Source: Antechinus flavipes (taxonomy: Eukaryota). From it: DNA of 64,000 bases. The notes below the pieces were generated by a model that was not told the origin of the DNA, searched no databases, and saw only the letters and a list, made by a program, of their open reading frames with translations. Of this stretch, positions 1 through 64,000 are shown piece by piece. Both the position numbers and the translations under genes were made by a program. Position 1 is the stretch's first letter; each line of letters opens with the position of its first letter. The stretch spans positions 40,734,001 to 40,798,000 of the forward strand of contig NC_067401.1 of assembly GCF_016432865.1 (NCBI RefSeq). Direction: 5' to 3'.

Positions 1-1383
1 AAGTTGGTCAAATTTCATTTATAATTTCTTGCAATATAGTGGATGGGTTTAGTTTTTCTTTTTTTTTATTATGACTTTGAGGGGATCAAATGACTCGAAA
101 TACTTTCCCCTCGAACTCTTCACCAGGTCATTTCTTTTTTGACATAAGAGAGCTTAAATTCTCTTTTACTTTTTTGATCTTTTTATTTTGTTCTAGTCTT
201 GCTGTCTCATAGGAATCATTGGTTTCTCTATATTTCACGGTATTATTCAAAGAATTTCAACTGGTTTTGCTTTATCATATTTTCTTCAAAGCTATTCTTC
301 CAATCCTCTATCATTTCCTTCAGTCTTTATATTAAACTTGAGTAGTTGGAGATACCAGTGAATCTCTTGTTACCTTGTATTCTCACCATTGTAATACAGA
401 GAATACTTTGTACTCTAATTTAACCTCAATTCTTAACTCCCCCCACCCCTATCTGGCTCCAAACGTTCCTCAACTGCTTTGAAACACTGAGGAAGGCATG
501 AAAAAATTGCCAAATGGATTCACTACAAATTGAGGCAGTCTAGTCCCTACTAGACAAAAATGGTGCAGGCAATACTTTTTATTCTTCCTGACTGGTCTTC
601 TATTACACGCTCTGTAGAAGTTATTCCAAACATTATCTGGCTTCAAACTTCCTCTTCTCTCTTTCAGCATAGATCATCTAATTTAAGAAAAGGAAAAAAG
701 AGGTGCATGTTAGGTAGAGGAATTTCATCTTTCCCTCCCCTTTCTTCACTCAAACCACTATCCCATCACTCCAAAATCCTCCAAACACATTATTGTTTAC
801 CTCCAAGTTCTACAAATCAATTCTAAAACTTGCTTTTCAACTATCTTTGGCAAACAAATTTTAAAAACTTTATGAAACACATTCGTAAACCATCGTGTTT
901 GGAGTTCTACACTAAAAATGACAGTGTTAAAAATAGGAGTTTAAAGGGAAGGAAGAGTTGTTTATTCTAGAACTGGGAGAGTAGAGGGGCGGGGCACTGG
1001 GATTGCGAAATAGGTTTTTTCCATAACGGAAAAGGCAGAGTTGAATCTGCCCCGGGGAGGTTTCGTAACCCTAAGGGATTTGTTAAGGAGCATGCGCGCC
1101 GAGCCTGCCGGGGTTAGGGGTGGAGCGTGGGGCGTAAGCAAAGGGGAGCCAGAGTCGCCAGGCAAAGGTCCAGGGAAAAGTTTTAAAGGAGGGCAAGCGA
1201 AAGTGTTTTCGTTTTTGTCACTTTTCTCTTTTCCGTTTTAAAATGCTTGGGTGCCGCGACTTTCCGGGGGAGGGCTGGGCGTGTGGGTCTCGGGGAGAAG
1301 GCGACTGGGGAGGGTAAGCGTAGAAGGCGAGCGCGAGCGCGTGGGGACGAGTGCGTAAGTTTTAAAGGACTTTTTGGCGCGAG

Positions 1384-1424
1384 ACAGCTCCTTTGAGAGA
1401 AGGTGGGTGGCTCTGAAAAGAGCC
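1384..1424 (-). terminator. H2B 3' stem-loop (1409-1424) and HDE (1384-1394)
   Basis: Minus strand GGCTCTTTTCAGAGCC-ACCCA, then AAAGGAGCTGT. Confidence 0.95.
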
Positions 1425-1462
1425 TTTGTTTCGGGGCGGGGGGGCGGCGCGAGCGACTCCGG

Positions 1463-1788
1463 NNNNNNNNNNNNNNNNNNNNNNNNNNNNNNNNNNNNNN
1501 NNNNNNNNNNNNNNNNNNNNNNNNNNNNNNNNNNNNNNNNNNNNNNNNNNNNNNNNNNNNNNNNNNNNNNNNNNNNNNNNNNNNNNNNNNNNNNNNNNNN
1601 NNNNNNNNNNNNNNNNNNNNNNNNNNNNNNNNNNNNNNNNNNNNNNNNNNNNNNNNNNNNNNNNNNNNNNNNNNNNNNNNNNNNNNNNNNNNNNNNNNNN
1701 NNNNNNNNNNNNNNNNNNNNNNNNNNNNNNNNNNNNNNNNNNNNNNNNNNNNNNNNNNNNNNNNNNNNNNNNNNNNNNNNNNNNNNNN
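1463..1788. other. Assembly gap (326 N) covering most of the H2B CDS
   Basis: N run; its size fits the missing CDS plus about 12 nt of UTR. Confidence 1.
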
Positions 1789-1855
1789 GAGCCTTGGTCA
1801 CGGCTTTCTTGGAGCCCTTCTTGGGGGCAGGGGCGGACTTGGCCGGCTCGGGCAT
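1475..1855 (-). CDS. H2B: Histone H2B, replication-dependent; only codons 1-23 are sequenced, the rest lies in an N gap
   Basis: ATG at 1855 reads MPEPAKSAPAPKKGSKKAVTKA(Q) into the gap 1463-1788. A 126-aa CDS would end at about 1475, inside the gap, so the end is inferred. Octamer and TATA upstream, stem-loop downstream. Confidence 0.85.
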
Positions 1856-2628
<773 letters not shown>

Positions 2629-2673
2629 GCCGACTCGGCTCCCGGGGCCGAAAGGCTCACTCCCGAAACCAAC

Positions 2674-2716
2674 GGCTCTTTTCAGAGCCACCCACCCCGT
2701 CAGAGAAAAGGGGCTG
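2674..2716 (+). terminator. H2A stem-loop (2674-2689) and HDE (about 2706-2716)
   Basis: GGCTCTTTTCAGAGCC-ACCCA ... AAAAGGGGCTG. Confidence 0.95.
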
Positions 2717-3633
2717 TTGCCGAACTTCCAGTTGCGTTCCCGATCCCGGTGGCGGCGTGACATGCCGCGTACGTACCCTAACCCTAAATGCGTCCCCCCA
2801 GTCCCGGCACGAACCGGAGCCAGCCCACTCGATAAACCCGAGCGGAGGCGACAAGTCCCCGCTTCCCTTAGCGAAGTCGGGTCAGCACCCCGGTCTCGCT
2901 CTCGCCTCGCCCCGTTGGCTACTCTTTCCCCCCCTCCCCCCCGGCCCGAAAGCTGTTGGTGTCAACGTCCAGTGCCACTTTATCCCGGAACGAAAGGCGA
3001 CCAAGTTTTGTCCAGCGCCTCGACGTACTGTACTTGTCAGAAACGACCGGCGTGTCCGACTGCCGTCCGCGGGGCGATGACCCCAGGGCGTCGGAAATCA
3101 CTAAAGTGCCCGTATCCCAAACTTTCCCTGGGATAACTCGGGAGCGAAGCTCCCAGCCAATCCGCCGCTTAGGCGGGCTTTTCGTTCGCAGTCCTAAGCC
3201 CCATACGCAAAGGAACCCTGAGAGGGGGGAACGGGGTGGTGGTGGTGGTGGTGACACCGTGGAGGGAGGAAGAGACGGGACTAAGGATGGTGGTGGCGGA
3301 AGAGTTTCTGGCTGCCGGTAGTAGTATCCCGCACCTTTAGGACTACTGTTGTAACGGGAGGGAGAAGGTGGAAATAAAACCGAAGTTCCTGGTTCTCGTC
3401 CTCCCGGAAGTGCCGGCCGGTGTTTTTTGAGCGGGCGTTGGGTGGGTGCCCTGAAAAGCCAAGGGCGTACCCTGGAGAAGCGCGGGAGGGTCAAGTGGGT
3501 GGCCGGCCGCGCAAAAATTCAGCAAACTAGTGGAAAGTTGGGGGACTCGATCGGGCACGGACACACGTCAGCGCCCCGAACGTTTGAGGTGTTCTTTTCC
3601 CGCCGAACAGAGGGAGAGGGCGAAGAGGAAAGC

Positions 3634-3711
3634 GGGGGGGGGGGGGGGGGGAGTCGGGGAGTCGGGGAGTCGGGGAGTCGGGGAGTCGGGGAGTCGGGGA
3701 GTCGGGGAGTC
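3634..3711 (+). repeat. G18 run plus (GGGGAGTC)x8 minisatellite
   Basis: Eight perfect 8-mers at 3648-3711, overlapping a G run at 3634-3651. Confidence 0.95.
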
Positions 3712-3894
3712 GGGGGAGGGAAGGCAAGGGGACCCAGAGTTAGCGGGAAAGGGACTGCACAACTAAAAAGCTGTGGGATGGAGTTTAAAAACACGGACTG
3801 GTTAATCAGAAAAGGCAGCGGTGGGAGAAAGGATGAAAAACCGAGACCTACTCAGCGAGCGGAGGTTTTTTCCGCGAGGGTCGAGCTGGGGTAG

Positions 3895-4590
<696 letters not shown>

Positions 4591-4627
4591 GGCGCCGCTT
4601 TCCGCCCGTGGAAGTCCACACCCCAAA

Positions 4628-4669
4628 GGCTCTTTTCAGAGCCACCCACGTTCTCACGAGAGTAGCTGT
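4628..4669 (+). terminator. H3 stem-loop (4628-4643) and HDE (about 4658-4669)
   Basis: GGCTCTTTTCAGAGCC-ACCCA ... GAGAGTAGCTGT. Confidence 0.93.
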
Positions 4670-4871
4670 GATCGCGCCCACCTCTCCCCCCTCCTTTGCA
4701 ACTTTGACTTGCTCCTGAGTTTTGCTGCATGGACAAAGGGAGCTTGCCGGCCCTTGTCGAGGCGAGTAGCCGCGAAAGGGCAGCTGCCGCTTGACCCCTA
4801 GTTTCTGTCCTTGGCCCCTGCCTCCCGACTCGGTTGACCATTGAGTGCGCGCACTGTGGGGAGGGCGGGCG

Positions 4872-4907
<36 letters not shown>
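4872..4907 (+). repeat. (GGCT)x9 microsatellite
   Basis: Read directly. Confidence 0.95.
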
Positions 4908-4962
4908 AGCCATTCGCTGAGGGCGGCGCTGCGTCCTTTTCCCCTTCCCTTCCTGCCGGGCT

Positions 4963-4996
4963 TGCATGCGCGCGCGCGCGCACGCACACGCACACA
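4963..4996. repeat. Alternating purine-pyrimidine tract, (CG)n/(CA)n
   Basis: TGCATGCGCGCGCGCGCGCACGCACACGCACACA, 34 nt. Confidence 0.9.
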
Positions 4997-5406
4997 AATC
5001 GGGAGTGGAGCATGCAAGTAACTATAAAAACAATATTAAACTGGCGATCCTGGGGAGAAAGGAAGAAGCCAAAACGCCCCTGCTTGCCCCAAAGCACACA
5101 CAGACTTGGGGCCAAAAAGAACCCTCCCTCTGCTTGGGTCATGTCAGACTTGGTCAGCTAGGCGGGGCGGGGAAGACGACCGGGGCAGTCACATAAGCCG
5201 CCCCCAATATACATATAAATGGGGGTGGGGGCGAACATTGGGATGGACATATGCTACTTGGAATTAAGAGGATTTTTGTAGCTGCTTTTTTTATTTTTTT
5301 TTTCATTTTTTTTTTTTTTTTGCGTTTTTATTTACTCATTTGGGTGGGCATTTATTTCATTAAAAATCACAATGGTTTCTCCAGAGACGGATGGGGTCGG
5401 GAGGCT

Positions 5407-5448
5407 CAGCTCTTTTTCTGAGGCGAGTGGGTGGCTCTGAAAAGAGCC
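5407..5448 (-). terminator. H1 stem-loop (5433-5448) and HDE (5407-5417)
   Basis: Minus strand GGCTCTTTTCAGAGCC-ACCCA ... AAAAAGAGCTG. Confidence 0.95.
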
Positions 5449-5480
5449 TTTGGGTGGGTCAAGTTTCGAGGACTAGCTCT

Positions 5481-6140
5481 CTACTTCTTGGCTGTCGCCT
5501 TCTTGCTTTTGGCGGCTTTGGGCTTCGCCGTCTTGGGCTTGGCCACCTTCTTGGCCTTGGCCGCCTTGGGCTTAGCCGGGCTCTTGGCCACCTTCTTGGG
5601 CTTGGCCGCCTTGGCCTTCTTCGGGCTCTTGGCCGCTTTCTTGGCGGCTGCCGGCTTCTTGGCTTTCTTCGGGCTCTTCTTCACCGTCTTCTTGGCGCCC
5701 GCGGCTCCCGTCGCCTTCTTGGGCTTCTTGGAGGCACCGGCAGCCTTCTTGGTCTTGGCCGAGGCCGGCTTCTTGGCCTTAGTCTTCGTGTCGGCCGTCG
5801 GGGCCTTCTTGTTCAGCTTGAACGAGCCCGACGCGCCGGTGCCCTTGGTCTGCACCAGGGTCCCTTTGCTCACCAGGCTCTTGAGCCCCAGCTTGATGCG
5901 GCTGTTGTTCTTGTCCACGTCGTAGCCCGCCGCCGCCAGCGCCTTCTTCAGGGCTGCCAGGGACACGCCATTGCGCTCCTTGGAGGCGCTCACGGCTTTC
6001 GTGATCAGCTCCGACACGGGCGGACCCGCGGCCTTGCGCCGCGCTCCCCCGGCGGCCGAAGCCCTCTTGCCCTTTTTCTTGGCCGGCGCTTTCTCCGCGG
6101 GGGCCGGGGCAGCGGGAGCGGCGGGGGCCGTCTCGGACAT
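5481..6140 (-). CDS. H1: Linker histone H1, replication-dependent somatic type (219 aa)
   Basis: [18 protein letters not shown]-terminus, globular domain [12 protein letters not shown]...[14 protein letters not shown], Lys/Ala/Pro-rich tail, intronless, with stem-loop. Confidence 0.97.
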
Positions 6141-6231
6141 GGCAGCGAAGGGAGACCGTACAGCAGCGACAGCGAGAAGTCACTAGAGGACGCCGCGGAC
6201 TCGCGAATAAGCGAGCTCCGCGCTGACCCAC

Positions 6232-6274
6232 TTATATATAGGTAAGGGCTGCCCCGTGATTGGTGCGCCGCCCC
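6232..6274 (-). promoter_or_regulatory. H1 proximal promoter
   Basis: TATATAA 6232-6240, H1-type GCACCAATCAC 6256-6266, GC box 6266-6274. Confidence 0.9.
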
Positions 6275-6390
6275 AGCCCTCCTCGCCCGTAAGGAAGGAA
6301 AATGGCTCCGCTCTCTTCCCGGCCTCTGCTGGGGAAGCGTGCAAAAAGCAGAAAATGGAGAAGGGAGGAGGGAGGGGCCACCCGGGGGAC

Positions 6391-6435
6391 GGGAGGCGGG
6401 GAGGCGGGGAGGCGGGGAGGCGGGGAGGCGGGGAG
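6391..6435 (+). repeat. (GGGGAGGC)n, about 5.5 units
   Basis: Four perfect units at 6398-6429 plus partial units on both sides. Confidence 0.93.
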
Positions 6436-9400
6436 AACGCGAGAGGGAGAAACCCGCTGCGGGAAGAGAAACACAACCTGCACCTCACCCTCCCCGACAA
6501 GGATTCCAGCCCGAAGGCGACTACTTGTCAGTTTTGGGTAGCCTGGACCGAGTTACGCTCTCCTCTTCTGGACGAGCAGTGTTCGCGTTTCAGTGGCTGC
6601 GGGACAGTTTGGGTTGTGTTTTGTTTTTTTTTTTTAAATAATCACTAGACGAGGCTGAGGCCCTTCTCTCCCTCCCCCTCTTTCCCCCCCCCCCCCATTA
6701 TTTTCTTGAAAGTAGCCCGGGGTTCCTCCGCCTTCTGAGCGGGGCTGTGTTCTAGAGCTCCAGGGGGTGGGGTGGCTGCCGTGGTCCCCAAACTCGACTA
6801 ATCTAGAAACTGCTGAGTAGGAACAGTAAAGTTCCAGTCCGAGGATTTCAGCTCACGCCAGAGAACGACTGATTAGTAGTCTAGAGATGCGGCGGGAAAG
6901 TGGCCACTTGGGTCTCAATTAGGTGACCTGCGATTCTCCTCCCACCTTTAAGGGGAGAGTTCGGGATTGACTCTAGGTGAAGTCTGGCGAAAGGTCAGGA
7001 CGGCACTATGGCCGGGCAAGGGGAAGGAACGCCCCGAACGGGGGTCTCTGTACTGGCTCCCGCCAAACCTGAGACTGACAAAAGTGGCCCAGTCACTCTT
7101 CCTCCTCGCCTTTTCTTTCTCTGGGTAATCTCGTAATTGGGAAAGGGAAGGGAAGGGCGTCTGGGCTTTGAGCTGGAGAGACAAAGGCGCGCAGAGATCA
7201 CTTGAGTACTCAGCTGCCCGGGGGCGGGGGGAGGGGGAGCCCTCAATATCCACTTTCTTCGGGCCCACCGCCGGGTCCCTAAGCAGAGGTGCTTGAAAAC
7301 ACGAAGAGTACTTTGAAATCGCCCTTTCTCTTCCCCTCTCCCGCCTCCCAGTATTGGGACGCCAGTTCCGAGGAAATCTCGAGGGTGGGTCACACATTAA
7401 GAGACACCACTGACGGGGACTGAACGTGAATTACCAACTCTCCCTTTTCACATAGAAATCCTGCTTATGGGGGATCGATCGTTCAGAGCACCGGACACGT
7501 CACCACGCCCTGGGAGAGCAGGGGAGGGAGCAGGGATGTCCGGGACAGATTGCGCGGACTGTTTGAACTTCTCATTTTGAACTGCCCGGGCTCAATAAAA
7601 TTTTTACTCGAAAGCTCTCGGATAAATGAAAGGGTGAGCTGGGAAGCCTCTCAGCCGCACCTGAAAAGTCGGAAAGAACACAACTTCCACTCTCACTTGC
7701 TTATTTTAAGTGGTTCTGAACGCTCCCCTCAGTCTAGAACCCTTTATAGTGGGGGCTAATGTCCTGGTGGCCACAAGGACCACACAGTACGTTCCAGATC
7801 ATTCTTTTATTCTCAAACCTTCACAGCAAAGGAAATTTGTTTCCCCCACCACCACCACCACCACCACCACCTAATACATGGATGAATGGAAGCACCACAA
7901 GAGATGTCCTTCAAGTCTCTCTATTCCTGACACCAAGGAGCATCTGGAAAGCATACCTGCTCTCGCCACAGCAAATAGATCTCGTGTCTCTGGAGTGTTT
8001 GCTTTTTTAAACGGAAGGGGAAAAAAAAAAAAATCCACCCCGGCCCTGTCGTCGTCCTTCATTACAAATTGAAAAGCCGGGGTGCGCGTGGGGAGGGGGG
8101 AGAAATGGGCCTCACCGTAATTAGAGCCTAGCACTCACTCCGCAAGTCCAGGTTTGGCTTCTTGCCGACAAGAATGGATGAGTGCACTCCTCGAGAGACA
8201 GGGGGACGAGAGGGAGAGCAGAGATTAAGGGTACCTGGGCAGAATCTGCCTGCAGGGATGGCCATCGCTAAAACTTGGGGGGAGGAAGTATTTCTCCACC
8301 CAAGTCAACCCAATCCCCTCTCACCTCCGGGCCTCCCTTTTCCCCTCAGAGCTGAGAGAGACTTAGGGACTCGTGGGAAAGTCAAAATTAGAGGTTGGGA
8401 GCATGGAGGGAAGGCCCTTATCTCAGAGACCGACCTTTCTCCCTTCATAAGTGCAGCAGCTCTACCTGCTTGGTCTCCCACCAGCGCCCCGTTTCCTGCA
8501 CACTGGGGTCAATCTTCATCTTCCCCACCCTGCTTTGTGAAGGAGCTCCTTCACGCCATCTTTTACTCCTAAAAATAGACCTGAGAAATAAGTGGGCAAA
8601 CAGACGGAACTATCTCCTAGGATCTCTCCCCTTCCTTCCTCTCCCCTCCCCTCCTCCCACCGAGCACTCCAACATCGCCTCCCTTCTCTCTCCCCCCCCA
8701 CCCCTCTCCCCCCCAGAGTCAGCCGACAGACTGCTGACCCCCCACGGGCAAAGGTTAGAAAGGCCAGACGGGGTCAGCCGCACTTCAAATCCCGGCTTCT
8801 TCCTCCGACTCGGAAGAGATCTGGGAGGGGCCGGAGGGGTTGTAAAGGCAGTAACTCCTGTACTCCGGGATCAACCAACTGGCAACTGTTGCCACAAGAA
8901 TCTCCAGGCTTTCTTTGTTACAAGGTATGTCGCCAAACTCCTTTGCCGAGGCACTAGCCGCGCGTTACAGAGTGTCGGCGGCCGGGCGGGGACGAGAGTA
9001 ACCGATGGCACATCCAAACCCACGTTGGTTTTTCAACAAACAATCTGCAAACCTCCCTGGTCTCATGCTGACCTGTGCTTTCTGGACCAGGACGGACTCC
9101 GTCCCTTTAGATCTTTAAATCTGTGCGTGTGAAACACGATCCTTTTACAGACTCTGCCTGTGACTCTGCTTGTGCTCAGTCAGACGGAAAGGGATTTGAG
9201 TATATTGGCTACCTGCAGAGAGGTCGGGCTCCACTGTGGGGTGGGGGAGGGGCGGGCCTGCCCCTCCAACCCCCTCACACCCCAGGAAGAACCCCCCCAC
9301 ACACACCTCCTCCCATTGCTCTCTGGCTGAAACCTTAGCAAGGTATCAGATCCCCCTTGTCCTGAATCCTCTCCGCTCCGCTAAAGAAGCCTCTGCCTCT

Positions 9401-11344
9401 CCCTGACCAGGTGCCAACGTCCCGAGAGGAATCCCAGTGCACCGGTTTCAGGTCTGGGCTGGGAGCCAGGAGGATCTGGGCAGCAGTCCCACTGTAGCTG
9501 CTTACTGGACCAAGGTCACTTCTCTTGACCTCTTTTCCCCTCCCCTCTCAGATGAAGGGCTCGGCACTTAATGGCCTCTTCAATATACCCTTTGACCCTC
9601 CCATCCTGTGACCACATTGAGGGTGAAAGATTCAGCTCTGCTCTACTCTTGGGATGATGTGGGGCGATCCACAGCCCCCAGCACTAGAACACAGAACACA
9701 GCGCCTACCCCCACGGTGTCCATGGACTTGGTGCCCTGGAAAGAGGCACCAGCCTCATTCCCACCGGCCCTCTGGACAACCAGCAGCTGAGGTGAAGAGG
9801 AGGACCCAGTCGAGGCTGGAGGAGGATCTAGGGCAGACCCTCGTGGACACATTTCCCTGGAAGTTCAGGCTGGTCAACCCTCTAGGGAGCCCAGTGTTTT
9901 CCCAAGGTGGGTTGCACAAATCCTGGGGCCAGGCAGAGGCCCACTGGAAAAGATGCACACCTTGCTCTGACTGTGATGACGAATGGATCTGATTACGTCT
10001 CCTTTGCACTTGGAGAGGTGGGGAAGAGAGTTCCCTCTCCGTAAAGGCTCTTCTATAGTCAGTATTCCCTCAGGCAACTGTCTTGGGCAGTTGGTGGCAG
10101 AGTGGACAACTCCTGGACCAGCACTGTCAGCAAGACCAGACTTCAAATCTGCCTTTTGATTTGAATAGTCCCTTGGTCTTATAAATTTGTGTCAATTCCC
10201 CATGTACCCTAGTTATTAGACATATCAGACTTTTATTCAGGATATGTGGACAGATTTTTTTCACCACTTTATTCTTTCCCTCCTTGTCCTAGTTACTTTG
10301 ATTTTGTTTTTATTTTATATAATCCAGATTGTCTTTTTGTCTTTTATATTTTGTCTTTTTTGTTTTTTAGAATCTTCTCTTATCTTGATTTGTGAAGGAC
10401 TTTCCCATTCCTATCCAGGATAGTGCAAAGTACCTCCATATGTTCTCTTCTTTTTTTTTTTTTTTTTTTTTTTAAATGTACTGACCTTTCATATAGAGCT
10501 GAAGTATTGACATGGGGTGTATTTTGATATATGATAGAATTGCTGGTCCATATTCAATTTCTGCTGAACAGTTTCCTTTCAGTTTCTGTCTAAAATGGAG
10601 ACCTTCCTCCTGGTTTGTTTTTTGTTTTTTGTTTTTTTTTTTCCTGTGGCTGATCAACAGTTGTGCTTTCCTTCACTATGCTGTATTACTTTTGGTCTTT
10701 GCTTATGTAATCTTTTCCTCTGATTTACTTTTCAATATTTTAAAATAAAACCAAATAATTCTTTGAAATACAGTTTGAAAGCTAGTTATAGGTGTATTCT
10801 TTTTTTTTTTTTTAAACTAATGTTTCATCTCATGTCCTTCCTTGGCATTTATATTGGTATTATATAAAATCTGAAAATTTAAGTAGCACAGTCATTTTCA
10901 TTAGATTAGCATAAACAAACTGAACAATTATTTTTTTCCAATTTTCAATTTTCCTTTATAGCTGTTGAAACAAAACATACTTTGATAATGTCTTTATAAA
11001 AGACTCGATTTAATAGATTATTTTGAGTGGAACTTCTCTTTTCAGCAATCTTTATTTTCATTTGTAGAAATGCTATTTTCTGGATTTCTTGAATCTTGTA
11101 ATTTTCATGAATATATTAATCATTTAATTTTTTCACTGATTCTCTGGATTTTTTCAAGTTAACCATCATTTGGTCTGTAAACAGGGAGATATTCTCGCCT
11201 TAAGTTCATTTTCCCAATTTGTTGCTCTAGTTAACATTTTTGGAACTATATCAAATAACACTGGTGATGAGATCATCTAGTACAGAGTTCTAATTGTTAG
11301 GAATATTTTCCTGAAATCAACTCTAAATTTTCTAAATTCCTTCT

Positions 11345-12513
11345 TGTTATGGGCCAGAACTCTGTACTTAACATAAGGATTCTTACAAGATGGTAACTCA
11401 GTGGAATTGATAAAGACAATGGTTATCTTAGTTTAGCATGGTGATGAATAGTGTGTGGTATAGCAAATCCAATTTACAAATACTCAGAAATATCTCATTA
11501 AGAATAGAAGTATTTATTCTTAGAATCTTGCAAGAAGGGAACTTCTCCAGATTGGACTCCAAATCAGTCTAGAGAGGTTAATTTACACAGAGATTAAAGT
11601 GAGTTATATAGTCCTGACCACAAGAATAATGCTTGTAAGTAACATGAACTTGTCAAATTTTGAGCTGAATTTTATGACTTTAAATCAGTTTTGCAACTGC
11701 TTACAACTGTTTTCCCTATTTTATTTTCCCAGATAAACTAAATCTCAATCTACCTTAGTTAATGATTTTATAAGAAACTATATATTCCCCTCACAAAGAT
11801 TTGTTTAGAGATAAGTAATCCATTAAACTAGGATAACCAAGGAGACTTGGTTTACCTCAGGCTTCCTCAACAAATGGAGATTATCCAATTTACAGATCCC
11901 TTAGAATGTTTCCAGTTCATTAATTAGTTACCTTCTTCTAGGAAGTTAAATAAAGGTGCAGGAGATCAGATATTTCTATTAGAGGTTTTTAGTTCTCCTT
12001 TCCAGAGCCTTAATGATTAACCGACCCTTGAAATTGGGTCTGGAATTGATGAAGTTTAGGTTTTGGGGTTCCCTTCCAAATTATCAAATGACTGTTCTTG
12101 GGAAGTCCTCAGTTTCCCATTACGCTCAATAGTTCTCTAGTTCAGTACATGTACTTAGTACTTAATAAAGTTCCACAAGATTCGCACCTTTGATAATGTA
12201 ATTGGAATAGAGCATATAAACTAGGACAAACTCAGACAGTGTCAGAGCCAGAGAAGACAGAGGAGACAGGAGCTCAAACTCTTGGAGCCAAAGAGAGAGA
12301 CATTCATTCCATCTTCATCAGGCTCATGGTGGCTGGCCTGTCCTCCTGCTCCCCCTACTGAGACCAAGGCCTATTTGAAGGGCTTCAAGAAAGCTAACTG
12401 GGTCCCAGGAATGAAGACAATAAAGAATTTAGATTTTAACACCTGGCTATTGTGGTGATTACTGAAACAAAGGCTGCTCCAAGACCTTCAGAAAACCAAC
12501 CTAGAACACTACA
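11345..12513 (+). mobile_element. Solo LTR (class II ERV type), possibly with an internal insert
   Basis: TG...CA termini, 6-bp TSD CCTTCT (11339-11344 / 12514-12519), AATAAA near 12420, ends homologous to the LTR at 30579-31185. Confidence 0.85.
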
Positions 12514-12769
12514 CCTTCTTTGAACTTCTATTTACCCCACTGCTCCTGGTTTTTTCCTCTGAAGGAGTCATAAGCAACCCTATTCCTTTTTTCAATAGTC
12601 CTTCAACTATTTAAAGATTTTATATTTTTCCAACCCATCCCATTCTTTTCTTCTCTGGGCTAATTACCCCTAATTCCTAAGGTATGAATCATCAGGCTGG
12701 TTGTCTTCCTCTGGAAAAATATCAATGCATGTCTTAAAAACTTGACACCTAGAACCGAATACTAGAAGC

Positions 12770-12900
12770 CACCTACTCCATTTTACAGGTAAGGAGACTG
12801 AGATCCAGAGAATTGGCCTAAAGTCACACTGAAAATAAACAGCAGAGGGGAATTTGAACTTAGGTCTTCTAATTCCAGACTCAGTCTTCTTTCCATTTTA
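12770..12900 (-). mobile_element. MIR-like CORE-SINE fragment
   Basis: CCATTTTACAG...GAGACTGAG...ATTTGAAC core pattern. Confidence 0.6.
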
Positions 12901-14810
12901 CAACAGTTAGCTTTCCATTTCACTGAGCAGAAATCATACAGCTGAGAGCCTACTTTATAGTAAAGAAATGTAGACTTTTTAAGTTTCCAGAAACCCTACT
13001 GTTTTATCCATTCCCTGACAAATCTCACAAGAGACAAATTTTTTATTGATAAGGGGAAGAGGATTGTATGCACATCATCCAAGGAAAGGGAACACTATCA
13101 ATCTTATACATCATGGAATTTCTAACCAGAAGAGACTTTAGTGACATCTAGCCCTTTTGGGGATCAGGCGCAGGTAAGTGACTTGTCCAAAATTTTAGGG
13201 CAGAGAAATTCATAATCCAAATCACAGACTCTGATCTGGATCTAACCATTTTTAATATTTATATCACAACTGTCTCACAGAAATTTTATTCTATTATAAA
13301 ATGCTCTTTTCTTGTTACTTAGACATAGTTTTTGATTTTAAAAGAAACCTGGAAAATATTTGTGGACACCTATGCTGTGGGAGAGTGTTTTGGTTTGGAA
13401 TTGGAATGAGAACAATTCACATGGGATTTTCTTTCAAAACTTTATTTTACAAAAGCAGGCAGGCAAAAGCATGGATAACTAATTGACAATTAGAATCGGG
13501 GAAGAATGCTTATATACCATAAATCTGGCTTAAGCTATGGTTAGAAATTCTAAAATTGATATAGAAATGCAGTGATTATTAGAAACAGTGTCTTTTTTAG
13601 ATAGTAGCCTAGCCACAGAAACTTGTGAACACAGAAATAGTCAAAACATCAATGTGATTATCTGGGTTCAAGGAATTGGGAAGCATTTTTTAGCAGGTCT
13701 AAACATGCTTATATCAGTGATGTTAGAAAATTTTTGTGTTAATAATTTTCATAGGCTATCATGTCCTCTACACCTAAACAGTTTGTGGTATCCAGTTTCA
13801 AGTTGGCATTTGCCAGTCTTCACTGAACCCTCTAGCTGACTGCTTCCCTTGATTTGGATGAGATCATCTTGAAGGAGTCTGTCAACTTTAATATATATAT
13901 ATATAAAATAACTGTAGCATATATCACATGGAGGGATATATTCCTCTATGAGCATTTAATCTGGGTTTCAATTTTCAGTTACAACTCAGGAAAGGAATTT
14001 GTGGCTCCCAGCATTCCATTTCTGGATTTCCTTCCAGAACAGCTCATGTTTCATAACTTTTTACAGTTTACAATGAAGTGCTACTTTCCTTATAAATGTA
14101 TGAAGTAAGCAGTCCACTTTACAGGTAAGGAAGCCGAGACTTAAGAGGTGTGGAAGACTACCTATTGAGTGTGTCAAGAGGGAATTCTTTTTCAGAGAGA
14201 TGTTGTACTAAATGTCCTTTGCTGATTCCCACAGCTCTGAGATTCTATGACTCTGGAAGCCGTCAGCTGAATATTGGCCAGAGTTCATTCCCCTGTACCA
14301 CCTGCTAAGACTTCTTCACGAAACTACAAGCCCTAGTAGCTACTTGCTGTGCCAACTTATAGCAAAGACTTTCCTGCCTGAGTGTGAAGTTCAGCCAAAG
14401 TATTCTGGCCCCCAGAACGACTGCATTCCCATTAGACAACTGAAAAGCTTTGTTGCTTTTAGAGGATTTCTACTCCCCAGGAACAGGTAAAAAGGCATTT
14501 GGGGCATTTTCCCAGTCATGTATTCTCTATACACAGGTGGTAATCTCTGCTGTCTGGGAATTTTTGTAAGCTTTAAGCACCGATTAATTAGCCAAAGATA
14601 TTATACATCATCTGAAAGGGTATTGAACACAATGTGAAAAAAATGTGACTTTCTCTTTACACAAATCCATAACATTCTCCTCAAAGGCAAATTCTGGTTG
14701 CTGCCTGTGCTACCATATTCTCCTGCTGTGTTGCCAAGAGAAGAGCAACTGAAATCATCTAGGTCATGGAAGAATTGTCTCATGAGAAAAGACATTAGAA
14801 GAATTGCATA

Positions 14811-15123
14811 CTCCCCTTTCCCCTCTCCCTCTCCCTTTCCCCTTTCCTTCTCCTCCCTCTCCTTTTTCCCTTTTTCTCTCCTTTCCCCCCTCCCTCTCCC
14901 TCTCTCCTCTCTTTTTTGCCTTTTCCCTCTTCTTTCCTTCTCCTTCTTCCTCTCCCTCTCTCTCTCCTTTCCCTTCTCCTCTCCCTCTTCCTCCCTCTCT
15001 CTCTCCCTCTCTGTTTCTGGTTCTGTCAGCTTCTCTTTCTGTCTGTCTCTGTCTCTCTGTGTCTCTATCTTTGTCCTAGTCTCTGTCTCTTTGTCTCTCC
15101 TTCCCCCTCCCCCCCCCCCCCCC
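14811..15123. repeat. About 310-bp polypyrimidine/polypurine low-complexity tract
   Basis: Almost only C/T on the plus strand; explains several spurious ORFs. Confidence 0.95.
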
Positions 15124-16744
15124 GGCCCCGTTTTGAGGAAGAGAATGATCATGTATAGAGATAATGGAAGGAAGAAATAAGGTTAGATTTGGGGTCTGTG
15201 GCCCTGGGAGCAAATCCTAATTTTGCACCTCAATCTCCATTTGACCTTGTCCAAATCATTTAACTGTTCAGAGCTTCTGTTCTTTCATCTATAAAATTAG
15301 GGTTCTGAGAGGTTCTGAGATTTAGGGTCTAGCCCTAAATCTATGATATTATGATCTTATGGTTGGACATCAAGATTCCAGAATAGAGAGACAAAAATTG
15401 AGACAAAAAAACAAGTCAAGATAGTGGAGATGGGTTTCCTTTTCCTATATGAAACCATAGTACAAAGCAGAACTTAAACTTTTTCCACTCACCATCCCTT
15501 TTCACCCTAGAAATTTTTACATGACCCTGAGTATATAGGTATATAATATAGGCATCAAAATCAAACATTTACTGATAATAAATGATAAAGAGATGTTAAA
15601 AACCCAATTTTGATTGATATGTATATATAAGAAACTTTTATTATTTATTTTAGATGAAAGCAAATTGGTATTCTGATGAGATGGATGTGCTTTTTTATTT
15701 TTACATAAAAAATTAAATCTTGGAGGAATATCTGATACCTTTTACTGATGACAAATTTTTTCCACCCCAACTTTCAGTGTTGTGCCAGTTTCCTTTTATT
15801 GTTCTGCCTTGGTTTCCCCAAATTGTCCTGCCTCAGTTTCCCTGAATTGTTCTGCCTCAATCCCCCTGATTGCAATCCCCCTTTCCTGTTCATTAGGGCT
15901 GAAATAATTAGGGTTGTAGAGATCTGGCCACTCTGGCATTTCAAAAGACAGGGCTCTAGATGTCCTAAATTACATACCTAATTGGTATCCTTTATCTTTA
16001 ACTTCTAGACTTTCTGTCTCTAGTGACTACTCCCCACCCCCCTTCACTCCCATTTTATCAGAATTTATGATTCTGATAAATCATATCAGATTCAGAATAT
16101 CTGAACTTATGTCATTCAGCTCTTCATCTCAACCAAAATTTGATCCACTTCCAGCTCTAATTGATCTATGACTTCAGGAGTGAAGATTTGCTACGTGTCC
16201 ACTGTGTGCAAGGCACTGGCTATAGAAAAAGTGTAAAAATATCCCCATCCTTAAGGAATTTACATCCTTCTGGGGTATGGGTGGAGGATGACATATGTGA
16301 ACACAAGTCTAAGAGTGGAGATTTTCAGGCATGGTCCTTCAAAAAGCAGTCACTGAATCTAAGGGTACCTTCTCTTCACTTCAGATCCCACTTGTTTGTA
16401 GGTGATAATACCGGCCCATTCACCTCTCTGATTTTGTCTTCTAAATTTTTTCTAGCACAATAGCAAACTTTCATGGATAGATTCAATATTCACTCCAAGC
16501 AGTACTATGAGTATGAATATCTACCAAAATTAACCTCTTCACTGGATTATTTCAGTAACGGATACTTGTTACTAGATCAAGTGTTACAAGTATTAATTTC
16601 TCTTTTTATTGTCACATTCATCTATATCTAGATGTCAGACATCTATACCTGTTTGTTGGGAAACCTTTAGGGTTACCAGGAAACAAACTTTAATTTATCA
16701 ATAGTATTGTTCCAGCTATAAGCTTTTCTATTGTACAGTTCAGT

Positions 16745-16925
16745 CTAACTCTCCATGGCCCCATTTGGGGTTTTCTTGGCAAAGATTCTTCTCCATATTA
16801 TTTTACAGATGAGGCAAATAGGATTAGGTGACTTGGGTCATACAGCTAGTAAGTGCCTGAGGCCAGATTTGGACACAGAAAGAAGTCTATTTACTCCAGG
16901 CTTGGGGTTCTATCCACTACAGCAT
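16745..16925 (-). mobile_element. Mar1-type marsupial CORE-SINE
   Basis: CCCCATTTGGGGTTTTCTTGGCAAAGAT tail plus TTTTACAGATGAGG...CAGCTAGTAAGTG core. Confidence 0.75.
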
Positions 16926-17149
16926 GTAACTGTACCAGGTATGGCCAATCAAGTGCTTAATGTTCTGTTTTGTTGTAATTTGGGGGATATGAATATCAAC
17001 AGTCACTTCAGGTCAGTTCAACCTTTATACTATTTTCAAGACACTATGCTTTGAGATGAAGATACATACATGACAATATCACCAGTCTGGTGCTTACCAG
17101 AGCTTACCAGAGCAGGAATAAGAAATTCAAACCAAGAAATAGAATGCAA

Positions 17150-17590
17150 AGGAGTATCATATTGATGTAATCCTGGCTCTAAAACTATGTAACATAATCC
17201 TTATGAACAATGGTTTCAAATGTTTGGTAGAATTCACTTGTAAAACTCTATGGTCCTGATGCTTTTTTCTTAGAAAGCTCATTTATGATCCATTCAATTT
17301 CTTTTTCTAAAACAGGTTTATTTAGATAGTGAAGTATAAAATGGATGATTTTTATTATTTTAAATTTAAAAGGTCTTATAAAAACAAAACCAAGATCAGA
17401 AGGAAAGCAGAAAATTGGAGGAAATTTTTATGGACAGTTTCACAGATCAAGGTCTCATATTTCAAATATTTAAAGAACTTTATTGAATTATAAGAATCTC
17501 AGTCATTCCCCCCCACCCAAAAAAAAAAAAAATTGGTCAAAGTATATGCACAGACAGTTTTCTGGTGAAGAAATAACAATTTATAGGGTT
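17150..17590. mobile_element. Two old L1 ORF2 fragments in opposite orientation
   Basis: Minus-strand L1-like piece at about 17150-17330 abuts a plus-strand piece at about 17335-17590. Confidence 0.5.
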
Positions 17591-18951
17591 GTATAGGCTG
17601 CTACCTATTTCACTTTTTTTTTTTAAAGCTGCTTATTGTAATCATGAGGCACCCAGGTGTCAAAGTGGACAGAGGCCTAGTGTCAGAAAAACTTGCCTAC
17701 AGATAGTTACTAGGTGTGTGATCCTGATCAAGTTAAATAACTTTTGTTTGCTTCATATTCCTCGTCTGTAATATCTGTAAACCCTGCCTGTCGGGGTTGA
17801 AATGAGGATCAAATAAGATAAAAACAAAAAGCTATACAAATGCTACTTATTATTATTTATATAGTCCCAGGATTAAAGAAAGAAGGGAAATTATCCTATA
17901 TTTTACCATCTTGATGGAATTAAAAGTTTTATTAGTAACCTTAGAGACATACATAAAAATAAGGTATGGGAGGGTTTGTTTGATGTATAGTTCTTCACTC
18001 CATGAGGGAGCAGTGAGATTGGCTGGAACAAAAACAGAGACTTTATTTAGAAAAATAATGAGTCTAAGCTAACACAGAATCTTCCTGGGATCTTAAAGAT
18101 CTTAAAGACTTTATCTGGGAAGAGATACAAAAGTATGATTGTTTCCATAGTTCAACAGGAACAAATTAGTAATTAAAGGGAAAGTCTGGTGATATGGTGA
18201 TAAAATACAGAACACAGTAAATGTCTATATTTTTTATTCTTTCTCTTTTCTGATCTTTCCCACACAATGCCCCCAAATTGATATGTCTAAAATATCTGTG
18301 ACCAATGTACTTTCCCTTTCCAAAACTTGTCATTGACTCCTTTTTGCTTCTATAATACAGATAAAATTATCATCCTAGCATTTAAGGCCCTCTAAGACCC
18401 CCCATACCCTTCCAATATTACTCCCCTTTATGTCTCTTTATTTTAGCCAATAAGAATACTTGTCCTTTATACACAAAATTCTACATTCCGTATTCCATTT
18501 TCTCTAAGTTTGCCTAAGCAGTCCCCCATATCTACAATGAACTTCCTCCCAGCCTGTGTCTCTAACATACAGTTTAGGGGCAACTTCCTACCACAGGATG
18601 TTGTTAGTCATCTCCTTGTATCTTTTTTGATAAATAGCTCTGTGTTTGTTTATGTATTACTTTTCCTTTACCTAGCTTTCAAAAGTTGTGAAGGAAGTAA
18701 CAAATATGTGGTGCAACAAGCACTTTTCTTGGGTGGTGGCAGCTTTTGTGTTAATAGCCAATAGTAAGGAATGAGTAGTATCTCCTTTTTTGCATAACTC
18801 TTATTGGTAATTGGAGTGCTATCAAATCAGAATGCAAACTGACAGGTTCCTCAATTTGCAGAGAAATTCAATAAATGAATCTTCAATAGTTTTGAACTTA
18901 ATATATCCATATTACTTATAAATCCGTGAGAAACTTCTTCCATAATACTAG

Positions 18952-21900
18952 TGTTAAAAGAAACTATGAATGTTTATGTTAATATAGATCACTTGTTCTT
19001 CACAGGAAATTTCTATTTTCATAATGTAATTATCAAATTGAACCCAGTAGGATTGGGGAGACATCCCAAATGGAAGACCAAGCTGCACTATTCACTGCTT
19101 CCCCCAGTTGCAAGCTAGTCCAGGAGTAGATTTTCAATCAACTCTCTTAGAGGGTAGAGAAAAATCCTTTGTCTAGAAATTCATGTGAGGAGATGGTGTG
19201 ATCCAAATGAGACACACCAAAGACAGGAAGGAGAGCGAGCTTTATACTGCTAGTCCTGTTTTTTTTTACTCCTCTCTTCAAAGCTCAGATTGGTCTGAGT
19301 TACAATCCCAGTTAAAATTGGTCAGATTTACAATCCTGTTTATCTGCCCATTCCATAGTCAGAAAATGGTAGCTCTCTCCTCCCCCAGATGTGTCAGTTA
19401 ATATGTATGAGGTTCATTAAGCACGAGTTCTTGGCAAAAAGTTTCTTGGCTCACAAGGTGATAGGTTGGAGATATCTTAAAATATTTCATATCCACCTCC
19501 TCCATCCTGTTTTGCAATGTTTCTGGAAATCTGTCAGCATTTCTTACAATTCTCCCATTTTTTCTTAATAAGGATTTAGTTTCCACATCATTTCTGTTGC
19601 CCCTTCTTCAAACCTTTTTTAACATCAATTCACATTCCTCGCCACTAGTGGGACTACTAATCCTTTCTACTACTATTTTGACTCCTCCATTACCAGATAC
19701 GTGTATCAGCCTTGTCAATTGACTATTCTGCAATTTAGGTTATTTATTGAATCATGAAAGGAAGATATATGGCAGCAAGATCACCCCACTCAGGACCAAC
19801 AATATGATTCTCAATAGTTGTCTCCACCATGACTCTGTAAACCAGCTCATTTAGGAGATATCAAATGGGCCAATCCAGATTTCCATAGGGATATGGTCCA
19901 GTTTTCTTCTACTTTGTGTAATTCCCTTTACCATTGTCATCTATTTTTATAAGCATTTTGATAAATTCAATTTACCACATACTCCTCCTTCTTCTGTTAA
20001 CAAATAATCTAGTACTAATCTAAGCTGAATGACTACTTCCCTAGTCTAGGTAGCCTGATCAGCTAGTAAATCTAAAGTTCTTGTAGTTTGATTAATGATA
20101 ATCTCCACCACTGCCTGAGATCTTATAAACCTATTAAGTATGTAAACTGGATTTCTATAATCCCAATTCTCATTTTGTGTCCAAGTGGCTAGTCCATAAA
20201 TTTGAAATGTTCTCTCTAGGGGCCAGGTATCTCCTCAACCATTAGCATCATTGGTATTGGTAAATGAGTTATCAAAACTCATCTTTCTCCCTGTTTAAAT
20301 CATAATATAACTGTATTCCCAGATGATCTCTTCCCTGCTCAGGCAAGAAGAACTTGGAACTTAGAACTGACTATATATAACAGATAACAATATAACAGTT
20401 TCCTAACCAGTTTACCAGCAAGTGAGGATATTCATATTCTACTTCCCTACTCTATGTTTACTCATACTCACTTCTCCTAAGTTATCTCCTCCTCCTGTCT
20501 AGTTCAAGCAATACTTGCCCTGAACTGATCCTATCAAATGCCATTGATGTTTTTCCAGACTGGACCAGAACCCTGTACTTCTGACTAGTTACTAAGAATC
20601 CAGGGTGCATTCAAAGTTTCAGTTACCCAGGGTCATCTCTCAAGCTGTTATGAAACACTACAAATCCAGCAATTGGTCACAGTGAATGATTTGGCAATTA
20701 CTTCTATCAGTTGTACTTATTTTCCTCCTCAAGGGAATTGGGACTCCAGAGATTAATACAACCAGAGTAAGCAGGACAATGGGAGTATATTTGGTTCTCA
20801 TTTTCCCCTAGCTTATCCTAGCTTTTCCAAATTTTACTAGATAAAGAAAGTAAACATATTTCCCCTTCCCTCACTAAGTGTGTGGTTGCCCAAGAGGGCA
20901 AACATACAAATACAAACAAAAGTATTCCATATAATACAAACATTGTACCAAATGTCAGCCCAAAGAAGGTCAACCCTAAATCAACAGTTATTTGTTTTTT
21001 TCTTGTGGAGGATGTCCCTTTACCTTGGTGTGAGTAGTTTATTCCTTTTTCAGTAGTTTTTACAGCAATTTCTATAATCAGCAATATCTGATAAAGTCAG
21101 ATACAATTTTTCTTTTTCCAAGTCTTTATGAACATCCAGTTACATGGCTTGAAAGGACAAGTAGCATATTTAAGCAGTGGGTCTATGCAAGCAAGCCTTT
21201 ATGATAAAGTTCTGAAAGGGAGGGTGATAATGCCAGCATATAAGACCTTAAAAATCTATCTTTACTATCAAAAGTGGAAAGTTCAGTGTTTCTACCCATG
21301 TATGGCAACCCATATAGCACTGCATAAGGGGACAGTCCTGTGATCAGTCCTTACAGAGTTATTGGCAGGTATTTGGCCCAAGGCAGTTGGATTTCCAATC
21401 CTAATTTTGACCATTGCCTTTTAAGATTCTTATTCATTCTCTCCATCCTTCCTGAGGATGGGGTGCCATGAGGTACAATATTCCCAAGGAATATCCAGGC
21501 TGGGCATACTGTTTTATGGAACTCAGGATATAAAATGAGTCCTGTTGTCTGAGTCAATTCTTTCTACTAACCCAAATTTAGGAATTATTTGTTTTTAAAT
21601 CATCTTGCTCACCCTTGAAGTAGCAGCAGAATTCAAGGAATAAGCTTCAAATACCCTGTCAGGTGATCTTCCACAATCTCCCTTCTGATGTTCATGTATA
21701 TGGGCTATTGCAATTTCAGAGAGAAGTAATAAATCTCCTAATGTCATATGAGAGAAACTGAGGCAAACAGAGACTGATTTTTAATCGTTGATGTGGAGTT
21801 TAAGCTAGCTGACCAGATGGGACCCTTGTTGAAAGCATTCCGTGCAGATAAACCAAGGCAGGGAAGTTTATATATAGAGAGAGAGAGTTTTAGCTAACTA

Positions 21901-24740
21901 GGTTTTGGAAACAATACATAGTCTGAATATACAGTCTTGATCACAAAATAGAAAATTTTGATTACATCAAATTAAAAAGCCTTCGTACAAACAAAACTAA
22001 TGCAAACAAGATTAGAAGGGAAGCAACAAACTGGGAAAACATTTTCACAGTTAAAGGTTCTGATAAAGGCCTCATTTCCAAAATATATAGAGAACTGACT
22101 CAAATTTATAAGAAATCAAGCCATTCTCCAATTAATAAATGGTCAAAGGATATGAACAGACAATTTTCAGAGGATGAAATTGAAACTATTACCACTCATA
22201 TGAAAGAGTGTTCCAAATCATTATTGATCAGAGAAATGCAAATTAAGACAACTCTGAGATACCACTACACACCTGTCAGATTGGCTAAGATGACAGGAAA
22301 AAATAATGATGAATGTTGGAGGGGATGCGGGGAAACTGGGACACTAATGCATTGTTGGTGGAGTTGTGAACGAATCCAACCATTCTGGAGAGCAATCTGG
22401 AATTATGCCCCAAAAATTATCAAATTGTGCATACCCTTTGATCCAGCAGTGTTTCTATTGGGCTTATATCCCAAAGAAATACTAAAGAAGGGAAAGGGAC
22501 CTGTATGTGCCAAAATGTTTGTAGCAGCCCTGTTTGTAGTGGCTAGAAACTGGAAAATGAATGGATGCCCATCAATTGGAGAATGGCTGGGTAAATTGTG
22601 GTATATGAATGTTATGGAATATTATTGTTCTGTAAGAAATGACCAGCAGGATGAATACAGAGAGGACTGGCAAGACTTACATGAACTGATGCTGAGTGAA
22701 ATGAGCAGAACCAGGAGATCATTATACACTTCGACAACGATATTGTATGAGGACATATTTTGATGGAAGTGGATTTCTTTGACAAAGAGACCTAACTGAG
22801 TTTCAATTGATAAATGACGGACAAAAGCAGCTACACCCAAAGAAAGAACACTGGGAAACGAATGTGAACTATCTGCATTTTTGTTTTTCTTCCCGGGTTA
22901 TTTATACCTTCTGAATCCAATTCTCCCTATGCAACAAGAGAACTGTTCGGTTCTGCAAACATATATTGTATCTAGGATATACTGCAACATATCCAACATA
23001 TAAAGGACTGCTTGCCATCTAGGGGAGGGGGTGGAGGGAGGGAGGGGAAAAAAATCGGAACAGAAACGAGTGCAAGGGATAATGTTGTAAAAAAAAAAAA
23101 AATTATCCTGGCATGGATTCTGTCAATATAAAGTAATTATTAAATAAAAATTTTAAAAAATGAATATACAGTCTTATAGAGGAAACAAAGACAGATAAGA
23201 GGGGCAAGGATACTGGGAAAACAGACAAGCCATAATCCCAGAAAAGGATCATAACTTTATCTTGATAGGATAGGGGTCCTGTCATGAGGCAATACTTAAA
23301 AGGAGGGGGAATTATCCTAGCAAGAATGGAGATAATGGACCTGGATTTTATGACACAATGGTAGGTAAAGGTGGTTGGAGCTTCAAGGATTTTCCTGGGC
23401 TCTTTTTAAAAACTTAATTCTTCCAGTCTTAATGGCAAAGAAGAGGGTGGAGTAGGGGTGGCTATAACCCATTATCCAGCACTCAACACCAACACTTGCT
23501 TAATCAGCTCTCCATGGACTAGTTCCTTCCCTTTGCTGTTAATCAGTTCCCTTCTTCCCATTTTTTCAATAGTATGTACCCTACCATAAGCATATTTAGA
23601 GTCAGTGTAGAAAATCTCAACCTCTTCTTTTAGGGCCTTAAGTACATGACTTAGAGAATACCACTTACATGTTTGAGTGGATTATTGTTTTGGCAAGACC
23701 TCTAATCCTATCACTTGCCAAGTTTCCCCATCTATTATTGTATAGCTGTTTTTATACTTTCCTTCCACCACCTTGGAAGACCCATCAACAAACAATCTTC
23801 TCCTGTTTTGAAAGGAGTATCCTTTAAATCCTGCCTCACTTTAGTTTGAAAGTTCATCAGATCCAAACAATCATGCTCTAGCTCATTTTGACTCATCCTT
23901 TCTTTTTGCAGAAGAGCTGCAGATTGACATCATTATCAATGACCATCCTTTTCCATTAATATAGCCTCCTATTTTAAGATCCTTGAATCAGTCAACCAGC
24001 TCCCTGCCTTTTTGTTTAGGATTGTCCTAACTTGGGGGGTAATACTTCCCCAAACAATATTTTCTACTCTTTCCTACTAATATGGCTGTGGCTGCTATAA
24101 CTTGGACACATTTGGGCCATCGCTGAAACACTGGGTTGTAGTGATTTTGACAAGGCCACTGGCTGCCTTTGTCTGGTCCACAACTGAGTTGTGAGTCACA
24201 ACTCTCCCTTATCTACAATGACAAACAGATAAAATGGTTTGTCTGGAGCAAGGAGGGCCAGGACTGGAGCAGTCATGAGGATGTGCTCCAATTTGAACAC
24301 CTTTTTCTTGCATCTTTCTATGTTAGGGCCTCAGGTTCTTCTGCTAATAATTTCTTATATAATCCTTTAGTCATTTGAGCATGAGTCTATCCATAATCTG
24401 CAATACCCAATCAATCCCAGGAATTTCCTAAACTTCTGCTTAGTTGGGGTAAGGGAAGGTGAATAATTCTTTGAACTTGCTCAGGGCTGGTTTTCCTTGT
24501 TCTTTCAATGATTAAATATCTAAACCAAATACCTAACCTCTTTCTCCACAAATTGTAATTTTTTAGGTGAAACTTTCAAACCGTGGGTGCCCCAAAAGTT
24601 CAATAATGCACGTCTTTCCTTTTCTTTCCAGACAAAAGGAGATCATTCATATGTTGTAACATATGTTGTTTCCAAGGGGAACTGGGAATAACTCCAATAT
24701 CCTTTCCAAAAGGTGCTAAAGATCCTTCATCCTTCATCCT
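18952..24740 (-). mobile_element. Class I (gamma-like) ERV copy 1b: RT C-terminal half, RNase H, integrase, env, PPT and 3' LTR; decayed
   Basis: RT QHMNDLLLSG...FLGLIGYCRLW (about 24400-24700); IN SSGRMERMNKNLKRQ (about 21350-21560); [26 protein letters not shown] (about 19975-20022); LTR about 18952-19590 with two CCAAT and TATAAA. Confidence 0.85.
21939..23160 (+). mobile_element. Young 5'-truncated LINE-1 inserted in ERV 1b pol
   Basis: ORF2 C-terminus is open across 21939-22763 (CWRGCGETGTLMHCWWSC knuckle); 3' UTR and A tail; perfect 15-bp TSD TGAATATACAGTCTT (21924-21938 / 23161-23175). Confidence 0.97.
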
Positions 24741-24789
24741 GGTGCTGAAGAGTGAGATTCCTTAGGGTTCATCCCTTGTGGTTGTAGGT

Positions 24790-26772
24790 ACTGGTTCTCA
24801 TCCTTGCCCTTTTAAAATCATCAGTCTAATTCCTTGCATAGTTTTTATCTTTAATCTGATCATTTTGGCGATGGCAGTTTGCACTATATTCGTGATCAAT
24901 TTGATCATGCATGGGAGGCACATAGGAATCAATACAATTCCACTAATGGCTACAAGCAGGAACCACAAGGCCTGTTTCCACCAACTATCTCCAAATCAGG
25001 ACCATCAAGACATATTAAAAGATGACTGCCAAGTTTGTACAGGGACCCGTGCTAACTTCCGAATGTCTTGCATAATTTCTTTTACCACAGCCCTGTTATT
25101 GTCTATTCTCATGCAACAATTGGATAAGTTGAGTTTCTATATATACCTCCTTCCTCAGCTAAGAGATAGTCTAATACTAATCTATGTGGTAATACTGCCT
25201 TTCAGGTCTGAGTGGTTTTGGTCAGCCAACAAGTCAAGAGCCTTAGCTGTTTGGTTGGTGATAACTTCAACTACTGCCTGGAGCCTAATTATCCTATTTA
25301 GCATATATATAGGGGTCCTATATCCCCACCTTCTATCTTGAGCCCAAGTTGCAGCCCCATAGGTCTTAATGATTCTCTCAGGTGGCCACATCCATTAGCT
25401 TCTCCAGATTGAGTAATAAAGGTATCTATGTTCCTTCTAGGCCTGTCCAATTCCTCATTTAGTGGAACACCCAGTTGATTTCCAGGTAGAATTTCTCAGG
25501 TAGAAAAAAAGATTCTTTGTCTAACTAGCCCAATATAAAGACTCCGGTCCAATTTAATGGGAGGTGTGTGTAAGCTGTCTCCCCACAAATCCAATAATGC
25601 CCTTTCAAGGCAAGGGAAATATATAGGTAGATTCTCATTACCTAAAAATTCAGATAAATGGCTAACACTGCTATTCTTGAACCAGAAGCACTTCTACAAC
25701 CCAAACCTTTCAGCTGATGTATCCTATTGGACCCCTCTAGACAATCCAGGGCCTTGTATCATTCTGGGTAGAATTACACTGCAAACAGGTGTTGTGATTT
25801 GAGCTATTCAGGCAGAGAAGTTTGGCCAAGAAGCACAGATTTGTGTTCTACCACTGCTCCATAGATCCACTCACATTTACTAACTTCAATCAGATTTTCC
25901 TTTCCTCCTTGCTTTAAGCAATATTCTCCTCATTCTTCAACTGCTAACTCTTGGTAATGTCTTTCTTTAGCTCCCAGAATCCAGTGCCATTATGAATTAA
26001 AGAAAAATTGCTTAGTAACCACTCAGGTCTGAGAGGTATGGGACCAAGTTGGGGCTCTCCACAGATCCAGCAATCGGTTACATTAAAAGTACTAGCAATA
26101 GTTTGTATTAGAATCTGAAAGGTGTTGCCCTCCCATGGTGCACCAGGAATCAGCCTAGAGGAGATCAGCAGGTAGAATACCAGTAAAGTCAAAAACGCCA
26201 ATGATCCCTCCTCCCATCCCCTCCCTCCTCTCCTCCCCCCCCCCCCCATCACAAAGGATCTTATTTTATCTAAATCCAGTTATAGTGCCCCAGATTAACA
26301 CACAAGGTATTCATTAATTTTCCTTCAGACCCACCTCAGGTGGACACAGAGTCTATCTGTGGGCTCAGGATCTACTATCCATTCTTCCGTAGAAGAAACT
26401 GGTCCTTTTATCAGGGTGTGATGAATCCAACCGTGTTACTACTGTGTTCTTACAGCAATGTCTGAGGTCAAAAGGACTTGGAAGGGTCCTTCCCAGGTTG
26501 GGGTCAATTTTTCCTCCTCCCAGGTTTGAATCAGGATCCAGTCTCCAGGCTGGTATTTGTATACAGCAAATTCTAAAGTAGGGTCTGAGCAATAAGTCCT
26601 TTTAATTACAGTTCATGTAAATGCTTAACAAGTCGTAAAATATATTTTCTAATAAACAAGTCTTTGGTGTCCCATACAGGTTCTATACTTCTTTGTCTTC
26701 TTCCTCCAGGATATGAATGTCCACATAGGAGTTCATAAGGTGACAATCTGATATCCCTCCGAGGTTTAGTCC
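24790..26772 (-). mobile_element. Class I ERV copy 1a, 3' part: integrase C-terminus and ERV3/HERV-R-like env; decayed
   Basis: IN PGDWILIQTWEEEKLTPTWEGPFQVLLT; SU start with CWIC (25944-26252); [23 protein letters not shown] and [13 protein letters not shown] (25141-25183). Confidence 0.88.
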
Positions 26773-29700
26773 TGTTTGGGTTCTTAGCCCAAACTCCTGA
26801 GTGACGCGGATCATATATAACCAGCAATGCCCGGTGACTAGAATGACGAAGACCATGAGTAATGAGGGGCAAGAGGCAGAATGTTGAAAGATTCCGTTTA
26901 TTACAAAAACAGCAAGCCCTTTTCTCTTCTCAGTATATGCTTCTAGTTCCTATAGCTTAGCGTAGGCACATTCTAGCCAATAATAGCAGATATATGGTTC
27001 CCTATATGGTGATCTATAAGAAGCTACACGTAAGTACAAAGTGAACATTCCTTTCCTAATAAGGTATGTGGGTATTGTTCTCTCATCCTGGATTTGGCAT
27101 GCCTCTCCCAAATCTGCCACACTGTTTCTCGGGTGGGACCCCTTCCTCCCAACTCCATCTTGTTCACCCTTATAAGGCCACCCTCAGTTTACTTGAACTG
27201 CGCCTTATGCGATGTCCAAGGCTGGTGGGGGGTTGGCAAGTCCTCTAAAATTCCCCCTTTTTTGTTTTTATGTGACAGTTCCACAAGCTTAAATTTTTGT
27301 GCATTAATAGCATACCAGATGGAGGTTAATACAGATCTCAAAATCATTGGTAGTAAACACAGGGTTGCTACAATTACCAACATAATTGCTCCTAGAGTGA
27401 TTCCAAATTGTTTCAAATGACCTCATGGGTCAGCTTATTGATAAAATGAGATGATTTTTTTCTGTAACATCACTGGGTCAAATTCTTTGGTCAATGGTTT
27501 GATCAATACTATCTACAATTTGAGTCAATCTACTTGATTCATAAGAAACATTTCCCCAACTTAATCCATGTAATTGAGTCCTAATTATCTCCCACTGTAT
27601 GTGTGTTTCATTATATATTGCATCCGTTAAACAATATTTATTGTATCTATAATCACATTGTAATTCTTGCTGTAATTCTAAATATTGCACCTCTTCTCCT
27701 AAAAAACTGGACTGCCTTTTGTAATCTAGGTATAGCTTCATAAAATTCCTCATCAACCTTTAATTGTCTCCTAAATCTGGCTGATACATTTTTCCTGGCT
27801 TCTGTTATTTGGTTTTGAGTGTTAGATATAGATAAAGTAAATGCTGTGGTGACTACAATAGCCTCAGCTAATTAGGTTATTCCTAATATAACACATGATA
27901 TATGCTTTTTGTCCTAGTACCTAGTTCATTCATTTTTTCTTGTAAGGCCTCAAAAATATTATCACTACAGGTACAGTACCAGGAGTTTGCTTTCACAATA
28001 GTTAAAGTGTAGTGGAGATGAGCGACTATGTACATTCTCCCCTTGAATTTTGGCCCAATGCAGGTTTGTACCTGACATCTAATACATGTCAAATTGAAGA
28101 TTCCTTCTCTATATGTTGTGATTCTAGACATGTTGTTTTTATCTACAAGAAATGCATAGCTTTTTCTAGACAAACTCTGACAGTCAGAGTGACATTGCTT
28201 GTAACATTATTCCTAGGGTAAATTCTCACTAATTCTGGCATCCCTTGTACTGTCACGCCTCCTACAGCAGCAACTGCTTTCTCTATACCTTTTATTTCCA
28301 GCCCTGAATTATGAATGTATTTCAGTCTTGGATATTCTACTACCTGTACATGCCCATATGTACATGGTGGTGTTACGATAACAGACTAAAGACTCAGTAT
28401 TAGTTCTCCTGCCTTAAAGTGATTTGTGCATACTGATGCATGATGCACTCCTTAAAAGGCATAAAACCTGGATAATGGTACATTATTGATAGGTTGTGGG
28501 GAAGGATGCTATTACAGAATTTGCTATGCCTGTTGTTCAACCAATTATTATATTTGCTGAGAGGAATATCTTGACCTTCTAGTCTCTAAGTGTACAAGTG
28601 ATATCAGTGCATGCTAATGGATAAGGTACCTGCCTCTGCTCTTATGGATGTGTCCTCTAGATACATGACACCATCCCTTAGTGAAGCACACTAATCCACT
28701 AAACCTATACTATTTCCATAGTATTATCACTTATCCCCTGTCCAAACTCCCCCATTACTTTTTGGGTGCATAATGGTAGCCCCTTGGTTAGTCCTGTAAA
28801 ATTAAATGTCTTGTTGAATGTCATTGATTGTTTGTTGTCTGAGTCCCATTCAAAACCACCCTCTTTAAACATATGGCATAGGTTACCATATCGAATAAAT
28901 TCTGGCATAGTCTCTGTCCATGTGAGCACTTTTAGCCAAGGGGGGAATGGGATGAAAGCCCATCTATGTGTCTGCTTGATGCTTTCAGATGTCAAGATGG
29001 GAGCTATTCCTATCGTTATCAGGATGCTGCTGAGTATTCTGCTGATGATCTTCATTTTGTATGTTGCTAGTTTTGATCAGTTCCATTAGGTGCTTTTTTC
29101 TCTTCTTCACACGCTGCCTCTTTCCCTGTGATTTCTTTCCCATCGTGCAGTACGTGGATTCTTCTCACTGGAATCCACTTTTCTTTTTCTCTTGTGGAAA
29201 TACAAAAATACTCTTTTCCCCATATTAGCACTGTATGTGGCCCATGCCGTTGTTTCTCATGATCTCTCCATATGACCCTCGCTTCTGTTGTGGAGTTCTC
29301 TTTTCTCTTTTTACTTTCAAATTTTGTAACTGATATTTCATGGCTGGAAATAGACCTTTGTCATCAAATTTTAAATAGTTTATCATATAAACTGCTGTTT
29401 GTAATTTGTTATGAATAGATCCATGAACTTTTTGTTTTTCAAGGTAGATCTTGAGAGTCTGATTATTCCATTCAACAATAATCAGCCCTGTCTGATTATG
29501 GGGGATCCTTGTTATATGTTTAATATGGTATTTGAAACAGAATTGTTGGAAAAATTTTGAAACATAGGTGGGGCTGTTATCTGTTTTTAATATTCGGGGA
29601 ATGCCATGATTAGCAAAACAACACATTAAATAACTAGTGACATATTTAAATGATTCTCAGGTTTATGCTGAAGCCATCAAGAAACCAGAGAAAGTGTCTA

Positions 29701-31845
29701 CACATAAGTGAATACATTTGTTCTTTCCAAAGGAATTGTAATGAGGACTATCCATCTGCCAAATATCATTGGGAGCGTCTCTTTTTGGGTTTTGTAACTG
29801 CAACTTTTGATGGTGGGAGAAAAGGGACACAATTTGTGCACTGTTTTCCTATCTGTCTGGCCTGTTCTTCGGAGATTCCATATAACCACCTTAATGATTT
29901 TGCAGAGAGGTGGTATTTATTGTGGCCTTGTGCAGCCAGTGTGTTTTTCATAGTCAGCCTAGCATGTCTAGGAGATACATTTGTAACGTCTGGTCTGTGA
30001 TACTGTTTCCTTCTGCTATTGGACCGGGGAGGTGAGTGTGAGACCTGAGATGACAAATATAAAAACAAGACTGTCTTTTTCCTCTTAGTACTTTGTGCCT
30101 GTTGTAATAATTGTGTTATATTGTCTTGCTTATCTGAAATATATGCTATCTCAAGCTGAGGGATGAGAGCTGCCACATAAGAACTGTCTATAACAATGTT
30201 AGAAGTTTCGTCAATTTCTAAGGCCTTGATAAGGACCCACAATTAATTCTGCTGGGTTGAAGTGAAATGGTTTGAAATTTGTATAATTGTGACCTGCTGG
30301 AAATATACATTGTGGCCCTTTTATCTTTAGCGGCAACAGTGAAGATGTTTATTCCTGTGACTGGCACTTCCATATATTTTGCAGTCCAAATCTAGGGCCA
30401 TTCAGTCCATTGTCTCTCGAACCTCAAAATGTTTCCCTGTTGTAAATTCAAATTTGCAATAATTTGCCATTCAGTTGATGTTTGTATGCATTCCTAAATC
30501 TGATCATTGGTATATGGAAGGTATATGATCTCAGATGAGATCTTTTGCCCCGTGATAGAAATTTTTCTATTCCTCTGTTGTTATAGACCAGAACTCTGAA
30601 CTTGAAACAAAGGAGTTTTACAAGATGTTAAGTCAATAGAATTGATAGAGACAATAGTTACCTAATTTAGCATGGTTCAGTATGATTGATTTACTCCTAC
30701 AAGGAGATGTCATGGGCCAGAACTTGAAACAAGGTAATAAGTGGAATTGAGGAGACAATGTTAAATCTAGTTTAGTACTGATTTAATCCTACAACAAATA
30801 ACGGTTTCCTAGTGATATAATGATTGGTTTGGACTCAGTGTGGAGCATATAAGCTAGAAGCTCTCAGGGCCAAAAAAGACAAATGCACTAGAAGCTCACA
30901 GAGGCTGAGACAGATTCATTCCATCGTCCACCTTTCATCCAACTTTATAGTGGTTGCAGGCTGAAACACAAACCTTTGGATAAGGAGAGATTCAGAGCTC
31001 TTGGAACCAAGATGAGAAATAGGACTATAAAAAAGCTAACCGGGCCCCAGTAAAGGAGACAAGACTTTGAAGGAGACAATAAAAGATTTGGACTTTAACT
31101 CCTGGCGACTCTTGTGGTGATTACTGAACTGGAATGAAGGCTGCTCCCAGAGATCCCAAGAAAACTGAAACAAGAGAACATTACACTCTGCTATTTTGGA
31201 CTTCTGCAGGGTTACTCACAGTTTAGTAATCTCCCATCTCCCAGGGGTCAAAATGCGTGTCTTCTCACCTGTTCCGTGAGGCACCTTCTGGGGAGGGTGG
31301 ACATTTCTCTTGCTTTTGCAGCAAGCTTCACATTGGTCTCCCACACTGTCCTTCGCATGAGATGACTTTAGTGGATCCCTGCTATGCACAGGGCTTGGGG
31401 GTTCTACACACAGGATTAGGAGAGGCTCACATTGGGTGCCAGACCATTTGGGTTCTCGGCCCAAACTCCCAAGTGATCAGAAGTGCCTAGTCACCTGAAT
31501 GGCGAAGACTGTGAGTAATGAGGGGTGAGAGTCAGGATGTGGGAAGACTCCGTTTATTATAAGCCCAGTAAGTCTTTTTATATGCTCAGTATATGCCTTT
31601 AGTTCCTATAGCTTAGCATAAGCACATTCTAGCCTATAATAGCAGATATATGATTCCCTATATGGTGATCTTCAGGAAGCTACATGTAAGTACAGAGTGA
31701 GCATTCCTTTCCTAATAAGGTATGTGGAATCTCCCAATCCCAGAACTGCCATGTTGCTTCTCAGGTGGGACCCTTTCCTCCCAATGCCATCTTGTTCACT
31801 CTCATAAGGCTACCCTCAGTTTCTTGAGCTGCACCTTGTGGTCCC
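26773..31845 (-). mobile_element. Class II (beta-like) ERV copy 2: LTRs, Lys PBS, RNase H/IN and beta-type env; gag-pro-RT deleted
   Basis: 3' LTR about 26773-27249 with PPT AAAAAAGGGGGAA; TM ELQCDYRYNKYCLT; SU WAFIPFPPW (28705-29055); IN LKTDN (29225-29626); PBS TGGCACCCAATGTGAGCC 31424-31441 (decayed tRNA-Lys CTT type); 5' LTR about 31445-31845. Confidence 0.9.
30579..31185 (+). mobile_element. Solo LTR nested in ERV copy 2
   Basis: TG...CA termini, 6-bp TSD CTCTGT/CTCTGC, AATAAA near 31078, internal duplication of the U3 start at 30708. Confidence 0.88.
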
Positions 31846-32310
31846 AAGACCTCCAGAAAGCTAATCAGAACCTTACATTTTGGCATCCGAACATGGGACT
31901 AAAGATTTACACTCAGAAGTCCAGACTGACACGATCCTGAGTTCAGTGGAAAAGTCTCCGTGACCCAGAAATTAGGGCGAGTATAAAAATAGACAAGAAG
32001 GCAACTTTGTTAAGGACTAAACTAGTGTTTCAGCTGAAATAGGACAAATGTTTAGAAAGAAGATTTCTCCAGCTCAAGGAAAATGTGTAGAGTACATAGT
32101 TAAACTAATAAAAAACCAAGGTTTGATTGTAATGTGGGAGAAGATCACTGGACTTTTAGAAACATTACAGTACTTGTCTCCTTGGTTCTCAAAGGAAGAA
32201 GAATTAGAGCCAGATGAGTGGAAACTAGTATGAGAGCAAGTAATCAAATATTTCAATGATAATGGTGCTGATTTAATTTCTAAAGAAACATTCTATATAT
32301 ATATATATAG

Positions 32311-34677
32311 CTGCCATGAAGCTTGCCAAAGATCTCTCCTGTATTCTGGAGTCCAGAATCTCCAGCCTCTCTCCTCTTTGTCCTGCCCCCAAGTGACTCT
32401 GGCCTCTGTCCCTCTGCTCTCCAATACTTGCCTATGATTATCTTAACACCAAACATTCAGCAATCACCAACAGTGAGAAGAGCCATTTATCCAAACATAT
32501 GCTAATAGAGTCATAGTCTCACATCAACTGGCTAATTAGCCTTAAATGCTTGCTTGTCTGATTCAAGCATACCTTTTTGGAGTTTCAGCCCTCTACATCT
32601 CCCGCTTTCTTTTGTTTTAGAACACAGATGGTCACACCCTCTCTGACTTCTTAAAGAGGTGAGAACCCCAAAAAGGAGATGATCACATTCCCCCTGACTT
32701 CTCAGGAAGGGAGGTGAAAGCACTAAAAAGGAGATGATCACACCCTCCCTGACTTCTCAGGAACAGAGATGAAAATTACCAAAGGGAAGTGGGGAATCAA
32801 GCCTGATATTGTTAGCGAGTTTCTGGGCTGAAGGGTTTTACTAGAAACAGGTATGCACAAACTCATCAGCATGGGAGGTATTACACAAGCACATAGCAAT
32901 AAAGCACAGGGTAGCAGTGATGACTCTCCTCATGGCCGGTGCAGGCTCAATGTGGTGTAACAAACATGAATTGTACATGTAAGTAGTGATATTACAATAT
33001 GAATCAACATGGTATTATAAAAGATTTCCAGAAGTCCTAGAAGAAGGATATGTAAACAACAGTCATACATACGCCTTCTTCAGCAGCCAAGAAATAGTCC
33101 AAAACCAATCTATTGTCCATTGCTTCACATGTTAGGGAATCCAATATCCCTGCAAGTTTTTGAAGTCCTGCAACAGTCTTTTTACGTGTTAGGGAATCCA
33201 ATGATTCTTACAGATTTTGAAGTCCTGCAGCAGTCTCATCATGTCTCAGGGAATCCAATGATTCCTGAGGGTTTTAAAGTCGTACAACAATCTTTTCACG
33301 TCTCAGGGATTCCAATGATTCCTGAGGGTTTTGAAGTCCTGCATGAGTCTCATTAACAATTTTTGATATCCATGAGTCAATTGCCATAATTGCTATGCTC
33401 TTTCAGTGGTGGGCACAATCAGCGATAGACTCACCCGATGTTTCTTGGGTCTTCTCCTTTGGTTCAAGTGTCTGCTCCATTTCTCTCTGATGGACAAGGC
33501 GAATACGGCCCATTGGTACCCATCTGATTCCTTCTCCATCTGTAGAGACACAAGAAAACCCTCTCCCCCAAGCAGTTAACCTATCTGGTCCCTTCCATTC
33601 ACCACTTTCTGGATCTCTCCATATCACCTGGCAATTATCTAAAGATAGTGGAGCTACTTGCACTGGACACAGCCCTTCCAGTGGGTTATAAAACCTGTTT
33701 GTTGGAGCCAGTGTATTTTTGTCAAAAATCAGGAAATTAATTGTATAAAGAGTTAAATTCAGAAGTTCTCTAGGGTTACCTGTGGCTCCCCCTTTCTTTT
33801 GTTTTTGGAGGAGTATCTTGATGTCTCTGTTTCTCCTCTCTACTATTGCCTGTTCTTGAGGATTAAAAGATATGCCAGTGGTGCGTAAAATCTTATACTG
33901 TGCACAAAAGTGTGCAAAATGTTTAGAAGTATATGTAGGTCCATTATCTGTTTTAATTGCTTGTGGCATACCTATAATTGCAAATGTTTGTATAAGGAAT
34001 TCATTTATTATTGTATTATTCACATAGTTGATCTACTAGCTTCCAATTATCTGCCTCTATTTCTTCTTCCTTGAAGAACCAAGAAGACGTGCATTCTAAT
34101 GTATCTAAGAGTCCCTTGCCTCTTTATTAATCTGATATGCTTCCTGTAGAGCTTCTTCAGGGTGGGGGAGAATCTTTTCCTAATATCTGCCCCATTTCAG
34201 CTAAAAAATGAGTTACTAGTTTAGCTCTTAACAAAGTAAATTCCCTGTTTGTCTATTAAAATACCTTATTTCCTGGTCACAGGGATTTCTTCAGTGAAAT
34301 TTGGATCCTTGGTTCGCGCCAAATGTAGAGTATGGGCTAGCTCCCTGGAGGGCCTCAGGGTCAACCAGAGTCAGGATAAATTAAAGTCGTTGGTCTTTAG
34401 GAGGAGAAGTGAAAGAGGCAGGCAAACTGCCGCGCGGCTTGCCAAAGATCTCTCCTGGATTCTGGAGTCCAGAATCTCTAGCCTCTCTCCTCCTTTTCCC
34501 TCTGCCCTCCAATCCTTGCCTATGATTATTAAACATTCAGCAAGCACCAACAGTGAGAAGAGCCATTTATCCAAATATATGATAATAGAGTCACTGTCTC
34601 ACATCAAATGGGTAATTAACCTTAAGTGCTCTGTTGTCTGATTCAAGCATACCTTTTTGGAGTTTCAGCCCTCTACA
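32311..34677 (-). mobile_element. Class II ERV copy 3, internally deleted (about 2.4 kb): 5' LTR, PBS, MA stub, IN, env TM stub, PPT, truncated 3' LTR
   Basis: 5' LTR 34324-34677; PBS TGGCGCGAACCAAGGATC 34304-34321; gag ATG 34195; IN IKTDNG...WKGPD (33403-34023); PPT 32598-32614; 3' LTR 32311-32597. Confidence 0.92.
33037..33387 (-). pseudogene. env TM remnant with a 4 x 19-aa heptad-region expansion and the immunosuppressive domain; two internal stops
   Basis: Manual translation MAIDSWISKIVNETHAGLQNPQESLESL...AMDNRLVLDYFLAAEEGVC...; 57-nt period (33134, 33191, 33248, 33305). Confidence 0.8.
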
Positions 34678-35884
34678 ACATAAGTTTTAGAATTAGGAAA
34701 AAGGAGAAAGAGCAGAAGGAGGATACTGACAAACTAGGTGAGAAGCATAAAGAATTAGACAAAAAAGAAGTTAAGTACATTGCTGATTAAATTAAGGAAT
34801 ATGGTGCTTCACAGCAGGAGCCATTAGGGCATTCCCCATCCCCTGACCTACCCCCCTCAATTAACCCTTCATGGGTGGAGGGAGAAGGAGAGGAGGGAGG
34901 GATAGTGACACAATCAGCACCATCTATGAAGCAGCTTTGTCCACCCCCTGTGACAAGATTACAAAAAGCACTAATTAAAAGTAAAAAAGGACAGGATATA
35001 TCTGATTTAATAGACGCATACCCTGTTATTCAAGAGTTTGACTCTTCAGGTCAACAAAGGAGAAGATACACTCCTTTTGATCTAGAAATTATCAAAGATT
35101 TGAAAAAGGGTTGCATTCTTTATGGGGCTACATCTTCTTATGTTAAGATATTAGAAAATTTAGCTTATCACCCCTAGTGATTGGAAATCTATAGCACAGA
35201 CATATTTAGAACCTGGACATAACTTGTTGTGGCTTTTGGGGTGCAGTGAACTATATAGAATACAAGCCCAAAGAAATAAGCAAACTGGAGTTAATATACA
35301 AATCACCTTTGACCAACTAGCAGGTAAAGGTCAGTATGCAGATGCTTTAGCACAGATTTAGCACCCTTTGATAGCATATGAGCAAACTGCTGATGCTGCT
35401 ATAAAAGCATGGGGTACCCTCCCAGGAAAGCAAGATAGAGGGGAAGTCTTCACGAAAATAGAGAGCAAGGTCCAAATAAACTCTTTGCTGATTTTGTGGG
35501 ATGTCTGCAGACAGCTGTCATATGAAGAATTGGTGAAAATGCAGCAGCAGCAAAAATGATAAAAACAACTTGCTAGAGAAAATGTTCATGAGGTTTGTAA
35601 GAAGAATTATACTGGGACTACACAAGGATGCTCCTTTAGAGGCGATCATAAGATGCTGTGCCGTAGTGGGCACAAATGCCTTTTATACCTAGGCTATGAT
35701 GCAGAACATGGGAAGACAGGGTCCTTCTTGGCAAGGGACTTCCAGAGAGACTCATTGATGGTAAAAATGGTAATGTGGTAAATTGTGGTAAAATGTGATA
35801 AATGTAGGGCATCTGAAAGCTCAATGTTGGCACAGAGAAAGAGTGAGAAGACAGGATGAGAGAACAAGTCACAAAGTGCAAACT

Positions 35885-38500
35885 GCCCCAGAGTCCACCA
35901 AAAATACCACATATTCATCTTGTGGTCCCACTCTTAAATTTATCAAGGGCTCTGGATGGGATTTTTCAAAGAACTCCTGCCTCCCTAATCTTCAAGTTCC
36001 ATGAGGGAACAGACTTGATCTTCCTTCCATTGGGAACAATTCCTGGAAAGATGGCCACTTCTCCCACAAGTCCAGCATGTTAATAGGCCTCTTATTCTTT
36101 GTCTCCCTTCCTCCCCACCTTGGGAGAATCTTGCTCTCCCTTTATTCTGTTGGAACTTTTTATTTACTTAGTCAGGATTCCATCCTCTCCCATGTCCCTT
36201 TGATTCCAGTATGATCTGAACCAGCTTTTTAGCCTCTTATCTCTCTGCTTCTCTCTCGTCATCTCTTCTCTCATACACTTTTGTAGCCTCTTTCAGTAAT
36301 TCCTTTAAGGGCTTGCAACCTCATCTTTCTAATTTCTGCAACTTCTTATTAATGTCTGGCCATGAGTTGCAAACAAAATGTAATTTTAGTATACTTTCCC
36401 TTACCAGATCCTCTGGATCCAATTCTGAGATTCCTGAATCTTTTAGTCATTCTAAGAATTTAGAAGGGGATTCATCCTTTTCTTGCATAATTATTTCTAA
36501 TGCCTTATTAATATTGGGCTTTGGAAATGAGTTCTTAATCCCAGTAATGATTAGCTCTCTTAGATCTTGCATGTTCTGTCTATGGACGGGATTATTATTA
36601 TCCCACTCTGGATTAACAAGGGGAAACTTTTGTTCTGCTGTCATCACCCCATCTGTGAGCAGGTAATGTCTTTCCCATTCTTCCATGGCTGCTTTTCTAA
36701 TTGCTACTCTCTCCTCTTGGGTGAATAACATGTTCAATATATGTAGGAGCTCACTCCAGGTATAAACACTTAGTCCCCCAAACTGGTCTGTTTGGAGGCC
36801 CCTGCGGAGTCCTTTGTGATAGATTTTAAATCCCTTTTGAAATTCCTAATCTCAGTCCAGGTCAAGGGGGCATTAACAAACCTTATTCCCCCTTGTGGTC
36901 TCCCTAAAGGAACCTCTCTGAGAGGATACAGTTTGATTTTCCCAGTCTCAGGCTTTGTAAAAGAAAGATTTTCTACAGCTTTCCTCAGTTCCAATTTCCT
37001 CTCATTCCTTCCTCAATGTGTCCTTCCTTAGTTTCTGCGACTCCCAGGGTCCCCAGATCATTAAGAGGGGGCTCAGTTGGTCCAGATTGCTCCACTGAGG
37101 GAGCCTGTGGGAGCCCTGCTGCCACCGGAGGTGCTGAGGATGGCAGAGCACAGGGAGGCGAGATGACACATGGGGGATCTCCAGCTTTGTTACCGGTGGC
37201 TTATTCACCTTTTTTTGACTCAATAAAAGCGTCTCAGTCCCTAAACCAGAGACTTGCATAAATTGCTGCCTCTAGATTAAAGGGATCTTTTTCATTTACA
37301 TATAAATTCAATTGTTGGCATACCCAACCCTCAGCGCACCCATATCTTCGCCAAACTACTCCTTTGCCAATGTTTTCGCCACCCCATACAAAACAACAAT
37401 TATCATTTTCTTCTTTTCCATTATATTTTGGTAATTCATTCCAGTTCTGTAACCTATTCCCCAGGGGGCTCTTAATCAGGACTTCCTCATATTGCTCCTG
37501 ATTTGGGGGTTTGGACTCCACTTTCCCCATAATTTGACAAGGACAGTTTTTAGACTCCTCTGTATTCCAAATTATCCCAATCGTGCCCTATTGGGCACTT
37601 GATAGGTTCTCAGAGAGTCCTTTCCACCCCTTCCCTCCCCACCCCCCCAGGGTCGTTTGCAATCCATTTCACCACACAATTTACGTTAGAGGCTCTTTTT
37701 CTCAGATCTCCCTAGATCCAGCCAATTGATCCCCAGATTTCCTAGTGCTTACTTTCTGGTTACAAGAGTGTAGGTTCTCCTGACGGCAAATCAATCAACA
37801 TCTGCACACAGAGCTTCGGATCAGTCACTTTTACTTTCTCCTTCACCGAGTCTCTTCTCTTTGTGCACTTTGCTGCAGTAGAGAAGTCTCCACCCCGAAG
37901 ACCAACAAAACACAGTCCCAAGGTCTCCCGCCTGCAAATAGGGGTGATGGGTGTTCTGCCGAGCCACGTGATCCCGGAGTCACGTGATACCCCCAAACTG
38001 TATGGAGTGGGAGACCCTAACTCAAAATTGATTACTTAAAGACCTCTCAAAATGAAGGTAGAAAGTTTTATGAGAATCTCCAGAGAAGCGGAAATCCAGA
38101 ATGAGGAAAAGCCGAAATTACAGTAAGGAGAGTGACTAAATAAACAAGCACTGCCCAATCCCTTCCGCAAACCCCCTTATACAAAGCTTTTAGTCCAGAT
38201 TGGTTGTTACTTTTCCTTATTTAGTGGGTGGAGTGATAATAGACTGATTAGAAATGAGCCAACCGTACAACTTCTAAAAGTTATTTTAAAGTCACATTAT
38301 TTCTAGGGAAACAAAACCAAAACCAAGGCTCAAGGTTTCGTATATTTCAGCAGATTGTCTGAAAAACCATTACTTGCTCCAGTTTCACTAAAAAAATCTT
38401 ACCTAAAAAATGCCCTCATTGATCCTAGCCAGCTTGAGCCGATTTAAATCGGGACGCTTTCATCGAGAACTTGGCGATTTAGCCAGTTTCTTGGCTCACG
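35885..38500 (-). mobile_element. Class I ERV copy 1a, 5' part: 5' LTR, PBS, gag and protease start
   Basis: LTR U5 end at 37999, TATA near 38180, CCAAT near 38200 (U3 start uncertain); gag MGKVESK at 37530; CA-like PLVNPEWDNN and QEKDESPSKFLE; protease FLVDSGA at about 35885-35910. Confidence 0.82.
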
Positions 38501-38570
38501 AGATGATTGGCTAGAGACTAAAAGTTCTACCAATAGTCAATTAGCCCACTTACTGCTATTATATCAGCAT

Positions 38571-38611
38571 TCAGCTCTTTTGAAACAACGTGGTTGGCCC
38601 TGAAAAGGGCC
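38571..38611 (-). terminator. H4 stem-loop (38596-38611) and HDE (38571-38581)
   Basis: Minus strand GGCCCTTTTCAGGGCC-AACCA ... AAAAGAGCTGA. Confidence 0.95.
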
Positions 38612-38657
38612 TTTGGTTTTCCGTGGCAGGCTGGCCAGCTAAAATGCTGCAGCAGAC

Positions 38658-39029
<372 letters not shown>

Positions 39030-39095
39030 TTATATACCGCACTGTCGGACCTGATTGAAAACAGGCAATCTTCGCGCTTAACACCTGATTGGTTC
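39030..39095 (-). promoter_or_regulatory. H4 promoter with site II (HINFP element)
   Basis: TATATAA 39030-39036; GTTTTCAATCAGGTCCGAC 39044-39062 containing GGTCCG; CCAAT near 39088-39092. Confidence 0.9.
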
Positions 39096-39821
39096 TTTCT
39101 CGTCCAACCCTTACAAGAAAGAGGCGTTACCCTAATCTGCTTCTTTTGTCTCCTTTCTTCCCTTTTCCTCTCCCCTCCTTTCCTTTTCCTTTTTCTTTTC
39201 TCTCCCGTCTTTTTTTTTTTTTTTTTAAAGAGTTTTTAAAAATTGAAGTCTCAACTTTAAGTTTTTGGACATTTTTAATATAAATATTTTGTAATTTTTT
39301 TCAATCACTTTTTACTTGTGAGTCGGTGAATTCGTTTTTGTTAAGGAAACATGCAATTCCCAAACAATTCCCATCGCACACTCAAAAATCTGTGCTTTTT
39401 CTATTCTCATCAACAGTAGTATGACTTTTTACAAATCAGTCATCCTGTCAATAGGTGGCCAAAAAAAAAAAAAGGAACCCCAAAAAAAACCTGTTTCTGC
39501 CTTTCGAAATCTAATTGGAGGATTCCAGGTGCAAACAACTATATATGAGAAAATAGGAAATAATCAATACAGGAAAGGCTTTAGAATTATGGGATTTTAG
39601 CTGGAACTTGAAGGAAGCCAGGGAGGCCAGTGGAGAGAGGGGAAAGGATGGGGCATGGGGAACAGCCAGAGAAAATGCTGGGAACCGAGAGATGGAATGG
39701 CTTGTTCTTTGAACAGCAAGGAAGTCGGTGTCATTGGATTAAAGAGTTTCTGGGGGAGGGCAATTACTAGAAAGGTAAGATCAGGGCTACGTTATAAAGA
39801 GCTTTGAATGACAGACAATTT

Positions 39822-40305
39822 TTTTTAAAAATAACTTTTTATTGACAGAACCCATGCCAGGGTAATTTTTTATAACATTATCCCTTGCACTCATTTCTGT
39901 TCCGATTTTTCCCCTTCCTCCCTCCACCCCCTCCCCTAGATGGCAAGCAGTTCTTTACATGTTGAATAGGTTACAGTATATCCTAGATACAATATATGTG
40001 TGCAGAACCGAACAGTTTTCTTATTGCACAGGGAGAATTGAATTCAGAAGGTATAAATAACCCGGGAAGAAAAACAAAAATGCAAGCAGTTTATATTCAT
40101 TTCCCAGTATTCTTTCTTTGGGTGTAGCTGCTTCTGTCCATCTTTGATCAATTAAAGTTATCTTTATCGAAGAGATCCACTTCCATCAGAATACATCCTC
40201 AAACAGTATCGTTGATGAGGTATATAATGATCTCCTGGTTCTGCTCATTTCACTCAGCATCAGTTCATGTAAGTCTCGCCAGTCCTCTTTGTATTCATCC
40301 TGCTG
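39822..40305 (-). mobile_element. Young 5'-truncated L1 3' end inside an old L2-like fragment
   Basis: Same 3' UTR type as 21939-23160; perfect 16-bp TSD GAATGACAGACAATTT (39806-39821 / 40306-40321). Confidence 0.95.
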
Positions 40306-40677
40306 GAATGACAGACAATTTGATAATGAATTCTAGTAGTCCCGGGGGAAAAAAAAAGTTGATTTAGTAGGGGCATGACAAAATCGAACCTGAATTTTTC
40401 TGAAAATAATTTGGGGGTTTGAATGGAGGATAGAGCCACAGGCAGACCAACCAGGAGGCTGTTATAATAGTCTAGATGTGGAGATGAGGCCTGCACCAGG
40501 GTGGGGGCAATTTAAGAGGAGAGGTGTTTAGAAGAGATGTTGCAAAGAATATTGATTGAATGTGGGAGGATGTATTGTGAGCTTCTTGAGAATTGTCTTT
40601 TCCCTCTTCTGTGTCCCTAACACTTAGCACAGTGTCTGGCACGAAGTGGGCATGTAATGATTTAGAAAGGGGAGGGG

Positions 40678-40680
<3 letters not shown>

Positions 40681-40761
<81 letters not shown>
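40681..40761. repeat. (AG)n microsatellite, about 40 units
   Basis: Read directly. Confidence 0.98.
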
Positions 40762-40764
<3 letters not shown>

Positions 40765-41464
40765 AACCCAGGACTTTTTAAAAGCCTTGTAGAACCTCGT
40801 GGAATGGTAAATTAACCGTTTATTCGATGAAGTTTCAGAAAAAAGGAACAGGAATAGAGTAAGTGGAACCAGGAGAGAGTTGTATACTGAAAATCCAGTG
40901 AGAAGAGAGAAACAAGAAGAGGATGCTTGTCAAGCATGTAGAGAGTTCAAGAAAGACAGATGGGTCTGTTTGCTTACCTGTAGAATAAGGGGAATTGTAG
41001 GCATAGTTGATCCTAAGACTGTTTTTCAGTTCTATGATTCTATAATACTATTACTTGAAATTACCTTATTAGCTCTACTGCCTAGCCATGGAACTCATGG
41101 ACCACAGGGGCTAACCAGGTTTCCTTTTGTACTTGAAAGTCATGTCTAACCTTGCCAATAGTGAAAAAGAAAACTTAGCCCATCTCTTAACTAAGAGAAA
41201 AGCTCTGTTTCAAGAAGAAACTTGAGAAAGAGAGTGCATGCTTGGGGAACCTTATTAGAAGAATCTCTCGCTGCCTGTTTTCTTCTTCCCTCTGATATCT
41301 GAAGACAAATGGCAAAGGATACCCTTATTTTTATTATTTTGTTTCCTCAATAGAAAAATGGGAATAATAATGTATATCCTGCATGCTTTATAGTGTTTTT
41401 GTGAAGGTTAAATAAAGATGATGTATTTGGAAGCATAGGTAAATAGTATATGAAAGTAAGGTAA

Positions 41465-42005
41465 TATCCCCCAAAAAAATCATAAAGGAGGGGAAAGGAT
41501 CCATATATGCAAAAATGTTCATAGCAGCTCTTTTTGTGGTAGCAAAGAATTGGAAAATGAATAGATGCCCAGTAATTAGGGAATGGCTGAATAAGTTATG
41601 GTATATGAAAGTAATGGGATATTATTGCTCCATAAAAAATGATGAACAAGCTGATTTTAGAAAGACATGGATTGATTTATATGAACTGATTCTGAGCAAA
41701 CCAAGCAGAACCAGGAATATATTGTATATAGTAACAGCAAGATTGTGTGATGGTCAACTATGAAAGATTTGGTTCTTTTCATCGGTTCAATGATCCCAAC
41801 AAACTTTGTTAGAAAACTCCATCTGCATTCAGAAAAAGAACTATGGAGATTGAATGTAAATCAACCCATGCCATGTTTGGTTTTTTTTCTTTTTCTTCTG
41901 CTTTTTTTTTTTTTTCTCTTGTGGTTTTTACCTTTTAATTCATAAATAATTGTGGATCAAAAAAATTAATGTACATTTAATCAGAAAAAATAATAATAAT
42001 AAAAA
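41465..42005 (+). mobile_element. Older L1 3' fragment
   Basis: ORF2 C-terminus MFIAALFVVAKNWK...WLNKLWYM, then A-rich tail. Confidence 0.88.
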
Positions 42006-45000
42006 AGGTAAATGCCCTTGTAATAGGCTCCAAGATTTGTAACTTAGCCCTTAGAAGGGCCCTTAGAAATCATCTAATGCAAGTAATCCCTTTATTTTGC
42101 AGATGAAGAAAGCCCTCAGATCTTAATTGGCTTGTCCAAGATGCTCTCTAGAAACAGAATGCCATAGTGGAAACCACAGATCTTAGACACAGGGTTAGAG
42201 GTCAGGAGATTTGGTTTGGAGTCCTTGACGAACCTTTTCCTAATTGGATGAGCAACTGAACTGGAGTCTGAATTTTTCTCATCCTGGAAAATAAGAATAA
42301 TAATACACACATTGAGGAAAGGTTTGTTTTTTTTTTTTTTAAGATGATAGAAGTGAACAATTTTTATTATTACTTGCAAGTGGAACTACTTTCTTCGAGT
42401 AAGCATTGGCTGATTGATTGATTGGCTCTTTATGAAGTCTTCCCACTTCCCACTCCTGCTGGCACTTAAAAGGGGTTCTGCCTGAGCAAACAATGTGTGG
42501 CCTAGAGGGCCTCAGGTTGCCATGGTTACCATCCCGGGTAATACTGCAGCTGTTCCCTCCTGCAGACTATGACCCTTTATTTCTTTTGCTAGAGTGTTTT
42601 CCAGTCTTTCACTGAATCCTAGAATATCAGAGCTGGAAGTGAGTTTAGAATCTATCTAATCTATCTCTTTCATTTTATAGATGAAGAAACTGTCCCAGAG
42701 AGAAATGATTTGCTAGGGTCACACAGCTAACAAGTAGCAGTTGCATTGGGATGCTTATAGTATTATATTTTTTTCCAAGAAAGGGAGAGCTTAGCTCTGG
42801 AAAACTCCTAAGACTCAACAAGCAAGACCTGACCTTGATGTAACAACAATCCTTTGTACTCACCCTTTGGGTGAACTTAGCTATAGGAAAATCTCAGAAT
42901 TGTTTCATACCAGCACCAGGAGGTCCCCTGAATGTGGATAAACATCTGTCTGCAGATAGAGTCGTGAAACTCTCCTATTGAAGGGGGAGGAGAATTGTTT
43001 CCTTTACTGAAGTTATGTTCCCTTTGATCTGTGATCCCTTTGCAGTCTCAGCCCTTCCTGGGGAAGCATATTTCTCTCCTCCCCCTCTCCCCCCATAAAT
43101 TATCTTTCTGGGATGCCAGAGCTTTTGATTCAATTAGACATCCTGGTCAAAAGGCCCCTTTGAAGTGTTAATTCCAATAGGAGATCTGGGTTGAAAACTG
43201 ATAAACATCGAAGCCTGGGAATGTGAGTCCTTCAGCCCCCAACTCCTTAAAAAGGGCAGTATCTGGACTTGCTCTTTGCAGAAGGCCTAAGGTAACTTGC
43301 TCAGTTGCTAGGACCTTTCTGCCATCTGAGAAAGCATTCTCAGGGCCAAATTCCATTTCCCTAATAGGTCTTTGCCACTATAGAAGTCAGTCCCTTGGCA
43401 AACTGATTTCTATCCCAAAATGAACTTTCATTTTGCAATTAATAATTTGGGAATAAGTGAATTCTTTCTTTTTTAAACCTGTGGCTGATGAAAGGGGATT
43501 TGAACAACTTTCTTATTGCTACTAACCTCACAACCACCAGGAATTAAGGGGATTCAAACCTCATCACTATGAATAAAATTTGTCTCATTGTTGCTGTTGT
43601 TCCTTATTGTCAGAGCTATAACTCTGTGGGTACAACTAGTATATGTGCTGAGATTTGCTACACTAAAGCAGGTTTCCCCACTATGGAAGAAAGCCCTGAC
43701 ATATGTATATAGTTTCCTTCTTCCAATGGAATAAAAAAAATCTTTTTGCTTATGATCACTGTTAGCTCTTTGATTTTATTTTGTTTTTTAACCTTATTTT
43801 ATTTTTCAGATATAATAGTGTTTGCATAACCTCTGTGATTCTTTGATCATTTCTTTCAGTGTTGACATCTCTACTACCAACTAAAGAGTTGAGTAAGTCA
43901 GATAATGTCTCTTGACCTTTCTGACATTTAAAATGAAGGGTTTGGGTGTCTCTAAGACCTCTACTATTTCTCAAACTTTGATTTTATGGTGCACATGTAT
44001 TTCTAGATCAGAAAATATATGTATTTTTTTCTCCCATTCAGGAAGAATTTTCTTCTATGGAATTATGAAATAAAACAGCCTCTGTTTAGTTCTTTTGAAT
44101 ATGCTTGTGCATTGGGAGCAGTAGAGAGGAGAGGAAGGACTATTTTAAGCATCAAAGCATCATTTCACTAGGACTGAATTAACTTAATGAGACTGGAGTC
44201 CAGAAAAACATTTAAATTGGTCTGACAGGATAATAGCATTTAAGATTTTCTATTTCTTGATAGTGGGCCAAATGTTCTTTATCCCTAGGAAGCCATAATT
44301 CACTGACTGTAATTCTTTGTTGCTTTTACATGCATATTGTGGGAAATAGGGAAGAAGTAGGTATATGATTTTTTTTTTTTAACTAGAAAATAGTAGTGTC
44401 TATCAAGAAAAGAAAAAAAATATTTAAGAGGCTTTCCACTCTACACATCTGAACAGCTTCCTAATGGGTTATAATTCAACAATAAGCTGTGAAGGGAATT
44501 TAAAAATAAGATTGAGAGCTTAAAAATGGCACATTAAGAAAAACAATCTTTTTTTTTTTTTTTTTTTAAAAGAAATAAGCAAGTTGCTACTTGGAAAAAC
44601 AATAGCAACTGAATTTGAAGGCAAAAAACTTGAGTTCAAATCCTGACTTTTGGGTGACTTAGAAAAAAATCACATAACCTCCCTGGGCCTCATCTGGGCC
44701 AGATGATGAAAATAGCAATGATCTATCTAGTGCTCTTACAAAAAGTGCTTTACAAATTTTTATCCTGGCAAGATCCATAGAATATACATGCTGTTATTAT
44801 GTGGATTTTACAGATAAGGAAACTGAGGCTGAGAGGTTAAGTGATTTGCCCAATGCCCTATAAATAGTCATTTTTGAGATAAAATTTGAACTCCAGTTCA
44901 AGATGGATTTGAAAGCCTGTCTTGATTTAAAGTGCCTCATCCACTCACCTGCCACTATGTAAGTCTCTGCCATTTCAAAATCAATGATATCTGTATATGC

Positions 45001-48000
45001 CAAATTAAAACAACAAAAAATGGAAACTCATTCTCAGACTATGGAAAAATAAAGGCAACTTTGAAAATAACCCTTAAGCTTTCTTTACCTAACTGCTCTC
45101 TACTAGTTTTTGGCTTTTAGGAGTATCAGGATCACTTGTTGAACAATAGGTTGCTAAGATAACAGCCCATGACAGCTATTTGCTTTTAGTAAAATCCTCT
45201 GTTATGCTTGAGATGAATCTTATTATGAATTCTAATTGTGATTTAAATTTCAAATTTTAACCTTAAATTTAAAATTTCTTTCCTATAAAGCTTTGGTTTT
45301 AGGCACCATTTTTGGCTTATACTATTCCCAGTTTCTATTTGCCCTTTTTTTTCCCTTCCACAAACCTGTAATCCAAAGGTTAAAGGATATGGAAGCTTTT
45401 GGGACTTTTTTGAGTTATTGTGTCTCTTTGATGTGTGTGAATATAGATTGAGTTTATCAGGGATGATTGCTTGGGTCAGGCTTTAGTAGATCTAAGCTTC
45501 ATTCCAGGATTCAGGTCTATGCAAACAGAAAGCTGGATCTGTCAGAGGTTCAACAATATTCAGACATAACTGAACAAAATCTAGAAATTAAGACCAGTGA
45601 CACTTGAGTTTAATTCTTGTAGGTATAGCCTGCAGAGACCTCTTGGAATCACACTTGCCTTGAGCCTCAGGGAAGGCAGCTATTTAAAAAGAGTAGAAGA
45701 GTCAGTCTGAAAGATAGCAGTAGCTTGTGGCAATAATGGGAAGGCAAGAGTTCTTGTACTCTGATTTTGGGGAATGGCCATGGAGAAGACAGTCAAAATC
45801 TTTCTGTTCCAAAGATGGCAACTAGAGAAAGGCAAAATGCATAGCCTTGGAAAGGAGGAAACCACATGACCTGAAGAGGTAGTAGCTGAGGGCAGGAGTA
45901 GAGTGATGAGATGTATTAAGATGAGATCAAGGTTTTAATCCACCTTTGGTGTCCATCTGCCTTCTAACTCACTTATGACTCCAGAAAACAGTAGCAGACT
46001 GTACTCTGGTAAGTGTCATGGCAGATAAGTTAAACCAAATTGAGTATAACCAACAGGCCTCAAGTCTAAAGTAAATTACGGGGATATCTACCCTAAACAA
46101 TGAAGGCTTTCCTTGATAATTTGGACAAATAAGAACAAGTTCTTCCAATGGCCATGAAAACAGTGGAAGCAGGCACGAAGGAGCATTTAGAATTTGATTA
46201 GGGATCAAAAACGGTCATTTACTGAACCTCAGGCCATCACCAATCATCCTGACTTTTGTCCTGTTACTGGACTTTGATGATTTTGGAAGAGAGAGTGAGG
46301 TTGATGACTTTGTGCAAATAAATCCAATTCATGGGCAAGTCAAGAGATCACTTTTCCTTTTGAGTAATTGTGGGGTTTGTGGAGAAGGCCTTGTAAAATT
46401 TTATTCCTCAGTGTAATTAGTACAATGTTGTCTTCAATAGAAATATTGTTGTGGCCTAATGGATCTGGCTAGTATGAACCATGGCACCTTATGAGATTTC
46501 CTTTTGACTGGCTATGTTTTATGAACTAGCTTTGTATTCCTTGTATAAACCCATTATGGTTATAATATATAACTTTTCTACTATGTTCTAATATGTTGTC
46601 TTAGCCTGCCCGCTAATGTCAATATTCATTAGGTTTCTTATACTTTTCTTTCTCTATTTTGCCTATCCCTGGTTTAGGTATAGTAAGAAAAAGCATTTTT
46701 GTGTCAGAGAAAGAGATTGGAAGAGTGGCATCTTCATTTCTTCATGTGTTTATTTTTTGGGAATTCATCCATTTTCTTTAATTTCAGTTTTATTTGCATA
46801 AAATTGTACAAAATGATTTCTGATGCTTTGATGAGTTCTTTTTATTTTTGAAAAGAAATTTAGTTTCCTTTAATTAAAAAAAATCAGATAAGCTAAGAAT
46901 TTTTATAATACATTAGTTTAAAAAAACAGTTCCTAATTTTATTTATCAGTTCTATTATCTTTTTGCCTTCATTTTTTATTAAATCCATCTTAAATTTTTA
47001 AATGTAACATTTCACAATATTGACAATCTACTTCTTCTGGATAGGCTTACTTAGTTTCCATGATACCATTCTCTCAGTTTTTTTTTTTTTTCCTGCCTTT
47101 GCTAACTATTGCTTTTCATTCTCCTTTATTAAATCTTCAAGTAGGGCATACTTTTTGAGTGGGGGTATCCTCTAAAGCTCTCTTCAGAATCCCCATTCCT
47201 GGAACTCATTTGCTCCTCACTTTTGCCCTTTAGAAGAGTTTGGCTTCTTTCAAGATTCATCTAAAACATCATATGTTCTAGGATGCTATTTCAAAAAACT
47301 GTGCTCCAGCTTGATCCTTTAAGATTATCTTCCATCCACTTGGAATGAATCTTGTACATATCTATTATAAGAAAATGATGATATAGGAGAGTTTTGGAGG
47401 AAACTGAGAAGACCTTAACTGGAGAGTAAAGTGAACAGAACTAGGAGAAAAATTTGTAAAATGACAACATTATAGGGAAAAATAACTTTGAAAGACTTTA
47501 GAACTCTGATCAATGATAAAACACAGAGACATTAATGAACTTAAATTGCAGAGAGAGAGATAGAATGGCCAATTTCTGAGTATTTGTTTTGCTGGACTAT
47601 GCATGTTCATAGAGAAAACTTTGAAAGACTTTAGAACTATTCTTTTTCTGGGTTTTGTTTTTTTAAAGATATTTTAATATTAGTAGGGAGGACAGGAGAG
47701 AGGTAAGACATTATAAATGGATGTAAAAATACATTAAAAAAAAAGAAAACTGGCAGAGAGCAGTTTGTCATCAATGTGATTTTGAGAGGATCAATGATCC
47801 TCTTTCTGAAAGTCATTTATAAAATAGAGTTAATACTTCTATTACCTAATTTATAGAGTCATTGTCAAAAAAGTACTTCATGAATTTCAAACTGCATGAA
47901 GATTGAACTCCATGTTAATTATGCTCTTTTTTCAACCCTCCTTTTTTTTGGATCTATTTTGCTCCATTATTCCAGGAACCCTAACTCTAATTATCCACAG

Positions 48001-48090
48001 AGATCTGATTTCTATGAGGGGAAGAAAAAGGATAGGAAAAGCATTTTTATTTATCAATTTATGTTCCGGCAAACATTCTCTTTGCTTTCA

Positions 48091-48109
48091 TGGCCACCAG
48101 GTGGCAATA
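48091..48109 (+). promoter_or_regulatory. CTCF-like motif
   Basis: TGGCCACCAGGTGGCAATA matches the core CCACYAGRKGGC. Confidence 0.55.
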
Positions 48110-48737
48110 TTGACCTCCAAATGATATACTTGTGGCACAATAAGCTTTTTTTTTTTGTTTTTTTTTACCAAACAAAATACAGAACTGAGAGTGCAATTAG
48201 TCTTGCAGCTGTTATTATCTTTATTTCAAAGAGAGGGCAGGGAGAAAGGAGTTAACTTGGTATTTACAGCTTGGAGATTGTGGCTCAGGCCCTGTCAGAC
48301 AAGAGAGTAGGACCATTCTTGGATAGACAGTGACTATAACATAACTGCAGGACATGAGATTGTCCTTGGCAATAATTCTATTCCCAACTGAGGGAATTAT
48401 GAGTTTTTGGACAAGGATGAAGTCAGAGAGTATATAAGCACCTGGAGACTGTTTTTCTTTTCTATCTTTCATTGTGTCAAAATGGTATGTGAAGGGGAGT
48501 AGGAACCTCAAGGTTTAAAGTTTTCTTTTGAAACTGTTTTTCCAAGTCTAATTGCATAAATGAAAAAGGGAAGTGGGGGGAGGTGGGGTATGGCCCACTA
48601 TATAGGACTTAACATAGGAAGGAAGGTATGGCCTTCTAACCAAGGCCTAACAATCAGGCAAAACAATTTTGTGCTCAGAAATATAGAGATTGATCATTGG
48701 AACTATTTTAGTACACACAATATATAGAAACCCCTCC

Positions 48738-48907
48738 TGGATCACTGCCTTGTCATGGCAGAAAGGATTGATTAGCTCAGTGAAACTATGACTGTGCTGC
48801 TCAGGGTGTCTGAAATGGGCAGGTGTCATAATAGAGAGTTCTGACAAAAAGGGATTCACTAGAGAAGGAAATGGTAAACTACTCTAGTGTTTTTGCCAAG
48901 AAAACCC
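48738..48907. mobile_element. RTE-related SINE/LINE fragment
   Basis: TGCCTTGTCATGG...GAGAAGGAAATGG...TTTGCCAAGAAAACCC resembles marsupial RTE-derived repeats. Confidence 0.6.
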
Positions 48908-49835
48908 TAACTGGGATGTCCATCAATGGAGAATGGTTGAACAAGCTATGGTCTATGAATGAAGTGATAAAAGAGTTGACTACTTATGTATGATATAATA
49001 ATCTTCACCATTCCCTCTTCCCTACTGAAAATTTTCCTTGGATTACAGGGAAATAGAAGAATGAATGGTAAGTTAACAGGAATTCACAAGAATGAAATAG
49101 TTTTTTTATTAAGAAGGAAGTTTTAAAATAATCAATGGATATTTACATATGTTAGGTGGAATGAAATAAATGAGCCCAATTAATGTGAATTTAAATTATA
49201 CAATGCAACAACTAACTCATCATTCAAATTTTAAGAGCAGGCATTAGATACACATTCAACAGCCATTTGAATGTCATTTACATTTGATGGAATTATCTCA
49301 TTTCAGCATATAACATGCTAGGAAACATTGTCCCTATTCTATATATTAAATAGAGAATATAAATTCTGTATTTCTATAAATAGAATAATCATATAGTACT
49401 TAGATATCATAGTTACTATAACAACCAATCCATAAAAGGAGTCATTCATGATTGATAGGTATTTCATATGAAATCACAAGTATTATTACCCATCTTTTAC
49501 ATATTAAGAAATAGAAGTTAAAAGAATTGATGTGATTTACTCAGTCACACAGCTAATCAGTGTCATCACTAAGATTCAGATTTGTATTTTCTTGCTCTAC
49601 TATTTACTTTTTACAAACATATCACATATAAAAGAAAAAATTAAAATACTATTAATTAAGGGATTCTGCCAGGAATTTAATATACAAAAAAGAGTGGCAG
49701 ACAGAACAGAACCATGGGGGAAGGGAGGAAGAAGAGGAACCAGAGAAGGGGATAGAGCAGGACCAAGCAAGTATATGAGTAGGAAAGGTAAAAACTAGGC
49801 TAATAATAACCCTCTTTGAGGGGCAGAAAGAGTAC

Positions 49836-49973
49836 TTGGGGTACAGTGGATAGAGCACCAGCCCTGAAGTCAGGAGGACCTGAGTTCAAATTTGTCCTCA
49901 GACTCTTAACACTTGCTAGTTGTGTGACCCTAGGCAAGCCACTTAATCCCAGTAGCCTCAGGGGGAAAAAAAA
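49836..49973 (+). mobile_element. WSINE1-like tRNA-derived SINE
   Basis: CAGTGGATAGAGCACCAGCCCTGAAGTCAGGAGGACCTGAGTTCAAAT head with B-box, A tail, 9-bp TSD AAAGAGTAC (49827-49835 / 49974-49982). Confidence 0.85.
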
Positions 49974-52200
49974 AAAGAGTACATTGATTATAAGTGCTCC
50001 ATTTCTATAATCTAGAACTTGGAAGTTCTTTCATGCTATCACAATTTTCTGATACTTATCATTCTTTCCGCCTATTTCCTTCAAAACCCATTGTTCATCC
50101 CTACTATGACCTGTGGCCTGGAAAGATTTACACAATAACAGCAACAATATGCGATGATCAACCAGGAAAGACTTGGTTCTTCTCCGTGTTCAATGATGCA
50201 AAGTAATCCCTGTAGACTTTGGATAAAAAAAAAGTCATCTGCCTCCACAAAAAGAATTATGGAAACTGAATGCTATATTCACTTCTCTTTTTAATTTCTC
50301 CCATGGTTTTTCCCTTTTGCTCTGACTTTTTTCTCCTAACATGATTCATAAAGCAATGTGTATTTAAAAAATAAATAAATTTACTAGAAACAACAACAAT
50401 AACAAAAAACCCCCACAGCATTCTAGAGATAGCTTTAAAGGATTTCAGATATATCTCTCTATTTCTACCAGGTCCAGCCCCCATTCTGGGTTCCCTCCAC
50501 TGTTAGCTGCTTGTGATTAACCTTAGTTCCATTTAATCATTTAACTTTGACAAAAGTATATTAACATTGATGATTTAGCAAGAACAGAAATATAAATATT
50601 CCCCTTTCCAAAACCTGGAGGACATACCCTTAACTGTATCACCTTAGTCCCTGGATACTGAGACTGAAACAGTGCAGTTTTGGAATAGCATGTTTCCTAC
50701 TAAGTTCACATCCAAATGTAGCTGTCTAAAGGAGTCATCCCTCTTGGATTAACCTTTGTCTCTACTACCAGTAGACTGGGTCCCAAAAGTTGGTCCTTAT
50801 CACTCAGGTCTCAAATCCTGGTTGACTCAAATAGAGAGTCCATCTGCAACTATGGATAGTGACTCACTCTTCTGTTCTTTCAAAACTCACAGGGTCATAG
50901 CCTACTATCTCTACCAGAAATAAAAGAATGAGCCAAAGAACTGACTATGTAGGCCTCATCCAAGGCTGAAGTTGAGGAGGTGTCAAAGCTTCTCTCCTGA
51001 AAGCATTGTCTCTCACAAGAATGGAAGAAGTCAAATCAAGAGAAAAAGAATAAAGTTGACCAATACCTTTTGAAATGCACACCTAGTTCTGGTTATACAG
51101 CCCCCGCTAATCCAAGATAATCCATTCACTGTATGATTATCAGGCTGAAACCAGTTACAGAATGTCTATGCATGATCCCAAATCCCTATGATAAATGCAT
51201 CTCTGAGAACTCTGCATGTGGTTGAATATATCGAGCTTGTTGATCAGTACTCCATTGCACTCACCAGGCACTCTCAGATTAGGACTGGCTCAGGTTCAAA
51301 GGATGTGAGGCATCTATTTCATATTTTTTAACTGTCAAAGTCATGACCATCCTTCCAGCTTGTTTGATATTATTTTCAGCTCCTCAGTCTTACCACACGT
51401 ACTCAATCCATTGCCAAATCTTGTTTCAATTTCTGCAGCATTATACAATCATCATCTTAGTTCAGGCAATCACTCTTACTTGGTTTACTGCATTAACTTT
51501 TGATTTTTTTATCTCAATCACAAGCCTCTTTCTACACATTAGTCTATCCTCCATATAATTGCCAAAGTAGTTTTCAGCTAAAGGTCTAATCATGTCATCT
51601 TTGCTATTCAACAAACTTCAGTGATGTTGCCTTGATGAGGAAACCTTAACACTTTTTGGGGGATTGCATTTTAAAGTTCTTCACAACTTGGACCCTTTCT
51701 ATCTCTTCAAACTTCTTATACTATATTCCCTTCAGTAAACTTTGTGATTAAGCTACATGGCTCTATCTGCTTTCCAGAACACACAGGATTTGTGTGGTCT
51801 ATTTTACAATGACTCCACCCTCCTCGGCATTTTTCAAGTTGATCCATTTCAAGTATCACCTTTTTCATAAAGCCTTTTCTGAATCTGATAGCTGTTGCTA
51901 TACCTTCTCCCCAAACTCTCTTGTGCTGCTCAAACCCCCCTCTCCTCCTCCCCCCAAAAAAGCCAAAACCAAAGCCACCAAGTTCTCCCCCTCCATTACA
52001 CATAACAACATACATAGAATCAATCGACCAATGACCACTGTGTGACAGCTACAGGGCTAAGCTCTAAGGATATAAAAAAGGCCTTTCTTCTACCTCCAGC
52101 TGTTAATGCATCTCCTTCTCAGGCTGTCATCTATCCACACTGTATATATCTTCTAAATACCGAGTTATATGTTGTTTCTCCTGAATTTCTTTAGGGTAGA

Positions 52201-52420
52201 NNNNNNNNNNNNNNNNNNNNNNNNNNNNNNNNNNNNNNNNNNNNNNNNNNNNNNNNNNNNNNNNNNNNNNNNNNNNNNNNNNNNNNNNNNNNNNNNNNNN
52301 NNNNNNNNNNNNNNNNNNNNNNNNNNNNNNNNNNNNNNNNNNNNNNNNNNNNNNNNNNNNNNNNNNNNNNNNNNNNNNNNNNNNNNNNNNNNNNNNNNNN
52401 NNNNNNNNNNNNNNNNNNNN
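52201..52420. other. Assembly gap (220 N)
   Basis: N run. Confidence 1.
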
Positions 52421-52743
52421 ATATCTGGCATGTGGTGCTCAATGAATGCTAGTTATTTGACAGATTGACTGGCTGCTATAGACCCAGAAATCCAGAAAAA
52501 TGGCCTCTGTACATCTTTACCTCTTTCACAAGAAATGTGAAAAGGTTCCTCCCCTTTTTGATGCAGAGTTGAGACACAGATAAATTTGTGAAACACTGCA
52601 TACAATGGCAGACTTTGAATATGATGGTTAGTTTTGCAGATCTTTTTACGTTATTTATTTATTTTTATAAGAGATGACTCTTGGGGAGAAATTAGAAAAT
52701 GTGGGCAATATAACTTAAAACACATAAATAACGTGCATTTACA

Positions 52744-52775
<32 letters not shown>

Positions 52776-53468
52776 ACAGCAGAAGAGCGAAAATAAATTC
52801 AATTCAACTGTTCACTCATCCATTAAGAACTTACTATTGACCAGATGTGTGTGCTTGTGGGGGAAGGAGAGTAACAAGCAAAGACAGAAACAAAACAGTC
52901 CCTGCCCTCAAAGAGCTTGTTTTATTGACTCAATATAATGATCGTGATCGAGACAAATCCGAGCTGCTTCCTCCAGTGAAATGCGCCAGCCGTATACGAA
53001 TTTTGCAAGGAAGCCGTTTCTGGCCGGGCCTTTACCACGGGCCTGCACTGACTGCGGAATTGGGGGTGCCAGGGGTCGTCCCAGCCGAACCTCGGGACTG
53101 TGGCTACGCCACGTTCCAAATAGGCTGGGGTGGAATTCCATCCTCTCCATTTTTCTCTTTCAGTCTTCCCAGCAGCCAAGTATAAGTGCCTGAGGGTCCG
53201 ATGCTAATCGTTTTTTTCTCGTTTCACATTTGTCTCAGGCTGCTGCAGTCTATGAGAGGAGGTCATAAATGTCAAAAAGGGTCACTCTTGGATTGTCTGG
53301 TCTCCACCCTCTCGCAGAGATAATTGATTTCTCCCCCTCCTCCTCCAGTCTTGGTCTCTGTGATGCAATAACGAATTTCAATATAAGATGAAACAATTAC
53401 CGTCGGGAAGCATCAATTTCCTATTTGTCTATGACGATATAGAAAAACTGGGTGGAAACGTTCGAAGG

Positions 53469-64000: not shown

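Follow-up and report, generated by a model that had tools for sequence, protein, structure and literature searches.

A tandem array of variable length ahead of a probable class I env remnant in a deleted element assigned to the marsupial betaretrovirus MEBrv 3

Marsupial endogenous betaretrovirus 3 (MEBrv 3) has been described as a class II endogenous retrovirus (ERV) of dasyurid marsupials that has lost its env gene (Harding et al. 2024, PMC11334065). According to that report MEBrv 3 accounts for a mean of 67.5% of the ERVs in dasyurids, and 8,535 of the 12,900 devil ERVs fall in its clade. A class I immunosuppressive domain (ISD) located beyond the end of pol has already been published for MEBrv 3, and so has the inference that recombination brought a gamma-type env into a class II ancestor (PMC11334065). 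The ISD and the CX6CC motif are given as the features that define gamma-type Env (PMC9967133). In the type-D betaretroviruses (MPMV and SMRV, as well as MEBrv 1 and MEBrv 2) class II gag and pol are likewise combined with a gamma-type env, but these viruses keep the full gene, whereas MEBrv 3 has only a scrap of it, for which a separate recombination event was inferred (PMC11334065).

The sequence studied here is an env stub on the minus strand (33037..33387) of the 64-kb stretch of DNA that was analysed (the window). It sits in a 2.4-kb LTR element on the same strand, which has suffered an internal deletion. The element begins with a 354-bp 5' LTR with TG...CA ends (34324..34677, minus strand), next to which lies a primer-binding site (34304..34321, minus strand), presumably of the tRNA-Lys type, with the same position and, by eye, a similar start as in the representative MEBrv 3 sequence of the published supplement. 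A broken 5' stub of gag (matrix; 34019..34195, minus strand) is followed by a deletion of ~4.3 kb. Judged by eye from the representative's Gag and Pol, the deletion comprises the remainder of gag together with pro, RT, RNase H and the N-terminus of integrase. What remains of pol (33403..34002, minus strand) is the end of the integrase core and the integrase C-terminus up to the pol stop (33403-33405). This segment was 83% identical to P0002. In Pfam it matched the families IN_DBD_C (E 3.9e-12) and rve (E 1.5e-06), which bears out the assignment to class II made in the earlier sequence-only reading of this DNA.

The 3' untranslated region contains a second tandem array (32626..32783, minus strand, 55 nt x 2.9), which by eye is also present in both published copies. 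By its position this array is a candidate cis element; its folding z was only -0.82. Just after it comes the polypurine tract (32598..32613, minus strand) and then the 3' LTR (32311..32597, minus strand), whose last ~100 bp are missing. The two LTRs were identical in 222 of 241 aligned columns (K2P 0.083), and the insertion is therefore not recent. The element splits a decayed, related gag copy of the opposite orientation (31880..35860, plus strand), which gave a weak match to Pfam Gag_p24 (E 0.011) and by eye resembles the Gag of the MEBrv 3 representative.

The surroundings of the element (24900-37600) are a stack of nested ERVs beside histone genes. Besides two MEBrv 3-related copies, the stack includes a class I gag (36447-37587, Gag_p30 E 1.6e-10), a class I env with an ISD (~24900-26280) and a class II element whose LTRs lie at 26822-27209 and 31478-31840. 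The histone gene cluster occupies 1200-6200 and 38658-39029, where we take the open reading frames to be H2B-, H2A-, H3-, H1- and H4-like. The window also contains a tRNA-Ser (53469-53550) and a tRNA-Gln gene (62119-62190) and another tandem repeat (61215-61367, 71 nt x 2.2, 90% matches).

Comparison by eye with the representative sequence showed ~161 identical residues out of 199 (~81%, ungapped) between the integrase of the window element and the end of the published Pol, and 30 identical residues out of 34 between the ISD and the final stop. The two sequences also have in common the context of the AUG after the pol stop, the ISD, the final stop, the 55-nt array, the polypurine tract and the absence of an env ORF. 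The representative, a recently active copy of ~7.3 kb, is described as having intact gag, pro and pol and identical LTRs (PMC11334065), whereas the window copy is 2.4 kb long, lacks RT and has LTRs that are 92% alike. The LTRs resemble those of the representative only in part (by eye), and they likely represent another LTR subfamily. Parts of the element were contained in 20 of the 24 listed sequencing runs (7 organisms), none of which held more than 0.39 of its words, and in each of three runs from three organisms between 14,575 and 23,566 contigs matched the element stretch. On these sequence comparisons the element is assigned to MEBrv 3, as a copy of a family with a high copy number in several related species, and its host is accordingly taken to be a dasyurid. 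It is a defective copy and not an autonomous, recently active MEBrv 3.

The minus-strand frame 33037..33387 consists of 116 codons and a stop, and agrees exactly with the translation proposed earlier. Its AUG lies 15 nt past the pol stop, in the pol frame, and the translation is interrupted by two internal stops, at codon 38 (33274-33276) and codon 60 (33208-33210). Most of the stub is taken up by a tandem array (33134..33353, minus strand), for which TRF reported a period of 57 nt, 3.8 copies, 78% matches and a score of 264, so that the repeat noticed in the sequence-only reading was confirmed. The four units shared 39-46 of 57 nt in pairwise comparisons, and the unit was absent from the rest of the 64-kb window with up to 20 mismatches allowed; the array is therefore real. 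In this copy the AUG, the repeats and the ISD are in one frame and the steps are exactly 57 nt.

The array had been interpreted as a fourfold amplification of a heptad helix, and this part of the interpretation failed. Residues 12-101 of the stub showed no 3.5-residue periodicity (power 1.4), the best a/d register had hydrophobic residues in 9 of 26 positions, against 27% overall, and there are prolines at residues 21 and 40. Peaks did occur at 3.8 and 4.75 residues, but both fall on harmonics of the 19-residue period. A coiled coil was thus rejected for the repeat array, which lacks the heptad signal and whose 19-residue period cannot hold a heptad register. Variable columns among the four units were spread evenly over the three codon positions (8, 9 and 7), and pooled pN/pS was 1.52, a value derived from a small sample of four mutually non-independent units. 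Differences between the units do not show purifying selection.

The stub contains an ISD-like motif (33067..33120, minus strand) extending from Met90 to the first Cys (Cys107); in gamma-type Env TM the ISD has ~17 residues and is directly followed by CX6CC. Pfam gave no match to this stretch up to E 1. The best matches among solved structures were to syncytin-2 TM (E 0.4 and 0.59), weak but in the correct register: the alignment runs from the end of HR1 to the first Cys, and the last repeat unit aligns to the HR1 end. The claimed likeness to the class I envs of the window holds in that 10 of 16 residues match, by eye, those of the ISD in the class I env located at ~25150-25190. On its own the ISD-like stretch is weak. 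Compared with gamma-type Env TM proteins such as syncytin-2, the stub shares the ISD-like stretch with the end of HR1 just ahead of it, but has no SU, signal peptide, fusion peptide, complete CX6CC or HR2, and its frame is broken. The earlier statement that SU and fusion peptide are missing is thus correct and extends to the CX6CC motif, of which the first Cys alone is in frame, and to HR2, no trace of which was seen before the final stop; nor was a signal peptide visible in the stub translation.

A Cys pair is found 8 nt past the first Cys in a shifted frame, and it is followed by 44 open hydrophobic codons (32930..33061, minus strand, the Cys pair at the start), which are possibly a membrane-anchor remnant. 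Of 2000 shuffles, 228 attained the best 19-residue hydropathy of this segment (1.95) when any frame was allowed and 73 in a given frame; against any frame the value was not significant. The Cys-pair motif recurs at 33289, 33232 and 33175 in register with the repeats. Because of this recurrence and of the 228 shuffles, the segment is kept as a weak lead only.

In searches of 5.8 billion protein sequences, taken from collections that barely cover unannotated marsupial DNA, none of 741 candidates scored for the stub, and neither did any of 122 longer ones when the query was confined to the final 56 residues, which are unbroken. A lone match among 1.84 billion sequences, a tandem-repeat protein of a shrimp, was rejected as an unrelated repeat artefact.

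Three whole copies were available for reading the array and the frame: the window copy and two from the supplement of PMC11334065, in which units, steps and stops were counted by eye. The representative has 11 units separated by steps of 43 nt (eight times), 57 nt and 49 nt. The second published copy is reversed within the MEBrv 2 record, the end of which (~nt 9700-11106) is a reverse-oriented 3' fragment of MEBrv 3; the 5 units of this copy are spaced by steps of 54, 43, 57 and 58 nt. Thus 9 of 10 steps in the representative and 2 of 4 in the other copy are not multiples of three. The sequence-only reading had named a variable number of repeats as support for its proposal, and the array is family-wide, occurring in all the copies read with 4, 5 and 11 units and a mixed period in the published ones.

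The AUG and the final stop of the stub are common to both published copies. The AUG frame of the representative ends after 39 codons, with at least seven stops ahead of the ISD; its AUG and ISD Met are in the same frame modulo three, which has a one-in-three chance of occurring. The copy in the MEBrv 2 record is already interrupted at codon 8 and also has the codon-38 stop of the window copy; its AUG and ISD Met are 293 nt apart and out of frame. In both published copies the repeat frame hits a stop just ahead of the ISD. The frame from the AUG to the ISD is consequently open in 0 of 3 whole copies, while the 27 codons from Met90 to the stop are open in 3 of 3. Of the five base differences between the ISD codons of the window copy and those of the representative, four change the residue. 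Other short duplications in MEBrv 3 are the 55-nt array and, by eye, those at the gag end and in the LTR of the representative.

Four of the 24 runs, namely the RNA run X24 and three contig sets, were aligned to 32800-33700 at 80% likeness; the statements on variants refer to 40 of 391 substitutions, 12 of 24 indels and 15 of 302 joints. X24, which is possibly from another species, contributed 3,887 aligned reads out of 13.1 million records. Since 4 of these 3,887 reads were at least 99% alike, the reads derive from other copies. At position 33145, 294 of 454 reads (96 starts) exceeded the window copy by one base, and another 81 ended loose there. With the extra base, repeats and ISD no longer share a frame. 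A further 92 reads turned loose at 33287 and lacked the first unit. For four joints inside the array the inserted letters were listed; their net losses were 61, 113, 115 and 54 nt, with the frame kept in one of the four. The codon-60 stop was missing from most X24 reads, 430 and 420 of 468 differing at two of its bases. In the contig sets the longer form at 33145 was seen in 17, 24 and 33 contigs, which corresponds to depths of 1,250 of 93,337, 3,626 of 136,761 and 2,610 of 175,914 (1-3%), but the contigs break at this position and the share of the longer form in them is therefore ambiguous. A subfamily having the window's frame may exist.

First mates of X24 fell ~9:1 on the plus strand, which means sense RNA in most stranded libraries, if X24 is stranded. 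MEBrv 3 is transcribed across 32800-33700 in X24; the main text of PMC11334065 contains no expression data. Over the 27-codon ISD frame the read depth was ~500. A start of spliced or subgenomic RNA was not seen in X24 over 32800-33700, neither as a pile-up of molecule starts nor among the 15 of 302 joints listed.

Very probably, then, the stub is a broken class I env remnant in a 2.4-kb deleted MEBrv 3 copy, with an array of variable length that likely grew and shrank by copying errors and that likely makes no protein. The claim that the class II element at this locus carries a remnant of a gamma-type env is supported, and such a remnant was already published for MEBrv 3 (PMC11334065). The sequence-only reading had gone further and proposed that the family may have encoded a non-fusogenic coiled-coil/ISD mini-protein of 116 amino acids, captured from a gamma-type env and then expanded. 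It was considered here in the form that the family, or a subfamily, encoded this protein and that selection drove its expansion. The single frame shared by AUG, repeats and ISD in the window copy, with its exact 57-nt steps, would fit such a protein, as would the AUG and final stop retained in both published copies and the absence of one of the two stops (codon 60) from most copies in the reads. Yet none of the three whole copies is open, the codon-38 stop recurs in an independent copy, and in most RNA reads the ISD is out of frame. The pN/pS above 1, the missing heptad periodicity with a unit length that breaks the register, the broken CX6CC and the lack of a visible signal peptide point the same way, and we regard the 116-residue protein as very unlikely. 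Frameshifts within the family and neutral-looking divergence, which had been put forward as the outcomes that would speak against it, are largely what was observed. Because the published copies break the frame and 294 of 454 reads are one base longer, the continuous frame of the window copy is likely a minority state.

It is also conceivable, though improbable, that one of the arrays, of 57 nt or of 55 nt, is kept as a cis-acting RNA element that would assist the envelope-less genomic RNA in its export, packaging or 3' processing, in which case the frame would be irrelevant. In betaretroviruses and IAPs the export elements lie between pol and the 3' LTR, where both arrays are located; both persist in the two published copies and also in the window copy, despite its loss of ~4.3 kb of coding sequence, and the family is transcribed over this stretch predominantly on one strand. 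Against this, retention may merely reflect closeness to the polypurine tract, the unit number ranges from 4 to 11 with a variable period, and the predicted folding was no better than that of shuffled sequences (z -1.39 for the 57-nt and -0.82 for the 55-nt array). A search of the arrays against Rfam returned two weak sub-threshold matches, neither near the gathering score. Still less is to be expected of the idea that only the last 27 codons matter, as a micro-peptide that some transcribed copies would make from the ISD's own Met. This short frame is open in every copy read, is embedded in a well matching stretch (30 of 34 residues, by eye) and has a high read depth, but an 84-nt stretch is often open by chance, most of the base differences from the representative (4 of 5, by eye) alter the residue, and neither a signal peptide nor, with 15 of 302 joints listed, a spliced or subgenomic RNA start was seen. 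Repurposing of the env scrap in either way, with the array as a cis RNA element aiding envelope-less spread or with a 27-residue ISD micro-peptide made from thousands of sense-transcribed copies in cancer-prone dasyurids, is improbable.

For the preferred explanation, decay of an env remnant, the following course of events can be envisaged. A class II ancestor would have acquired a gamma-type env by recombination, as already suggested by others (PMC11334065). Before the family amplified, a deletion would have removed most of this env and spared the end of HR1, the ISD and a Cys motif in shortened form. A piece of ~57 nt ahead of the ISD would have undergone repeated duplication, expanding and contracting irrespective of frame; template slippage during reverse transcription or unequal exchange is the probable cause. 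As the family retrotransposed, the scrap would have been a passenger in the 3' untranslated portion of its genomic RNA. The single AUG-to-ISD frame of the window copy would result from its being one base shorter than the common form, which is likely an accident.

MEBrv 3 and its ISD remnant are already known, and the window copy is one more defective member. The variable array was not found in the main text of PMC11334065, where the word "tandem" occurs 0 times, although Fig. 4a or further parts of the paper might show it. Nor was it found in the openly accessible literature searched, which included PMC4408412 and in which only PMC11334065 names MEBrv 3. Three small additions, none of them found in the text searched, are made here: a variable tandem array ahead of the ISD that is usable as a subfamily marker, transcription of MEBrv 3 across this region with a probable sense bias in a single RNA run, and a clear example of what is likely a chance in-frame fusion mimicking a mini-gene. 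As it stands, the stub matters little; should the array or the 27-codon frame prove functional, this would be relevant to immune modulation in dasyurids and to the way in which ERVs lacking an envelope turn into superspreaders.

Among known systems, the IAP-like envelope-less ERVs share with MEBrv 3 the loss of env followed by high copy number through retrotransposition, a comparison made in PMC11334065. They are of a different lineage. With co-opted env genes such as the syncytins and pan-Mars-env2, the stub shares an ISD-bearing, env-derived sequence in a marsupial. The syncytins and pan-Mars-env2 are single loci with open frames that are under selection, and a co-opted env gene is recognized by an open frame kept across copies or species, purifying selection, expression of the locus and an orthologous location. 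The stub differs from these genes in being one among very many decayed copies.
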